From assembly GCA_024680695.1 (NCBI GenBank), contig JAILBW010000033.1, positions 1,068 through 65,067 of the forward strand: a DNA stretch of 64,000 nucleotides. The letters run 5' to 3'. Below the pieces are notes generated by a model. That model saw nothing but the letters and a program-made list of their open reading frames with translations. It was not told the origin of the DNA and made no database searches. This DNA comes from Bacteroidaceae bacterium. GTDB taxonomy: Bacteria > Bacteroidota > Bacteroidia > Bacteroidales > Bacteroidaceae. Of this stretch, positions 1 to 64,000 are shown piece by piece (position 1 is the stretch's first letter; each line of letters opens with the position of its first letter). The position numbers and the translations under genes were made by a program.

Positions 1-1405
1 GGGTGAGTATCTGATCGACGGGTTTGTCTATGCCGATGAGCTCGTTGATGGCGTCGGTGTTGTAGGCTTTTGCGAGTATCCAGTCTTGGATGTGGTCGCA
101 GAGTGGGGGCAGGAAGATGTCCTTGTAGTCGAGGCCGAGGTGATAGGTCTCGTTGTATGCGACCATGGTGAGCGGCAGGGCGCAGACGTAGCTTGTATAG
201 TTGCTCTTCACATAGTTGATCCATACCGTGGAGATGTCGAAGGGTGAGGCGCCTGCAGCCGTCAGGGCGATCTTGATGTCGGGGCGGTGCTCATCGATGA
301 AACGCTGGATGCCGATGGCCTGCATACCTGCGCTGGAATAACCGATGTTGGTGATGGGCAGGTCGCTGACGTCGTAGCCTTTCTCGCTCAGGATTTCCAT
401 TGCGGCATCCCAGCAGTCGAGACTCTCGATGGCGGTAATCTCGGGACAGCAGTAAGCCTGCGGCTGGTCGGCGGTAAGCGTCCATCCGTAGAGGTCGGAG
501 GAGATGGCGATGACGCGAGAGGCTGGGTTCATATAGACCTCGAGTTCGTACTGCGTATTCTGAGTGAGACGCTCCAGACGGCTGGCGTGAGTCCACTGTG
601 TGAGCATCATCAGTTGGCGAGCCGTGATTGTTTTGTTGAAGACGTTGCGCGGCATGTTGATGCTGCCGGTGAGGCGAACGGGCGTCTTTAGGTCGGGGCC
701 CACACTGGTGTATTCGAAGATGATTTGGTCGAAATCGCCTCGGAGCATGCCGTTGGTGACGGCTTCGAGGCACACCATCTGACGGTCGTGATTGACAATC
801 TTCCAGTCGAGGGAGTATTTGCGCTGCGGCGTACCGATGGTGGGGTCGATGTCGGATTCCTCGCTCGAGCCGCCGTGCCAGGTTTCGTCCCAGCTGTGGA
901 CAAGTGTCTTCTGGAACTCGGTGGCAGGGGAGAGGTGGTAGCGGACGTCCTCGTCGAAGCCGATGATCTGATTGCCAGAGGGTTTGAGGGTCCATTCGCT
1001 GGGGAAAGCATCGTCTTTACGGATGTTTTTAAGCCGGATGAGAATCGTCCCGTCGGAATTGGCCGTGTAGGTGAAAGCACCATCGGACGCTTTTCCGCCG
1101 ATTCTGCTGCCATATTGTTGGATGGGGTCGGGATGCTGTTCGTTGAGCATGAAGTTAATCCAGTAACCGCTGCCGTCGGACTCGAATTCGTAGTACTGAA
1201 CGGCCTTGGTGTAGGTCTCTGTGCCGTCGAGCTCGAAGTTGGGCACGGTGCCCGTTTTGTCGTATTCGGCATACCAGGCGCCGATGATCTTTTTCCCTAT
1301 GGGATTCTCGATGGAGTCGTCGTTGTTGCTGCACGATGTCAGCGTGAGCGCGGTGCCGCAAAGGATGAGGATGGCGGCCAGCATCCATAGTCGTAATTGT
1401 TTCAT
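1..1405 (-). CDS. Lipoprotein, alpha/beta-hydrolase (lipase-like) family; partial, C-terminus lies beyond the left edge
   Basis: The frame is open from ATG (complement 1403-1405) to the window edge; I checked every codon and found no stop. The N-terminus MKQLRLWMLAAILILCGTALTLTSC is a signal peptide plus lipobox. The distal part parallels neighbour 1438-3084 (SDLYGW vs PDYEGY; GYSSAG vs GFSQGG nucleophile elbow). Confidence 0.7.
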   Translation of the reverse strand, partial: MKQLRLWMLAAILILCGTALTLTSCSNNDDSIENPIGKKIIGAWYAEYDKTGTVPNFELDGTETYTKAVQYYEFESDGSGYWINFMLNEQHPDPIQQYGSRIGGKASDGAFTYTANSDGTILIRLKNIRKDDAFPSEWTLKPSGNQIIGFDEDVRYHLSPATEFQKTLVHSWDETWHGGSSEESDIDPTIGTPQRKYSLDWKIVNHDRQMVCLEAVTNGMLRGDFDQIIFEYTSVGPDLKTPVRLTGSINMPRNVFNKTITARQLMMLTQWTHASRLERLTQNTQYELEVYMNPASRVIAISSDLYGWTLTADQPQAYCCPEITAIESLDCWDAAMEILSEKGYDVSDLPITNIGYSSAGMQAIGIQRFIDEHRPDIKIALTAAGASPFDISTVWINYVKSNYTSYVCALPLTMVAYNETYHLGLDYKDIFLPPLCDHIQDWILAKAYNTDAINELIGIDKPVDQILT

Positions 1406-1417
1406 AACGTTATTTTT

Positions 1418-1448
1418 TAATCCTTAATCCCTAATCTTTAATCCTTAA
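1418..1448. repeat. Heptamer microsatellite (TAATCYY) x4 plus a partial unit
   Basis: Reads taatcct taatccc taatctt taatcct taag. It overlaps the stop codon and last codons of CDS 1438-3084. Confidence 0.85.
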
Positions 1449-3084
1449 GATCATTGATAATTCGTGGAATATCCGTCTCAAATGTGCTGGTGCCAGGTTT
1501 CCAACTCCCGTTCAGCATTTCTTCGACCATCTCGTCGTGTGCGACAAGGAAGAATGCTTTTCCCATGTCGCCATGGTCGTAATAATTGATGCCTCTAATA
1601 TATTTGGCCTTGTTTTCTCCCCATTTGTTGTTGATGCTCGACAGGTTGTCGTAGGGGACCACTGTGTCATACTTTCCGTGTAAGAAAGAGAATTGGCAGG
1701 GGAGTGAGAGGGTCATGTTGGTGTATCCCATGTTAACCTTAATTTTCAGGTCTTGCGGTTTGAAGTTGTAAGCGAGGCTGTTTTTCTCCAAGCAGAAGCG
1801 CAGTGCCTTCAGTTTCTTCAATAACTCGGGATTGTTGGCAGGTTCCGTACCGTTCCGGAAGTATTGATACGTCTCCTTGTTGAGTACCTGATCGGTGGGC
1901 AGGGAGCCGTCGGCGTTGATTGTAAACGTTCCGGGATGATCCTTGTTGTAATCCTTGAGCGCACCCGAACAGCCGTCGGTGGTATAGAGCTTCGATGCGA
2001 TGCGATCGAAGATGCCCGACTTGTAGAAAGCATCGGAGACGAAGTCGTCCACCTTCAGTCCTGCCTTGATGGCATACTCATCGGTATCGCACAAGCCTTT
2101 CAGCATCAGTGCCGGTGCTACAGGCATCGACAGCCAGTTTTCTTTGCAATAGAACTGCAGTGTGGCGAGCGGGTCGTAAGGGCCATCGCCGCAAACGGCT
2201 CCAGCGATGTGAAACGATGCAGTCTCTATCCATTTTTCTTTGGAATGTTCCAGCCAGTAGCGGTAGGTGGCAGCTGCTACAGCGCCTCCCTGCGAGAATC
2301 CCTCCACGACTACATTTCTTGAAGCAAACTCTTCGCCGTGCGATCCGGTGAACCAGTTCATGCCCACGATGAGCGCTTTTAGGGTTTGGCGGGCCTGTAC
2401 CTCACGGTTCAGGTAGGGGTGTGTGGCATCTTTCGAAGCTCCATAGCCTTCGTAGTCGGGCATTATCACCAGATAATTGCTTGTCGTAGCCCACTCTGCT
2501 CCCAGAAGGCAGGCATCGCTCATTCCCTGGAAACCAGTATTCGTAGGCCGTTCATGGTCGGAAGTGATGGTGTAGTGGCATCCCAGGATGATGTTCTTGG
2601 CATCGATATTGACGAAAAAGCGGGTGGGATAGACAACGAGCAGCGACATCCGCTTATACTTACCGTCGGCACCTTTGTCGGTATAATTGAGTGTGACTCG
2701 ACCCATCTCTAAGAGTTGTCCCGTAATGGCCACTTTACTGTTGCCTGGATTGGTCGCAACAATCGAGTCGGCAGTTTGTTCTGCAAACGCCTGCAGGTCG
2801 TCATACTTTTTCTTGTAAAACGCCAGCATGCTCTTTTCCTCGTCGCTGTTGGCATCGGAACTGTTGGCGATGCGTTTCTCGATTTCGTCAAGCACATTGA
2901 AGGTTGTTTTCTCGACCACCTCGACATCCGCGGCATCATACTTGAAATACGCATTTCGTTCGGCTTCCTCGGGAGTGATGTTCTGTGTTTCCTCGTCATC
3001 GTCCGAACAGGAGGTGGTGAACAATCCTCCAAGCACTGCCATAAGGAACAGGCAACAGACGTACCATTTCATTTGTCTTTTCAT
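1438..3084 (-). CDS. Lipoprotein alpha/beta-hydrolase (secreted lipase/esterase-like)
   Basis: 548-aa ORF with signal peptide and lipobox (LFTTSC), a GFSQGG serine-hydrolase elbow, and a paralog upstream. Confidence 0.75.
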   Translation of the reverse strand: MKRQMKWYVCCLFLMAVLGGLFTTSCSDDDEETQNITPEEAERNAYFKYDAADVEVVEKTTFNVLDEIEKRIANSSDANSDEEKSMLAFYKKKYDDLQAFAEQTADSIVATNPGNSKVAITGQLLEMGRVTLNYTDKGADGKYKRMSLLVVYPTRFFVNIDAKNIILGCHYTITSDHERPTNTGFQGMSDACLLGAEWATTSNYLVIMPDYEGYGASKDATHPYLNREVQARQTLKALIVGMNWFTGSHGEEFASRNVVVEGFSQGGAVAAATYRYWLEHSKEKWIETASFHIAGAVCGDGPYDPLATLQFYCKENWLSMPVAPALMLKGLCDTDEYAIKAGLKVDDFVSDAFYKSGIFDRIASKLYTTDGCSGALKDYNKDHPGTFTINADGSLPTDQVLNKETYQYFRNGTEPANNPELLKKLKALRFCLEKNSLAYNFKPQDLKIKVNMGYTNMTLSLPCQFSFLHGKYDTVVPYDNLSSINNKWGENKAKYIRGINYYDHGDMGKAFFLVAHDEMVEEMLNGSWKPGTSTFETDIPRIINDLKD

Positions 3085-3121
3085 CGCTGTAAGCTTTTAT
3101 TTGTTAATTCTTAATTCATAT

Positions 3122-3153
3122 TTGGTCGTTTGGGTGATTGGTCGTTTGGGGAT
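3122..3153. repeat. 2 x 16-bp tandem repeat (TTGGTCGTTTGGGKGA)
   Basis: Direct reading, in the intergenic region upstream of CDS 1438-3084. Confidence 0.8.
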
Positions 3154-3175
3154 TATTCACTATTCTCTTTTTCCC

Positions 3176-4963
3176 TTAAAGGGGACTGGTCTCTCCTACA
3201 AAGGGGGAGTTGGAGGGTGCTTTTGCAAAGAACTCTTCGGGACTGGTGCGGTAGAGGTTGCCGAAGTGGTCGGCATTCACCAGACGGACATGCGAACCTA
3301 TCGTGCTCCTTTGGCAGTAGAGGTAGAGGTCGCGGTAGGTGGTGGCGACATCATTTGTGAGACAGCGCACCACATTCAGCGTGAAGCGGTCGCACATCCA
3401 GGTGCCATAGCGTCCCAGGAAAGCGTTCCAGTTCTCGGCCCACGACTGCTCGTCGCCGCTGGCTCCAGCAATTGCCAGCACACCTGTAATTCCTTGCAGG
3501 TGCTGTATTACTCCCTCGCTGTAGCACGGTTCTACGATGGCCAGCAGTTTGCGGCAGGACATTTGTTCCACCGTCTGGCGCATCCGTTCGGCGGTGAATC
3601 CCTCTCCTGCAGGCGTTTCGAGCCACACCAGTTCGTTGGCACCGCCATTACTGGTGTTGCGTCCGTGACCGCTCCAGTATAGCAGCACATTCGTTCCTTC
3701 GTCTTGCGGCAAGACAATAGGCAGATGGGGTGATTGCAGGCCAAGAAGGATGTCGGAAATGTCGGAAGCCGAGAGGCTGTCGGTGGAGTAATCGACTGCG
3801 GCGGCGGGATATTCGCTGTCGAATCTATGCCCATCGCCAAATGTTTCTCGCCATTTTTCGTTCTCCTCGGCATCGGTGCCGCCCATCAGGTCGTGGCCTA
3901 CAGGCGAGTTGCGGATGACGCCCGGCTCGTTGTTCTGCGGGTCGAGAGCCAGCGCACCATCCAGTATCAGGATGATATGGTCGTCGTCGAAGCCATTCTG
4001 GCGGAGCAACTGGTAAACCGACAGCACATCGGCCTGATGGCGATAGTTGTTCATGCCGTTGCTGCCCTGAACGAGTACGGCGTATTGGCCGGTGAGGGTG
4101 GGGTAGTGGATGCTCATATCCTGGTCGGCGGCCATATCGGCAAAGTCTTTCTGGGCGGCCTCGTCGTCGTAGAATGGTTCCCACGACACCGAGGAACTCG
4201 TTACATGCTTGCTGTCTGGGCCGTAGTAGGTCAGGTGGCGAATGCGGCCATTATCTATCTGCCAAAGCAGGTAGGTGGTTTGTGCAATCTGTGTGCAACA
4301 CTCTATATCAAAAATGATATAGCCCGAGGCGCCGCAGAATGCTGGCCAGGAGAGCATGGACAGGTCGTTGAGATATTGTCGCAGAGCATTTCCGCGCCAG
4401 ATGGGTTGGTCGTCTTGGGCGGGAGAGCCGTTCCGTCCCTTGCCCAGAATGTGTATCAATGTGTTCGTCAGCTCGTTTCTGGTCAATGGTCCGTAGAAGC
4501 CAGGAGCAATTGTTTCGATGTATTCGTTCAAGTAGGAGGTAAGGGCCGGAAGCAGCAGGGCATCGTAGAACTTACATTCGGCAAAGGTGGGTTTCGTGCC
4601 GAAGCGTGTCTCGTAGGCCTGTTCGAAGCCTGTTCTCGGGTCGGCGTAAGGCATGAATCCCTGATAGCCTTGAAGTTCCGTCGTGCCCGACTTGCCCAGT
4701 GCCGCCAGTCCCTCTTCGCTGAGCGACGGGAAAACGAAATATGTGCGGTAGGTCGCTTCCACGATTTCTTGGCTCTCGATGGCGTCCTTCCACCATTCCC
4801 GACGCAGGCGAGCTACGTCGAGCAGCTGCTGGGTGGTCTCGGCTATGCAAAAATTGTTGGCCAGCATGTCGCGCTCGCCAATCTGGTTCAGGTAGTCGGT
4901 CATGCTGCTTAGCAGCTGGTCGGTGGTGGAATATCGGGCGTTGCAGCGCAGGCCGACATTCAT
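3176..4963 (-). CDS. C13 (legumain-like) cysteine peptidase with the distal part of a periplasmic-binding-protein-like domain; downstream fragment of an interrupted gene
   Basis: YAVLVQGSNGMNNYRHQADV, LLYWSGHG and EPCYSEG match the legumain His-Gly / Cys catalytic dyad pattern. No signal peptide of its own. In frame with 4991-5614 across one TAA. Confidence 0.8.
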   Translation of the reverse strand: MNVGLRCNARYSTTDQLLSSMTDYLNQIGERDMLANNFCIAETTQQLLDVARLRREWWKDAIESQEIVEATYRTYFVFPSLSEEGLAALGKSGTTELQGYQGFMPYADPRTGFEQAYETRFGTKPTFAECKFYDALLLPALTSYLNEYIETIAPGFYGPLTRNELTNTLIHILGKGRNGSPAQDDQPIWRGNALRQYLNDLSMLSWPAFCGASGYIIFDIECCTQIAQTTYLLWQIDNGRIRHLTYYGPDSKHVTSSSVSWEPFYDDEAAQKDFADMAADQDMSIHYPTLTGQYAVLVQGSNGMNNYRHQADVLSVYQLLRQNGFDDDHIILILDGALALDPQNNEPGVIRNSPVGHDLMGGTDAEENEKWRETFGDGHRFDSEYPAAAVDYSTDSLSASDISDILLGLQSPHLPIVLPQDEGTNVLLYWSGHGRNTSNGGANELVWLETPAGEGFTAERMRQTVEQMSCRKLLAIVEPCYSEGVIQHLQGITGVLAIAGASGDEQSWAENWNAFLGRYGTWMCDRFTLNVVRCLTNDVATTYRDLYLYCQRSTIGSHVRLVNADHFGNLYRTSPEEFFAKAPSNSPFVGETSPL

Positions 4964-4990
4964 ATTGCGGGTGTGGAATGGGGCCCAGTC

Positions 4991-5614
4991 TTAGAATGTC
5001 TGCCCGTAATTGTCTGTGGGTGAGAAAACGGCGCACGAAAGCTCCCCCATCTGGCTTATTTTTCCCATCCAGGTGACGTAGTGGGTCAACATAGTCTCGG
5101 CCAGAGCGACGTCGCTCTCGCAGAGCGGCCAGAAGAAGGCACCCTTGTTCACCTCTTCGTCTTTTCCGGCTGTCGATACAGCATAGCGGCGCAGGATGTT
5201 CTCGCTGGTGGTGGTCGGAGCGATGAGTGGTTTGTGAGTCTTCTGGCAGGCAGGGGCGAATCGCGCCATATTCTCGTTGCCGAAAGGTCCCACAATGGCT
5301 GTGACGTCGTCACGATCGGCCAGCTTGCGGCTCAGCGCATCGAGGTCTTCCTTCAGCTCGTCGTACCACTCCAGCTTGAGTCGCACCGTCAGTGTGTCGC
5401 CCTGTTGTGCTTCGCGGAAGTTCTCAGCAAACCATTTCGCCGTGCGCTCCAGGCGTGTCTTCGTGGCGGCATCGCCGATGGGAGCCACCACAGCCACCGT
5501 CCGGACAATCTCGTTGCTCTCCGGCGTAGGTTCGTCGGAACTATCACTCTTCTCGCTGCACGATGTCAGCAGGGCAAGGGCGACAACAGAGATGATTCGG
5601 AATCTGTAATTCAA
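4991..5614 (-). CDS. Lipoprotein N-terminal fragment, type-1 periplasmic-binding-protein-like domain; upstream fragment of an interrupted gene
   Basis: TTG start, signal peptide plus lipobox (ALLTSC). VAVVAPIGD...IVGPFGNE resembles Leu/Ile/Val-type ligand-binding proteins. Ends at a TAA that is in frame with 3176-4963. Confidence 0.65.
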   Translation of the reverse strand: MNYRFRIISVVALALLTSCSEKSDSSDEPTPESNEIVRTVAVVAPIGDAATKTRLERTAKWFAENFREAQQGDTLTVRLKLEWYDELKEDLDALSRKLADRDDVTAIVGPFGNENMARFAPACQKTHKPLIAPTTTSENILRRYAVSTAGKDEEVNKGAFFWPLCESDVALAETMLTHYVTWMGKISQMGELSCAVFSPTDNYGQTF

Positions 5615-5636
5615 AACCTTATAACCTCAAAACCTG
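5613..5636. repeat. Octamer microsatellite x3 (reverse complement of the GAGGTTWT family)
   Basis: Reads aaaacctt ataacctc aaaacctg. It lies between an OMP stop and the lipoprotein start codon. Confidence 0.75.
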
Positions 5637-5638
5637 AA

Positions 5639-6235
5639 TCAGAACTTGTATCTCACGCCGATGAGGGCGATGCCTTGTTCGCCGAAGCCGAACTCGACGA
5701 ATCCGCGCACTTGAGGGCTGCCGGCCTCGAGTCCAAGGAGCGATGCCTGCCAATTGACATGTACGGCCGACTCTGTGTCGGTGTTTGCGCCGGGTGTGTC
5801 GCAATCGATGCTCTCGGTGCGCAGCGTGGCGCCCACTGCGAGCTTCGAATACATCCCGAAGCACTTCTTGCGCAGCCAGTCGAACTTCACTGCGGGCATG
5901 AGGGTGAAGTAGTTGTGGGTGTACTTGCCGTCCTTCGTCCCTGCGGTGTAGATGTCCTGCGTATTGCGCCCGTAGGCGAAGATGCCGCCGACTCCGAGCC
6001 AGTTCTTGGCGTGATAGAAGTACTCGGCGGTCAGGGGACCGAAGTATTTCTCGTTCTCGTACTTGGCTCCGAACATGACGGTGGTTATCTCCTCGAGTAC
6101 GTCAATCCACTGGGAGTTAGCCAGGTAGCCGTAGGTGACGGCCATTTCGTGCTTCGTATCGTCGTAACCCTCCTGTGCGTTCACGGTCGCAGCAGTCATC
6201 AGGGCAACTGCGGCCAGCAAAAGCGTTCTTTTCAT
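5639..6235 (-). CDS. Outer-membrane beta-barrel protein (OmpW/porin-like)
   Basis: 198 aa, signal peptide ending AQE, alternating aromatic/hydrophobic beta-strand pattern, C-terminal ...VRYKF. Confidence 0.6.
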   Translation of the reverse strand: MKRTLLLAAVALMTAATVNAQEGYDDTKHEMAVTYGYLANSQWIDVLEEITTVMFGAKYENEKYFGPLTAEYFYHAKNWLGVGGIFAYGRNTQDIYTAGTKDGKYTHNYFTLMPAVKFDWLRKKCFGMYSKLAVGATLRTESIDCDTPGANTDTESAVHVNWQASLLGLEAGSPQVRGFVEFGFGEQGIALIGVRYKF

Positions 6236-6279
6236 AGTCTCTGCGTATTGTTTCGAATTATTGTCCTCATTTTAGATGA

Positions 6280-6287
6280 CAAATATA
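6280..6287 (-). promoter_or_regulatory. Bacteroidota -7 promoter element TATATTTG
   Basis: Matches TAnnTTTG about 45 nt upstream of ATG 6235 on the minus strand. Confidence 0.5.
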
Positions 6288-6505
6288 CGACTTTTCTCCG
6301 TACTGCCGCCCTTTTTGGTAAAAAAAAGGGCGAAGTGTGGCGCAAGAAACCTCAGACTTCATCCGACCATTTCCCGCCACTCTGCAGCTCAAACCATGTT
6401 CTGCTCCGTCCATTTTGCTAAACGAATGCTTTGCATTTGCACTTTGGACTAAAAAACCGCCCCCAACGCAATAAAGCCAGCCTCGAGCGCGTTATATAAT
6501 AAGGT

Positions 6506-7213
6506 ATGAAACGTTTCGTGTGGCTCCTGCTTGCAGCCCTGTTCGTCTGCGTGCCCGCTGCGGCACAGACGCGCAAGGTGCAGAATCGTCCCTATCTCGA
6601 CCAGAGGCGGTTGCATTATGGTTTTCTCTTCGGCTTTCAGATTCAGGACCTCGAGCTGCGCAACAACGGATATATCGACCCTGCGACGGGGCAGCAGTGG
6701 TATGCCGACATCGACAACTACAATCCCGGATTCAGCGTCGGAGTGCTGGGCGAACTGCGGCTCAGCACACACCTCGCCCTTCGTGTCAGCCCCACGATGC
6801 ACTTCGGACAGAAGCATGCGCTCTTCCACGAACAGACCTCCGGACGCGACAGCACGCAGAACCTCAAGAGCTCCATCATCTCCGTACCCGTCGACCTGAA
6901 GATGGCTGCACCCCGCTACAACAACTTCCGCCCCTACTTCATTGCCGGCGTCTGCCCGCAGGTGGACCTCACCACCCACAAGCATCGCGCGCTGATGATG
7001 AAGCCCTTCGACCTTTGTCTCGAAGTCGGTATGGGCTGCGACATCTATCTGCCTTACTTCAAGCTGATTCCCGAACTGAAGTTCTCGTTCGGCTTGGCCG
7101 ATATCCTACAGAAAAAGCGCACCGACCTCATCGACGGTACGCTCATGAAGTTCACCAATGGGCTCGACAGCGCCCACTCGAAGATGATTGTCCTTACGCT
7201 CTATTTTGAGTAA
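6506..7213 (+). CDS. porT: PorT-family outer-membrane beta-barrel protein (T9SS-associated)
   Basis: 235 aa, signal peptide. RPYLDQRRLHYGFLFGFQIQDLEL and overall size fit my memory of PorT/SprT-family proteins. Not verified by HMM. Confidence 0.55.
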   Translation: MKRFVWLLLAALFVCVPAAAQTRKVQNRPYLDQRRLHYGFLFGFQIQDLELRNNGYIDPATGQQWYADIDNYNPGFSVGVLGELRLSTHLALRVSPTMHFGQKHALFHEQTSGRDSTQNLKSSIISVPVDLKMAAPRYNNFRPYFIAGVCPQVDLTTHKHRALMMKPFDLCLEVGMGCDIYLPYFKLIPELKFSFGLADILQKKRTDLIDGTLMKFTNGLDSAHSKMIVLTLYFE

Positions 7214-7232
7214 GGCATAAGGTGAGTGTGTG

Positions 7233-8435
7233 CTATCTGAGTCTTCCCAGCGCTTCCTTGATGCGACGCATAGCCTCGACGATATTCTCGTCGCTGGTGG
7301 CGTAGCTCATGCGGAAGCAGTCGGGGGAGCCGAAGGCATCGCCGCCGACGGTGGCAACGTGGCCCACTTCGAGCAGATACATAGCCAGATCGGTGGAGCA
7401 GTGTATCACTCGCTCGCTCTCCATATCCATCTTGCCGAAGAAGCTGCTGCACTTGGGGAAGAGGTAGAAGGCGCCCTGCGGGTCGTTCACCTCGAGTCCG
7501 GGAATCTCGCGTGCGAGGCGCACGATGAGGTTCTTGCGACGCTCGAAGGCCTGACGCATCTCCTCGACGCACTCCTGCGGTCCGGCAAATGCGGCTTCGG
7601 CAGCTTTCTGGCTTACGGAGCAGGGTCCGCTGGTGTATTGTCCCTGCAGCTTGTTGCAGCCCTTGACGATCCATTCGGGTGCGGCGATGAATCCGATGCG
7701 CCAGCCCGTCATAGCGTAGGCTTTGCTCACTCCGTTGATGAGCACTACGCGGTCCTTGATGTCGGGGAACTGTGCCATCGAGGCATGCTCGCCCACGTAG
7801 TTGATGTGCTCGTAGATCTCGTCGGCAATCACGATGACGCGCTCGTGGCGGAGCAGTACGTTCTTCAGTGCCTCCAGTTCGCTGCGGCTGTACACGCTGC
7901 CTGTGGGGTTGCTGGGCGAACAGAGTATCAGGGCGCGGGTCTTGGGGGTGATGGCGGCCTCGAGTTGCTGCGGAGTGATCTTGAAGTCCTGCTCGATGGT
8001 GGCTTCGACATAGACGGGTGTTCCTTCGGCGAGGAGCACCATCTGGGGGTAGCTGACCCAGTAGGTAGCGGGGATGATGACTTCGTCGCCTGCGTTCACG
8101 AGGGCCATGATGGTGTTGCAGACGCTCTGCTTGGCGCCGTTGCTGCACAGTATCTGGGCGGGCGAATACTCGAGGCCGTTTTCGCGGCGTAGTTTCTCGA
8201 CGATGGCCTTGCGCAGCTCGGGGTATCCGGGTACGGGGCTGTAGCGGCTGTAGTTGTCCTCGACGGCCTTGATGGCTGCGGCCTTGATGTGGTCGGGGGT
8301 GTTGAAGTCGGGTTCGCCCACGCTCATGTTTATCACGTCTACGCCCTGAGCCTTCAGCTCGCTGCTGCGCTGGCTCATAGCCAAAGTGGCACTTGGTGCC
8401 AGTCGGTTCATTCGTTCTGATAGTTCACAAATCAT
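7233..8435 (-). CDS. PLP-dependent aminotransferase, class I (aspartate aminotransferase-like)
   Basis: 400 aa with the SKAYAMTGWRIG lysine motif and NPTG. Confidence 0.9.
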   Translation of the reverse strand: MICELSERMNRLAPSATLAMSQRSSELKAQGVDVINMSVGEPDFNTPDHIKAAAIKAVEDNYSRYSPVPGYPELRKAIVEKLRRENGLEYSPAQILCSNGAKQSVCNTIMALVNAGDEVIIPATYWVSYPQMVLLAEGTPVYVEATIEQDFKITPQQLEAAITPKTRALILCSPSNPTGSVYSRSELEALKNVLLRHERVIVIADEIYEHINYVGEHASMAQFPDIKDRVVLINGVSKAYAMTGWRIGFIAAPEWIVKGCNKLQGQYTSGPCSVSQKAAEAAFAGPQECVEEMRQAFERRKNLIVRLAREIPGLEVNDPQGAFYLFPKCSSFFGKMDMESERVIHCSTDLAMYLLEVGHVATVGGDAFGSPDCFRMSYATSDENIVEAMRRIKEALGRLR

Positions 8436-8440
8436 AGATT

Positions 8441-8552
8441 GAGGTTTTGAGGTTATGAGGTTTTGAGGTTATGGGGTTATGAGGTTTTGAGGTTATGAGG
8501 TTTTGAGGTTATGGGGTTATGAGGTTATGAGGTTATGGGGTTATGAGGTTTT
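8441..8552. repeat. 14 in-phase octamers (GRGGTTWT), including a 40-bp higher-order duplication
   Basis: Units 1-5 (8441-8480) equal units 6-10 (8481-8520). The array fills the ribBA-aminotransferase spacer. Confidence 0.95.
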
Positions 8553-8574
8553 GAGCGCAAGGGTTCAAGGGTCC

Positions 8575-9780
8575 CTATAGCTTGTGGCCCATGCGGTTCT
8601 TCTTTGTCTCGAGATAGCGGCGGTTGTATTCGTTCGGTTCGATGATTACGGGTACGTTCTCCACGATTTCCAGTCCGTAGCTCTCGAGGCCGACGCGCTT
8701 CACAGGATTGTTGGTGATGAGACGTAGCTTCGAGATGCCCAGCTCGCGCAGAATCTGTGCGCCGACGCCATACTCCCGTTCGTCGGGACGGAAGCCCAGA
8801 TGGATGTTGGCATCTACGGTGTCGTCGCCCTGTTCCTGCAATCGGTAGGCGGCAATCTTGTTCATGAGTCCGATGCCGCGTCCCTCCTGATTCAGATAGA
8901 CGACTACGCCGCGTCCCTCGCGAGCTATGAGCTGCATCGCCTGATGGAGCTGTTCGCCGCAGTCGCAGCGCCGGCTGCCGAAGACATCGCCCGTGAGGCA
9001 GCTGCTGTGCATACGCACGAGTACGGGTTCGTCGTCGTCCCAGTGTCCCATCGTGAGCGCTACGTGTTCCAGTCCGTTGCTCTTCTGTCGGAAGGGGATT
9101 ACGCGGAAGTGTCCGTAGAGTGTGGGCATGTCGGCCTCGACGCCTTTCTCGACGAGCGACTCGCGCTTCATGCGGTAGGCGATGAGGTCCTTGATAGTGA
9201 TGATGTGCAGTCCGAACCGCGCGGCCACCTCTTTCAGCTGCGGCATGCGGGCCATCGTGCCGTCCTCGTTGAGGATTTCGATGAGTGCTGCTGCGGGTTG
9301 CAGTCCGGCGAGGGTGGCCAGATCGACTGCTGCCTCGGTGTGTCCTGCTCGGCTCAGTACGCCTTTTTCCTGTGCGTAGAGGGGGTTGATGTGTCCCGGA
9401 CGTCCGAAGTCGGTGGACTTCCGTGTGGGGTCGGCCAGCGCGCGGATGGTGGCGGCGCGGTCGTGAGTGCTGACGCCCGTCGAGCATCCCTCGAGTAGGT
9501 CGACCGTCACTGTGAACGGCGTGCCCAGCATGCTGGTGTTTTCCTGCACCTGTTGGGGCAGCTCCAGCTGTTGTGCCCGGCCGATGGTGATTGGTGCGCA
9601 GAGCACGCCTCTGCCGTTCTGCAGCATGAAGTTCACCTTCTCGGGTGTGATCAGTTCGGCCGCCGTGATGAAGTCGCCCTCGTTCTCGCGGTCTTCGTCG
9701 TCGACCACAATGACGAACTTCCCTTCTCGGAAGTCGGCCAATGCCTCTTCTATTGTGCTCAGTCTAACTTGCTCGCTCAT
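8575..9780 (-). CDS. ribBA: Bifunctional 3,4-dihydroxy-2-butanone-4-phosphate synthase / GTP cyclohydrolase II
   Basis: 401 aa with [10 protein letters not shown] (RibB) and CDCGEQL...EGRGIGL (RibA) motifs. Confidence 0.95.
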
Positions 9781-11689
9781 GTGCTATATGTTTGTTGATG
9801 ATTCGTTTACGGATGCTGGTGGCATGCTTCTGTATCTGCTGCATGTCGTACCACAGGCGCAGTCGGTAGCGCCAGATGCGCAGGAAGAAGAAGATGCCTA
9901 AGGGCAGGAATAGTCCCGCGGCCACGTTGAGCCGTGCATTGCGGAAAGGCCGCGTATGGGCGTCCGGCACCAGTATGGGCAGTTCGTTCAGGTGGCCTAT
10001 GATCACGTTGTCGCGGCAGTTGTGGAGCTGTTCCACGAGCTGCTCGAGCCTGTCGTTCAGTCCGATGACCGTCTTGTCCTCCGCGTAGTGGAAGAAGATG
10101 CGGATGTAGTCGGGCATTCGGCGCAGGCTGTTTGTCTGTACATAGTTGTTACACTCGCCTACGAGCCTTTCCAGCTCCTCGCTCAGGGCGGGGTAGTCGG
10201 GATTGTCGATGACGACCTCCTTGGGCGCGAGGCGTCGGTGGGCTCGCAGACCCAGCAGGCGGTAGAAGAAGTTGCGGTAGGCCTCGATGTTGAACACCAC
10301 GCTGTCCTTGTTGGCCCGATTGATGAGGAAGAGCCCGATGGGCAGCAGGACGGCGCTGCTGAGCCATACGCCCGAGGTGATGTTCCACGTTCCCGTCTTG
10401 GCCATCTTCTCGCTGCCCACGTTCACCATGTAGTAGAATATGAAGATGAGCACGCTGATGACGACCGGCACGCCCAGTCCCCCCTTGCGGATGATGGCTC
10501 CCAGCGGCGCACCGATGAAGAAGAACAGCAGGCAGGCCAGCGAGAGGGTGAACTTCTGGTTGGCTGCTATCTGGTGCTGGCGCAGGGTGAGGTTGTTGTC
10601 GGCGGCAATGACTCCGTGGAAGTCGTAGTTCGACTCCATCGCCTGTGCCCTCGACACCGCCACCTTCCAGGCCGATGTGCGCTGCTCGTTGGTCAGCCTG
10701 TCGTAGATGGAGTCGATGGTCAGTCGGCTCTCGGCCTCGTCGGCCACGATGCGTGCCGAGTCCTCTACGCCCTCGGGAATCGACTTGTCGATGTACCGCG
10801 TCAGCGCCTCCTTCGCCACGAAGTGCCCGATGCTGTCGGTCAGGTGGCGCAGCGAGTCGATGCCTGCGATGATGCCCCTCAGCTCTTTTGTCTTCGCATG
10901 TCCGGCAAAGAGGTTGGCGTCCATCATGTTGAAGTTTCCGTCGAAGGGGATCAGGTCCACCTCGTTGATGAACGACTCGCGCATGTAGGGCACCTCGGCG
11001 CGCAGCATGTTGCCGTTGCGGGTGTCCATGTTGCGGAAGCGTTCGCCGTTGTAGAGCGTCAGTTTCAGGTGCATCTTGTCGGCCGTGCTCTGCAGTCGGG
11101 CGCTGTCGGCAAGCACGATCTGCGTCTCGTCGGCGTTGCCCGTATTGTTGTATATCATCACGCCGTAGAGCACGCCCGTCTTCGGGTCCTTGTGCTCCAC
11201 GAAGAGGTTGTAGTTCGGGATTTCGCTGTAGAAGATTCCCTCGGGAATCTCCAGCTCGGGCGACTTCTGCTTCATGCTCCAGATGAGTGTGGCCAGCTGC
11301 TTCGTCGCCTCGGGCAGCACCTTGTTCTGGAAGTAGAAACTCGCGCCGCACACGACGAGCACGAAGCAGAGCACGGGCCGCAGGATGCGCACCAGCGGGA
11401 TGCCCGCAGCCTTCATCGAGAGCAGTTCGAACTTCTCCCCCAGATTGCCGAAGGATATCAGGCTTGCCAGCAGGATGGCCAGCGGGAGCGACATTGGCAC
11501 GAGCGTCAGTCCGCTGTAATAGAAGAACTTGGCCAGCACGTCCCACGACAGTCCCTTCCCGATGAGCTTCTCGACATGCTGCCACGTGTATTGCATCAGG
11601 AAGATGAACAGGCAGATGAAGAACGTACCTGCAAAGAGCAGCAGGTAGGTCTTCAGGATAAACATGTCCAACTTTTTGATAAACCTCAT
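9764..11689 (-). CDS. LptF/LptG-family LPS export permease
   Basis: [24 protein letters not shown]... is the YjgP/YjgQ N-terminal pattern, with multiple TM segments. I chose the start downstream of the predicted promoter; the ORF is open up to 11758. Confidence 0.8.
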
Positions 11690-11713
11690 GCCAAGTAAGC
11701 TGAAAATCGTGTG

Positions 11714-11721
11714 CAAAAGTA
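11714..11721 (-). promoter_or_regulatory. -7 promoter element TACTTTTG
   Basis: TAnnTTTG about 25 nt upstream of ATG 11689 on the minus strand. Confidence 0.5.
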
Positions 11722-11759
11722 CGATTTTTTTTCCAAACAGCAGCAATCGTCGCCACATT

Positions 11760-11807
11760 TATTTCTTCGTGCATGCGTGCGAGTATTTCTTCGTGCATGC
11801 GTGCGAG
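11760..11807. repeat. Perfect 24-bp tandem duplication (TATTTCTTCGTGCATGCGTGCGAG x2)
   Basis: Direct reading. Confidence 0.9.
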
Positions 11808-11895
11808 AGTCAAATGCAAATCTGAGCGCTGCTTGCGCACTCGGATTTCTGCGTCGGTGCGCTGTCCCCTCTCCCCGTCTCCCCCTCCTCGTTGT

Positions 11896-11905
11896 GGGGG
11901 GGGGG
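11896..11905. repeat. Poly-G homopolymer (G10) next to a C-rich tract
   Basis: The tract cccctctccccgtctccccctcc is followed by tcgttgt and then G10 agtgggg. Confidence 0.9.
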
Positions 11906-12041
11906 AGTGGGGATGTCGGTCAGCCCATGCACGAGGTAGTGCCCAAGGCGGTCAGAGCAGCCGTCAGCAGCACGGGATGAGCAACGAGGGAAATCGCTGC
12001 AACAAGATGATCAACTCGTGGATGCACAGAGGCTATGTGAT

Positions 12042-12061
12042 ACAGTATACAGTATACAGTT
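12042..12061. repeat. Heptamer microsatellite (ACAGTAT), about 2.7 units
   Basis: Direct reading. Confidence 0.8.
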
Positions 12062-12171
12062 TTCAGAAGAGCGAACGTTTCCGCCACTCCGCACGGAACG
12101 AAAAAACGTAAAAGTTTTGGGCTATGACAGAAAAAACTTCTCTTTTTCTTGTGGGAACGAAAATAAATTCA

Positions 12172-12179
12172 TACCTTTG
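12172..12179 (+). promoter_or_regulatory. -7 promoter element TACCTTTG for the tRNA
   Basis: TAnnTTTG 20 nt upstream of the tRNA 5' end. Confidence 0.6.
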
Positions 12180-12198
12180 CACCCGCAAATTTGAGGCT

Positions 12199-12275
12199 GG
12201 CGGGATAGCTCAGCTGGTTAGAGCGTCGGATTCATAATCCGAAGGTCAAGGGTTCAAGTCCCTTTCCCGCTACCA
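12199..12275 (+). tRNA. tRNA with CAT anticodon (elongator Met, or Ile2 if lysidine-modified); CCA encoded
   Basis: Manual cloverleaf: acceptor GGCGGGA/TCCCGCT, D-arm GCTC-AGCTGGTTA-GAGC, anticodon arm TCGGA-TTCATAA-TCCGA, T-arm AAGGG-TTCAAGT-CCCTT. Confidence 0.9.
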
Positions 12276-12304
12276 GACACAAATGACACACACACAGACA
12301 GAAG

Positions 12305-12347
12305 ACCCTGAAAGTAAGCAACGGCACGCTTTCGGGGTTTTCTTTTT
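12305..12347 (+). terminator. Rho-independent terminator after the tRNA
   Basis: 10-bp stem ACCCTGAAAG/CTTTCGGGGT followed by a T-rich run. Confidence 0.6.
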
Positions 12348-12401
12348 CCCAAAGCGCTGACCCCCCCTGAATCCATCAGCAATCGATACAAACTATTCAT
12401 T

Positions 12402-14648
12402 ATGAGAAAGAAAATCGTTTTCGCAGGCCTGATGTCCGCCGTGTTGCTGACAGCTTGCAAACCCTCCGCCGAAGGTGAGTCTCAGGTGCCCGTCTATCTG
12501 AATCCCGCCAAGGACATCGAGGAACGCGTCGAGGATGCCCTCCGGCGCATGACCCTCACCGAGAAGATCAACGTCATTCACGCACAGAGCAAGTTCTCCA
12601 GCGCCGGAGTGAAGCGTCTCGGATTCCCCGACTTCTGGACCGACGACGGCCCTCACGGCGTGCGCCCCGATGTGCTGTGGGACGAATGGGAACAGGCCGG
12701 ACAGACCAACGACTCGTGTGTGGCCTTCCCCGCACTCACCTGTCTCGCTGCCACCTGGAATCCCGACGTAGCCCGACTCTACGGCCACAGCCTGGGCGAA
12801 GAAGCACTCTATCGCGGCAAGAACATGATTCTCGGCCCCGGAGTGAACATCTACCGCACTCCGCTCGGCGGGCGAAACTTCGAATACATGGGTGAGGATC
12901 CCTATCTGGCCAGCCGCATGGTGGTGCCCTACGTGCAGGGGATGCAGGCGCTCGGAGTGGCTTCGTGCGTCAAGCACTACTGCCTGAACAACGACGAGGA
13001 GTATCGCCACCAGGTGAACGTCATCGTCAGCGACCGCGCGCTCCGCGAGATCTACCTGCCCGCCTTCGAGGCTGCCGTCACTGAGGGACATGCGTGGGGC
13101 ATCATGGGTGCCTACAACCTGTATAAGGACGAGCACAACTGCCACAACCAGTACACCCTGAACCAGATACTGAAGACCGACTGGGGCTTCGACGGCGTAG
13201 TGGTGAGCGACTGGGGCGGTACGCACGACCTCGACCAGGCTGTCAAAAACGGACTCGATATGGAGTTCGGCACGTGGACCGACGGACTCACGATGGGTGC
13301 CACGAACGCCTACGACCAGTACTTCCTCTCCCGCCAATACGAGCGTGCCATCAACGAGGGACGCTACACGACCGACGAGCTCGACACAAAGGTGCGCCGC
13401 GTCTTGCGGCTCTTCTTCCGCACGACGATGAACCGCGAACGCCCCTACGGCGCACTCTGTTCCGAGGCCCATTATGATGCTGCCCACCAGATTGCCCACG
13501 AAGGCATCGTCCTCTTGCAGAACGAGGGCAACCTCCTGCCTATCGACATCGAGAAAGCCAAACGCATCCTCGTCGTGGGTGAGAACGCCGTGAAGATGAT
13601 GACCGTCGGCGGCGGCTCCAGCAGCCTGAAGGCTCAGCACGAGATTTCGCCGCTGCAGGGCCTACGCGACCGACTTGCCGGCAAGGTGGAGGTGGACTAT
13701 GCCCGCGGCTATGTGGGCGATGTGGGCGGAAGCTACAACGGAGTGACCACTGGGCAGGATCTACGCGAGGACCGTTCGGCCGACGAACTGATTGCCGAAG
13801 CTGTGACCAAAGCCGAGGGTGCCGACTACGTCATCATCTTCGGCGGTCTGAACAAGAGTGACTATCAGGACTGCGAGGGACACGACCGCAAGACGATGGA
13901 CCTGCCCTACGCGCAGGACAGCCTGATCGTGGCACTTGCTGCTGCCAATCCCCGTACTATCTACGTGAATATCTCGGGCAATGCCGTCACGATGCCCTGG
14001 AGGGCTCGGGTGCCTGCTATCGTGCAGGGATGGTTCATCGGCAGCGAGGCCGGCTATGCGCTGGCTGGCGTGCTGGTGGGCGACGTATGCCCCAGCGGCA
14101 AGCTTCCCTTTACGTGGCCCAACAGCCTGCAGGAGGTGGGCGCGCATGCGCTCGATGCCTTCCCCGGCACTTGGCGCGAGGGAACGGGCATCATCGACGA
14201 GGAATACAAGGAGGGCATCTACGTAGGCTACCGATGGGTCGACAAGCAGCAGCTTACGCCCTGCTTCGCCTTCGGTCACGGTCTCAGCTACACCACATTC
14301 GAAATCAGCAACCTGCGTGCCAGCAAGAAGACGACGACCAACGGCAATATGTCGTTCACCGTCAACGTGCGCAATACGGGCAGCCGCGAGGGCGCCGAGG
14401 TGGTACAGCTCTACATTCACGATGTGGAGTGCAGCGTCGAGCGGCCCTACAAGGAGCTGAAGGCTTTCCAGAAGGTTCTCCTGAAGCCTGGAGAGAGCCG
14501 CGATGTCACACTCTCCGTCGACCGTCGTGCCCTCTCCTTCTGGGACGAGACGGCTGGCGACTGGAAGGCCGAAGCCGGCGACTTCGTGGCATTCGTGGGT
14601 AATGCCTCCGACAATCTTCCCTGCGAGGTCGGCTTCAGCCTGAAGTGA
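12402..14648 (+). CDS. bglX: Glycoside hydrolase family 3 beta-glucosidase
   Basis: 748 aa, lipoprotein-type signal (LLTAC), GH3 blocks including VVSDWGG and a C-terminal FnIII-like domain. Confidence 0.9.
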   Translation: MRKKIVFAGLMSAVLLTACKPSAEGESQVPVYLNPAKDIEERVEDALRRMTLTEKINVIHAQSKFSSAGVKRLGFPDFWTDDGPHGVRPDVLWDEWEQAGQTNDSCVAFPALTCLAATWNPDVARLYGHSLGEEALYRGKNMILGPGVNIYRTPLGGRNFEYMGEDPYLASRMVVPYVQGMQALGVASCVKHYCLNNDEEYRHQVNVIVSDRALREIYLPAFEAAVTEGHAWGIMGAYNLYKDEHNCHNQYTLNQILKTDWGFDGVVVSDWGGTHDLDQAVKNGLDMEFGTWTDGLTMGATNAYDQYFLSRQYERAINEGRYTTDELDTKVRRVLRLFFRTTMNRERPYGALCSEAHYDAAHQIAHEGIVLLQNEGNLLPIDIEKAKRILVVGENAVKMMTVGGGSSSLKAQHEISPLQGLRDRLAGKVEVDYARGYVGDVGGSYNGVTTGQDLREDRSADELIAEAVTKAEGADYVIIFGGLNKSDYQDCEGHDRKTMDLPYAQDSLIVALAAANPRTIYVNISGNAVTMPWRARVPAIVQGWFIGSEAGYALAGVLVGDVCPSGKLPFTWPNSLQEVGAHALDAFPGTWREGTGIIDEEYKEGIYVGYRWVDKQQLTPCFAFGHGLSYTTFEISNLRASKKTTTNGNMSFTVNVRNTGSREGAEVVQLYIHDVECSVERPYKELKAFQKVLLKPGESRDVTLSVDRRALSFWDETAGDWKAEAGDFVAFVGNASDNLPCEVGFSLK

Positions 14649-14673
14649 TTTCTGCTTGTAGCTGAAATAAGAG

Positions 14674-14719
14674 GCCCGGCCAGAGATCGCCGAAAGTGAC
14701 GATTCAGGCCGGGCTTTTT
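14674..14719 (+). terminator. Stem-loop plus T5 after the GH3 gene
   Basis: GCCCGGCC ... GGCCGGGC 8-bp stem with an inner helix, followed by TTTTT. Confidence 0.55.
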
Positions 14720-14786
14720 GTGTGGATATTATTGATATTCCGCGCGTTTTGCCCGAGTTGCAATAAATGCTGACAATCCTCTCTGT

Positions 14787-15281
14787 CTACAGCAGCGCGA
14801 CGATTTGCTCCAGCCAAAGGCGGTCGGTGGCGTCGAAGGTGGCGAGGTGTTCGCTGTCGATGTCGAGTACGGCGACGACTCTCCCCTCGCGGACTACGGG
14901 CACGACAATCTCGCTGCGCGAAGCCGACGAGCAGGCGATGTGTCCGGGAAACTGCTCGACGTCGGGCACCACCTGTGTCTCGCTCTTCGCCCAAGCAGTG
15001 CCGCACACTCCTCGCCCTCGTCCGATCCGCGTGCAGGCAATCGGACCCTGAAAGGGACCCAGCACCAGCTCTTCGTCGGGTGAGTCGGCAGAGCTGGGCC
15101 CGATGCTCATTACGCGATAGAAGCCCGTCCACCAGAAGCGGAATGTCTCGTGAAGCGCTGCTGCCATATTGGCCATTCGGGCTATCGGGTCGGGCTCGCC
15201 CTCAAGCAACGCCTCGATTTGCGGCAGCAAGGCACGATATCGCTCTTCCTTTGTGCCCTCCGGAGTTGACAGATGTTCCAT
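14787..15281 (-). CDS. GAF-domain protein (free methionine-R-sulfoxide reductase-like)
   Basis: 164 aa. GPFQGPIACTRIGRGRGVCGTAW matches the YebR/fRMsr family pattern. Confidence 0.8.
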   Translation of the reverse strand: MEHLSTPEGTKEERYRALLPQIEALLEGEPDPIARMANMAAALHETFRFWWTGFYRVMSIGPSSADSPDEELVLGPFQGPIACTRIGRGRGVCGTAWAKSETQVVPDVEQFPGHIACSSASRSEIVVPVVREGRVVAVLDIDSEHLATFDATDRLWLEQIVALL

Positions 15282-15288
15282 GAGCGGC

Positions 15289-16464
15289 TTACTTCTCTAC
15301 CCACTTCACCCACTTGGGCTCCTCGCCATATCCCGACGCGACCATCGTCTCGATGAACTGGAGTCCTCGCACACCATCGTGGACGTCGGGGAAGTCAAGA
15401 TATTCGGGACGGGGCGTCTCGCCGGCAGCTTTGGCTCTGACGGTGTGGACGAAGTTGCGATAGATGTTGGCAAATGCCTCGATGTATCCCTCGGGATGTC
15501 CTCCGGGAGTGCGCGTATTCCATTTTGCCAGCGGAGACATGTAGCCGTTGCCCGTGCGGACTATCTCGGCGGGACGGTCGGCCCATCGGATGGTCAGCGT
15601 GTTGGGCTCCATCTGGTGCCATTCGAAGCCTCCCTTCTCGCCATAGACTCGGATAGCAAGTCGGTTCTCCTCGCCGGCCGCCACCTGAGTGGCATGCAGC
15701 ACGCCGCGTAGTCCGCCTGTGAAATGGAGGAATGCTGCGGCGTTGTCATCGACGGGCCGCCCTTCGACAAACGTACTGAGTTCGGCACATAGTTCGACCA
15801 CCTGCTCTCCGGTGATGTATTCCGAGAGGTGCCAGGCGTGGGTGCCGATGTCGCCCACACAGCCTCCCTTGCCTGTCTGCGAGGGGTCGGTGCGCCATCC
15901 GGCATTGTTGCCGCCCAGCAGTTCGATGCGCTCCGAGAGCCAGCCCTGGGTGTATTCCACATAGACGAGCCTGAGCCGCCCCAGCTGTCCCTCGGCGATG
16001 CGCGTCTTCATCTCCTTGACGGCGGGATAGCCCGAATAGGTGTGCGTCAGCGCTAAAGTGCGTCCCGTCTGGCGAACTTTTTCCTCAAGTTTCAGGGCCT
16101 CCTCGAGCGAGAAGGTCATGGGTTTGTCGAGCACTACGTCGAATCCCATATCGAGGGCGAGTGCTGCCTGCTCGTAGTGCACCTTGTTGGGCGTAACGAC
16201 GGCCACGAAGTCCATTCGCTCTCCGACTGGAAGCTGTGCTTCGCGCTCCATCATCTCGCGATAGTCGTGATAGATGCGTTCCTGCGGGAGGTGCCACTTC
16301 TGCCCAGTCTCGAGCGAGGTCTGATAGTTGCGGCTGAAGCATCCGCATACGAGTTCTATGTCGTTCTCCATCAATGCTGCGCGCAGATGGATGGGGCCAA
16401 TCATGGCGTTTCCGCCGCCACCGATCATGCCCATTCTAAGTTTTCTGTCCTTCATACAATTCAT
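15289..16464 (-). CDS. Gfo/Idh/MocA-family oxidoreductase
   Basis: N-terminal Rossmann motif MGMIGGGG and family-typical length. Confidence 0.85.
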   Translation of the reverse strand: MNCMKDRKLRMGMIGGGGNAMIGPIHLRAALMENDIELVCGCFSRNYQTSLETGQKWHLPQERIYHDYREMMEREAQLPVGERMDFVAVVTPNKVHYEQAALALDMGFDVVLDKPMTFSLEEALKLEEKVRQTGRTLALTHTYSGYPAVKEMKTRIAEGQLGRLRLVYVEYTQGWLSERIELLGGNNAGWRTDPSQTGKGGCVGDIGTHAWHLSEYITGEQVVELCAELSTFVEGRPVDDNAAAFLHFTGGLRGVLHATQVAAGEENRLAIRVYGEKGGFEWHQMEPNTLTIRWADRPAEIVRTGNGYMSPLAKWNTRTPGGHPEGYIEAFANIYRNFVHTVRAKAAGETPRPEYLDFPDVHDGVRGLQFIETMVASGYGEEPKWVKWVEK

Positions 16465-16490
16465 GATTCACGATTATACTATTCTTTCTT

Positions 16491-17486
16491 TCAGCTCTTT
16501 ATCGCCTCGTCGAACTTGATGTCGGAGGGCGGGAAGTCGATTCGCCGCACGAACTCGCAGGCTTCGCGAGCGCCGAACTCGCGGTCCATCCCCGAGTCCT
16601 CCCACTCGACGGAGAGGGGACCGTCGTAGCCGTAGGCATTCAGCACCCGGATGATTTCCTCGAAGTTCACGTCGCCGTGACCCAGCGAGCGGAAGTTCCA
16701 TCCGCGCCGCAGGTCGCCGAAGTCGATGTGCGAGCCCAGCAGTCCGTTGCGTCCGTTGAGGGTGACGGCACAGTCTTTCATGTGGACATGATAGACGCGG
16801 TCGATGAAGTCCTCGAGGAAGATGTGCGGCGTAACACCCTGCCATTGAAGGTGACTGGGGTCGAAGTTCAGGCCGAACTCGGGACGGTCGCGGAACTTCT
16901 CGAGCAGGCGCTTGGTGCTGTAGTAGTCGAAGGCTATCTCGGCCGGATGCACCTCGAGGCAGTACTTGATGCCCTCCTGCCGGAAGACGTCGAGGATGGG
17001 TGTCCACAGGTCGTATATCTCCTGATATCCGCGCTCGATCATCTCCTCGGTGGTCTGTGGGAAGGAATACATGTATTTCCAGATGGGCGAGCCCGTGAAG
17101 CCCGTCACACAGTAGGCTCCCAGCTTGCGGGCAGCGACGGCCGAAGCCTTCATCGTCTCGATGGCCCATTGGCGAATGCCGTCGGGATTGTCGGCCAGTT
17201 CGGCGGGAGCGAAGTTGTTCAGTCGCGGGTCGGCATAGTCGCCGACACACTGACTGGGTACGTGGGCGCACAAAGCCTTGACCACCAGCCCGTGACGGCG
17301 GAAGACGGCCTTGATGCTCTCGACATACTTGTCGTCCTGCGCAGCCCTCAGCGGGTCCAGGTGATTGCCCCAGATGGCCAGTTCGATACCATCGTAGCCC
17401 ATTTCGGCTGCCTTGCTGCAGAGGGTTTCGAGGTCCATATCGGCCCACTGGCAGCTCATTAGAGTCACTAATCTTGCATTTCTCAT
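16491..17486 (-). CDS. Sugar phosphate isomerase/epimerase (xylose-isomerase-like TIM barrel)
   Basis: 331 aa with GYDGIEL...HVHMKD family pattern. Sits adjacent to the oxidoreductase, as is usual for this family. Confidence 0.8.
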   Translation of the reverse strand: MRNARLVTLMSCQWADMDLETLCSKAAEMGYDGIELAIWGNHLDPLRAAQDDKYVESIKAVFRRHGLVVKALCAHVPSQCVGDYADPRLNNFAPAELADNPDGIRQWAIETMKASAVAARKLGAYCVTGFTGSPIWKYMYSFPQTTEEMIERGYQEIYDLWTPILDVFRQEGIKYCLEVHPAEIAFDYYSTKRLLEKFRDRPEFGLNFDPSHLQWQGVTPHIFLEDFIDRVYHVHMKDCAVTLNGRNGLLGSHIDFGDLRRGWNFRSLGHGDVNFEEIIRVLNAYGYDGPLSVEWEDSGMDREFGAREACEFVRRIDFPPSDIKFDEAIKS

Positions 17487-17511
17487 GTTCTTGTCTCTGT
17501 TTGATTTTCTG

Positions 17512-17519
17512 CAAATTTA
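17512..17519 (-). promoter_or_regulatory. -7 promoter element TAAATTTG
   Basis: TAnnTTTG about 26 nt upstream of ATG 17486 on the minus strand. Confidence 0.5.
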
Positions 17520-17690
17520 CGACAAATCCCGTTTCGTTCCAAATTTCTGGGGAAGAAAGTGTCGAGACAGTCTTTCGCTTCATCCTTTCGACGTTAAAAA
17601 TGTCTCGCGCCGACTACTTTTCTTCACCGAAAGTGTCGTCTTTTGCCGCAAGGGGGAGAGCCAATCTGCGATTTGAGACAATTCGAAAAC

Positions 17691-17756
17691 GCGACACTTC
17701 GCAGGAGCCAATGCGACACGTCGCGGAAGCCGATGCAACGCGTCGCGGGAGCCGAT
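17691..17756. repeat. 3 x 22-bp tandem repeat, each unit carrying a GCGAC-NN-GTCGC palindrome
   Basis: Units at 17691-17712, 17713-17734 and 17735-17756, immediately 3' of the acyltransferase stop. Confidence 0.85.
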
Positions 17757-17763
17757 GCTTGCC

Positions 17764-18786
17764 TTAGTATCCTCTCGCTTTACTCGCAGTCGCAGCGTAT
17801 CGTCCGCTCAGCCAAGGTACAGCCTCGAAGTAGGGTACAAGCCAGGCACAGAGGCCGAAGATGAGCGGAATGAGGATGAAGACATCGTCGAGGTGGTGAT
17901 AGATGCTGCGGCCGAAGCTCAGATGGGCGAACTTGTAGGCATAGAGCATCGGATAGTGGAGCAGGAAGAAGACCATCGAGTGCTCGCCAATGTAGTTGAT
18001 GAGCGGAATTCTGGGAAGGCGCAGTGCGAGGAGTACGCCGGCAATGCCTGTGAGCGCAAGTGTGACGCCCACAAGTCCTGCCCAGGGATTGTCGCGAAAC
18101 GTGTTGTTACTCATCGAGTAATTCCCGTGCCACAGCGTGTTGCATGCCACGAAGGCGGCAAGCAGCAGCAATGAGACAGCCAGCATCGTGCGCCGTCCCG
18201 CATGCACCATCAGCCACGACCACAGCCGACCGACGTAGAAGAAGAATACGCCCATGAAGACGTTGTTCAGGTTCAGCCACAGTGGATTACCTATCTGCCA
18301 AAGCCACACTCCCACAAGTGGGAACGCTGCCACTATCCAGTGGAGTCGAGGCACCTTCTCAATGAAATGCACTACTACGTAGGACATGAAGAAGGAGAGG
18401 AGAAACCAAGTGGGATTGTTGCCGTAGTGGGACGACGTCTCCCACAGATGGTCCCACGAAAGTGGCTCGATGGGCTTGTGGTAGCGGGCTATCATTCGCG
18501 GCAGGAATGCGAAATACACAGCGTTGCCCAACAGACCGCAGGTGGCCCAGGGGACGAGCAGCCGACGGAAGCGGTCCTTCAGGTAGGGCCAGGTCTCGCC
18601 CTGCACTCCTTTGTTGAAATAGCCGGCCTTGAAGAAGAAGAAACTCATGAAGAAGTAGCTCCAATACATGATTTCGACCCACCAAGGCTCGTCGTTCTTG
18701 CCGCACATCGTCATTATGTGCAGCGTCACCATCCGCACGATGCAGATGCCGCATAGGAGGTCGAAGGCATGATTTCTTTCTTTCAT
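17764..18786 (-). CDS. Acyltransferase-3 family integral membrane protein
   Basis: About 10 TM segments. N-terminal NHAFDLLCGICI resembles the acyltransferase_3 start. I chose the ATG at 18784-18786 over the GTG at 18822. Confidence 0.75.
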   Translation of the reverse strand: MKERNHAFDLLCGICIVRMVTLHIMTMCGKNDEPWWVEIMYWSYFFMSFFFFKAGYFNKGVQGETWPYLKDRFRRLLVPWATCGLLGNAVYFAFLPRMIARYHKPIEPLSWDHLWETSSHYGNNPTWFLLSFFMSYVVVHFIEKVPRLHWIVAAFPLVGVWLWQIGNPLWLNLNNVFMGVFFFYVGRLWSWLMVHAGRRTMLAVSLLLLAAFVACNTLWHGNYSMSNNTFRDNPWAGLVGVTLALTGIAGVLLALRLPRIPLINYIGEHSMVFFLLHYPMLYAYKFAHLSFGRSIYHHLDDVFILIPLIFGLCAWLVPYFEAVPWLSGRYAATASKARGY

Positions 18787-18798
18787 AGCAGTTGGGGG

Positions 18799-18864
18799 CA
18801 AGGGTTCAAGAGTTCTTCGCACTAAAGGCGAAGCGGCAGAGCCGAGCGCAAGAGTTCAAGGGTT
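18799..18864 (-). repeat. REP-like mosaic module (octamers + CGCTCGG..CTGCCG + CTTCGC-CTTTAGT-GCGAAG hairpin + octamers)
   Basis: This is the inverted copy of the module at 46345-46424. It lies in the 5' UTR directly before ATG 18786. Confidence 0.85.
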
Positions 18865-18914
18865 CGCCGCCAGTACTCTCCTCTCCTTTGTTTCGTATTG
18901 AGTCAATCAAGATA

Positions 18915-19160
18915 CAAAGGTACGATTAAGTGAGCGAAAAGCCAAAGAAATGTCTGAATTTCTTTTTGCTTTTCCGAATGCAAGTACCTTCGAGCTCTGC
19001 TCAAAGGTACGATTAAGTGAGCGAAAAGCCAAAGAAATGTCTGAATTTCTTTTTGCTTTTTCGAATGCAAGTACCTTCGAGCTCAGCTCAAAGGTACGAT
19101 TAAGTGAGCGAAAAGCCAAATCTATTTGAATCTTTTTCGAGTGAGAGTACTTTCGGCTGG
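18915..19160. repeat. 87-bp tandem repeat, about 2.8 copies, each carrying a full promoter on the minus strand
   Basis: Copies start at 18915, 19002 and 19089 (the last is degenerate). Minus-strand TTTG-N20-TACCTTTG is present in each. Confidence 0.9.
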
Positions 19161-19170
19161 TCCATCCACC

Positions 19171-21447
19171 TCAGGCACTCTGCGCAAGGAATCCGATCCG
19201 ATGGGTGGACGACTTTCGCGGCGCCACAGCCTCGATATACTGCGTCTCGGCCAAGTGGATGTCATCCTCGGTGATGTGAGTCAGCGTCTCGGGATTGTCG
19301 AGCAGCGCGAGACGCATTCGTTCGTCGCTTGCTGCCGAGAGGGACTTCATGGTGCGCTCGGCCATTGCTCGCAGGATGCCCAGTTCGAAGATGTTCGTGG
19401 CCCAGCGCGCATTGCCGAATTGTGCATCGCGAACGGCGAGTCTGCGGGCAATGAGACGGCGGACGGCTTCCTCAGCCGAGGCCGTAAACGCGAAGTGACG
19501 TCGTTCGGCCAGCGAGCGAATGATGGCGTAGAGTTCGTCGGCCGAGAAGTTGTCGAAATGCAGCGTGATGGGGAAACGGTCGCGCAGGCCGGGATTCACG
19601 TCGAAGAGCGACGACAGCCGGTCCTCGTAGCCGGCAAAGATGATAATCATGTCCGGCTCAGGCTCGGACAGCGCGGTGAGCAGGCACTCGATAACATGAC
19701 GGCCGAAGTCGCGGTCGGTGCTGTCGGCATAGAGCGAGTAGGCCTCGTCGATGAAGAGTACACCGCCCCTTGCCTCCTCGAGCTTTGTGCTCACCTTCTC
19801 CTCCGATTCGCCGATGTATCGCCCGACGAGCGAGGCTCGGTCGCAGACCACAGTGTGCCCTTTGGAGAGCACTCCCAGCCGATGATATATTTCGCCGATC
19901 AGCTTGGCGACGGTCGTCTTGCCCGTTCCCGGATTGCCCACGAAAAGCATGTGGTGGCGCCCGGCGGACGGCTCCTCGAGACGATAGCTTTGGCGAAGGG
20001 CCGAGAAGCGAGCCATGATGAGTGCCTGCGACACTTCGCTTTTTACTCGCTCCAGCCCGGTCAGGGCGTTCAGCGCCTGCATGGCCGGACAATCGTCGAT
20101 GCTGACGAGCGACTCGACATCCGAAATGTATGCCTTCCGTTCGGCCTCGATGCGCTGCTTGCGATACTCCTCGAACGTACTCTCCACATCGGAATAGTGC
20201 AGTTGGCGACTCTCGCCGTCCGACAGGGCTGAGCCCGACATCTGCTCCAGAAGCCGCTGCGAGTGGCGCCTCATTATCTCGTCGACCAGTTCGTCGATGG
20301 CCGATGTCTCTATGCGCTCGTTCCCCTCCCAACTGATGTAGAGCATCGCCGAAATGCGTCGCATCGTCGCATCGTCAATCTCGAAGTGCTGGCGGCGCAG
20401 GCTGTCGAACAATTGGCGGGTGAAGCATAGCAGCGAGGGTGCACTGTCTATTGTCAGGTGGTTCTCGGTTGGGAAATAGGCCAGCAGTTCCGGACGGTGG
20501 GCGAAGAGCGACTCGATGACCTCCTGCCTGTCGCAGAGCACGATGCGGTTGCGGACAAAATGCTGGTCCGCAAGTGCCGCAGTCAGCGCCTCGGCGAGTG
20601 TGGTGCCTGCATTGCCGCCTTCGTAGAGGTTCGTCAGGTTGTGGATAATCAGCGTCTCGTCGGGTGCCGCTTGGGGCAGTGCCATCCTCTTCTCCTCCAG
20701 CATCTTCTGGATATTCCACACTTCGCGTCTTGCGCCGACTGATGAAGGATGGTCCAGAACCGGCAGTGCCCGCACCAGCGCAGACACAGCATCCAGAGGA
20801 TTGCCCGCCACGACCTTCACCGCGATGTGTCGGCTGTGCTGGCTCTTTGGTGTCCCGATTATCTCGCAGTCCAGCATCTGGAAGAATTCTGTGAACGGAT
20901 CCTCCTCGCCCAGTCCGGCCTCCGTGAGGCATTTCCTCGACTTCTCTCGGGCATAGAAGGCCGTCAGCTGCTGCTTGAAGCCCGACTTGCTGCAGTCGGA
21001 CGGCAAGAATCGGAATACACTCGGATAGAGGTCTCGCGCAGCCAGATAGTCGTCGCTGCCCCGCTCGTAGGTTTCCATTTCGGCCGTTGCCTCTATGTCG
21101 TCCGCGTCGGGAAGTCGGAAGCGGCAGCGACTCTGCGGCTCGCGCCCCCGATAGAGTACTGCCACATATTCGCCGGGATACCAACAGAATTCACCCTTTG
21201 GGGCAAACTCCAGCTTGAAGACGGGATTCCCGTCCTCGTCCTTCCCGCGCACGGAGGCTACATCCCGGCTGATGCAGTAGCCCTCGGCGAGGGGATACAA
21301 ATCATGATTGAATACGCACACCCGATAGGTGGACAGCGGGCGGCGTGAGGGTTGGATACTTATATAAACGCACAAAGGGGCATCGGTGTACCCCAGCCAT
21401 TCGCACGATTTCTGTGTGCGGATGGCACAAAACATATTCTTCGTCAT
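19171..21447 (-). CDS. AAA+ ATPase, CbbX/SpoVK-like C-terminal module with a roughly 470-aa uncharacterised N-terminal region
   Basis: Walker A GNPGTGKTT, Walker B VLFIDEAYSL, and the RDRF sensor region typical of the CbxX/CfxQ family. Confidence 0.8.
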   Translation of the reverse strand: MTKNMFCAIRTQKSCEWLGYTDAPLCVYISIQPSRRPLSTYRVCVFNHDLYPLAEGYCISRDVASVRGKDEDGNPVFKLEFAPKGEFCWYPGEYVAVLYRGREPQSRCRFRLPDADDIEATAEMETYERGSDDYLAARDLYPSVFRFLPSDCSKSGFKQQLTAFYAREKSRKCLTEAGLGEEDPFTEFFQMLDCEIIGTPKSQHSRHIAVKVVAGNPLDAVSALVRALPVLDHPSSVGARREVWNIQKMLEEKRMALPQAAPDETLIIHNLTNLYEGGNAGTTLAEALTAALADQHFVRNRIVLCDRQEVIESLFAHRPELLAYFPTENHLTIDSAPSLLCFTRQLFDSLRRQHFEIDDATMRRISAMLYISWEGNERIETSAIDELVDEIMRRHSQRLLEQMSGSALSDGESRQLHYSDVESTFEEYRKQRIEAERKAYISDVESLVSIDDCPAMQALNALTGLERVKSEVSQALIMARFSALRQSYRLEEPSAGRHHMLFVGNPGTGKTTVAKLIGEIYHRLGVLSKGHTVVCDRASLVGRYIGESEEKVSTKLEEARGGVLFIDEAYSLYADSTDRDFGRHVIECLLTALSEPEPDMIIIFAGYEDRLSSLFDVNPGLRDRFPITLHFDNFSADELYAIIRSLAERRHFAFTASAEEAVRRLIARRLAVRDAQFGNARWATNIFELGILRAMAERTMKSLSAASDERMRLALLDNPETLTHITEDDIHLAETQYIEAVAPRKSSTHRIGFLAQSA

Positions 21448-21816
21448 AGTGTAAACAGATTAGAAAGTAAAGGAATGATTCAGGAACGCTCGGCACAGTC
21501 AGACAGTCCGGAGCGTTCGGGATAAGCAAAGGGGAGAAGCCGGGCGAGGGGCTTTTCAAGAATGAGGGTGTAACAATAAGTCAAAGAAACGCTTCGCGGT
21601 CACTATCGCCAGACATCTCGCTGCCGTCGGGATATAGTAATCCCTCGGTGCACATATCGCGATGTGCCGCATTCGTCATTGCTTTGCACATAGATGTGTA
21701 GCTACGCCGCATACCGTTAGGTCAATCGGCTTCGCAACTGCATGACTTGATAGCTCTGAAACATTTCTTTGATTATGATATAGTCGTTTTTCGGCGCAAT
21801 CCCTCGATTGCGGGTG

Positions 21817-21824
21817 CAAAGGTA
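21817..21824 (-). promoter_or_regulatory. -7 promoter element TACCTTTG (only match upstream of the AAA+ gene)
   Basis: TAnnTTTG about 370 nt upstream of ATG 21447. Confidence 0.4.
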
Positions 21825-22043
21825 GGAAAAAGATTGAAGTCGCACAAGTTTTCAGCGATTATTTCACATTTTTTTAGGAAGCCTGCCTGTGGTTCCACAT
21901 CTGGAAGAAAGCACTTCAGTTAAGGTCGTCACCTTCTGGCTGCAGGTTGCGTTGCAGCTCAGATTCGTTTCCCTTTTCGTCAGAAATCCCAGTTTTGATA
22001 CACTTTTTCCCAAATACGAAACATCTGTCAGACTTTCTTTGCG

Positions 22044-22051
22044 TACTTTTG
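22044..22051 (+). promoter_or_regulatory. -7 promoter element TACTTTTG
   Basis: 22 nt upstream of ATG 22073. Confidence 0.55.
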
Positions 22052-22072
22052 CAATGAAATACAGAATAAGCT

Positions 22073-23884
22073 ATGAGAAGATACTCCTCCGTCCTGTCCC
22101 TGATACTATGCACCGCAATGGTCTTGAGCGGCTGCAAAGAGAAGCCTGTCGCCTCCAAGTACGACAACATTAATACCGCGATAGGCTGTTTAAATGAAGG
22201 CTTGGTTTACGATGAGGCCGGGCAGATGCGGCTGGCGGAGTTGTTCTACAAGAAAGCCTACGAAATGTTTTTAGACGAGCCGTCGCAGAACTGGGACCTT
22301 TACGCCGAAGCAGGCTACCGCTATGCCTGTATGCGCTATCAGCGGGGCGATATGGAAGGTACGCTGGCCGTCGTCAGCGAAGTATTGGATAAGGTTGAAG
22401 GCCAAAAACTCTTTCCCGCCGCATCCAAGTCAGGTTTGCTCTCCCTGATGGCTCAATGCCAGATGCATTTGGCTATGCCCGAAGCGGCGAAGCAGACCTT
22501 TGCTAAGGTTTATCAGAATCAGTTGACTGTCTTAGGCGGCGAGAATAGAGGAGACTTCAATATGGCCATGATTTGCGCGAACATCTTTTTATCCTTCTTC
22601 GAGAACGGGGAATATGACGAAGCGGGGAAGTGGCTCGGACGCTACGAGGAGGAACTCCTCACCTGCGAACAGATCGGTGTCGGCGACTCCATTCTGATTG
22701 AAGAACAAAAAGGGAGCCTGGCCTTGTACAAAGCCCAATACCTGCAGGCCACGGGCCATGCGAGGGAGGCTGCTGACACCTATGCCGCCATTCCACGTAG
22801 CTATATTTCCTCTGGGGGTAACATACAGGAAGCCATTTGCTACCTGATGGCTGCGGGACGCTACGACGAGGCCGCCTCCTGGTACGAGCAACTCGACAGT
22901 TCCGACGCACTCTCCGAAGGAGAACGAATGACTTTCGACCAAATCACCAGCCTTCTGTCTCCCCGTTATCTGGTTTACAGGAAATGCGGACGCAACGACG
23001 AGGCTCTGGCTATTGCCGACAGCATCAATGCCGCCATCAATTCAGCCCTTGTCGGACAAAAGAAGAGCGATGCTGCCGAGCTGGCCGTCATCTACCAAAC
23101 CCACGAACGGGACCTTCGGATAAAAAGTCTGCAATATACGGTATCTCTCCATCGCCTGCTGTTTGTCGCCGCAGGCATCATTCTGCTGCTCATAGCCTAC
23201 CTCTTCCTTCGCGCGCATAAATATAATAAGGTATTGCTCGAGAAGAACCGCATTCTGCTGAACGACATTGAACAGCATGAGAAGGAGGAAATCGCAAAGC
23301 TGAATACACTTCAGGCACAGCCCGAAGACACCCTCACCGCCGAGCAGAAACTCTACCGCCGTCTATGCACGATGATGATTGAGCAACGCCCCTACATCGT
23401 GAAGTGGACGGAGGGCTCGGACATTGCCAATCCCGTGTTTCCCAGCGTGACTGTGACGAGTACCGAGGCCGGCACCGTGGAGGCAAAGAACAGCGGCTTC
23501 GGTACCGTACAATTCATCGGAACCTACAGCCCGGCATCGCTCACCCCAAACGACAAGAGCAACCTGTTCATAGGTGAAAGCAGCACACTCTACTATCCCA
23601 ATGCCGCCAACAATGCCGACGGCCAGTATTATGTGAAATCCTGCCGTGCCTACTTCCATGTAGACCTCGACGGCTCTGCCGGCGTCCGCACCTTCGTCCT
23701 TGGTTTCAGCGATGATGCGACGGGGATATCGTCCCTCTCTCCCGAAAGTGAGGAAACAAAAGCCTTCCCTTGGGAAAATCAGAACGGGGACTTCTGGTAC
23801 TCGCTCGACGGTATGAAGTTGGACGGGAAACCAACCGCGAAAGGCATCTATATCAAGAGAGGAAAGAAAAATGTAGTCAAATAA
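22073..23884 (+). CDS. Chimeric ORF: lipoprotein signal + TPR-like sensor + single TM + coiled coil, fused to a T9SS-cargo-type C-terminal segment
   Basis: LSGC lipobox; TM helix LLFVAAGIILLLIAYLFL; LYRRLCTMMIEQRPY, where a DNA-binding domain normally follows. The protein then switches to VKWTEGSD...WYSLDGMKLDGKPTAKGIYIKRGKKNVVK, a sorting-domain-like tail. Confidence 0.6.
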   Translation: MRRYSSVLSLILCTAMVLSGCKEKPVASKYDNINTAIGCLNEGLVYDEAGQMRLAELFYKKAYEMFLDEPSQNWDLYAEAGYRYACMRYQRGDMEGTLAVVSEVLDKVEGQKLFPAASKSGLLSLMAQCQMHLAMPEAAKQTFAKVYQNQLTVLGGENRGDFNMAMICANIFLSFFENGEYDEAGKWLGRYEEELLTCEQIGVGDSILIEEQKGSLALYKAQYLQATGHAREAADTYAAIPRSYISSGGNIQEAICYLMAAGRYDEAASWYEQLDSSDALSEGERMTFDQITSLLSPRYLVYRKCGRNDEALAIADSINAAINSALVGQKKSDAAELAVIYQTHERDLRIKSLQYTVSLHRLLFVAAGIILLLIAYLFLRAHKYNKVLLEKNRILLNDIEQHEKEEIAKLNTLQAQPEDTLTAEQKLYRRLCTMMIEQRPYIVKWTEGSDIANPVFPSVTVTSTEAGTVEAKNSGFGTVQFIGTYSPASLTPNDKSNLFIGESSTLYYPNAANNADGQYYVKSCRAYFHVDLDGSAGVRTFVLGFSDDATGISSLSPESEETKAFPWENQNGDFWYSLDGMKLDGKPTAKGIYIKRGKKNVVK

Positions 23885-24274
23885 CAATGGTATAAGGTGG
23901 GTTCTAAAAATTAGCTTTGAACTAAGCTTAGACTTTTTTTGAGCAGATTTGGCTTCAAGGCTGTAGAAGCGTAGCAAGCTACGGTTCCAAGAATTGGAGT
24001 CGAAGGCTGCTGCATTTTTGCGGTTTTCTGCACAAAAAAAGAGGACACTTTCTTTCGCTGGCAGAGAGGGCTTTTTCCCAAAGCGTGACAATTGGGACAA
24101 TGAATTTTGTGCACTTCGGGTGGATTTCGCGGGGAGGAGAAAGAGTAAACGATTATATTACAATACTACTAACTACAACTGTTAACTACTACAACTATTA
24201 ATATAATACTATTCAATAGTATTTATACCTCTATATACTTGGCCGCCCGTTATTTTTCGGCAAAAAAGCGACTT

Positions 24275-24340
24275 TTGCAACAGCAAGCAGGCGTCTTTGC
24301 AACAGCAAGCAGGAGCTATTGCAACAGCAAGCAGAGGCTT
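24275..24340. repeat. 3 x 22-bp tandem repeat with a 16-nt invariant core TTGCAACAGCAAGCAG
   Basis: Cores at 24275, 24297 and 24319, followed by 2 x TTTTGCA (24341-24354). Confidence 0.9.
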
Positions 24341-24454
24341 TTTTGCATTTTGCAAATAGCGCTATCATCGAGTTCGTTTTCGTTGAGCGGCCGTTTTTCG
24401 GGGCAGGAGAATGCAGAAAAACAGGTTTTTCGTCTGCATTCCGAAAAAAATAGT

Positions 24455-24462
24455 TACCTTTG
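24455..24462 (+). promoter_or_regulatory. -7 promoter element TACCTTTG
   Basis: 27 nt upstream of ATG 24489. Confidence 0.55.
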
Positions 24463-24488
24463 TGGGGAGAAACAAAAAATGAAACGAA

Positions 24489-26117
24489 ATGAAGAAGATT
24501 CTGTCCCTTGTCCTCTGTGTGATGGCGATATCGGCTGTGCGGGCCGACGATGTATATAAAAAAGATGTACGGGCGCGATGGCTCGAGATTGCCGAAGCGT
24601 CGAAGCCCGAGCTGCACTACGAGACGGTGCGGCCTGCGGCCATCGTGAAAGCGGTGCAGGATGCAGCGGCCTATCAGGGATGGCGCTACGAGAAGACGGG
24701 CGAGCCCGAAGCACTGTACTCGGCCAACTTTAACGCACAACGGGAGGTGACGCTCGACTTCGGCCGCCATCTGGTGGGCTACTTCACCTTTCATGTAAAG
24801 GAACTGACCAACTGCCAGGATGCACCCATCCGGCTGAAGTTCACCTTCGGCGAGGTGCCGGCCGAACTAAACGTGCCGCTCGATCCGTGGAAGGCAGGAC
24901 TGAACCGCGCATGGATGCAGGACGAGGTGGTCACCGTGACGAATGTCGGTCAGCCCATTACGATTCCCCGCCGCGTCGCATTCCGATACCTGAAGATTGA
25001 GCTGATGGGACATAGTTCCTGGGACTTTGCCCTCGACGATATGTGGTTCAAGGCACAGTCGTCGGCCGGCAAGGTGCAGACGCAACTGCAACCCAGCTGC
25101 CCCGACATCGTGAAGCGAATCAACGAGGTAGGTGTGGCCACCCTGCACGAATGTATGCAGACGGTCTATGAGGACGGACCGAAACGCGACCGCCGCCTGT
25201 GGGTGGGCGATATGTATCTGGAGTCGCTGGCCAACCGCTATTCGTTCCGCAACAATCTGATGACCAAGCGTTGCCTGTATCTCTTTGCCGCGCTGGCAAC
25301 GGAGGGCGGAGTGGTTATCTCCAACTGTTTCGAGGAACCCAAGCCTCATGCGCAGGACATCTCCGTCTGCCTCACTTACAGTCTGCTGTGGAACTCGTCG
25401 TTGCTCGAATATCTGATCGACACAGATGACCGCACCACGGCCAACGACCTGTGGCCCGTAGCGCTGAAGCAGGTAGAGGCTGCATTGGCGTTCGTGGGCG
25501 AGGATGGCCTCTTCGACCGCGAGCATTGTCCGCTGTGGCTCTTCTTCGACTGGCGCGACGGACTGGATGTGACCACTCCCATGCAGGGTGCCACCATCTT
25601 TGCCCTGCAGCAGACCTACGAACTGGCGCGCCGTCTGGGTCGCGAGAGCGAGGTGGCCGACTATCCCAAGCTCATCAAGCGCATGACGGCTGCCGCCCGC
25701 AAGCATTGCTTCGATGCCAAGCGGGGTGTGGCCCTGAGCGGACCGTCGCGCCAGCTGAGCATCCTCGGGCAGACGTGGCTCATCAAGTCCGGAGTGCTCA
25801 CAAAAAAAGAGGGGGCCCGCGCCCTGCGCACAGCGCTCTCCACCGAGGGCTGTGTGATGCCCGGCACTCCCTACGGCACACATTATCTCATCGATGCCAT
25901 GATGCTTTGCGACATGCAGGAGGAGGCGCATGACTACCTTATCGAATACTGGGGAGGCATGGTGCGCAAGGGTGCCGACACTTATTGGGAAGCTTACGAC
26001 CCAAAGGACGACTTCATCTGTCCCTACGGCTACCACCCGGTGAACAGTTCGTGCCACGCCTGGGGCTGTACGCCCGTCTATTTCATCCACCGCTTCCCCG
26101 AGGTGTTCCAGCGGTAA
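24489..26117 (+). CDS. Six-hairpin glycosidase, alpha-L-rhamnosidase (GH78)-related
   Basis: Signal peptide. DGPKRDRRLWVGDMY resembles the GH78 catalytic-domain block. Family assignment is from memory only. Confidence 0.55.
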   Translation: MKKILSLVLCVMAISAVRADDVYKKDVRARWLEIAEASKPELHYETVRPAAIVKAVQDAAAYQGWRYEKTGEPEALYSANFNAQREVTLDFGRHLVGYFTFHVKELTNCQDAPIRLKFTFGEVPAELNVPLDPWKAGLNRAWMQDEVVTVTNVGQPITIPRRVAFRYLKIELMGHSSWDFALDDMWFKAQSSAGKVQTQLQPSCPDIVKRINEVGVATLHECMQTVYEDGPKRDRRLWVGDMYLESLANRYSFRNNLMTKRCLYLFAALATEGGVVISNCFEEPKPHAQDISVCLTYSLLWNSSLLEYLIDTDDRTTANDLWPVALKQVEAALAFVGEDGLFDREHCPLWLFFDWRDGLDVTTPMQGATIFALQQTYELARRLGRESEVADYPKLIKRMTAAARKHCFDAKRGVALSGPSRQLSILGQTWLIKSGVLTKKEGARALRTALSTEGCVMPGTPYGTHYLIDAMMLCDMQEEAHDYLIEYWGGMVRKGADTYWEAYDPKDDFICPYGYHPVNSSCHAWGCTPVYFIHRFPEVFQR

Positions 26118-26200
26118 GATGGGATTCGCGTGATTTGAACTGCGAAAATCCATGACAACAACTCGTTGTGACAATTTTCACAACAGAAAATTTTCGATTT

Positions 26201-26293
26201 CTCTATTCACCTATTCACTCCATGCATTAAACGACTGTCTATCTGCATACTGATAGGTGAATAGAGCACAAAATCGTCTATTCACCTATTCAC
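26201..26293. repeat. Direct/inverted/direct copies of CTATTCACCTATTCAC
   Basis: 26201-26218 (forward), 26253-26266 (inverted; a 14-bp perfect stem with the first copy), 26278-26293 (forward). Confidence 0.85.
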
Positions 26294-26360
26294 CTTTCCG
26301 CACTCACCCGTAATGGCTGTTTCTGGCCTATGGAGAAAGGGAGGAAAAGGACAGCAAAAA

Positions 26361-26460
26361 GTGTTTCACTTATATTTCTGAAAGTGAAACAAGTTATTAC
26401 AGCGCTTGAAACAAAGTGTTTCAACGCTTGAAACAAGTTGTTTCAGCATTTGAAACACAA
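26361..26460. repeat. Cluster of hairpins sharing a TGAAACA/TGTTTCA core, with a 22-bp direct repeat CGCTTGAAACAA
   Basis: GTTTCACT/AGTGAAAC (26363-26390); TTGAAACA-AAG-TGTTTCAA (26406-26424); 26427-26446; an extra core at 26450-26457. Confidence 0.8.
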
Positions 26461-26794
26461 ACTATACTGGCTAAGAATCAAGCTATTATAGTTTCAATAT
26501 GCTGAAATGTCGGCAGAAAAATGGGAAAAGGTGTATAGACGAATTTGATTTTTACGCTCTATACACATTATTATCTTTTTATAATACAAAAAGTTACATG
26601 CGTCAGTGTAGAGGTGAAGTCTGTTTTTCGATTTTTCACTCGAAGAATTGTACAACCCCAGAATGATGCCTGCGATTTGTCATCGAGAACGTTTATCCGC
26701 CATGAAGAGCAAATATTGAAGTCCCACGATTTTCGCTTAATGCCGAGAACTGAGAGATTCCGATAATTAACGACAAAGCATGCAGGCACAAAGA

Positions 26795-26838
26795 GATGAC
26801 AGGGAAATTGCCGATGATAGGAAAATTGCCGATGACAG
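26795..26838. repeat. 18-bp tandem repeat, about 2.3 units (AGGRAAATTGCCGATGAY)
   Basis: Direct reading, about 90 nt 3' of the CAT-like gene. Confidence 0.8.
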
Positions 26839-26923
26839 ATACGAAAGGTGCATACCGAAACACCCACCAGCGCTGTCGAGACAAGCGGTCGGTATCAAGA
26901 GACGGACGGGAAAAGAGGACCAC

Positions 26924-27541
26924 TTATAGTCGGCCAATCGCTTCCTGCAAGTTTGTCAGAAAGCTTCCAGCGTGAGCGCCATCCATCTGGGTGTGATGGA
27001 ATTGGAAGGAAATGGGAAGTTCGTAGCGGAAGAACCTCTTTCTGTATCGTCCCCAAATCAAGAACGGATTATTGAAGATGCCGCTGTTCATGCCTACAGC
27101 CCCGTCAATCTCGGTTTCGATGATGGCCGATGTGCCGATAACCATACATTCGCCCGACAAGTCCCTGTCGCTGCAACTCTCAGCAACTTTCGCAGTATGC
27201 TCCAGGTACTGACGATTGAACAGATCGATGTCTTCAGTAAAGAGAATGTCGCAAGAGGAGACCTCTCCCCGCTTGTTCTTGACGATGGTATTGACAGCGA
27301 GTGAGTCGTACTGAATCAGTTTGTCTCCGACGGGGAGAAGGTAGAATTCCTTAATGGAAGATGCAGCCCGGCCAATGCACCAGTTCAGCAACATATTGAA
27401 CTTCAACCCCTTCTTTCGACTTATTCTTACCAATCGCGTTACATCGAGCGTCTTGAAAAATGTGACCATCGGATTGGGAGCCTTCATCCATAATTCAAAG
27501 GCTTGGGCGCGACTGGTGGTTGTTGGATCTACTTCATGCAT
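26924..27541 (-). CDS. Type-A chloramphenicol O-acetyltransferase-family protein (CAT-like)
   Basis: C-terminal FQFHHTQMDGAHAG matches the CAT catalytic HH..DG.H block. The length from M31 (205 aa) fits the family. GC is visibly lower than the neighbours. Confidence 0.7.
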   Translation of the reverse strand: MHEVDPTTTSRAQAFELWMKAPNPMVTFFKTLDVTRLVRISRKKGLKFNMLLNWCIGRAASSIKEFYLLPVGDKLIQYDSLAVNTIVKNKRGEVSSCDILFTEDIDLFNRQYLEHTAKVAESCSDRDLSGECMVIGTSAIIETEIDGAVGMNSGIFNNPFLIWGRYRKRFFRYELPISFQFHHTQMDGAHAGSFLTNLQEAIGRL

Positions 27542-27640
27542 GAATTCGTCAGATTTCGGTTTGTACGTTTTGCAGCTCTGGAGGAATTGTGATCTGCTGC
27601 GGTTGCCGTAGTTTCTGAGTGTCAGAGCCAATCCCCCACT

Positions 27641-28072
27641 CTAATCCTTCGTCAGCCTCGACTGGCAATCGGGACAGAGGCCATGAATCATGTAGTTGAC
27701 GGACGAAGCAGCGAAGCCTTCGGGCAGGACAATCTGCGGGATGTGCAGGTCGTAGAGGCAGAAGGTGCGCTGGCAGTGGTCGCAATAGAAGTGGGGGTGA
27801 TGGTCGGCGGGAGTGCACTCATCGTGGCTGCGGCATAGTTCGTAGAGGAGTGTGCCGCTGCCGTCCTCGATGCCATGCACGATGTGATGGTCGAGGAAGA
27901 GCGTAAGGGTGCGAAAGATGGTGCTGCGGTCGGCCGTCACCATGCGTTCCTCGAATTCGCGGAGCGAGAGCGGACGGCGCGCCCGGTCGAGTTCCCGATA
28001 TACCAGCAACCGCATGGCTGTGGGCTTCACCCCGCGCGAGGCAAGGCGCGACTCTATGGATTCTTGTTCCAT
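27641..28072 (-). CDS. fur: Fur-family metalloregulator
   Basis: 143 aa with winged-helix N-terminus, HHPHFYCDHC and CPDC metal-site motifs. Confidence 0.85.
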   Translation of the reverse strand: MEQESIESRLASRGVKPTAMRLLVYRELDRARRPLSLREFEERMVTADRSTIFRTLTLFLDHHIVHGIEDGSGTLLYELCRSHDECTPADHHPHFYCDHCQRTFCLYDLHIPQIVLPEGFAASSVNYMIHGLCPDCQSRLTKD

Positions 28073-28103
28073 TGGGTTCTTAGGTCTTGATTATTGGTCG
28101 AAA

Positions 28104-29777
28104 TCAGTATCGGAACGAACTGCCTCCGGCAAACTCGCGCAGAAGGCTGGTGGGCGGCACTTGGTCGCCCGGCACAGGCCGGAAGTAGTGGATGAACTTG
28201 CGCAGGCGGTATGCTTCGGCATATTCTGGCACTCGCTCGGGCACCTGCTCCAGGATGGGCAGCACCTGCGTGCGGATGACGCCCAGCTCGTAGAGGAGGG
28301 CGCTGTTGAAGGTAGCATCGGCCTGTTCCTGATAAGGGAGAATCCACTTTTCCTCGCCAGCCTTCACGCTGGGGGCACGCTTGATGGTGTCGAACGCCGA
28401 ATAACCACGATACCTGTAGTCGCGAATGATGCGTCGGAGCAGTCGGATGTCGTCGGTCGGAATGTGGTTGTGGTCGTCGAGCTGTACGGTGGTCAATGCA
28501 GAGACGTAGATGCGGAACTTCTGCGAGTTGGGAATCTGACGGGTGAGGATGGGGTTCAAAGCGTGGTTGCCCTCGAGGATGATGACATCTTCGGCTCCGA
28601 TGCGCAGGCGTCGTCCCTCGAAGACGCGCTCGCCGGTTGGGAAATCGTATCGGGGCAGCTCCACCTCCTCGCCGCGCAGCAGGGCGCTCATCTGTTGGTT
28701 GAAGAAGTCGGTGTCCACCGCCTCGATGCACTCGAAGTCGTACTCGCCATTTGCGTCCTTCGGCGTATCCACTCGGTTCACGAAGTAGTCGTCGGTGCTC
28801 AGAATGCGGGGCCGCACTCCGCAGGCCATCAGCAGGGTGGCGATTCGCTTGGCCGTGGTGGTCTTGCCGCTGCTGCTGGGGCCGGCAATGAGGACAAGCC
28901 GCGCCTGACGTCGGATGACTTCGTCGACAATGTCGCTGAGCTTCTTCTCCTGCAAGGCCTCGCTGACGTTGATGAGGTCGCTGGCATATCCTGCCTGAAC
29001 GGCCGCATTGAACTCACCTACGGTGCGCACTCCCAGGATGTGTTGCCATTGGAGATGTTCGCGAATCACGTCGAGCATCTTTGTCTGGCTGGTGGCCTCT
29101 TGCAGTTCGTTGGGATTCTTCACCTTGGGAATGCGCAGCAGCAAACCGTCGCTGAGAGGAACAAGGTCGAAGAGATGGAGCAGGCCGGTGCGCACCAGCA
29201 GGCAGCCGTAGAAGAAGTCGATGCTGTTGTCCAGCTTGTAGTAGGTCGTATAGAGGCTCTCCTGACTCTCCAGCAGGCACACCTTGCTCTGCATTCCGCG
29301 TTGCATGAAGAGTTCGATGGCTTCCTCGGTGGGGCTCTGGATATAGTGGATGGGCATGTCGGCATCGACAATCTCCTGCATGCGCTCCTTGATGCGGGCT
29401 ACTATGGCCGGAGGAATGGGCACCGGCGGAGTGTCGCGCTCGAGAATCAGTCCACAGAAGAAACCGCCGCTGATGGGGACTCCCATGAAGAGCTGGGCGT
29501 TGGGGAAGAGGTCCTCCACCGCCTTGGCCAGCACGAAGAACAGCGTGCGGACATAAACACGCATGCCGGTGTCGGACTGCAGGCTGATGAACTCGACATC
29601 CTTGTTGTTATAGAAGCGGTAGCTCATTCCTTCTACCTTATTATTTACGCGCGCGCATACGGGCGCGAAGGGCATTTCCAAACCCGAGAGTTCGTAGGCA
29701 TCGTAGAGGTTGGAACCGAAGGGCAGGGAAATCTTCTTCCTGTTGTTAGTGCAGCGGATTTTCAGTTCGTTAGCCAT
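28104..29777 (-). CDS. Uridine/nucleoside kinase-family protein, long form with N-terminal TGS-like region
   Basis: P-loop GPSSSGKTTTAKR and PRK/uridine-kinase-like downstream blocks. Confidence 0.65.
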   Translation of the reverse strand: MANELKIRCTNNRKKISLPFGSNLYDAYELSGLEMPFAPVCARVNNKVEGMSYRFYNNKDVEFISLQSDTGMRVYVRTLFFVLAKAVEDLFPNAQLFMGVPISGGFFCGLILERDTPPVPIPPAIVARIKERMQEIVDADMPIHYIQSPTEEAIELFMQRGMQSKVCLLESQESLYTTYYKLDNSIDFFYGCLLVRTGLLHLFDLVPLSDGLLLRIPKVKNPNELQEATSQTKMLDVIREHLQWQHILGVRTVGEFNAAVQAGYASDLINVSEALQEKKLSDIVDEVIRRQARLVLIAGPSSSGKTTTAKRIATLLMACGVRPRILSTDDYFVNRVDTPKDANGEYDFECIEAVDTDFFNQQMSALLRGEEVELPRYDFPTGERVFEGRRLRIGAEDVIILEGNHALNPILTRQIPNSQKFRIYVSALTTVQLDDHNHIPTDDIRLLRRIIRDYRYRGYSAFDTIKRAPSVKAGEEKWILPYQEQADATFNSALLYELGVIRTQVLPILEQVPERVPEYAEAYRLRKFIHYFRPVPGDQVPPTSLLREFAGGSSFRY

Positions 29778-29792
29778 GAGGAGTGTATGGAG

Positions 29793-30494
29793 TTAAGAAT
29801 TGCGAATTATGGAAAGTAGTTCCTGCATGCCTTCCGAAGCGCCCTTCATGATGTGGCGGAACGGATGACTGCTGTTCCACTTCACCGGCTTGGGGTCGAT
29901 CAGGTAGATGGATGCCTTCTGGGGAACGTAGTAGGTGAGACCGGCGGCGGGATAGACATTCAGACTTGTGCCGATGACGATGAAGATGTCGGCTTGGGAA
30001 CAGAGTTCGGTGGCGGTCTCGATTTGCGGTACCGGCTCACCAAACCAGACGATGAAGGGCCGCAGTTGGCTTCCATCGGCCGCCAGCTCGCCCATCTTCA
30101 CCTCGACATGTTCGGGCGAAAGCGTTTGGATGTAGCGCGGATCGTTGGGCGAAATGCTGCTGGTCACCTTCATCAGTTCGCCATGCAGATGGACAACGTG
30201 GCTGCTGCCAGCCCTTTCGTGCAGGTTGTCCACGTTCTGCGTAATGACCGACACATCGGGATAGATGTCTTCGAGACTTGCCACGAGCCGATGTCCCAAA
30301 CATGGTTCCGTACCGAGCAATTCCCGTCGGCGCACATTGTAGAAATCCGTCACCAGCTGGGGGTTGCGCGCCCATCCCTCGGGCGTTGCAACATCCTCAA
30401 CACGATACTGTTCCCACAGCCCTCCGTTGTCGCGGAATGTGCTGATTCCACTCTCGGCGCTCATGCCTGCGCCCGTCAATACTACCACTTTCAT
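29793..30494 (-). CDS. cobB: NAD-dependent protein deacylase (SIR2 family)
   Basis: GAGMSAESGISTFR and QNVDNLHERAG motifs. Confidence 0.9.
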   Translation of the reverse strand: MKVVVLTGAGMSAESGISTFRDNGGLWEQYRVEDVATPEGWARNPQLVTDFYNVRRRELLGTEPCLGHRLVASLEDIYPDVSVITQNVDNLHERAGSSHVVHLHGELMKVTSSISPNDPRYIQTLSPEHVEVKMGELAADGSQLRPFIVWFGEPVPQIETATELCSQADIFIVIGTSLNVYPAAGLTYYVPQKASIYLIDPKPVKWNSSHPFRHIMKGASEGMQELLSIIRNS

Positions 30495-30571
30495 AAGCCG
30501 TTATTTAGTGAATTATCCGCAAAAATACTAAAAAAATCGACATGTTTGCCCGTTAGATGAATAAAATGTAG

Positions 30572-30579
30572 TAATTTTG
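30572..30579 (+). promoter_or_regulatory. -7 promoter element TAATTTTG
   Basis: 30 nt upstream of ATG 30609. Confidence 0.55.
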
Positions 30580-30608
30580 CGGCGCAATTCATCATACTCA
30601 CTACAAGC

Positions 30609-31193
30609 ATGGACAAAATTAGCTACGCACTTGGCCTCGGAATCGGGCAGCAAATAAAGAATATGCACATCGAAGGCTTCTGTATCGAAGACTTTGCACA
30701 GAGCATCCGCGACATCATGGAAGGGAAGCCCACGGCAATGTCGAGCCGCGATGCGCAGACAATGCTGAACGACTACTTCCAGAAGAAGGAGAAGGAGCAG
30801 GCTCAGCAGGCCATCGCCGACGGGAAAGTGTTCCTGGAGGAGAACGCCCGCCGAAGCGGAGTGACGCAGACGAAGAGCGGACTCCAGTACGAAGTACTCT
30901 CGGAGGGTACTGGCCGTAGCCCCAAGGCTACCGACACCGTGCGCTGCCACTATGAGGGACGGTTGCTGGACGGTTCCGTCTTCGACAGCAGCTACAAGCG
31001 CGGCGAACCGGCCGACTTTGGCCTGAATCAGGTAATTGCAGGATGGACCGAGGGTGTACAGCTCATGAAGGAGGGCGCAAAATACCGCTTCTTCATCCCC
31101 TACCTTCTGGCCTATGGCGAGCGGGGTGCGGGCTCGAGCATTCCTCCCTATAGCACGCTCATATTTGACGTGGAACTGATAAAAGTTTTATAA
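30609..31193 (+). CDS. FKBP-type peptidyl-prolyl cis-trans isomerase
   Basis: HYEGRLLDGSVFDSSYKRG...IPPYSTLIFDVELI. Confidence 0.9.
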   Translation: MDKISYALGLGIGQQIKNMHIEGFCIEDFAQSIRDIMEGKPTAMSSRDAQTMLNDYFQKKEKEQAQQAIADGKVFLEENARRSGVTQTKSGLQYEVLSEGTGRSPKATDTVRCHYEGRLLDGSVFDSSYKRGEPADFGLNQVIAGWTEGVQLMKEGAKYRFFIPYLLAYGERGAGSSIPPYSTLIFDVELIKVL

Positions 31194-31221
31194 TCATAAT
31201 CAAAAATCACACAACAAGACA

Positions 31222-32091
31222 ATGAAAAAGACAAGTTTTATCCTGGCAACCCTCATGGCTGCCGTGTTGGCCTCGTGTACCACTGGCACTCCCAAGGCCA
31301 ACCTCAAGAGTGATGTGGACACACTGAGCTATGCCATCGGTATGGCACAGTCGCAGGGCCTGAAAGAGTATCTGTCGAACCGCATGGGCGTGGACACCAC
31401 GTATCTGGATGCCTTTATCAAGGGCTTCAACGAGAGCGCCAAGTCGAGCGGCAACAAGAAGGACAACGCCTACTATGCCGGTCTGCAGATTGGCCAGCAG
31501 GTGAGCCAGCAGATGATGAAGAGCATCAACGACGAACTCTTCGGCAGCGACAGCACCCAGACCATCAGCCTCGACAACTTCATGGCAGGCTTCGTGGCCG
31601 GTACAACGGGCAAGGGCGGTCTGATGACCGTGGATTCTGCCTCGACCGTGGCTCAGGCCAAGATGCAGGAGGTGAAGGCTCGCCACATGGAGGAAGTCTA
31701 TGGCGAGAACAAGAAGCAGTGCGAGGAATTCATGGCCAACATTGCCAAGAAGGAAGGCATCAAAGCGCTGGAAAATGGTGTGTACTACGAAGTGCTGACT
31801 GAGGGCAAGGGTGAAATCCCCGCCGACACCAGCCGTGTGAAGGTGCACTATGAGGGCAAGCTCATCAACGACTCCATCTTCGACAGCAGCTACAAGCGCA
31901 ACCAGCCCACGACATTCCGTGCCGATATGGTAATCCCCGGATGGACCAACGCGCTGACCCACATGCCCGTAGGCTCCAAGTGGAAGGTTTACATCCCGCA
32001 GGATCAGGCATACGCCGATCGTGAGATGGGCCAGATCAAGCCCTTCTCCTGCCTTATCTTCACCATCGACCTGCTGGGCATCGAGAAATAA
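31222..32091 (+). CDS. FKBP-type peptidyl-prolyl isomerase, lipoprotein (Mip-like N-domain)
   Basis: Lipobox LASC and an FKBP C-domain (HYEGKLINDSIFDSSYKR). Confidence 0.9.
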   Translation: MKKTSFILATLMAAVLASCTTGTPKANLKSDVDTLSYAIGMAQSQGLKEYLSNRMGVDTTYLDAFIKGFNESAKSSGNKKDNAYYAGLQIGQQVSQQMMKSINDELFGSDSTQTISLDNFMAGFVAGTTGKGGLMTVDSASTVAQAKMQEVKARHMEEVYGENKKQCEEFMANIAKKEGIKALENGVYYEVLTEGKGEIPADTSRVKVHYEGKLINDSIFDSSYKRNQPTTFRADMVIPGWTNALTHMPVGSKWKVYIPQDQAYADREMGQIKPFSCLIFTIDLLGIEK

Positions 32092-32097
32092 CGTCGC

Positions 32098-33012
32098 ATG
32101 AAGACGCTCAAGACTCTCTTCGTTCTTCTGCTCGCGGTCGGCCTTACACTGCCTGCCGCGAGCCGGAAGAAGACTAAGTTGCCGGTGCAGGCCGCACCAG
32201 TGGCAGGCGACGTGATGGACATCAACACGTTCAGCTACTACCTCGGCCGCGCCAATACAAACGGCTTGCGCGAATATCTGGTGCAACGTCTGGGTGTCGA
32301 TACGACCTACCTTGACGATTTCCTCAAGGGCTTCGAGACGGCAAAGTTCAGCAAGAAGGACTTGCGCGAAAAAGCTCGTCTGGCTGGCATCGAGATACGC
32401 AAGCAGGTGGAGGAACAGGTGCTGCCCAGTGCAAACAAGCAGGTGAACGACTCTGTCGACATGCTGGACAAGGAACTCTTCATCGAGGGTTTCCGCAAGG
32501 GCATCAGCCGCGAGGAATGGCCCATCAGCATGGACAGCACACAGGTGCTGGTAAAGGAACAGCTGGACCACTATACGCGAGTGAACAACGAACGCAAGTT
32601 TGCCGCAAACAAGCGCGCCGGCGAGGCATTCCTCACAGCCAACTCAATGAAGGACAGCGTAGTGGTAACCGCCTCCGGCCTGCAGTACAAAGTGCTTCGT
32701 AAAGGTACCGGTCCCGTACCTCAGCTGACTGACAAGGTAAGCGTTCACTACGAAGGCCGTCTTGTCGATGGCACCGTCTTCGACAGTAGTTACAAGCGCA
32801 ATCGCCCGGCCACCTTTGGTGTGAACCAGGTCATCCAGGGATGGATACAGGCCCTGACGATGATGCCAGTGGGCAGCAAGTGGGAAATCTACGTTCCCCA
32901 GGAGCTGGCCTACGCCGAGAAGGATCAGGGAAAGATACCTCCTTTCTCGTGCCTCATCTTCACAGTCGAGCTTTTAGAGATTGCCAATCCATCTGAGGGC
33001 ACCAAGAATTAG
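32098..33012 (+). CDS. FKBP-type peptidyl-prolyl isomerase (Mip-like)
   Basis: Signal peptide and an FKBP C-domain (HYEGRLVDGTVFDSSYKR). Confidence 0.9.
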   Translation: MKTLKTLFVLLLAVGLTLPAASRKKTKLPVQAAPVAGDVMDINTFSYYLGRANTNGLREYLVQRLGVDTTYLDDFLKGFETAKFSKKDLREKARLAGIEIRKQVEEQVLPSANKQVNDSVDMLDKELFIEGFRKGISREEWPISMDSTQVLVKEQLDHYTRVNNERKFAANKRAGEAFLTANSMKDSVVVTASGLQYKVLRKGTGPVPQLTDKVSVHYEGRLVDGTVFDSSYKRNRPATFGVNQVIQGWIQALTMMPVGSKWEIYVPQELAYAEKDQGKIPPFSCLIFTVELLEIANPSEGTKN

Positions 33013-33054
33013 GATTTCCACAGACTGCCGAACAGAGCACTCTGGTTCGTTTAG

Positions 33055-33087
33055 CAGGGCCTCCCGATGCGGAGGCCTTGCTTTTTT
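33055..33087 (+). terminator. Rho-independent terminator after the FKBP cluster
   Basis: 10-bp stem CAGGGCCTCC/GGAGGCCTTG followed by CTTTTTT. Confidence 0.7.
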
Positions 33088-33174
33088 GTGCACCTCTGTC
33101 GCGACAATTGCCGCTTTTTTCGCTTCGTTCGTCTTCTTTTTGGCAAAAAAGGCGGTTCGAAACGTTTTTTTTAC

Positions 33175-33182
33175 TATATTTG
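33175..33182 (+). promoter_or_regulatory. -7 promoter element TATATTTG
   Basis: 33 nt upstream of ATG 33216. Confidence 0.55.
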
Positions 33183-33215
33183 CTGACAATTAGTAACAAT
33201 ATTACACAAAAAAGC

Positions 33216-33713
33216 ATGGAAAAGATAGACAATCTTGACAAAAAGATTCTCGAGATTATCTCCTGCAATGCGCGTATCCCGTTCAAGGATGTGGCGGCAG
33301 AATGTGGAGTGAGCCGTGCAGCCATCCACCAGCGGGTGCAGCGACTGATCGACATGGGAGTGATTATCGGGTCGGGGTATCATGTAAATCCCGTAAGCCT
33401 GGGCTATACCACTTGCACCTACGTAGGCATCACGCTCGAACGTGGGTCGATGTACAAGGATGTGGTGGCCGAACTGGAAAAGATTCCCGAGATAGTGGAG
33501 TGCCACTACACGACTGGTCCCTACTCGATGATCATCAAACTTTATGCGCGCGACAATGCCCACCTGATGGAACTCCTCAACAACCAACTTCAGGAAATTC
33601 ATGGCGTAATGGCCACCGAAACGTTGATTTCGCTCAAGCAGAGCATCAAGAAGGAAGTACCCATCGGAGCACAGGCCGTAGAACACATCCCCTCACGTCT
33701 CGACGAAGCATGA
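33216..33713 (+). CDS. Lrp/AsnC-family transcriptional regulator
   Basis: MEKIDNLDKKILEIISCNARIPFKDVA... HTH plus a RAM domain. I chose the start after the predicted promoter. Confidence 0.9.
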   Translation: MEKIDNLDKKILEIISCNARIPFKDVAAECGVSRAAIHQRVQRLIDMGVIIGSGYHVNPVSLGYTTCTYVGITLERGSMYKDVVAELEKIPEIVECHYTTGPYSMIIKLYARDNAHLMELLNNQLQEIHGVMATETLISLKQSIKKEVPIGAQAVEHIPSRLDEA

Positions 33714-35482
33714 ATAATCCGACATTCGACTGGCGTGCACGGCTCGACGAAGCACTCGCCACATTTCCGCCCTCAGACACGCATCGCCCGCTCATTGGCA
33801 TTACGGGCAATTTCGGTGAAAAGGGTTGCGAACTGGCCGAGGGGTATTATGCCTCGGTACTGCATGCAGGTGGCACCCCTGTGGTGATTCCCCCATTCGA
33901 GGATGTCGCATCACTCGACATGCTGTTGGGACGCCTCGATGGCATTCTGCTCAGTGGTGGTGCCGACCTGAATCCCCTTTATCTCGGCGAAGAACCTGTG
34001 CCCGGCCTGCACGGCATCTGCCCTCAGCGCGATGAGGCCGAACTGCGGCTCATCCAAATGGCTTTCCACCGTCAGATTCCCATGCTCGGAATCTGTCGGG
34101 GCATCCAGACGATGGTGGCAGCATTGGGCGGCAGTATCTATCAGGACTTGCAGACACAGTGTGAGAATCAGCCTCTCATGAAGCACAGCCAGGAACTGTC
34201 TCGCGAATATGCTTCGCACACAGTGTGGATAAACGATGATTCGTTGCTTCACAGCCTGATACAAGCAGGGACGCTTGCCGTGAACTCGTTCCACCATCAA
34301 GCCGTTCGCGATGCAGGACCGCATCTGAAAGTGGTCGCACAATCTGCCGATGGAGTCATAGAGGCTGTGGAAAGCAACGAGCACAAAAGCCTGCTGGGTG
34401 TGCAGTGGCACCCGGAATGCTTTGTTTTGCGTGGGGACGAGTCGATGATACCCCTTTTCCGCTGGCTGGTGGACGAGGCACTCAACTATCGCGAAGCGCG
34501 CGAGGTGCATCGTCGCATCTTGACGTTGGACAGCCATTGCGACACGCCGATGTACTTTACGTCCGATGCTGAGAATGCCCAGATGTTCCGCAGCCGCTCA
34601 CAGCGTGTATTGGTGGACTTGCACAAGATGACCGAAGGCGGGTTGGACGCAAGCATCATGATTGCTTATCTTCCACAGGGAGAGCGTACGCCTAAGGCGA
34701 ATGCACAGGCTACGGAGAAGGCTAACCAACTGCTGTCGCAACTGCAGGCAATGGTTGAAGCCAATAGCAATTATGCAGGAATTGCACGCACGCCCGATGA
34801 CCTCTATCGTTTGAAGTCTGAAGGTAAGAAGGCCGTCATGATGGGCATTGAGAATGGTTATGCTATCGGACATGACCTCTCGTTGGTGGAGCACTTCCGT
34901 CGGCGCGGTGTGGTCTATATGACGCTCTGCCACAACGGCGACAATGATATCTGCGACTCCGCTCGCGGAAATGCCGAGCATGGCGGACTGAGCCCCTTTG
35001 GCCGTGAAGTGGTTGGTGAGATGAACCGCTTAGGCATGATGGTGGACCTGAGTCATGCCGGCGAGAAGAGTTTCTACGATGCACTGGAGGTGAGCAAACG
35101 ACCCATTGTATGCAGTCACAGCAACGCCCGAGTACTTTGCGACCATCCGCGCAATCTGACTGACGACCAGATGCGTGCCCTTGCCCGTGCGGGAGGTGTG
35201 GCGCAGGTGACGTTCTATGATGGATTCCTGCGTGCAGGCGGCGGAGCTTCCATCCTCGATGCGATGGCCCACCTGAAGCACATGGTCAGCGTGATGGGTG
35301 TGGAACATGTTGGCATCGGAACCGACTTCGACGGTGACGGCGGGGTGCCAGGACTGGCCAATGCCTCGGAACTGATCAACTTCACCCGCCGCCTGCTGCG
35401 CGAGCATTTCAGCGAGGCCGACCTGCACCTGATATGGGGCGAAAACTTCCTGCGCGTCATGCGGCAGGTGCAAGCTCCATAA
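33710..35482 (+). CDS. Fusion of a class-I glutamine amidotransferase-like peptidase C26 domain and a membrane dipeptidase (M19)
   Basis: ICRGIQ...QWHPE (C26) followed by LDSHCDTP...DLSHAGEKSF...CSHSNARVLCDHPRNLTD (M19). Its ATG overlaps the Lrp stop (ATGA). Confidence 0.85.
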   Translation: MNNPTFDWRARLDEALATFPPSDTHRPLIGITGNFGEKGCELAEGYYASVLHAGGTPVVIPPFEDVASLDMLLGRLDGILLSGGADLNPLYLGEEPVPGLHGICPQRDEAELRLIQMAFHRQIPMLGICRGIQTMVAALGGSIYQDLQTQCENQPLMKHSQELSREYASHTVWINDDSLLHSLIQAGTLAVNSFHHQAVRDAGPHLKVVAQSADGVIEAVESNEHKSLLGVQWHPECFVLRGDESMIPLFRWLVDEALNYREAREVHRRILTLDSHCDTPMYFTSDAENAQMFRSRSQRVLVDLHKMTEGGLDASIMIAYLPQGERTPKANAQATEKANQLLSQLQAMVEANSNYAGIARTPDDLYRLKSEGKKAVMMGIENGYAIGHDLSLVEHFRRRGVVYMTLCHNGDNDICDSARGNAEHGGLSPFGREVVGEMNRLGMMVDLSHAGEKSFYDALEVSKRPIVCSHSNARVLCDHPRNLTDDQMRALARAGGVAQVTFYDGFLRAGGGASILDAMAHLKHMVSVMGVEHVGIGTDFDGDGGVPGLANASELINFTRRLLREHFSEADLHLIWGENFLRVMRQVQAP

Positions 35483-35590
35483 ACGGCTCTGCTAGGAGTG
35501 CCACTCACCTCCAGACAGAAGAATACGTTCCTCCAACGACAAGTGCCTGTTATGCTTAAAAAAAAGAAAAAAAGACAAATATTCGACAAA

Positions 35591-36601
35591 ATGAAACGTC
35601 TGACATATCCGATAGCTGCAAGTCTGCTGATGGCCATCATTTCGTGTGGAGGGCACACGAGCCGTCAGGCCGTCACCGCCGACACCATTGCTCTGGCACC
35701 ATGTCCAATTTTCCAGACGGACAGCGCAATGGAGCATATTCAGCGACAGTGTGCCTTTGGCCCGCGCGTAACGGGCAGCGTAGCGGCACAGCACTGTGGT
35801 GACTACATTGCAGAATGCTTCCGCCAGTATGGTGCCGAGGTAAGCGAACAGCCAGTCGAGGCCGTCCTCTACGACGGCACCCGGCTCAATGGCCGCAATA
35901 TCATTGCACGCCTGAACACGTCGAACCCCGACCGACTCCTACTCTGTGCCCACTGGGACTCACGCCCCTGGGCCGACAATGATCCCGTCGAACGCAACTG
36001 GCTGAAACCTGTCCCGGCAGCCAACGACGGCGCAAGTGGCGTGGCAGTCCTGCTCGAGTTGTGCCGACTGCTGCAGCAAGTTCCCATTCCAGTGGGAATC
36101 GACTTCGTGTGCTTCGATGCCGAGGATGTGGGTGCCCCCAAGTGGGAACGCCCCGAGGATGACGAGGATAGCGACTGGTGTCAGGGTTCGCAGGCATGGG
36201 CCCGACAGGCTGCAACCGACGGCTATCGTGCACGCTATGGCATTCTGCTCGACATGGTGGGCGGCCGGGGAAGCACTTTCGCCCGCGAACTGATAAGCCG
36301 ACGATATGCCCAGCCAGTGGTGGACATGGTGTGGCGGCTGGGGCGCCAATTGGGCTATAGCCACTATTTCCCTCTGCGCGACGGCGGTTACCTCATTGAC
36401 GACCATGTACCAGTGAACCAGACGGCCCATGTACCCTGCATCGATATTGTCCCCTACTTCAAGGACGGTCCCAGCAGCTTCGGACCTACGTGGCACACAC
36501 TGGCCGACACTCCCGAAAACATCGATCCCCATGTGCTCAACGCAGTGGGACAGACGCTTACACAACTCTTATATAACGAAGCACAGACGTATGACAATTA
36601 A
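35591..36601 (+). CDS. M28-family glutaminyl-peptide cyclotransferase-like lipoprotein
   Basis: Lipobox IISCGG; LLLCAHWDSRPWAD, GASGVAVLLEL and DAEDVG blocks. Confidence 0.75.
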   Translation: MKRLTYPIAASLLMAIISCGGHTSRQAVTADTIALAPCPIFQTDSAMEHIQRQCAFGPRVTGSVAAQHCGDYIAECFRQYGAEVSEQPVEAVLYDGTRLNGRNIIARLNTSNPDRLLLCAHWDSRPWADNDPVERNWLKPVPAANDGASGVAVLLELCRLLQQVPIPVGIDFVCFDAEDVGAPKWERPEDDEDSDWCQGSQAWARQAATDGYRARYGILLDMVGGRGSTFARELISRRYAQPVVDMVWRLGRQLGYSHYFPLRDGGYLIDDHVPVNQTAHVPCIDIVPYFKDGPSSFGPTWHTLADTPENIDPHVLNAVGQTLTQLLYNEAQTYDN

Positions 36602-37013
36602 CGAACTGCAAGACGAAGTCATCGAGGAGTTTGACGACTTCGACGACTGGATGGATCGCTACCAACTCCTTATCGACATGGGCACCGCCATGCCGCCTCT
36701 CGACGAACGCTACAAGACACCGCAAAACCTCATCGACGGGTGTCAGAGTCGCGTGTGGCTGCAAGCCGACCTGATCGATGGACATGTACGTTTCCAGGCC
36801 GAGAGCGACGCGCTCATCGTAAAGGGCATTGTGGCTCTGCTGCTGCGCGTACTCGATGACCATACCCCGCAGGATATTCTCGATGCCGACCTCTACTTCA
36901 TCGAACGCATCGGGCTGAAGGAGCATCTCTCACCCACACGCAGCAACGGTCTACTGGCCATGCTCCGACAGATGAAGATGTACGCCTTGGCCTTCAAGAC
37001 GATACAACAATAG
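36591..37013 (+). CDS. sufE: SufE-family cysteine desulfuration protein
   Basis: GCQSRVWL active-site Cys motif; 140 aa. Confidence 0.9.
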   Translation: MTINELQDEVIEEFDDFDDWMDRYQLLIDMGTAMPPLDERYKTPQNLIDGCQSRVWLQADLIDGHVRFQAESDALIVKGIVALLLRVLDDHTPQDILDADLYFIERIGLKEHLSPTRSNGLLAMLRQMKMYALAFKTIQQ

Positions 37014-37027
37014 CCACAGCGACGCGC

Positions 37028-38023
37028 ATGAGGATAGGCACGATTGACTTGGGCGAGCGCCCCGTACTGCTGGCTCCGATGGAGGACGTCACCGACATCG
37101 GGTTCCGATTGCTCTGTCGCCAGATGGGCGCAGCGATGGTGTATTCGGAGTTCGTCTCCAGCGATGCACTCATCCGATTCGTGAACAAGAGTCTGGAGAA
37201 GTTACGTGTCTGCGACGACGAACGCCCTGTGGCCTTACAGATATACGGGCGCGACGTGGACATCATGCGCGAGGCTGCACGCATCGTCGTTGAGCATGCT
37301 CGTCCCGACGTGCTCGACCTAAATTTTGGTTGCCCAGTGAAGAAGGTGGCCGGCAAGGGTGCCGGTGCCGGGCTCCTACAGAACATTCCGCAGATGCTGG
37401 CCATTGCCCGGGCCGTAGTGGACGCTGTTCCCGGCACGCCCGTCACAGCGAAGACTCGCCTGGGATGGGACGTCAATCATCTCATCATCACGCAATTGGC
37501 TGAGCAGTTGCAAGACTGCGGCATTCAGGCGCTGACCATTCACGGTCGCACCCGCGCTCAGATGTACACAGGCGAAGCTGACTGGACACTGATTGGGCAA
37601 GTGAAGCAGAATCCGCGTATTCACATCCCCATCATCGGCAACGGTGACATTGCCAGTCCCCAGCGTGCCCTCGAATGCTTCGAACGCTATGGTGTCGATG
37701 CCATCATGGTTGGGCGTGCTACCTTCGGCCGTCCGTGGATCTTCCGCGAGATACGCGACTACCTGGACAATAAGCCACAGAGTGTCGGCGGAACAGACTG
37801 GAAACTCGATGTCTTGAAGCGACAAGTGATTGCCAGTGTCGAGCGCATCGACGAATATCGCGGCATACTTCATGTCCGACGCCATCTAGCCGCCTCACCG
37901 CTCTTCAAGGGCATCCCAAATTTCCGCGAGACGCGCATCCGCATGCTCCGCGCCGACACCATGAAGGACCTGTTTAATGTCATGGAGGAGATAAGAACAG
38001 AGTTGAAGAACTATGGACTATGA
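37028..38023 (+). CDS. dusB: tRNA-dihydrouridine synthase
   Basis: LAPMEDVTD...DLNFGCP...HGRT motifs. Confidence 0.9.
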   Translation: MRIGTIDLGERPVLLAPMEDVTDIGFRLLCRQMGAAMVYSEFVSSDALIRFVNKSLEKLRVCDDERPVALQIYGRDVDIMREAARIVVEHARPDVLDLNFGCPVKKVAGKGAGAGLLQNIPQMLAIARAVVDAVPGTPVTAKTRLGWDVNHLIITQLAEQLQDCGIQALTIHGRTRAQMYTGEADWTLIGQVKQNPRIHIPIIGNGDIASPQRALECFERYGVDAIMVGRATFGRPWIFREIRDYLDNKPQSVGGTDWKLDVLKRQVIASVERIDEYRGILHVRRHLAASPLFKGIPNFRETRIRMLRADTMKDLFNVMEEIRTELKNYGL

Positions 38024-39248
38024 AATAATGGCCCCTGTGGGGTCTCCCGAGTCGCTGGCCGCCGCACTGCGTGCCGGTGCCGACAGCATCTACTTTGGCA
38101 TCGAGCACTTAAACATGCGGGCACATTCGGCCTCGACGTTTACTATTGCCGACCTACGGCATATTGCCGAGGAGTGTCGCCGATGCGGTGTCAAAAGCTA
38201 TCTGACGGTGAACACCATCATATACGACGAGGACCTCGCGCTCATGCGACAGATTCTCGACGCAGCACGCGACGCCTGCATCTCGGCCATCATTGCCTCG
38301 GACATCGCCGTGATGCAATATTGTCGCAGCATTGGCTTGGAAGTACACCTCTCCACCCAGCTTAACATCAGCAACATCGAGGCGCTGACTTTCTATGCCC
38401 AGTTTGCCGATGTCGTTGTGTTGGCCCGCGAACTTAATCTCAAGCAGGTGGCCGAGATACACCGCGAAATTGTCCGTCGCCACATCTGTGGCCCCTCAGG
38501 TCAGTTGGTACGCATCGAGATGTTCTGCCATGGAGCACTCTGTATGGCGGTAAGCGGGAAATGCTATCTCAGTCTGGACAACACCGGACGCAGTGCCAAC
38601 CGTGGCGAGTGCATGCAGCTTTGCCGACGTACCTACACTGTGCGCGACCGCGAAACAGGCACCGAACTTGACATTGACCGCAAGTACATCATGTCGCCAC
38701 GCGACCTGAAGACTATTCGCTTCCTGGACTGCATGATGCAGGCCGGGGTGAGCGTATTCAAAATAGAGGGACGAGCACGCGGAGCAGAATATGTCGATAC
38801 CGTGGTGCGCTGTTATCGCGAAGCCATCATGGCGGTACAGGAGGGCACTTTCACCGAAGAGCGCAAAGACGAATGGGATCGGCATCTCGCCCGTGTGTTC
38901 AATCGCGGGTTTTGGGATGGCTATTATCTGGGTCAGACGATGGGCGAATGGAGCGAGGTACATGGCTCAATGGCGACTGAGCGCAAAGTCTATGTAGGTC
39001 GCGGCGTGAAATACTACAACAAGCTGGGCGTGGCAGAGTTCAAGATTGAGGCCTCACCGCTCAACGTAGGAGACCGCATTCTCATCACAGGCCCAACCAC
39101 CGGTGCCCTCGAAACCATCGTCGAGGAGATACGCTTCGATCTTCAGCCCGTCCAGACCGCCCTGCAGGGTCAGCACATCAGCATCCCGCTGCCGAAGAAG
39201 ATACGCCCCAGCGACAGGCTGTTCAAACTGGTGAAGAGTGACAAATAG
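38013..39248 (+). CDS. Peptidase U32-family protein
   Basis: The EIMAPVGS start and the E..CHGALC..SG.C.LS motif are typical of U32. Confidence 0.9.
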   Translation: MDYEIMAPVGSPESLAAALRAGADSIYFGIEHLNMRAHSASTFTIADLRHIAEECRRCGVKSYLTVNTIIYDEDLALMRQILDAARDACISAIIASDIAVMQYCRSIGLEVHLSTQLNISNIEALTFYAQFADVVVLARELNLKQVAEIHREIVRRHICGPSGQLVRIEMFCHGALCMAVSGKCYLSLDNTGRSANRGECMQLCRRTYTVRDRETGTELDIDRKYIMSPRDLKTIRFLDCMMQAGVSVFKIEGRARGAEYVDTVVRCYREAIMAVQEGTFTEERKDEWDRHLARVFNRGFWDGYYLGQTMGEWSEVHGSMATERKVYVGRGVKYYNKLGVAEFKIEASPLNVGDRILITGPTTGALETIVEEIRFDLQPVQTALQGQHISIPLPKKIRPSDRLFKLVKSDK

Positions 39249-39309
39249 ACGTTGCCAAACAAGGCAGTCTCAGCACAAAAGGTATTATTCACTAACTAAT
39301 TTATACACA

Positions 39310-40407
39310 ATGAAATCAAAAAGACTTTCTTTCTTAGCATTGATTGCATGGGCTGTAATGACATCGGCTCAGACGCCGAAAGATGTAAAGTACACTTTCA
39401 CAGAGGCCGCAGACCTCACGCTCATCGGTCGACTATTCACGGACAACCCCATTCCGTACCACCGTGTGGACACCACACGTTTCAAGGGCTTCACGGCGAG
39501 CGAGAACTTCCAGGTGCGACAGGGAGCAGGCATCGCTTGCGTCTTCCGTACCAATTCCACGGTAATCTCCGTGCAGACGCAGTATGGACAGTTGAACTAT
39601 CCCTCAAACACGATGGGACTTGCTGCTCGCGGATACGACCTGTACATCCGTAAGAATGGGAAATGGCTATGGGCCTCCAATGGTGTGGCAAGCGACAAGG
39701 CACTGGATGGCAATGTCGTGATTATCCGTGACATGGACAATACGGAAAAGGAGTGCCTGCTCTACCTGCCCATGCTCAGTGAAGTGAAGGGCATGAAGAT
39801 CGGCGTGCAGGAAGGAGCCACCCTAGAGGCTATTGAGAATCCCTTCCGTCACCGTATCGTATTCTTTGGCAGTAGCTTCACTCACGGTGTAAGTATCTCT
39901 CGCGCCGGTATGAGCTACCCCCTGCAGCTGGAGCGTGCCACAGGCCTGCACATCGTGAGCTTGGGTTGCTCGGGCAACTGCAAGCTGCAGCCCTACTTCT
40001 GCGACGTATTATGTGCCACCCAGGCCGATGCCTTTGTCTTCGACTCATTCTCGAATCCCAGCATTCCCGAGATTGAATCGCGCCTATTCCCCTTCATCGA
40101 GAAGTTGCAGAAGGCCCATCCCGGCAAACCGCTCATCTTCCAGCGCACAATCTACCGTGAGCGTCGTAATTTCAACAAAGCAGCGGAGAAGGCTGAGCGC
40201 GACCGTCAAGACCGCGCCGAGGAACTGATGAAGGAAGCCTGCAAGCGATACAAGGACGTATATTACATCGACGTGACCAACGCCACCTCGCCCACCCACG
40301 AAACTAGCGTGGACGGTGTACATCCCAGCGACTATGGTTATACACTTTGGGCTGAGTCGCTGCGCAAGCCGCTGCTGAAGATCCTCCGCAAGTATGGCAT
40401 CCGATAG
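39310..40407 (+). CDS. SGNH/GDSL-type hydrolase, secreted
   Basis: Signal peptide, FFGSSFTHG (block I Ser), and DGVHPSD (block V). Confidence 0.7.
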   Translation: MKSKRLSFLALIAWAVMTSAQTPKDVKYTFTEAADLTLIGRLFTDNPIPYHRVDTTRFKGFTASENFQVRQGAGIACVFRTNSTVISVQTQYGQLNYPSNTMGLAARGYDLYIRKNGKWLWASNGVASDKALDGNVVIIRDMDNTEKECLLYLPMLSEVKGMKIGVQEGATLEAIENPFRHRIVFFGSSFTHGVSISRAGMSYPLQLERATGLHIVSLGCSGNCKLQPYFCDVLCATQADAFVFDSFSNPSIPEIESRLFPFIEKLQKAHPGKPLIFQRTIYRERRNFNKAAEKAERDRQDRAEELMKEACKRYKDVYYIDVTNATSPTHETSVDGVHPSDYGYTLWAESLRKPLLKILRKYGIR

Positions 40408-41389
40408 CCATCGGCTTGGCACAAAAGGCAGGCGATGGGTACTTGCGGTGTGCGGACTGTGTTTCAGCATCATGTTTTTCGCCCGCACCTATCGTCTGCG
40501 CCATTGGCATGTTGCTCCAGGCAACTACAGCGGTATCACCTCCTTGGACGATGTGCACTATGCTGTAGTGTCGGACAAGGACTCCTTGGCCGGATTCCAT
40601 GTATGGGCTATCCATATCGATTCTCGAACGGGCCGCATCACTTCCTTTCAGGACGAAGGCTTCTGCGGCACACCCTATCCAATCAGGCGCGATGCTGAGG
40701 GAGTGGCCTTTTGCCCAGACAGACATTCAGTCTTCATCTGCGGCGAGGCAGACCAACGTATTTTGGAACATTGCCTTGATGGTACGCTCACCGGCCGCGA
40801 ACTGGATGTGCCCGAGATTCTTGGTCAGCCGCACATTTTCCCAAACCGAGGATTTGAGGCGCTTTGCTATGACAGTTTGCACCAACTCTTCTGGACATGC
40901 ACCGAGTCGCCCCTGCCCACCGATTCAGCCCGCACGCTCCGACTCATCAGCTTCGGCTCAGACATGCAGCCAATGGCCTCCTTTCGGTACATCTTGGATC
41001 CGGAACAAGCGCAAGATCATGGACGAGACCATTATCACGGTGTAGTGGCGATGACCCCATTGCGCGACGGAAGCTTGCTTGTGCTCGAGCGCGAGGCACG
41101 CATCGCCCCTCATTATAGCGGCAGCCGATGCTACAACCGATTGTTCCACTTCGTGCCGACCACAGGCGAGAAACAGCTCTTGGATTCGTGGCAGACGCGT
41201 TTCACACTGCTGAACACGCGTTTCGCCAACTACGAAGGAATGTGCCTCGGACCTCGGCTGAACGACGGTCGACAGGCGGTACTCCTCATCTCCGACTCGC
41301 AAGGAGCCTATTCTCGCGGCCCATGGAGGCTCAAGGACTATATACAAATCCGCTTCCTAAATGATAAAGATTATTCAATCTCGAAATAG
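40394..41389 (+). CDS. Esterase-like-activity-of-phytase family protein
   Basis: NRGFEAL, LLVLERE and NYEGMCLGP blocks resemble the phytase-like domain family. Start is uncertain. Confidence 0.55.
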   Translation: MASDSHRLGTKGRRWVLAVCGLCFSIMFFARTYRLRHWHVAPGNYSGITSLDDVHYAVVSDKDSLAGFHVWAIHIDSRTGRITSFQDEGFCGTPYPIRRDAEGVAFCPDRHSVFICGEADQRILEHCLDGTLTGRELDVPEILGQPHIFPNRGFEALCYDSLHQLFWTCTESPLPTDSARTLRLISFGSDMQPMASFRYILDPEQAQDHGRDHYHGVVAMTPLRDGSLLVLEREARIAPHYSGSRCYNRLFHFVPTTGEKQLLDSWQTRFTLLNTRFANYEGMCLGPRLNDGRQAVLLISDSQGAYSRGPWRLKDYIQIRFLNDKDYSISK

Positions 41390-41426
41390 AGTGCGCCAAG
41401 GAGTTGCATATATGAGAAAAAGTTAC

Positions 41427-41434
41427 TACCTTTG
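41427..41434 (+). promoter_or_regulatory. -7 promoter element TACCTTTG
   Basis: 28 nt upstream of ATG 41462. Confidence 0.55.
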
Positions 41435-41461
41435 CCTGCAAATTTGACAGGCTTTTCTTGC

Positions 41462-42409
41462 ATGAAGTCAATGAAACTGAACAGTCCGTTGCAGCAGACC
41501 CTCCAGCAGACCGTCTCGGAGCTTTCCCGGACATCCTCCCTCTATGGTCTCTGCCATGAGTGCGACGACGGAGCGCCCCTGCCTTCGGGGCCTGTATTGG
41601 CGGAGATTGTTGAACTCTGCCGTGAGATTCTCTTTCCTGGTTTTTACGGAAAGTCGAATATCAGCAGCCAGACACTTGTCTATCATATCGGCGTCTGTGT
41701 CGAACGTCTGCATGGTCTGCTGGCCGGACAGATTCAGGCAGCCCGTTGCCTGCCCTCGTATTGCAGCAATACCACTCCGCAAACCGATGCCGGTGAGGTA
41801 GCCGTTGCGTTCATCGGACGATTGCCCGCCTTGCGCGCCGTACTGGCTACGGATGTCGAGGCCACGTTTAATGGCGACCCTGCTGCCGAGTCCATCGGCG
41901 AGATTATCAGTTGCTACCCTGTCATAAAGGCCATCACCAACTACCGCATTGCCCACGAACTGCTCCTGCTGGGAGTGCCACTCATTCCCCGCATCATCAC
42001 CGAAATGGCTCATAGCGAGACGGGTATTGACATCCACCCCGCAGCCACCATCGGCTCCCATTTCACCATAGACCATGGGACTGGCGTCGTCATCGGTGCC
42101 ACTTGCATCATCGGCAACAATGTAAAGCTGTATCAGGGTGTAACACTCGGAGCCAAGAGCTTCCCACTCGACGAAAAGGGAAATCCCATCAAGGGCATTC
42201 CTCGCCATCCCATCCTCGAGGACAATGTAATTGTCTATAGCAATGCCACCGTGCTGGGACGCATCACAATAGCCCGCGACTCGGTGATTGGAGGCAACGT
42301 ATGGGTAACAGAAAGTACCAAGCCCGGCGAACAGATTCTGCAGGGAAAAAAGATACGGAGCTACGCAAAAGAATCATTAGTAAAACCAGAAGACTATGGC
42401 GGACTTTGA
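41462..42409 (+). CDS. cysE: Serine O-acetyltransferase (long form)
   Basis: ETGIDIHPAATIG..FTIDHGTGVVIG hexapeptide-repeat core. Confidence 0.85.
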   Translation: MKSMKLNSPLQQTLQQTVSELSRTSSLYGLCHECDDGAPLPSGPVLAEIVELCREILFPGFYGKSNISSQTLVYHIGVCVERLHGLLAGQIQAARCLPSYCSNTTPQTDAGEVAVAFIGRLPALRAVLATDVEATFNGDPAAESIGEIISCYPVIKAITNYRIAHELLLLGVPLIPRIITEMAHSETGIDIHPAATIGSHFTIDHGTGVVIGATCIIGNNVKLYQGVTLGAKSFPLDEKGNPIKGIPRHPILEDNVIVYSNATVLGRITIARDSVIGGNVWVTESTKPGEQILQGKKIRSYAKESLVKPEDYGGL

Positions 42410-43985
42410 AATGATAGCCAAGACTTTCCAGGGCTTGGAGAGCGTATTGGCACAGGAACTGAGGGAACTCGGCGCAGGCAATGTGCAGATGGGGCATCGC
42501 ATGGTGTCCTTCACGGGCGACCAAGAGATGCTATACCGTGCCAATTTCTGTCTGCGCACGGCAATTCGAATCCTGAAACCCATTAAACACTTCCGGGCGA
42601 CGACGGCCGACGAGGTGTACGACGCTGTCAAGGCTATTGATTGGAGCGACTACCTCTCTCTCGACACGTCGTTTGCCGTGGACAGCGTGGTGTTCAGCAC
42701 AGAGTTCCGGCACAGCAAGTTCGTGGCCTACAAAGTGAAGGACGCCATCGTCGATCAGTTCCGCGAACAGACGGGCGAGCGTCCAAATATCCACATTACA
42801 AACCCCGACATCCAGCTCCATATTCACATCGCTGAATACGACTGCACGCTTAGCCTCGACAGCAGCGGCGAAAGCCTCCATCGTCGGGGATACCGTCAGG
42901 AGAGCGTAGAAGCACCCCTGAACGAAGTGCTTGCTGCAGGCATCATCCTGATGACGGGCTGGCGAGGCGAATGCGACTTCATCGACCCGATGTGTGGCAG
43001 CGGCACGCTCCCCATCGAGGCGGCACTCATCGCCCGCGGCATCTATCCCGGCATCTATCGTAAGGAATACGCCTTCGAGAAGTGGCGCGACTTCGACCGC
43101 GAGCTCTTTGACAGCATCTATGAGGACGACTCGCACGAACGTCCCTTCGACCATCACATCTACGGATACGACATCAATCGCGGTGCAGTGGCCATCGCCA
43201 CGAACAATGTCAAGGCTGCCGGACTGAGCCGGGAAATCACCATCGAGCAGCGCGACATCGCCGACTTCGTGCAGCCCGAGCAACGCGCAATACTCGTCAC
43301 CAACCCGCCCTACGGCGAACGCATCTCGACCCCCGACCTGCTCGGCCTTTACAAGACCATCGGCGAGCGGCTGAAGCACCAGTTCGTGGGCAACGATGCT
43401 TGGGTGCTGAGCTATCGGGAGGAATGCTTCGACAAGATCGGACTGAAGCCGTCGCTGCGCGTTCCGCTCTTCAACGGGTCGCTCGAATGCGAACTGCGCA
43501 AGTATCAGATGTTCACCGGAAAATTCAACGAAATGCGCGCCGACGGCCACGACATCAAGACCGCGCAGGAGCGTCGCCTGATGGCCGACCACAAGCGCTT
43601 CAAACAACACCGAGAGTTCCGTGAGCGGCTCGACGACAGTCCCGAGTTACGCTTGCGCGACCGCCACGAGGAACGTCGCAATGCCTTCTCCCGTCGTGAT
43701 GCAGGCGACGGCGAGTATCGCCAACGATTCACCGAACGCTCCGACCAGCCACCACGCCGACCTTCGAGCCGCAACCCCTTTGCTCCGCACGATGACTCCG
43801 ACCGCCATCCTCGCCGCTCCGACCGCTTCGAGGAGCGACGCACCAGCCGCCGCGACGACGATCGCAGTCGGCGACCCTTCAGGGATGAATCGCGCAGCTA
43901 CGGACATCCAAGACAGAACCGCCACGACCAGGGACGGCCGGGGCGTAAGAACTATGGACAAGATTATGGGAACGACGAAGATTAG
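42396..43985 (+). CDS. THUMP-domain class-I SAM-dependent RNA methyltransferase with an Arg/Asp/Glu-rich C-terminal tail
   Basis: DPMCGSGT SAM motif, NPPYGER catalytic motif, and a roughly 130-aa low-complexity tail. Confidence 0.85.
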   Translation: MADFEMIAKTFQGLESVLAQELRELGAGNVQMGHRMVSFTGDQEMLYRANFCLRTAIRILKPIKHFRATTADEVYDAVKAIDWSDYLSLDTSFAVDSVVFSTEFRHSKFVAYKVKDAIVDQFREQTGERPNIHITNPDIQLHIHIAEYDCTLSLDSSGESLHRRGYRQESVEAPLNEVLAAGIILMTGWRGECDFIDPMCGSGTLPIEAALIARGIYPGIYRKEYAFEKWRDFDRELFDSIYEDDSHERPFDHHIYGYDINRGAVAIATNNVKAAGLSREITIEQRDIADFVQPEQRAILVTNPPYGERISTPDLLGLYKTIGERLKHQFVGNDAWVLSYREECFDKIGLKPSLRVPLFNGSLECELRKYQMFTGKFNEMRADGHDIKTAQERRLMADHKRFKQHREFRERLDDSPELRLRDRHEERRNAFSRRDAGDGEYRQRFTERSDQPPRRPSSRNPFAPHDDSDRHPRRSDRFEERRTSRRDDDRSRRPFRDESRSYGHPRQNRHDQGRPGRKNYGQDYGNDED

Positions 43986-46179
43986 ACTGATTGCAGCCAT
44001 CATGCTCATGGCCATCACGACGATGAATGCCCAAAAGCGCTTCACACTGAACGACCTTTTGGGAGGCGGCGACACCTTTTGGCAACTTCAGCCTGAGAAC
44101 CGATACACACAATGGTGGGGCAACACGCCCGTCGAGACCACACCCGACGAGGTGAAACACCTCCTGACAGGCGAGACGCTCTTCACCGTCGCCCAACTAA
44201 ACGAATGGGCCGGGGAGACACTTGTCCGCAACGGTCACAACGTCTCGTTTCCCTACGCCACTTTGCCACTCGTCCTCTGCCATACCCCTGCGAAGCGCGC
44301 ACTCATCGACTTCCGCGCCCATCGCCTGGCATGGTCGCAGATGGTCCCAGACGGTGCACAACATCAGGACTGGCACAGCACCAGCCGTCATCTTGCCTAC
44401 ACCCTCGGCGGAAACCTCTACATCATGACAGCCGACGGCCAGCAGTTGCAACTGACCACCGACGGCAGCACCGACGGCTCCGACAACATAGTCTATGGAC
44501 AAAGCGTCCATCGCAATGAGTTCGGCATCGAGAAGGGCACCTTCTGGAGCCCTGACGGCCAGCGTCTGGCCTTCTACCGCATGGACCAGAGCATGGTGCC
44601 TAGCTATCCGCAGGTCGATCTCACCCAGCGCATTGCTCAGCCCTACGCCGACCATTATCCAATGGCTGGCGAGAAGAGCCATCAGGTCCGGGTGGGTATC
44701 TATGATGTCGCCAGCCGCCAGATCGTCTGGCTTGACCTTGCAGGCGACCCCGAGGACTACCACACCAATCTCTCCTGGGCACCCGATGGCCGCACTCTCT
44801 ACATCTTCGAACTAAACCGCGCCCAGCGCTCCATGCGCCTCTTCGCCTACGATGCCGTCTCGGGACAACGCTCTGCGCAACCCCTGCTTTGCGAGACGCA
44901 CCCCAAGTACGTCGAACCCCTCCACGGCCTCACCTTCCTCCCATGGGACACCACGAAAGCCGTCATGCAGAGTCGTCGCGACGGTTTCAGCCACCTCTAC
45001 CTCGTCGATTTCTCCACGTCCGTCTATCCCGAGCTCCGCGATGCTGAAGGCGGCGGGCAGGCGCGCGATGCAGTCCGGGTTTCCTGTCTCACCCCCGGGC
45101 ACTTCGAGGTGCAGAGTTTCGAGGGCTTCAACGAGAAGACCCGCAGCCTCATCTATCGCAGCAACGAGAGCGACCCGCGGCGCAGCTGTCTCTACAGCCT
45201 TCGCCTGAAGAACGGCAAGCGCACCCTCATCGGCGCCGAGGATGGTGTTCACCAAGCTTTGCTTTGCAGCGATGGTACGCAGGTCATCGACCGCTACAGC
45301 AGTCCCACGGTGCCCCGCAGCATCAACCTGTTGGACACATCGACCGGCAAGGGACAGAACATCCTCACCGCTGCAGACCCTTGGAAGGAAAAGGGCTACG
45401 ACATCCCCGAGATTACGAGCGGCACCATCAAGGCGGCCGACGGACAGACCGACCTCTACTACCGCATGGTGAAACCCATCGGCTTCTCCCCCTCTCAGCG
45501 CTATCCGACGGTGGTCTACGTCTATGGCGGTCCCCATGCCCACAACGTCGATGCGCGCTGGCACTGGGCCTTGCGCGGCTGGGAAGCCTATATGGCGCAA
45601 CTAGGCTACCTCGTCTTCGTGCTCGACAACCGTGGCAGCGAATGGCGCGGACTCGCCTTCGAGCAGGCCACCTACAAGCGGCTCGGCGAGGTCGAGATGC
45701 AGGATCAGCTCGAGGGTGTCCGTTTCCTCAAGAGTCTGCCCTTTGTGGATGCCGAACGGATGGGCGTACACGGATGGAGCTTCGGAGGCTTCATGACCAC
45801 CAGCCTGATGTGCACCTACCCCGACGTCTTCCGAGTGGGCGTAGCCGGAGGACCCGTCATCGACTGGAAGTACTACGAAGTGATGTACGGCGAGCGCTAC
45901 ATGAGCACACCGCAAGAGAACCCCGAGGGTTACGCCTCCACCAGCCTGCTGGACAAGGCCGGCAACCTAAAGGGACGCCTGCAGATTATCTTTGGCTACA
46001 ACGACCCCACCTGCGTCCCTCAGCACACTCTCTCCTTCGTCCGTGCCTGCATCGATGCCGGCACACAACCCGACCTCTTCACCTACCCAGGTGATGGTCA
46101 CAACATGGGCGGACGCGACCAAATCCATCTGCACGAACGTATTACGCAGTATTTTGAAGAGCACCTGAAGGGCCAATGA
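43954..46179 (+). CDS. Dipeptidyl-peptidase IV (S9B family serine peptidase)
   Basis: Signal peptide, beta-propeller region, and GWSFGGFMT nucleophile motif. Alternative start at 43966. Confidence 0.9.
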   Translation: MDKIMGTTKIRLIAAIMLMAITTMNAQKRFTLNDLLGGGDTFWQLQPENRYTQWWGNTPVETTPDEVKHLLTGETLFTVAQLNEWAGETLVRNGHNVSFPYATLPLVLCHTPAKRALIDFRAHRLAWSQMVPDGAQHQDWHSTSRHLAYTLGGNLYIMTADGQQLQLTTDGSTDGSDNIVYGQSVHRNEFGIEKGTFWSPDGQRLAFYRMDQSMVPSYPQVDLTQRIAQPYADHYPMAGEKSHQVRVGIYDVASRQIVWLDLAGDPEDYHTNLSWAPDGRTLYIFELNRAQRSMRLFAYDAVSGQRSAQPLLCETHPKYVEPLHGLTFLPWDTTKAVMQSRRDGFSHLYLVDFSTSVYPELRDAEGGGQARDAVRVSCLTPGHFEVQSFEGFNEKTRSLIYRSNESDPRRSCLYSLRLKNGKRTLIGAEDGVHQALLCSDGTQVIDRYSSPTVPRSINLLDTSTGKGQNILTAADPWKEKGYDIPEITSGTIKAADGQTDLYYRMVKPIGFSPSQRYPTVVYVYGGPHAHNVDARWHWALRGWEAYMAQLGYLVFVLDNRGSEWRGLAFEQATYKRLGEVEMQDQLEGVRFLKSLPFVDAERMGVHGWSFGGFMTTSLMCTYPDVFRVGVAGGPVIDWKYYEVMYGERYMSTPQENPEGYASTSLLDKAGNLKGRLQIIFGYNDPTCVPQHTLSFVRACIDAGTQPDLFTYPGDGHNMGGRDQIHLHERITQYFEEHLKGQ

Positions 46180-46180
46180 A

Positions 46181-46424
46181 CATTCTTGGACAAGCCAAGC
46201 GGCAGAGCCGAGCGGACCGTTTGCACTGGTGGCGAGTTCGCTCAGCTATGCCGCCACTACTCGTTGAAAAACTGGTGTCGAAGCGCTCGGCTTTGCCGCT
46301 TGCTACCGCAGGGACGCAAGAACCGCTAACCATTGAACATTTGCGCTCGGATCTGCCGCTTCGCCTTTAGTGCGAAGAACCCTTGAACATTTGAACATTT
46401 GAACTCTTGAACATTTGAACCCTT
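46181..46424 (+). repeat. Mosaic REP-like element: several CGCTCRG-N-TGCCGC + hairpin modules ending in six GAACNYTT octamers
   Basis: 46284-46327 is near-identical to 48040-48083. 46345-46376 is the inverted copy of 18811-18850. Octamers span 46377-46424. Confidence 0.9.
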
Positions 46425-46695
46425 TTTTATGACAAACGACGAACGCTGGAACAGTCAATATGTACGACTGATGATATTCATGACACGACAGGCACGACGC
46501 CCGTCGAAGTACTATCCCAAAGAACGCTCCATGTTCGAATGGTTCAGGCAAAACCGCCGCCTGTTCCAGCGCGGGCAAATGTCGGCCGGCCGTGCAGAGC
46601 GCTTCCGCCCGCTAATGGAGAAAGCCGAGAAACTGACGCACACTAATCAGCATAGCTATAGCACCGGGGCACAGGATCTTATGCGGGAAAATGCG

Positions 46696-48000
46696 ATGCA
46701 CTGCATCCTCCTTCTGGGAAGCGGAGGCCGCGAGCATGCACTGGCATGGAAAATCGCGCAGTCTCCCCGCGTCCGCCGCCTGTTCATCGCACCAGGCAAC
46801 GCCGGCACCAACCAGGTAGGGTTCAACGTACCGCTTCGCGTCGATGATTTCGGTGGCATTCGCTGGTTTGTACTGAAGAACCATGTCACCATGGTCGTGG
46901 TCGGCCCCGAGGATCCGCTCGTCCAAGGCATCAGCGACTACTTCCGCAACGATGCCCTGCTGTGCCACATCCCCGTCATCGGGCCCAGCAAGCAGGGTGC
47001 ACTCCTCGAGGGCAGCAAGGACTTTGCCAAGATGTTCATGCAGCGCCACGACATTCCCACCGCCTCCTACAAGACCTTCTCCCGCGACACACTGGCCGAG
47101 GGCATCGCCCATCTGCGCACCCTGCAGCCACCCTATGTGCTGAAGGCCGACGGCCTCTGTGCCGGCAAAGGCGTACTCATCCTGCCCTCCCTCTCACAGG
47201 CCGAGAAAGAGCTGGAGGAGATGCTTGGCGGCATGTTCGGTGCGGCAAGCGACCGGGTGGTCATCGAGGAATTCCTGAGCGGTGTGGAGTGCTCAGTCTT
47301 CGTCCTCACCGACGGACACGACTACGTCATCCTGCCCGAAGCCAAGGACTACAAGCGCATTGGCGAGGGCGACACCGGCCCCAACACCGGCGGAATGGGC
47401 AGCGTGAGCCCCGTCCCGTTTGCCGACGCAGCTTGGATGGACAAGGTCGAACAGCGCATCATCCGCCCCACCATCAATGGACTGGCAAGCGAGGGCATCG
47501 ACTATCGCGGCTTCATCTTCTTCGGCCTCATCAATGTGGACGGCGACCCGAAGGTCATCGAATACAATGCCCGCATGGGCGACCCCGAGACCGAGAGCGT
47601 CATGCTCCGCATCAAGAGCGACCTCGTCGATCTGCTCGAAGGTGTAGCCACCCAGACGCTGGCCACCCGCCACATCGAGATAGACAGCCGCGCCGCAGTC
47701 AGCGTAATGCTCGTCAGCGGCGGCTACCCCGGCAAATACGAGAAGGGCTTCCCCATCACCGGCCTCGACGACATCACCGACAGCATCGTCTTCCACGCCG
47801 GCACCACGACGACCGACGACTCGCAGGTCGTCACCAACGGCGGCCGCGTACTGGCCGTTTCCAGCTACGGCACCACCATGGAGGAAGCCCTGACGACAAG
47901 TTTCCGCAACGCACAGAAGATCCAGTTCTCCCAGAAATACTTCCGTCGCGACATCGGGCAAGACTTGAAAAAGCCTCTCCCTCCAACCACTTCCCAATAG
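46696..48000 (+). CDS. purD: Phosphoribosylamine--glycine ligase
   Basis: The [19 protein letters not shown] start is typical of PurD, with an ATP-grasp core. The ORF is open in frame from ATG 46429 (see findings). Confidence 0.9.
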
Positions 48001-48170
48001 GGAGGGGAGCACTGGCAGCAGGCTTTCTCGCTAACCGCTCGCTCAGCTTTGCCGCTTGCTACCGAAGGGACGCAAGAACCGCTCGCTCGGCTATGCCGCT
48101 TCTGCTCGTTGAAAACGAGTGTTGAAGAAACGCTAACCGTCTTTAACCTTTACAGAACATTTGAACATTT
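48001..48170 (+). repeat. Mosaic REP-like element, second copy, flanking purD on the 3' side
   Basis: Shares the CGCTCAGCTTTGCCGCTTGCTACCGAAGGGACGCAAGAACCGCT module and the CTCGTTGAAAACGAG hairpin. Ends in 2 x GAACATTT (48155-48170). Confidence 0.85.
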
Positions 48171-48220
48171 GCGTTAACCACTCCTCCGCGCTGCCCGTCT
48201 GCATCGTCCTCTCCTCCATT

Positions 48221-49078
48221 ATGTGGTGGATGGGTGGCTCTGCCTCACCCCTCGACTTCGCGGGATGGGCAGTCTGCATCCTCGTCACCTATACGCTGGC
48301 CGAGATGGACAACGCACAGCAGCTCATCCGCATCCGCTCCCGCCTGCTCCCCTGCGTCTGGCTCTTCGTGGCTTCGGCAACGCCTGCCCTCCATCCCCTC
48401 TTTGCCGTGCAGCTGCCCGCCTTCTGCCTGGCCACCTCCCACCACCTCCTGCTACGCTGCTACCAGCGCTCCCAGCCCGTGGGCCACGTCTTCCACTGCT
48501 TCCTCCTCCTCGCCTTGGGCAGCCTCCTCTTCCCGCCGATGCTCCTGCTGGCCCTGCCCATGCTCTGCTATCTGTGGCGGCTGATGACTGCACTCACCTG
48601 GCGCACCTTCTCGGCAGCCATGCTGGGCACCGCACTCCCCTACGTCCTATGGGGCTGCTGGTGCCTGCTTTCGGACTGCTACACACCTTTCCTCCTCCAT
48701 TTCCACCCATTCCTTCGCTCTCCGTGGGCCGAGGCAGACATCAGCGCCTACCTCCACTCGGCCCTCCTCTTCCCCTTCGCCCTCATCACTTTGCTCACGC
48801 TGCTGAGCACCCTCCACCACCTCCTCACCCCTTTCTCCGACAAGATTCGCGTCCGCCTCATGCTGCGCGTCTTCATTTTCCAGTCAATACTCTGCTTCGC
48901 TATGTTCTTCGCCCTGCCAGCCAGCCAGCCAGCCGCCACAGCCCTCCTGTTGGTGAGCAGCGCGCCGCTCATCGCCCATTTCTTCGCCCTCACCCGCAAC
49001 AAGTTTACAAACATCCTCTTCCTTGTCGCCCTCCTCGCCTTCGTAGCGCAAATGGTGTGGAGTGTCGTTAACAGATAG
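48221..49078 (+). CDS. Polytopic membrane protein of unknown function
   Basis: About 8 hydrophobic segments. I preferred ATG 48221 over the TTG at 48161, which lies inside the octamer repeat. Confidence 0.5.
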   Translation: MWWMGGSASPLDFAGWAVCILVTYTLAEMDNAQQLIRIRSRLLPCVWLFVASATPALHPLFAVQLPAFCLATSHHLLLRCYQRSQPVGHVFHCFLLLALGSLLFPPMLLLALPMLCYLWRLMTALTWRTFSAAMLGTALPYVLWGCWCLLSDCYTPFLLHFHPFLRSPWAEADISAYLHSALLFPFALITLLTLLSTLHHLLTPFSDKIRVRLMLRVFIFQSILCFAMFFALPASQPAATALLLVSSAPLIAHFFALTRNKFTNILFLVALLAFVAQMVWSVVNR

Positions 49079-49143
49079 GACAGAAGGGTATGCTGAATGC
49101 TATTTGCAAATGCTGCGAGTGAGAGCAGGCTCGACCGAAGGTC

Positions 49144-49164
49144 AAATGCAAAATGCAAAATGCA
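49144..49164. repeat. Heptamer microsatellite (AAATGCA) x3
   Basis: Same unit as 52496-52516, and in inverted form as 24341-24354. Confidence 0.85.
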
Positions 49165-49271
49165 AAAGTCTGCGAGTATATTGAATTGCTGTCCAACAAT
49201 TCGAAACACTTCATTTTTCAGTCAAAGCATAATTTCGATTCCAAAGGCTTTGTCCATTGAAAGAAAAACAA

Positions 49272-49279
49272 TACCTTTG
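49272..49279 (+). promoter_or_regulatory. -7 promoter element TACCTTTG
   Basis: Upstream of the GH5 gene. Implies a 5' UTR of 110-160 nt. Confidence 0.5.
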
Positions 49280-49440
49280 CGGTCAGAAATGATTGAGTCG
49301 CTCCGACCCTGATTTACGAACCCACTTGAAACAATCCTGAAGGAGCCTTCTATCCTAAGCCGAACGGAAGAAATAAGACCTGCTGAACCATGCATCGAAG
49401 AAAGATATTGAACAACCGGGCAAATGTCTGTTTCAAAAGG

Positions 49441-51936
49441 ATGAGCCGCCTTGGACAACTTGCCATTGCCGTCGTGGCCGCAGCGACGAGCGCATTCTCG
49501 CAGGCCAGCGCGAGTGACAGCTTCGTGCGCATCTCCGGCACGAAACTCCTGGGGCGCGACGGACAGACGCTCGTTATGCGCGGAACAAACTGCGGCAACT
49601 GGATGGTGCGCGAACCTTATATGATGAACACCTCAGGCAACTTGGACCGACAGTTCAAGTTCGACAAGATGCTGGCCGATGTGTGCGGCGAGGAAAAGGT
49701 CAGGGAGTTCGACCGTCTCTGGATGGACTACAACTTCTGCGAGGAAGACATGAAGTTCCTGGCCCGACAGGGTTTCAACACTCTGCGTGTTCCCATGCAC
49801 TACAAGTACTTCACCCTGCCCATTGAGAGGGAGCCTGTGGCCGGGGAGCAGACTTGGCTGCAGGAGGGTTTCGACCGCATCGACTCGATGTGCGTTTGGG
49901 CTGAACGATGGGGCATCCTGCTCGTTCTGGACATGCATGCCTGCCCGGGCGGTCAGTCTTCGGGCGACATCTGCGACTACGACTCCTCCAAGCCCTCTTT
50001 GTGGGAGAGCGAGGCCAATCGCACGAAGCTTACAGCCCTGTGGCAGAAGATTGCCGAACGCTACAAGGACGAGAAGTGCATAGCGGCATACGACCTCATC
50101 AACGAGACCAACTGGACGCTGCCCAGCAGCAACAAACTGCTGTGGGACACCTTCAAGGCCATCATCAAAGCCATCCGGCAGGTGGATGTCAACCACATCG
50201 TCGTCCTCGAAGGCAATTCCTACAGCAACGACTATACTGGTTTTCCATCGACAAAGATGGATGCCAAGATGATGTTGCAGTTCCATCGCTATGGGGTCTA
50301 CAACACCAAAAGCCAGGTGCAATACATGGCCGATATGGCGACGAAGTACAGATGCCCTGTCTATATCGGCGAATTTGGCGAGAACAGCAACTCATGGACA
50401 GCCGGATGTGTGCGGCTCTACGAGGAGGCGATGCAGTTCGCCGGCTGGACCTGCTGGCCGATGAAGAAGAGCAACATCAATACCCTCTTGCAGGTGAAGC
50501 GCATCAGCAGCTACGACAATGCCATCAGCAGTTGGCAGAACGGCAACCGGCCCTCGGCCACGACGCTCTGGAATGCCTGCAAGGCATGGGCCGAAGCGCA
50601 GCACATCAGCCGATGCACCGTGCGCACAGACTATGCCGACGCACTTCTGCGCCGGCCGTTCAGCGACGAGTGCCTGCCGTTTGCTGACTATAAGACAGGC
50701 GACTACATATATGCAGCACACTACGACATGGGCGCTCCCGGACGGGCATACTATGACACGGACGATGCCTCCTACCAATACAGCGGCGAGGACTATACTT
50801 CGTGGCAGAGAGGATGGACCTATCGCAACGACGGAGTGGACGTTTACAGCGGCCCCAACGATACCAAGAGCTGCGGATATTACGTAGGAGAAACGAAGGA
50901 CGGTGAATGGCTGCAGTACACGATTGAGAATCCCTACGAGGCAGCTACATGGCAGATGCAACTGCGCTACGCTATCAACTCTGGCACTTCCACAGTACGC
51001 ATTACCGTCAACGACCGCCCCGTTACAGCCTCCACAAAACTCTCGTCCACAGGAGGCTACACCACCTGGAGCACAAGGACCTTTACGGGCATCACCCTGC
51101 CAAAGGGCACCCTCAGCGTGCGCATCTATATAGAAAAAGGTGGGCTGAACATCAATTGGCTGCGCTTCTACGGCATGAAGCAGGCCACGGAGCAGCAGCT
51201 GCAGGACTTGGAGCCCGACACAGACCCCGGGCGCAATCACCTCATCAGCACCGAGTGCGAGTTTCAGGGAGCATGGCAGACGGCAGCGCTGGCATCCATA
51301 AACAACGCCAAGTACACTTGGAACCAGACCACCGATGTGCCATCCGCCGGCAGCGGTGCCGCCCTGAACATCTCCTCGGCGCGCAGCCATTCGCTCAACA
51401 CCGTGATGTACCAGCCTGTGGAGGTGGTAGCCGGGCATCTCTATGCCGCCGACGTAGCCGTCCGTGGCGCCAGCGGCAATGGCGATTTCTGGATTCAAGC
51501 CTTCATGGTCAAGGACAAGCCAAGGGACTATGCCGACTCGGGTCTGGACGAGGCCAACACTATTGGTCAGCTGAATTCGTGGAAGGACAGCTCGCTGCCA
51601 GCCTTCGACGGCAAGATGTCCGCCAAGGCCAAGGCTGGCAGCAACCACAGCGCAGGCGCGATGAAGTGGAAGGCAACGGCCACTGGCACCGTCTATTTTG
51701 CCTTAAAGGTGGGCACGAATAAGACGTCATTCAGCTATTCGTTCGACAACTTCACCCTCACAGACCTCACAGCCATCAACGAGACGGGAGTCCGGTGCGC
51801 AGGGCCTGACGACGCAAGCAGCAGAGCATCAAAGATATACAGCATATCCGGTCAGCCCCTCGAAACAGCACCGAAGCATCCCGGCATTTACATCATCTCC
51901 AACGGCAGGCAAACGCAAAAGGTGATGGTGCGATAG
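49441..51936 (+). CDS. Glycoside hydrolase family 5 enzyme with a CBM6-like module and a T9SS C-terminal sorting domain
   Basis: Signal peptide MSRLGQLAIAVVAAATSAFSQA; the NE(T) acid/base and GEFGE nucleophile blocks of GH5; C-terminal ...IYSISGQPL...GIYIISNGRQTQKVMVR. The ORF is open from 49390. Confidence 0.8.
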   Translation: MSRLGQLAIAVVAAATSAFSQASASDSFVRISGTKLLGRDGQTLVMRGTNCGNWMVREPYMMNTSGNLDRQFKFDKMLADVCGEEKVREFDRLWMDYNFCEEDMKFLARQGFNTLRVPMHYKYFTLPIEREPVAGEQTWLQEGFDRIDSMCVWAERWGILLVLDMHACPGGQSSGDICDYDSSKPSLWESEANRTKLTALWQKIAERYKDEKCIAAYDLINETNWTLPSSNKLLWDTFKAIIKAIRQVDVNHIVVLEGNSYSNDYTGFPSTKMDAKMMLQFHRYGVYNTKSQVQYMADMATKYRCPVYIGEFGENSNSWTAGCVRLYEEAMQFAGWTCWPMKKSNINTLLQVKRISSYDNAISSWQNGNRPSATTLWNACKAWAEAQHISRCTVRTDYADALLRRPFSDECLPFADYKTGDYIYAAHYDMGAPGRAYYDTDDASYQYSGEDYTSWQRGWTYRNDGVDVYSGPNDTKSCGYYVGETKDGEWLQYTIENPYEAATWQMQLRYAINSGTSTVRITVNDRPVTASTKLSSTGGYTTWSTRTFTGITLPKGTLSVRIYIEKGGLNINWLRFYGMKQATEQQLQDLEPDTDPGRNHLISTECEFQGAWQTAALASINNAKYTWNQTTDVPSAGSGAALNISSARSHSLNTVMYQPVEVVAGHLYAADVAVRGASGNGDFWIQAFMVKDKPRDYADSGLDEANTIGQLNSWKDSSLPAFDGKMSAKAKAGSNHSAGAMKWKATATGTVYFALKVGTNKTSFSYSFDNFTLTDLTAINETGVRCAGPDDASSRASKIYSISGQPLETAPKHPGIYIISNGRQTQKVMVR

Positions 51937-52190
51937 AGGAAGTGCGTCGCTGTTTGGTCCCCCCAAAAGAGTTTGTGAGTTCTGTCAGCTACACCATTGT
52001 CTTGAATTCGTCATACTGAAGTATGGAATATGTCTTGGTGCTGGTGATGTCAGCCTTCTTCGTGTCAGACTTCAAGTTACGAATAGCGGCACCGCACTCA
52101 ATAATTGTTACAAAGCGTTAATTGTCAGATATTTATTTGCCGTTCTGATATCTCCCTCGGTTTGTGCGTTCTATGCTACCTTCTGCAGGC

Positions 52191-52274
52191 GGTCGCGCGA
52201 CGGCCCGCGAGTTCGTTTGTGTAACGTCACAAAGGCACACACGACAGCCCGCATCCGAGGTCGCGACGGCCCGC
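52191..52274. repeat. Two copies of GGTCGCG(CG)ACGGCCCGC 68 nt apart, each with a GTCGCG..AC palindrome
   Basis: 52191-52208 and 52259-52274. Confidence 0.75.
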
Positions 52275-52495
52275 ATTGGTCCGTAACGCTCCGACAAGGC
52301 GCAACAAGTTCATTTAACGCTTGAAGATGTCATAGATTTTCTGCACACGAATGACGGAAAAGTCACAAACCACGGGGTTATAAGACGAATATGGATCTAA
52401 GCGACTAAGGCGGATATCTGACGAAATACTGCTGTTTGGGAAAAAAGCCGAAGGTGAGATGGACCACTGGCAGGGGAATGTCTAAATTTTCCATT

Positions 52496-52516
52496 TGCAA
52501 AATGCAAAATGCAAAA
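52496..52516. repeat. Heptamer microsatellite (TGCAAAA) x3
   Basis: Direct reading. Confidence 0.85.
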
Positions 52517-52738
52517 TCGCTTGTTTGCCGAGCTTGGGGGGTGAATACTGTTCGAAGCCCTCTCGGCCAAACGCTGTTTCACCTTCGCTGGTGTGGACAA
52601 CTTCAATGCGTTGCATACATCCGAGAGGTTGAGCATCGGCTTTGCAGAGTGGGAGTGGAATGCCCGATTACGGAGTGCGAGAGGGGGGGATAACTGCAAA
52701 TAAATGGAACTTTGTTAGATAGTTTAGGGATTTTTATG

Positions 52739-52746
52739 TACCTTTG
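52739..52746 (+). promoter_or_regulatory. -7 promoter element TACCTTTG
   Basis: 39 nt upstream of ATG 52785. Confidence 0.55.
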
Positions 52747-52784
52747 CACACCAAAAGACTCCGAAAAAGACCATTAGAAGAGAG

Positions 52785-55700
52785 ATGAAACGTTTCAGAC
52801 TGATAGACAACCTGATGGGTTGGATTGCGTTTGCAGTGGCCGCGGTGGTGTATTGCTGCACGATTGAGCCGACGGCAAGTTTCTGGGATTGTCCCGAGTT
52901 TATCACTACAGCCTACAAGCTGGAGGTGGGCCACCCGCCTGGGGCACCGTTCTTCATGCTGACGGCCAACCTGTTCACGCAGTTCGTCAGCGACCCGACG
53001 CTGGTGGCGAAGATGGTGAACACGATGAGTGCGCTGTTCAGTGCAGCCTGCATCATGTTCCTGTTTTGGAGCATCAGCCACCTGACAAGGAAGCTGGTGG
53101 GCGAAGGCGGCAAGGTGAAGACCCTCGGACAGCTGATCACGGTGGAGGCAGCGGCCATGGTGGGCGCTCTAACGTACACCTTCAGCGATACGTTCTGGTT
53201 CTCGGCCGTCGAGGGTGAGGTGTATGCCTACAGCAGCCTGTTCACGGCGGTCGTCTTCTGGCTGATGCTGAAATGGGAGGACCATGCCGACGAGCCGCAC
53301 TCAGACCGCTGGCTCATCCTGATTGCCTACCTGACGGGACTGAGCATCGGGGTGCACCTGCTCAACCTGCTGTGCCTGCCTGCCCTTGTGCTCATCTATT
53401 ATTATCGCAAGACGCCCAACGCCACGGCAAAGGGCTCGCTCGTAGCCCTTACAGGCTCGGCCGCGCTGGTGGCTGCCGTGCTGTACGGCATAGTGCCGGG
53501 CATCGTGAAGGTGGGCGGATGGTTCGAGCTGCTCTTTGTCAACAAGCTGAACTGCCCGTTCAACACCGGCGTCATCGTGTACCTGATGCTGCTCGTCGGC
53601 ATCGTGCTGTGGAGCATTTGGGAAACGACGGTGCAGCGCAGCCGTAAGAGAATGAATGCTTCGTACATCGTGAGCGTGGGCATGCTGGGCATCCCCTTCT
53701 ACAGCTACGGACTGACGAGCGTGGTGGTGGGCATCGTAGTGATTGCGGCCCTCTTCTTCGTGCTGGGCCTGAAGCGGAACGGAAGCCATTGGGTCTCGGC
53801 GCGAGTGATGAACACCAGCCTGCTGTGCATGCTGATGATCATGGTGGGCTACTCGTCGTATGCCGTCATCGTGATCCGCTCCACGGCCAATACGCCCATG
53901 GACCAGAACTCGCCCGAGGACATCTTCACGCTGGGCCGCTACCTGAGCCGCGAGCAGTACGGCGACCGTCCGCTGTTCTACGGCCAGGCCTATACGAGCC
54001 AGGTGGCGCTGAAGCCCGAGGGGCAGTACTGCGTGCCGGTGAGCAAGAAGGGAGCGCCCGTATATCAGCGCAAGGAGAAGGCCAATGCCGACGAGCCCGA
54101 CCGCTACGAGATACAGCGCTACGACATCGAGTATGTCTATGGCCAGAACATGCTGTTCCCCCGAATGTACAGCGAACATCATGCCAATGCCTACGAAAAC
54201 TGGATGGGCGGCGTGAAGGGCCGGAAGGTGAGCTACGACCGCTGCGGCGAGATGGTGACCGTCAAGGTGCCGACGATGCTGGAGAACCTGCGATTCTTCT
54301 TCAGCTACCAGGTGAACTTCATGTATTGGCGCTACTTCATGTGGAACTTTGCCGGACGTCAGAACGACATCCAGGGCAACGGAGAGTGGGAGCATGGCAA
54401 CTGGATTACGGGCTTCCCCTTCCTGGACAATATGCGCATCGGCAACCAGAGCAAACTGCCGACAGAGCTGCGGGAGAACAAGGGGCACAACGTCTTCTAT
54501 TGCCTGCCGCTGCTGCTGGGACTGCTGGGATTCTTCTGGCAGTTGTACAACAACAAGGACAACAACAACGAGGGGCAGAAGCAGTTCTGGGTGGTCTTCT
54601 TCCTGTTCCTGATGACGGGACTGGCCATCGTGGTCTATCTGAACCAGACACCCCTGCAGCCGCGCGAGCGTGACTATGCCTACGCCGGCTCGTTCTACGC
54701 CTTTGCCATCTGGTGCGGTCTGGGCGTAGCCGCCATCGCCTCGGCCGTGCAGCGCCTGCTGAAGAACGAGACGCTCAGCGCCATCGTGAGCTGCCTGTGC
54801 CTGCTCGTTCCGATACAGATGGCCGGACAGACGTGGGACGACCACGACCGCTCGGGGCGATACACCTGCCGCGACTTCGGACAGAACTACATGAACACCC
54901 TCGACCAGACGCGCTATCCCATCATCTTCACCAACGGGGACAACGACACCTTCCCGCTGTGGTACTGCGTGGAGACGGAGGGCATCCGCACCGACGCGAG
55001 AGCCTGCAACCTGAGCTACCTGCAGACCGACTGGTACATCGACCAGATGAAGCGTCCGGCCTACGACAGCCCCGCCGTGCCCATCCACTGGACAAGGCTG
55101 CAGTACGTAGCGGGGACGAGAGAGGGCATCCCGGTGCGCCCAGGTACGCTCGAACAAGTGCTGGACTACTACAAGGACGATCCCGAGACCATGCGGGAGA
55201 TGCTGGGCGAGAATCCCTACGAACTGAGGAACATCATCGACAAGTGGATTCTGAACCCGAATCCCGACCTGCAGATATTCCCCACGGACAGCGTCGTAGT
55301 GACGGTGGACAAAGAGGCTGTGCGCCGGAGCGGCATGATGATAGCGGGAGACAGCATCCCCGACGTGATGCACATCAGCCTGAAAGGCAAGAGGGCCGTA
55401 TATAAGAGCGAAATGATGATGTATGAGATGCTCGACCAATGCAACTGGGAACGTCCGCTCTACGTGGCCGTCACGGTGGGTAAGGACAACTACGGCAGTC
55501 TGGGCGACAACTTCGTGCAGGAGGGACTGGCCTACCGCATCACGCCGTTCGACACGAAGAAGTCGGGCAAGAACCTGGATACGGAGAAGATGTACGACAA
55601 CATGATGAACCGCTTCCGCTTTGGCGGACTGGAGAATCCCGACGTCTATCTCGACGAGACGGTGACGCGAATGTGCTACACCCATCGCCGGATGTTCTCC

Positions 55701-56153
55701 CTGCTGGCAACGCGACTGCTCGACGAAGGCAAGGTGGACAGCGCATTCCAGGTGGTACAGTATGTGGACAAGGTGATTCCGCCCACGACGCTGCCGCATT
55801 GCTACCAGAGCGGGTCGATGGACATCGCCCGGGTATGGGAACGGCTCGGCCAGAAGAGCAAGGTAGAGGAAATCGTCACACCCCTGGCACAGACGGCATC
55901 GGAGTACATCGAATGGTATCTGGCAATGCCAGCCAAGATGATGGTAATCAACGATGAAGAGTGCATGTATTACATGTATCAGCTGCATGCGGCAGCCGAC
56001 ATACTGCAACGAATCGGGAGCGACAAGGCAATCGAGTGGGCCATGAAGCTGAACGAATACAATACGACAATGCGGACCCGCCTCTATGGCAATGCGCCCA
56101 TCCCAGAGACGACACCGCAGACAGAGCCCATGGAACTCCCAACGGAAGAGTAG
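52785..56153 (+). CDS. DUF2723-family giant membrane protein (glycosyltransferase-C-fold-like)
   Basis: N-terminal IEPTASFWDCPEFITTAYKLEVGHPPGAPFF is the hallmark of the family. About 12 TM segments plus a large soluble C-terminal region. Confidence 0.8.
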   Translation: MKRFRLIDNLMGWIAFAVAAVVYCCTIEPTASFWDCPEFITTAYKLEVGHPPGAPFFMLTANLFTQFVSDPTLVAKMVNTMSALFSAACIMFLFWSISHLTRKLVGEGGKVKTLGQLITVEAAAMVGALTYTFSDTFWFSAVEGEVYAYSSLFTAVVFWLMLKWEDHADEPHSDRWLILIAYLTGLSIGVHLLNLLCLPALVLIYYYRKTPNATAKGSLVALTGSAALVAAVLYGIVPGIVKVGGWFELLFVNKLNCPFNTGVIVYLMLLVGIVLWSIWETTVQRSRKRMNASYIVSVGMLGIPFYSYGLTSVVVGIVVIAALFFVLGLKRNGSHWVSARVMNTSLLCMLMIMVGYSSYAVIVIRSTANTPMDQNSPEDIFTLGRYLSREQYGDRPLFYGQAYTSQVALKPEGQYCVPVSKKGAPVYQRKEKANADEPDRYEIQRYDIEYVYGQNMLFPRMYSEHHANAYENWMGGVKGRKVSYDRCGEMVTVKVPTMLENLRFFFSYQVNFMYWRYFMWNFAGRQNDIQGNGEWEHGNWITGFPFLDNMRIGNQSKLPTELRENKGHNVFYCLPLLLGLLGFFWQLYNNKDNNNEGQKQFWVVFFLFLMTGLAIVVYLNQTPLQPRERDYAYAGSFYAFAIWCGLGVAAIASAVQRLLKNETLSAIVSCLCLLVPIQMAGQTWDDHDRSGRYTCRDFGQNYMNTLDQTRYPIIFTNGDNDTFPLWYCVETEGIRTDARACNLSYLQTDWYIDQMKRPAYDSPAVPIHWTRLQYVAGTREGIPVRPGTLEQVLDYYKDDPETMREMLGENPYELRNIIDKWILNPNPDLQIFPTDSVVVTVDKEAVRRSGMMIAGDSIPDVMHISLKGKRAVYKSEMMMYEMLDQCNWERPLYVAVTVGKDNYGSLGDNFVQEGLAYRITPFDTKKSGKNLDTEKMYDNMMNRFRFGGLENPDVYLDETVTRMCYTHRRMFSLLATRLLDEGKVDSAFQVVQYVDKVIPPTTLPHCYQSGSMDIARVWERLGQKSKVEEIVTPLAQTASEYIEWYLAMPAKMMVINDEECMYYMYQLHAAADILQRIGSDKAIEWAMKLNEYNTTMRTRLYGNAPIPETTPQTEPMELPTEE

Positions 56154-56162
56154 CGGCGGACG

Positions 56163-56777
56163 ATGTTCATCGAGCAGCCCACCAAATTCCTGCGCTGGAT
56201 ATATCCGCATGCTCTCTGGCGCATCAATCCCAGGGAAAGGGCCGTCTATCTCACCTTTGATGACGGACCAATCCCCGAGGCTACGCCCTTCATCCTCGAC
56301 GTGCTGGACCGCTTCGAGGCAAAGGCCACCTTCTTCATGGTCGGAGATAATGCACACAAATATCCCCACCTGCTCGAAGAGGTGAAACGCAGAGGACATC
56401 GCGTAGGGAACCACACCTACAACCATATCGGAGGGTTTCGCTGGAAGACGTGGCACTATCTGGCCAATGCGAAAAAGGCTAACGAGATTTTCCACACAGA
56501 CCTCTTCCGCCCACCTCACGGATGGATGACTCGCGTTCAATACAAAGTGCTGCGCCACTGCGGATACCGGGTGGTGATGTGGGATGTGGTTACGCGCGAC
56601 TACAGCAATCGACTCACAGCCGAAGAGGTGCTGGAAAACGTGAAGACATACACTCGGCCGGGAAGCATCATCACCTTCCACGACTCGCTCAAGAGTATCG
56701 ACAAGCTGAAACATGCATTGCCCGAGGCCCTGCAATGGCTCAAGGACAACCACTACGAATTCCGAATGATCGAGTAG
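56163..56777 (+). CDS. Polysaccharide deacetylase (CE4) family protein
   Basis: LTFDDGP and GNHTYNH NodB motifs. Confidence 0.85.
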   Translation: MFIEQPTKFLRWIYPHALWRINPRERAVYLTFDDGPIPEATPFILDVLDRFEAKATFFMVGDNAHKYPHLLEEVKRRGHRVGNHTYNHIGGFRWKTWHYLANAKKANEIFHTDLFRPPHGWMTRVQYKVLRHCGYRVVMWDVVTRDYSNRLTAEEVLENVKTYTRPGSIITFHDSLKSIDKLKHALPEALQWLKDNHYEFRMIE

Positions 56778-56842
56778 TCGGACCTCGGACAACAACCCAA
56801 AGCGCGAGCGGATTATAAAGGAAAATGAATAATAAGTAAGTC

Positions 56843-57325
56843 ATGGAGAGAATAACCAAGAAGGATCGGCGATACATGCAGGTAGCCATCGAACTGAGCA
56901 TCGAGAATATAGAGAACGGAGGGGGACCCTTCGGTGCAGTTATTGTGCGCGACGACAAGATAGTGGCCACTGGCACCAACCGTGTAACGTCCGACAACGA
57001 CCCGACGGCCCATGCCGAAGTAAATGCCATCCGAGAAGCCTGCGCCCGCGAAAAGAATTTCAAGCTGGACGGCTGTACCATCTACTCTTCGTGCGAACCT
57101 TGCCCAATGTGCCTCGCCGCCATCTACTGGGCAGGAATCTCGAGGGTATTCTATGGCAACACCCAGCAGGATGCCGAGGAAATCGACTTCGGCGACAAGT
57201 TCATCTACGAGGAAATAGCGCGCAACCCGGAATCGCGCAGCATTCCGATGCGGATGATAATGCGGGAAGAGGCTCTTCGCGCCTTTACCGAATGGAAAGA
57301 AAAGGAAGACAAGATACCTTACTGA
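56843..57325 (+). CDS. guaD: Guanine deaminase-type CDA-fold nucleoside/nucleobase deaminase
   Basis: GGGPFGAVIV, PTAHAEVNAIR and CEPCPMC zinc motifs. Confidence 0.75.
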   Translation: MERITKKDRRYMQVAIELSIENIENGGGPFGAVIVRDDKIVATGTNRVTSDNDPTAHAEVNAIREACAREKNFKLDGCTIYSSCEPCPMCLAAIYWAGISRVFYGNTQQDAEEIDFGDKFIYEEIARNPESRSIPMRMIMREEALRAFTEWKEKEDKIPY

Positions 57326-57376
57326 ACCGAAGGAAGTACAACAGCACACTCCCCCACTGTAACATAACAAAAAGCT

Positions 57377-58264
57377 ATGACAGAGAACTGGACCTCGGTA
57401 TTCCTCTCAGGACGACTCGATGCCACGGACTTCGTGGTAATCAACATCGGATATGCCGAAACGCAACACCACTGGGGCAACAAGGACATCTCATCGCCCT
57501 TTGCGCGAATATACTATGTGCAGAAGGGGGAGGCAATTTTCCATCTGCCCAAGGGCGACCTGATTGCACGGCCCGGCTTTATGTACCTGATACCGAACTA
57601 TATGCCACATTCCTACGAATGCACGGCAGGCTTCGGCGTCTATTATCTATACGTATTCCAACGCATTCATCGCCAGACGGACATCTTCGATCTGTACGAA
57701 TTTCCCCACGAAGTGCCGACCATCGATACAATGGGGGTGCTGCTGCAGGGCTTCTGCCACCGCTTCCCGCAACTGAACCTGCCAACTCACGATGCCAACG
57801 CATTCGACAGCCATCCCTCCTTCCACGACTATGTACAACAACACATGCAGCTGGAGCTCTACGAGCGGATGCAGTTGCACGGACTGATAGCTATTGTCTT
57901 CAGTTTCTTTATGAAACAGGGAAAGCCGAAAGCAGAGGTCACCGATCCGCGTATCGCAAAGATAACAGAGTACATCCAGCAACATCTGAATGAACCCATC
58001 AGTATCGAAACGCTGGCCGATCGCGCTTGCCTGACGAATTCGTATCTCATACGAAGTTTCCGTAATACACTCGGTCAAACGCCTCTGCAGTATATACTGC
58101 AAAAGAAAATACAGAAGGCCCAAACCATATTATTGGGCACGGACATGAGTGTGGCCGAGGTGGCGAACGCAGTAGGTTTTCACGATGTGTCCTACTTTAT
58201 CCGTCTCTTTCGCAAGAATTTGGGATTCACGCCGCAGGAATATCGCAAACGGCTTATTGGCTGA
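57377..58264 (+). CDS. AraC-family transcriptional regulator
   Basis: C-terminal dual HTH (LADRACLTNSYLIRSFR...GFHDVSYFIRLFRK). Confidence 0.85.
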   Translation: MTENWTSVFLSGRLDATDFVVINIGYAETQHHWGNKDISSPFARIYYVQKGEAIFHLPKGDLIARPGFMYLIPNYMPHSYECTAGFGVYYLYVFQRIHRQTDIFDLYEFPHEVPTIDTMGVLLQGFCHRFPQLNLPTHDANAFDSHPSFHDYVQQHMQLELYERMQLHGLIAIVFSFFMKQGKPKAEVTDPRIAKITEYIQQHLNEPISIETLADRACLTNSYLIRSFRNTLGQTPLQYILQKKIQKAQTILLGTDMSVAEVANAVGFHDVSYFIRLFRKNLGFTPQEYRKRLIG

Positions 58265-59459
58265 CTTTGTCCTTCACACAGCGAATCAGGACATGCGCTT
58301 CATCCCGCAGAGTGGTGGCAAAAAGATATACATCCCCTCCATCATGCAGACGCAGGCGCCGCCGAAGTGCATCACTCGTGGATGGGAAGTTTCGCAACGT
58401 GACATTAGCCTGTTTTACATCATGCAGAAGACACTTCAACCCACGCTTGTCGAAACGACTCCAACCAGCAATACGGAATGCGCGACCCGGGAAGTCCGTC
58501 ACTCGATGGCGACTAACGTAAAGATGACTGTGAGGATGCAGCTTCCCATCAAGTGGAAAACGGTGGCACAATGCATCCTGCACACCAGCCTTTAAGATGC
58601 TGGCATTCGGCTCGTAGAGGAACCCATCTTCAGGCAAAGTATCGATGAAATGAGGACTTTTTGACACTCTTACATCGTCCAAACCAATCGAGAAGACGGG
58701 ATCAGCACTATGCAGATTCGCGCAGAATACTCGGCAATTCTTGTCCGGACTCAGAACGAACAGAAGTTCCTTGCACTCACCATTCGCCGAAACAACGTGC
58801 ACCTCCGAGACACAATGCAGGACACGCAGAGCGGCAGCAATATCCAGCATGGGAGATAGTTTCACCATTACGACAGGAGCCGCACGCAGAAGGGCATCCT
58901 GAAGTTGCAGGATATTCGGACTGCATTCCTCGATTAATACAGTTTTCTTGCCTTTCTCATCACGCCTGGAAGGATCTATAAAAAGGAAAGAGAAGTGGCG
59001 TCGCAGGAGAGGAGAGTCGATACTGACAGCTGCATTCTCTATCTCTGCCTGAGCAAGCCCAAGTAAAGAAAAATTATGATGGGCGACTGTGCAAAGCTGC
59101 TCTTGCTGTTCCACGTATAATGCCGAAGAAAAGCAGGATGCAAGAAAACTGAAATCGACACCCACCCCCCCCGTAAGGTCACCCATCATTCTTCGGCTAT
59201 CGGCTTTAGGCATTAAGCGTTCCACGACCTCACGTTTGTAGATCGCCGTGGCTTCGCTACTACATTGTTCTAAAGCCAGTCGAGAGGGATAAATCAATCC
59301 GTCGCAGGCAGCCCAGGAAGGAAGTTTACGACAAGCCGTCTGCCAGCCCTCTATCTGTTGTAAACAGAATTTGAGATCTACACCTTCAGGCACTTGCTGG
59401 AAGGCCAGCGTGTGCAGATTCCCGTTTCGATGTTTCTGGATGTATTCCTCGCTCGTCAT
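58254..59459 (-). CDS. Class-I SAM-dependent methyltransferase with a THUMP-like C-terminal domain
   Basis: DLTGGVGVDF SAM-binding motif and family-typical length of about 400 aa. Confidence 0.6.
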   Translation of the reverse strand: MTSEEYIQKHRNGNLHTLAFQQVPEGVDLKFCLQQIEGWQTACRKLPSWAACDGLIYPSRLALEQCSSEATAIYKREVVERLMPKADSRRMMGDLTGGVGVDFSFLASCFSSALYVEQQEQLCTVAHHNFSLLGLAQAEIENAAVSIDSPLLRRHFSFLFIDPSRRDEKGKKTVLIEECSPNILQLQDALLRAAPVVMVKLSPMLDIAAALRVLHCVSEVHVVSANGECKELLFVLSPDKNCRVFCANLHSADPVFSIGLDDVRVSKSPHFIDTLPEDGFLYEPNASILKAGVQDALCHRFPLDGKLHPHSHLYVSRHRVTDFPGRAFRIAGWSRFDKRGLKCLLHDVKQANVTLRNFPSTSDALRRRLRLHDGGDVYLFATTLRDEAHVLIRCVKDKVSQ

Positions 59460-60382
59460 TCCGCATCCAAAATTACAGAGGCTCTATGACAATCACTCTC
59501 GATATGCCGGCGTAGCTCGTCTGTGGAGGTGAATTGCCGCTCGTCACGGAGTTTCTGTACCACTTGAACCTGCAGCTTACTATGATACAAATCACCGATG
59601 AAATCAATCAAAAAGACCTCCACGGAGACGTCGTTTCCATTCTGTATCGTAGGACGATTGCCCACGTTGAGGACGCCCTTCCGCCAAGTACCATCAGGTA
59701 GCAGCACTCGAACAGCATAGACGCCGCACGCAGGAAGGAGCTTTTCGGAGGGGACTTGCAGATTTGCAGTAGGATAACCTAACAATCGACCCACCTTGTG
59801 CCCTTCAACCACAACACCTTGTATCACATAGGGATGTCCAAGCATATAAGTAGCTTCAGCCATATTTCCGCATCGTACAGACTCTCGAATCAAACTACTG
59901 CTGACTCTTTCCCCTTCCAATGCGTGCGCCATAACGATTTCCAATCCCAATTCTTGTCCCCATTGCATGTACTGCTCAGCAGTTCCTCCACCATGCCCAA
60001 AACGGTGGTTATAACCCATCACAAGGGCTGCAACACCAAAGCGTTTCATCAGCACCTCGCACATAAAGTCCTTCGCCGTCATTCGACTAAGTTCCTCCGT
60101 GAAGGGAAGTATTTCGATATGCTCAACACCTGAGCTTTGTAGCAAAGCCCTCTTCTCGTCCAAAGTTGATAACAATTGTGGTGCCGAATCTGTTTCCACC
60201 ACTTGACGAGGATGACGGTCGAAAGTGATGAGCATAGGAGTCAATGCACGCTGACTCGCAATTTCCCGCAATTGCGCAATCAGACAAAGGTGACCGCGAT
60301 GTACCCCATCAAAAAAACCTATTGTGGCGATATTATGGCTCATTTTCTTCTCATCATCGTTAAAGACACAGTCCGAACTCAT
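59456..60382 (-). CDS. ribF: Bifunctional riboflavin kinase / FAD synthetase
   Basis: IGFFDGVHRGH and the kinase block GYPTANL. Its stop overlaps the downstream start (ATGA). Confidence 0.9.
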   Translation of the reverse strand: MSSDCVFNDDEKKMSHNIATIGFFDGVHRGHLCLIAQLREIASQRALTPMLITFDRHPRQVVETDSAPQLLSTLDEKRALLQSSGVEHIEILPFTEELSRMTAKDFMCEVLMKRFGVAALVMGYNHRFGHGGGTAEQYMQWGQELGLEIVMAHALEGERVSSSLIRESVRCGNMAEATYMLGHPYVIQGVVVEGHKVGRLLGYPTANLQVPSEKLLPACGVYAVRVLLPDGTWRKGVLNVGNRPTIQNGNDVSVEVFLIDFIGDLYHSKLQVQVVQKLRDERQFTSTDELRRHIESDCHRASVILDAE

Positions 60383-60740
60383 ATGTTTTTATAGTCCTTC
60401 TTGTATACATCTTTTCGTTTTTTTCTACTCCTCATTCTTTCAACCCTTCTCCAACATTTCGCACCCCCACTTCGCTTCCTACATTTCAATTCCCTTTCTT
60501 TCCACGCACTTATTTACAAAAGTCATTTTCCACAACTTTCTTTCTGCAGCTTTCTTTTCGTAACTGCCCCCCTTTCTGGAAAACCTTTCTTGATTCTCTC
60601 ATCATTTATGCTACGTTTTCGCACATCGCACAATCGTATTCATGACATTCACACGGCACTCTTGGCCCGCAAAGTTACTCAAATATCTAATTCTATACAA
60701 ATTTTAACTCCTCACATTTGCTTATTCCGAATAATAGTCT

Positions 60741-60748
60741 TAATTTTG
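60741..60748 (+). promoter_or_regulatory. -7 promoter element TAATTTTG for the tRNA
   Basis: 29 nt upstream of the tRNA 5' end. Confidence 0.55.
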
Positions 60749-60776
60749 CAGTCGAATTCATGTAAGTGAATTCAAC

Positions 60777-60850
60777 GGACTTGTAGCTCAGTTGGTTAGA
60801 GCAACAGACTCATAATCTGGAGGTCCCAGGTTCAAGCCCTGGCTGGTCCA
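60777..60850 (+). tRNA. tRNA with CAT anticodon (elongator Met or Ile2); CCA not encoded
   Basis: Manual cloverleaf: acceptor GGACTTG/CTGGTCC (one T-T mismatch, one G-T), D-arm GCTC-AGTTGGTTA-GAGC, anticodon loop CTCATAA, T-arm CCAGG-TTCAAGC-CCTGG. Confidence 0.8.
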
Positions 60851-60862
60851 CATTGAAAATCA

Positions 60863-60897
60863 AGCACTTACAAAGATTTGTAGGTGCTTTTTCTTTT
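60863..60897 (+). terminator. Rho-independent terminator after the tRNA
   Basis: 11-bp stem AGCACTTACAA/TTGTAGGTGCT followed by TTTTCTTTTG. Confidence 0.75.
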
Positions 60898-60898
60898 G

Positions 60899-61007
60899 TT
60901 TGCGAACAATTTGCGAACAAAACCACAATCTATGAATACCAATATCAACTTCCTGCAAATATAGTCTCACTCATTTTGTTCGCAAAAGCATCAATTTTTG
61001 TTCGCAA
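60899..61007. repeat. Four copies of TTGCGAACAA: two direct (60899-60920, period 11) and two inverted (60976-60986, 60998-61007, period 22)
   Basis: Direct reading. Lies immediately 3' of the tRNA terminator. Confidence 0.85.
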
Positions 61008-61192
61008 GGCACTTTTCGACGTATTACTCAGTAATATCAGTAACCTTTTTCAAAAAGAGCATGATTTGTACCAAACCTGCATACATCCTGCTGATATTGT
61101 CCCCTAAAACTAATAAGGTTGTTGAAAAACGGAAAAATTTTATACACGTTGTGTATAAGCAAATTTCCCCTGAAAATTAGTTCAAATTTGTT

Positions 61193-61223
61193 TTTGCCAG
61201 TTTGAAGAAAAAGTGTACCTTTG
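61193..61223 (+). promoter_or_regulatory. Complete Bacteroidota promoter TTTG-N19-TACCTTTG
   Basis: -33 TTTG at 61193-61196 and -7 TACCTTTG at 61216-61223. Confidence 0.6.
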
Positions 61224-61229
61224 CAGCCA

Positions 61230-61769
61230 AATTTATAGGTTGGCCTATAGTTCCCGTAGGGGCAGGGCAAGCTAACTGTAGCCTTGTTGGTTGGGAACGT
61301 CCATTTGGTATGAGCCGTATGGCGAATACGTTAGAGGCGAAATCCTGAGAGGTGTGAAAGCAGAAGTTAAGCGATGCGAGTAATGCCGTTAGCGTAGGGA
61401 TGGAACCCAGGAATGAAAAAACAGACTTACCACCTGTCTTCTCCCATTCCCGTTTACTGGATTTGGCAAGAATACTTTCTTGCGTTAGTTTTCAAGTCTT
61501 CGGAAGATGCTCCGGAGCAAATTTAAAAGTAAACACAGGCACCATGCCTGGATGGAATGTTAAACCAGTTAATGCGTTTTCACGCAGAGAGGAGATGTTA
61601 TGCACACCATTAAAACAGTAAACCAGTAAGAGTGCACTCGAAGTGACTTTTACGCATGTATAGTGACTCGAGTACAGTCGCTCTATTATCCTTTCCTTAT
61701 CTTTTCCACAGAAAAGGTGAGGCTTAATGGCGTATTGCCATAAGTGTAACCAATCAAAAAGAATTTATC
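61230..61769 (+). ncRNA. Candidate large structured RNA or highly structured 5' leader (class unknown)
   Basis: About 540 nt between the promoter and the first ATG with no credible ORF. At least 10 local hairpins, e.g. 61234-61249, 61466-61483, 61536-61550, 61573-61586, 61635-61672, 61695-61722, 61723-61744. Confidence 0.4.
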
Positions 61770-62273
61770 ATGAGTTTGGATTTATATATCAAGACGAACG
61801 CACCCGTTATAAAGCGTGGTACAGGTGTCTATGTCAGAGAAGATGGCAAGAATAGAGAATTAAAGACAATGGCAGAAGTGCAAGAGTATTTTCCGGATGC
61901 AGACCTGTCACAAATAAAAGTCTTTGAATATGAAACTAATGATGTGTGGCATGAGAACATCACACATAATATGAACAAGATGGCGGGTCAAGTTCCCATA
62001 GGAGTACATACATTGTACGAGTATCTCTGGCGTCCTGATGAAATCGGTATTACTCATATTACCCGAGAATATGCTGTTGCCGTTTTCAACGGACTGATGT
62101 ACATGAAGGAGCATAAGAAAGACCTTCTACCTTTCGAGCCGCCCATCAATCCTGAGACGGGAACACGTTGGGGTTCCTATGATCTGTTGGTGGAATTCTG
62201 TGCTTCTCTTGTCGATGCCATCATGTCCATCGATTATACTAAAGAACAATACGAGCTTTATGCAAGTAGATAA
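61770..62273 (+). CDS. Hypothetical protein (167 aa), no family recognised
   Basis: ATG-initiated ORF, protein-like composition, first gene of a tightly spaced co-directional set. Confidence 0.55.
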   Translation: MSLDLYIKTNAPVIKRGTGVYVREDGKNRELKTMAEVQEYFPDADLSQIKVFEYETNDVWHENITHNMNKMAGQVPIGVHTLYEYLWRPDEIGITHITREYAVAVFNGLMYMKEHKKDLLPFEPPINPETGTRWGSYDLLVEFCASLVDAIMSIDYTKEQYELYASR

Positions 62274-62300
62274 TGATTGAAGAGTAAAAAAAACAGAGCT

Positions 62301-63173
62301 ATGAAGATTGAAATAAAGAAAAAAGAAAAATACTATCAAGATGCGTTAATATGGATGGGCTACCGATACGCCATCGGACTGTCTGAGTCCAACAGCTATG
62401 GGAAACGAGCCATTGAGCAATTAAAGGTTTTTCGGGACATTGAGTTTGACACTCCCGAGTTTCACGCTTTGGCCACAGAGTTCGCCCAATTCCTAAAACG
62501 CAAGAAGATAAAAGATGTGATGGACTTAAGGCAGAAGATGTTGGAGTCTGACCTCATGTGGTATTCAGCCCACTATGGTATAGGACGGCATAGTTATGCA
62601 GCCAGCCACTGCCATGATATCATTCAATACGGCACAGATGTTCTCTCGCCTGAGAGACAGGAGTTCCTTGCCTTTGACATCAGAAGAGAATTGTCCACGT
62701 ATCTTAGTTGGAGCACTCCATTTCGGATGCCAATAGATGGAGAGCGCACCATAGATCCGATAGATGCATTCCTTAGTTTCCTCCGAGATAACGATATCAA
62801 GACATCTGAAGATTTGGCAGAGTACGAGGAGATAATGGTCGTCGCGGAGGATAAGGGAAAATACTCTTATTATGTGAGGAAAAGACCAGAGGATGCTGAG
62901 AAGCCATACATTCTCCCATTCGGATTTGAATATAGTGATTACTTTGGATGGGCCGACCTTGCATCATTCTTTGATCCGAAGTTCCACAAACGGGTGTTGC
63001 TTCGCAATGAAGGTAAGGAGGAAGTGGTAGAGTGCTTTGACTCATGGCAGTATCAGACTCATTCTGCCGACGGATTCCCGTTCATGAAGGTAAAACGGCC
63101 AGTAGATGGATATAGGCATTGGCCTTACGGGGTTTACATACCCGAAGAGTATATAGTAAAAGAATTAGATTAA
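62301..63173 (+). CDS. Hypothetical protein (290 aa), no family recognised
   Basis: The ORF is open from TTG 62277; the first ATG is at 62301. Protein-like composition. Confidence 0.55.
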   Translation: MKIEIKKKEKYYQDALIWMGYRYAIGLSESNSYGKRAIEQLKVFRDIEFDTPEFHALATEFAQFLKRKKIKDVMDLRQKMLESDLMWYSAHYGIGRHSYAASHCHDIIQYGTDVLSPERQEFLAFDIRRELSTYLSWSTPFRMPIDGERTIDPIDAFLSFLRDNDIKTSEDLAEYEEIMVVAEDKGKYSYYVRKRPEDAEKPYILPFGFEYSDYFGWADLASFFDPKFHKRVLLRNEGKEEVVECFDSWQYQTHSADGFPFMKVKRPVDGYRHWPYGVYIPEEYIVKELD

Positions 63174-63179
63174 GAAAAA

Positions 63180-63758
63180 ATGAATTATAAGTTTAATGAA
63201 GAACATACGTTCTTTACATCAGATACGCACTTCAACCATGCGAATATCATAAGTTTTTGTAATCGCCCGTTCAAGGATGTAACGCAGATGAACGAGACTA
63301 TGATAGAAAAATGGAATAGTGTGATAGGAGTTGATGACACGGTTTTTCACTTGGGCGACTTCTGTCTAGGTGGTGCTGCTGAATGGATGAAGCTACTGGA
63401 TCGTTTGAATGGTAAAATATATCTCATTATGGGCAACCATGACCTGAAGAACATCCGCCAGGGATTCATTCATAGGTTTGAGCATGTAGCGATGCAGTTG
63501 CACATCGAAGTCGGCAAGCAGAGAATCTATCTCTGCCATTATCCCTTTCTGTGTTTCGATGGCAGCTATAAAGATGTATGGCAGCTATTTGGACATGTCC
63601 ACACAAGGAAAAATAACACAGGAATAGATGCAGGACGACTCCAGTATCTGTACCCGACGCAGTATGATGTTGGAGTGGACAATAACAACTTCACCCCTGT
63701 ATCCTTTATGCAGGTGAAGGGGATTATAAAGAAGCAAGTAAAACAGAATAAAGAATAG
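63180..63758 (+). CDS. Small calcineurin-like metallophosphoesterase
   Basis: SDTHFNH, LGDF, GNHD and GHVH motifs in the canonical order; 192 aa. Confidence 0.75.
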   Translation: MNYKFNEEHTFFTSDTHFNHANIISFCNRPFKDVTQMNETMIEKWNSVIGVDDTVFHLGDFCLGGAAEWMKLLDRLNGKIYLIMGNHDLKNIRQGFIHRFEHVAMQLHIEVGKQRIYLCHYPFLCFDGSYKDVWQLFGHVHTRKNNTGIDAGRLQYLYPTQYDVGVDNNNFTPVSFMQVKGIIKKQVKQNKE

Positions 63759-63762
63759 AACA

Positions 63763-64000
63763 ATGAAGAAGAATATTCCTATATTAAAGTACAATGACCT
63801 CAAATACCTCATGGCACTTGACAGCAGTGACCCATTTCATGGGATAATCATAGATGACGCCTCTCTTTCCGTCATGCTCAGAATCGAGCAGACCATGCAG
63901 CGACTTCATCCTATGGGTGACGATGACATCCGCTGGATATGGATAGAGATCAAGGCACTAGGCAAGCGCTATCGTACAGAAGACGCAGACCAGAACGGCA
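63763..64000 (+). CDS. Hypothetical protein, partial (runs off the right edge)
   Basis: ATG 4 nt after the previous stop; open to the window end (MKKNIPILKYNDLKYLMALDSS...). Confidence 0.45.
   Translation, partial: MKKNIPILKYNDLKYLMALDSSDPFHGIIIDDASLSVMLRIEQTMQRLHPMGDDDIRWIWIEIKALGKRYRTEDADQNG

Follow-up and report, generated by a model that had tools for sequence, protein, structure and literature searches.

The window analysed here, a stretch of 64,000 nucleotides, carries on its + strand an RNA of about 520 nt (about 61230-61750) that is promoter-driven, non-coding, conserved and structured, as a first reading made from the letters alone (the sequence-only reading) had proposed. It is conserved well above neutral, its base pairing is accompanied by compensatory changes, and it holds a constant position in front of first genes that vary among loci (three in all). 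The RNA is a new family with a narrow distribution, and it is most likely a regulatory leader, not a free-standing giant RNA. Our preferred interpretation, which we hold to be probable, if modestly so, is that the main operon of a mobile element begins with this RNA as a long, structured 5′ leader, which acts in cis through two mutually exclusive folds.

Promoter, distribution and carrier element

Bacteroidota sigma-A promoters consist of a -33 TTTG and a -7 TAnnTTTG box about 19 nt apart. Such a promoter lies on the + strand at 61193-61223, with the -33 TTTG at 61193-61196, a 19-nt spacer and the -7 box TACCTTTG at 61216-61223, just as the sequence-only reading had described it (TTTG-N19-TACCTTTG); transcription would start near 61229-61232. 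All lineages retain the -7 box, and three of the four whose copies extend to the promoter also retain the -33 box. TTTG-N17-21-TAnnTTTG occurs at only three + strand sites in the 64-kb window, one of them before a tRNA-Met gene, and from 61224 to 62400 a motif scan showed no further -7 box on the + strand. A perfect 8-3-8 palindrome, TTATACAC-GTT-GTGTATAA (61140-61158, no strand assigned), precedes the -33 box by about 35 nt and is operator-like. A candidate for the protein that binds it is the HTH_3 protein encoded at the other extremity of the element in L106. TATACACNNNGTGTATA is present in exactly one copy, at a constant place, in the 21 RNA-bearing loci and in 0 of 101 other loci; the window has one copy against 0.03 expected. 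Palindrome, promoter and RNA always co-occur as one set in the loci compared.

The collection of homologs that the sequence-only reading had recommended yielded 21 copies in five lineages (Prevotellaceae, Bacteroidaceae, Phocaeicola oris and rumen metagenomes). The carriers are rumen and oral Bacteroidales, of which at least one is in culture, Phocaeicola oris 14-104 (contig NZ_JAJLQX010000010.1). The core of the RNA has an identity of 0.94-0.99 and its other parts 0.57-0.96, compared with 0.51-0.64 for the third codon positions of the next gene. GenBank phages and PLSDB plasmids, searched by BLASTN at distant sensitivity, gave no match. IMG/VR holds 80 loci with 39-42% relatives of the first gene's 167-aa product, on viral contigs of 77-154 kb, and none of these 80 loci has the RNA. 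Homologs of the 167-aa gene at 53-67% identity (L088-93, L114-122) are preceded by short regions that lack the RNA. Since these more distant homologs do without it, the RNA is not required for the 167-aa gene as such. The sole match of an 18-mer scan, L094, was dismissed as a chance match.

The segment shows little sign of coding. Among the homologs there is not one conserved ORF of at least 24 aa, in line with the claim that no credible ORF is present. The 73-aa ORF at 61400-61621 has lost its ATG in other lineages, where a 1-nt indel also breaks the frame, and Pfam and PHROGs returned nothing for this ORF or for the one at 61037-61270, the two ORFs that the scan covered. The first half of the segment is indeed richer in G+C (0.48 at 61200-61399) than the sequence before it (0.34-0.36 at 60900-61199).

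What kind of element carries the RNA? Profile matches identify genes for an integrase, a DUF5906/VapE-like protein and a MobA/VirD2 relaxase. The RNA is thus carried by an integrative mobilisable element, about 17-18 kb long and found in Bacteroidales, and not by a prophage. The element has its integration site and left boundary at the tRNA-Met gene at 60777-60851 on the + strand (ARAGORN and Rfam). A tRNA-Met gene also lies about 330 nt 5′ of the RNA promoter in L082, L084, L095, L097 and L108, and L098 has tRNA-Asn in its place. A tRNA is thus the attachment site of the element, and the RNA is adjacent to a tRNA because the element integrates there; the prophage/tRNA context originally suggested has to be replaced accordingly. 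Between tRNA and promoter (60894-61007, no strand assigned) a repeat search (families D1, D2, I1-I6) found four copies of TTGCGAACAA, two direct and two inverted. From their position at the element end, these are probably arm-type binding sites for a recombinase or an excisionase. The elements are mosaic, with different first genes behind the RNA. A role for the RNA in guiding recombination was rejected: L097 (tRNA-Met) and L098 (tRNA-Asn) differ by few scattered bases over 239 shared nt, and therefore contain no guide-like variable segment.

Fold and parts of the RNA

The + strand of 61225-61769 folds at -161.5 kcal/mol (z -3.15), and 0 of 100 shuffles did as well; the - strand gives a z of -1.92. 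RNAalifold also favours the + strand (-113 versus -95), and about 13 consensus pairs dominated by G-U count as further evidence for it. In the consensus structure 99.4% of cells are paired. Pairs with changes on both sides number 11, compared with 6.4 +/- 1.4 in shuffles (0/500) and 0-3 in slid controls, and 14 in a second consensus structure, compared with 9.4 +/- 1.7 (5/500); these counts come from five lineages with few independent substitutions, and the consensus structures derive from the same alignments. Compensatory change, on which the sequence-only reading had staked its proposal, is therefore found at 11-14 base pairs, the majority of them within the 5′ domain. Only four helices of that domain and a few hairpins have solid covariation support.

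The RNA is laid out in four parts: a 5′ domain (61250-61392), a core (61404-61488), a middle region and, last, a 3′ domain that can be replaced. The 5′ domain opens with nested helices on the + strand at 61250-61298. The outer helix (61251-56/61292-97) has three compensatory pairs and the inner (61262-67/61282-87) one (lineages C, D); the changes are U-A/C-G, C-G/U-A and A-U/G-C, and 98-100% of cells are paired. A two-part hairpin follows at 61308-61329, GUAU-GA-GCC / GGC-GA-AUAC, with three compensatory pairs and 97.6% pairing. The helix first drawn here, CGTAT/ATACG (61315-61329), was in the wrong register, and the hairpin that covaries joins 61308-11 and 61314-16 to 61321-23 and 61326-29. 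The last helix of the domain pairs 61345-55 with 61383-92 (61345-61392) and shows compensatory changes as well: G-C becomes A-U between lineages A and B, L081 having the intermediate G-U, and U-A becomes C-G in lineage C. Upstream of the domain, a hairpin proposed at 61234-61249 is missing from lineage C.

The near-invariant core spans about 85 nt (61404-61488), and its columns are invariant or at least 90% conserved in 21 sequences. It begins with GGAAUG (61410-15) and CAUUCC (61445-50), which pair around AGAC/GUCU (61423-26/61436-39) with the loop UUACCACCU; GUUUACUGG (61452-60) and a hairpin (61466-72/61477-83) follow. The first and last of these helices had been picked out from the single sequence as GGAATG/CATTCC and GCAAGAA/TTCTTGC and are present in all homologs; neither could be put to a covariation test, because both are invariant. 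A consensus scan marks the hairpin, which has 7 bp (3 G-C) and is followed by GUUAGUUUUC, as terminator-like (61466-61493). It is possible that it serves as an attenuator or as the 3′ end of a short isoform. The U-tract behind it is weak, and lineage D has GUUAGUGUAAAG instead. The hairpin is taken out by a 123-nt deletion in L097, the sole deletion variant seen.

The middle region starts with a hairpin, CUUCGGA/UCCGGAG (61498-61517), that RNAalifold predicts from lineage representatives, with 97% pairing and one one-sided change. Three invariant blocks lie behind it at 61528-61596: AGUAAAC (61528-34), GGAAUG (61554-59) and GAGGAGAU (61589-96). Covarying hairpins at 61535-39/61547-51 and 61573-77/61582-86 separate the blocks, and within them the predicted helices CAGGC/GCCTG (61536-39/61547-50) and TGCGT/ACGCA (61574-77/61582-85) were recovered in all homologs, with one compensatory pair each. 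In the alignment an AGGAG box, a 5-nt spacer and a 9-codon uORF, MHTIKTVNQ*, occupy 61590-61629. Each of the five lineages has the uORF at a length of 8-9 codons, even L111, which is wholly different in sequence from codon 3 onward. Its translation is uncertain because the host hardly uses Shine-Dalgarno sequences, which precede 6 of 62 long ORFs. A long-range pairing of TTACTGG with CCAGTAA, offered as possible by the sequence-only reading, has 0 mismatches and two one-sided changes across the homologs.

The 3′ domain (61626-61750) consists of helices 61629-35/61677-84 and 61636-53/61658-73 and hairpins 61695-61706/61711-61722 (12 bp) and 61727-31/61737-41, with 96-99% pairing and one compensatory pair. 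The 12-bp helix and the bulged helix noted earlier at 61723-61744 (61727-31/61737-41) are present in all homologs; the ACTCGA/TCGAGT helix is lost in lineages C and D. L111 has unrelated sequence in place of this domain. The conserved unit ends near 61750, the point at which loci with another first gene diverge.

Leader position, a two-fold model and known systems

The first three genes of the operon, on the + strand at 61770-63758 in the ORF list, encode a 167-aa protein, a 298-aa protein and a 192-aa metallophosphoesterase. Only the third has family matches (Metallophos in Pfam and phrog_547 in PHROG), and NCBIfam, Pfam and PHROGs give no family for the downstream genes beyond metallophosphoesterases and HTH_17. 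The 167-aa protein has a confident AlphaFold model (pLDDT 93.6), for which a comparison with the PDB gave no analogue (best E 0.39, TM 0.26) and one with BFVD gave uncharacterised phage proteins only.

A gap of 25-45 nt separates the RNA from the start codon of either the 167-aa gene or an unrelated 105-aa gene; in the recombinant L111 the gene that follows encodes a phosphoesterase, and the gap is about 150 nt. Every locus that reaches the 3′ end of the RNA has a co-oriented first gene directly downstream and no promoter box between the two, and a consensus scan gave no convincing terminator at that end. Because no second promoter intervenes, the RNA is best understood as a cis-acting leader: the transcript would start just behind the promoter, run past the end of the conserved unit into the genes, and act in cis on the expression of the operon.

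How could such a leader act? In our preferred model the conserved promoter (61193-61223), under the operator-like palindrome (61140-61158), would transcribe about 61230-61750 into an RNA with two alternative folds. In one, the core would be folded on itself, GGAAUG at 61410 with CAUUCC at 61445. In the other, the 3′ half of the core (61436-61460) would pair with the three invariant blocks 70-160 nt downstream, bury the AGGAG box before the 8-9-codon uORF and enclose the terminator-like hairpin at 61466-83. The choice between the folds would set read-through into the genes, via attenuation or Rho-type polarity, and may serve as a post-initiation safety catch on top of repressor control of the promoter.

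The complementarity behind this model is colinear: 61452-58 matches 61528-34, 61445-50 matches 61554-59 and 61436-43 matches 61589-96. Forced into the long-range pairing, the RNA lies only 3.1 kcal/mol above its minimum free energy, which makes the two folds nearly equal in energy, and the RNAalifold optimum for six lineage representatives is the long-range fold. The cofold gain is -16.9 versus -8.8 +/- 3.3 in shuffles, with 2 of 300 as good, a modest result (about p 0.01) for a pairing chosen post hoc. All 21 long-range pairs are invariant, and covariation favours neither fold because every pair that distinguishes them is invariant. The pairing blocks are unchanged while the hairpins between them covary. 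The hairpin at 61466-83 still forms inside the closed helices of the long-range fold and does not compete with it, and the uORF part of the model is weakened because Bacteroidota rarely use Shine-Dalgarno sequences. Altogether, we consider a switch or attenuator mechanism plausible.

Leaders of this general kind have precedents. P4 CI (seqA/seqC) and the prophage RNA IsrK are promoter-proximal untranslated leaders of early operons in mobile elements (PMC4825925), and P1/P7 (C4), N15 (CB) and P4 are phages and satellites with immunity RNAs embedded in such leaders (PMC7567579). In these leaders an internal segment is complementary to boxes in its own transcript, and the pairing acts on premature termination or on translation of a small ORF (PMC4825925; PMC7567579). 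The RNA described here resembles P4 CI, C4 and IsrK in its layout of core and downstream blocks, its internal terminator-like hairpin and its AGGAG-uORF. However, it has no sequence or covariance-model similarity to them, belongs to another phylum that barely uses Shine-Dalgarno sequences, and is much longer, with an extra covarying 5′ domain. Moreover, its boxes are invariant across lineages, whereas immunity specificities diverge. We put forward only tentatively, and on balance doubt, that it is a new RNA-only switch or immunity device of about 520 nt, in which the core, perhaps as an isoform of about 260 nt ending at 61483, would pair with the three boxes of the read-through transcript and gate the early operon, with the 5′ domain as a sensor. 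If true, the device would parallel P4 CI or P1 C4 in function and be unrelated to them in sequence.

In riboswitch and attenuator leaders a structured sensor domain precedes alternative pairings of terminator and antiterminator. The RNA is comparable in that its conserved, covarying 5′ domain would be followed by exclusive pairings, with a terminator-like hairpin and an operon downstream. Unlike riboswitches, the RNA matches no known aptamer, the operon products suggest no ligand or factor, and the roughly 280 nt of further conserved structure after the hairpin would be unusual for an expression platform. Processive antitermination RNAs such as HK022 put and EAR are 70-120 nt long and have defined two-hairpin or pseudoknot folds. 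The present RNA, which would act in cis, is like them a structured RNA at the start of a long operon, here one of about 9 kb in a mobile element.

Bacteroidales are the dominant order of gut and rumen. To our knowledge, large structured bacterial RNAs of unknown function are rare and almost none has been described for mobile elements of this order, and we know of no system of the P4 CI/C4 type in the phylum Bacteroidota. RNA-based attenuation or immunity, if it proves true, would extend a mechanism of enterobacterial phages and satellites to another phylum; a merely stabilising leader would be a modest addition to RNA catalogues. The RNA lends itself to study, with a clear promoter and operator-like site, an extremely conserved core, testable alternative pairings and natural variants (the deletion in L097, the swapped 3′ domain in L111 and three first genes). 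Because a cultured carrier exists, the proposed RNA-level gating of the early operon is directly testable.

Alternative explanations

The sequence-only reading had likened the segment to free-standing ornate RNAs such as GOLLD and ROOL and had suggested that it may be new. Rfam 15 cmscan, at gathering scores for the window, at E<=10 for 60700-62000 and at E<=1 for four divergent homologous loci, returned only tRNA and chance matches. GOLLD, ROOL, HEARO and raiA, the models singled out beforehand, were not among the matches, nor were OLE, C4 or the riboswitch models (window region at E<=10; divergent homologs). The core sequences are absent from the papers and supplements of the library searched, and general searches gave no description of such an RNA. 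The suggestion of novelty stands because cmscan matched no described family, and the analogy to GOLLD and ROOL is not supported, as the carrier is a mobilisable element and the RNA is in leader position. With GOLLD, ROOL, HEARO, OLE and raiA it shares a length above 500 nt, many helices, rumen or Bacteroidales-type sources and mobile DNA by a tRNA. It differs from them in its leader position in every locus, its far narrower distribution and the partial covariation of its fold. GOLLD and ROOL are associated with tRNAs (PMC7567579, citing Harris & Breaker 2018); the tRNA here is an integration site and not a member of a phage tRNA cluster. With five lineages, the family lacks the depth needed to call the whole 520 nt ornate.

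A trans-acting RNA, either the whole segment as a "large ornate" RNA or a species of about 260 nt ending at the hairpin at 61466-83, is an explanation that we regard as unlikely; its target or partner would be located somewhere else, and the genes behind it would be there only incidentally. Its large size and many helices, an invariant core whose invariant loops would suit a binding surface, and the internal terminator-like hairpin all fit it, as does the fact that 5′ domain and core form the smallest unit that L097, with its deletion, shares with the recombinant L111. Yet the RNA always heads a co-oriented operon and is never found elsewhere, it has no convincing 3′ terminator and the genes behind it no separate promoter, and recurrent complements to the core of at least 10 nt were not found in the operons of five loci.

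Could the conserved entity be DNA? An oriT, a site of single-strand initiation or a single-strand promoter, a replication origin or a part of the attachment region would explain why the segment lies about 350-500 nt from the att end or integrase gene and contains an invariant inverted repeat (61466-83), and compensatory changes are expected for single-stranded DNA too. We nevertheless find this quite improbable. A conserved double-strand promoter and operator-like site are directed into the segment; its many short helices with conserved G-U pairs are unlike one long hairpin; and iterons are absent from it, the arm-type repeats lying outside. An oriT is normally found at the relaxase gene, whereas in L104 the MobA/VirD2 relaxase gene is about 5.7 kb from the RNA, past the integrase, DUF6043 and VapE-like genes.

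Small proteins are a very improbable source of the conservation. The candidates are an ORF of 24-37 aa from 61413 (MKKQTYHLSSPIPVYW...) and the 9-codon ORF at 61600, whose start codons are both invariant; the first has 17 conserved initial codons and the second keeps its length. Those 17 codons, however, show zero synonymous and one non-synonymous change, a 1-nt indel makes the C-terminus vary between lineages, and parts outside the ORFs are equally conserved and contain compensatory pairs. The blank Pfam and PHROG results for the ORFs at 61400-61621 and 61037-61270 also argue against a protein. To a functionless spacer that merely looks conserved, through recent divergence or exchange of segments by recombination, we give hardly any credence. 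Points in favour of a spacer are the narrowness of the family, the 96% identity of lineages A and B in the 5′ domain and the mosaic make-up of the elements. In the same loci, however, flanking third codon positions are 51-64% identical and the core 94-99%, and the changes in the helices are compensatory.

Evidence for a structured RNA on the + strand

The segment lies between a tRNA-Met gene (60777-60851), which is followed by a low-G+C spacer, and the ATG of a 167-aa gene at 61770. A sequence-only reading had placed a Bacteroidota -33/-7 promoter at its head, and we found the promoter as described: TTTG (61193-96), 19 nt, then TACCTTTG (61216-23). The complete motif is rare, with three sites on the + strand in 64 kb, one of them ahead of the tRNA gene. 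Across the first half of the ~540 nt between promoter and ATG, G+C rises from 0.34-0.36 to 0.48, in agreement with the GC-richer first half previously judged by eye. Folding of 61225-61769 gives -161.5 kcal/mol on the + strand (z -3.15; 0/100 shuffles as good) and z -1.92 on the - strand.

The search for homologs started from the 167-aa protein encoded at 61770, which has relatives in metagenomes. The upstream non-coding stretch is present, with 74-95% nucleotide identity, on contigs where the protein's nearest relatives (83-95% identity) are encoded; it is missing from contigs with 53-67% relatives and from 80 IMG/VR loci whose relatives reach ~40%. Exact-pattern scans for two stretches of the block with the highest conservation brought in four genome loci and 15 metagenome loci. 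Once duplicates were removed, alignments A3 and A4 of the RNA copies held 21-22 copies in about five lineages: A (the window and the homologous loci L108 and L081), B (eight loci), C (six), D (three) and E (L111, a recombinant copy). Named hosts are an uncultured Prevotellaceae MAG with two copies, a Bacteroidaceae MAG from yak reticulum and the isolate Phocaeicola oris 14-104; GenBank phages and PLSDB plasmids gave no match. The distribution appears narrow, as seen with pattern scans that would miss divergent relatives.

What is conserved in these copies? Third codon positions of the adjacent gene share 0.64 (B), 0.64 (C) and 0.51 (D) identity with the window; for the core (61405-61490) the values are 0.99, 0.97 and 0.94. 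Identity across the same lineages is 0.67-0.96 in the 5' domain, 0.57-0.88 in the middle region and 0.72-0.91 in the 3' domain. A block of ~85 nt (61404-61488) is invariant or almost so, in loops as well as stems, in 21/21 sequences. Coding constraint can be ruled out as the cause. No ORF of at least 24 aa is kept across homologs, which bears out the earlier impression that none was credible, and the 73-aa ORF of the window loses both start codon and reading frame in other copies. The sole ORF with a conserved start, from 61413, shows no synonymous changes over 17 codons before a 1-nt indel shifts the frame.

Covariation points to an RNA. In the RNAalifold consensus of A4, 11 of 97 pairs have compensatory changes, and 99.4% of cells are paired. 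Column shuffles yielded 6.4 +/- 1.4 such both-side pairs (0/500 reached 11), and sliding partners by 1-3 columns left 0-3. A second consensus, from six lineage representatives, had 133 pairs, 14 compensatory versus 9.4 +/- 1.7 (5/500); both counts reflect the few independent events of five lineages and were made on the same alignments that gave the structures. The best-supported helices form the 5' domain: 61251-56/61292-97 (three covarying pairs, with independent changes in C and D), 61262-67/61282-87, a two-part hairpin at 61308-29 (three covarying pairs) and 61345-55/61383-92, where G-C becomes A-U between A and B, which otherwise share 96% identity there, and L081 shows the G-U intermediate. 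One compensatory pair each supports hairpin 61536-50, hairpin 61573-86 and a 3' helix. Several helices drawn by the sequence-only reading lack conservation or have their register wrong; others, including these two hairpins, stand in the conserved structure. The + strand is the functional one because about 13 pairs are mostly G-U and would read C-A on the opposite strand, and because the alifold energy is lower (-113 vs -95). The feature is thus, in all likelihood, a functional structured RNA on the + strand. Short motifs also recur at 61330-61630, AGUAA(A/G) four times (61379, 61528, 61617, 61624) and GUUA(G/A) about six times; these might offer GUUUACUGG other partners to pair with, or serve as repeats that a protein binds.

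A module at the head of operons

Upstream of the promoter is a perfect 8-3-8 palindrome, TTATACAC-GTT-GTGTATAA (61140-61158), with an operator-like appearance. Among the 122 fetched loci, TTATACAC-N3-GTGTATAA occurs once per locus in the 21 that bear the RNA and in none of the 101 others, and we regard it as a candidate operator site. Downstream, the conserved unit ends near 61750, and the start codon of the first gene follows 25-45 nt on. That gene encodes the 167-aa protein in lineages A, C, D and part of B, and an unrelated 105-aa protein in six lineage B loci. In L111 (1-1021), the 5' domain, core and middle region are kept to ~61606, after which ~150 nt of unrelated sequence replace the 3' domain; its first gene is a metallophosphoesterase. 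With different first genes and a swapped 3' domain behind one constant unit, the candidate operator, promoter and RNA form a module: they recombine together, and an operon follows them in every case.

A motif scan found no additional + strand -7 box between the promoter and 62400, and a consensus scan found no convincing terminator at the RNA's 3' end. A 5' leader is therefore the simplest reading, and we lean modestly towards the RNA acting in cis as such a leader, with a fold switch as a proposed, weaker mechanism. None of the downstream proteins pointed to a function. For the 167-aa protein (61770-62273), AlphaFold gives a confident model (pLDDT 93.6, pTM 0.85), but there is no Pfam, PHROG, NCBIfam or PDB sequence match, and the PDB offers no structural analogue (best TM 0.26). 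BFVD gives only uncharacterised phage proteins, and the protein's ~40% relatives sit on 77-154-kb IMG/VR contigs. Operons behind the RNA (L081, L101, L105; window 63180-63758) hold two to three separate calcineurin-like metallophosphoesterase genes and several family-less proteins, then an HTH_17 protein.

A proposed fold switch and known leader RNAs

The 3' half of the core (61436-61460), GUCUUCUC-CC-CAUUCC-CG-UUUACUGG, is complementary, colinear and antiparallel, to three invariant + strand blocks downstream: AGUAAAC (61528-34), GGAAUG (61554-59) and GAGGAGAU (61589-96). Two covarying hairpins lie between these blocks. The long-range fold and the local hairpin GGAAUG(61410-15)/CAUUCC(61445-50) are mutually exclusive, and these two folds of the core would act as a switch. 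Forcing the window RNA into the long-range fold costs 3.1 kcal/mol above the MFE, RNAalifold chose this fold on lineage representatives, and the cofolding gain of core with downstream sequence (-16.9 kcal/mol) was equalled in 2/300 dinucleotide shuffles. Every long-range pair is invariant, so covariation is silent on the choice between folds. Such a switch would explain the extreme conservation of the core, because a nucleotide that has to suit two different partners is not expected to change. The output could involve the terminator-like hairpin within the core (61466-83 plus GUUAGUUUUC, + strand) or the AGGAG contained in GAGGAGAU, 5 nt ahead of an invariant AUG that opens an 8-9-codon ORF in 5/5 lineages; in L111 this ORF is still open (9 codons, MHQITLPLS*), with a sequence that differs from codon 3 onward. 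Against the switch, the U-tract behind the hairpin is weak, and lineage D lacks it. Shine-Dalgarno sequences are hardly used by the host (6/62 long ORFs), AGGAG-N4-8-ATG occurs 13 times by chance on the two window strands, and the search for trans targets in the operons of five loci turned up no recurrent one. The copy in L097 (3112-3525) has a natural 123-nt deletion, equivalent to window 61471-61593 and flanked by AGA microhomology by eye, which leaves it without the terminator-like hairpin, the two middle hairpins and the greater part of the complementary blocks. L097 may be a de-repressed or defective variant, and its MAG holds a second RNA copy adjoining tRNA-Asn (L098).

In phage P4 CI (seqA/seqC) and Gifsy-1 IsrK, leader transcripts pair internally or with one another, and this decides on premature termination or small-ORF translation (PMC4825925); leader RNAs are also described for P1, P7 and N15 (PMC7567579). 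The layout here resembles the P4 CI and IsrK loci in its arrangement of core and complementary blocks, terminator-like hairpin and AGGAG-led uORF, although we think it unlikely that the leader is a P4-like variant. By analogy, the RNA appears to work most like the regulatory leader of a mobile-element operon, a kind already known, but differs from known examples in its length, extra covarying 5' domain and frozen core. Membership of the GOLLD, ROOL, HEARO, OLE, raiA or C4 family is rejected: cmscan against the Rfam 15 covariance models gave no match in the window at gathering scores, at the segment at E<=10, or in divergent members, and the suggested likeness to GOLLD and ROOL is not supported. 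The searched papers contained no copy of the core sequences and no account of an RNA like this one. The feature is real and new to catalogues, as the earlier guess that it may be new had allowed.

The carrier element

Five other loci also have this tRNA-Met ahead of the RNA, and L098 has a tRNA-Asn there; in lineage B, a divergent tyrosine integrase gene takes the place of the tRNA. Behind the integrase gene in L104 come DUF6043, a DUF5906/VapE-like protein and a MobA/VirD2 relaxase, with chromosomal genes beyond them; in L106 the operon behind the RNA ends after ~9 kb, where an HTH_3 protein and chromosomal genes lie close by. This gene content and the chromosomal flanks show the carrier to be an integrative mobilisable element of roughly 17-18 kb, not the prophage initially supposed. 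The sequence-only picture of a large, ornate RNA beside a tRNA in prophage DNA is right only in part: the structured RNA and the neighbouring tRNA are retained, and the adjacency is that of an attachment site.

Between the tRNA-Met gene and the promoter are four copies of TTGCGAACAA (60894-61007), two direct (60899-60920) and two inverted (60974-61007), which probably bind an integrase or excisionase as arm-type sites and mark where the element ends. On the - strand, a full Bacteroidota promoter motif (TTTG...TATATTTG, 60956-60986) is directed out of the element to the tRNA/att junction. Were the element excised as a circle, transcription from this motif would cross attP and might enter the integrase gene. 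Another tRNA-Met gene (CAT) lies at 12199-12275, 48 kb from the attachment-site gene. Finally, window 49237-49287 has weak nhmmer similarity (E 0.011) to the RNA module's promoter region and coincides with a full + strand promoter motif (49249), of which the window has just three.
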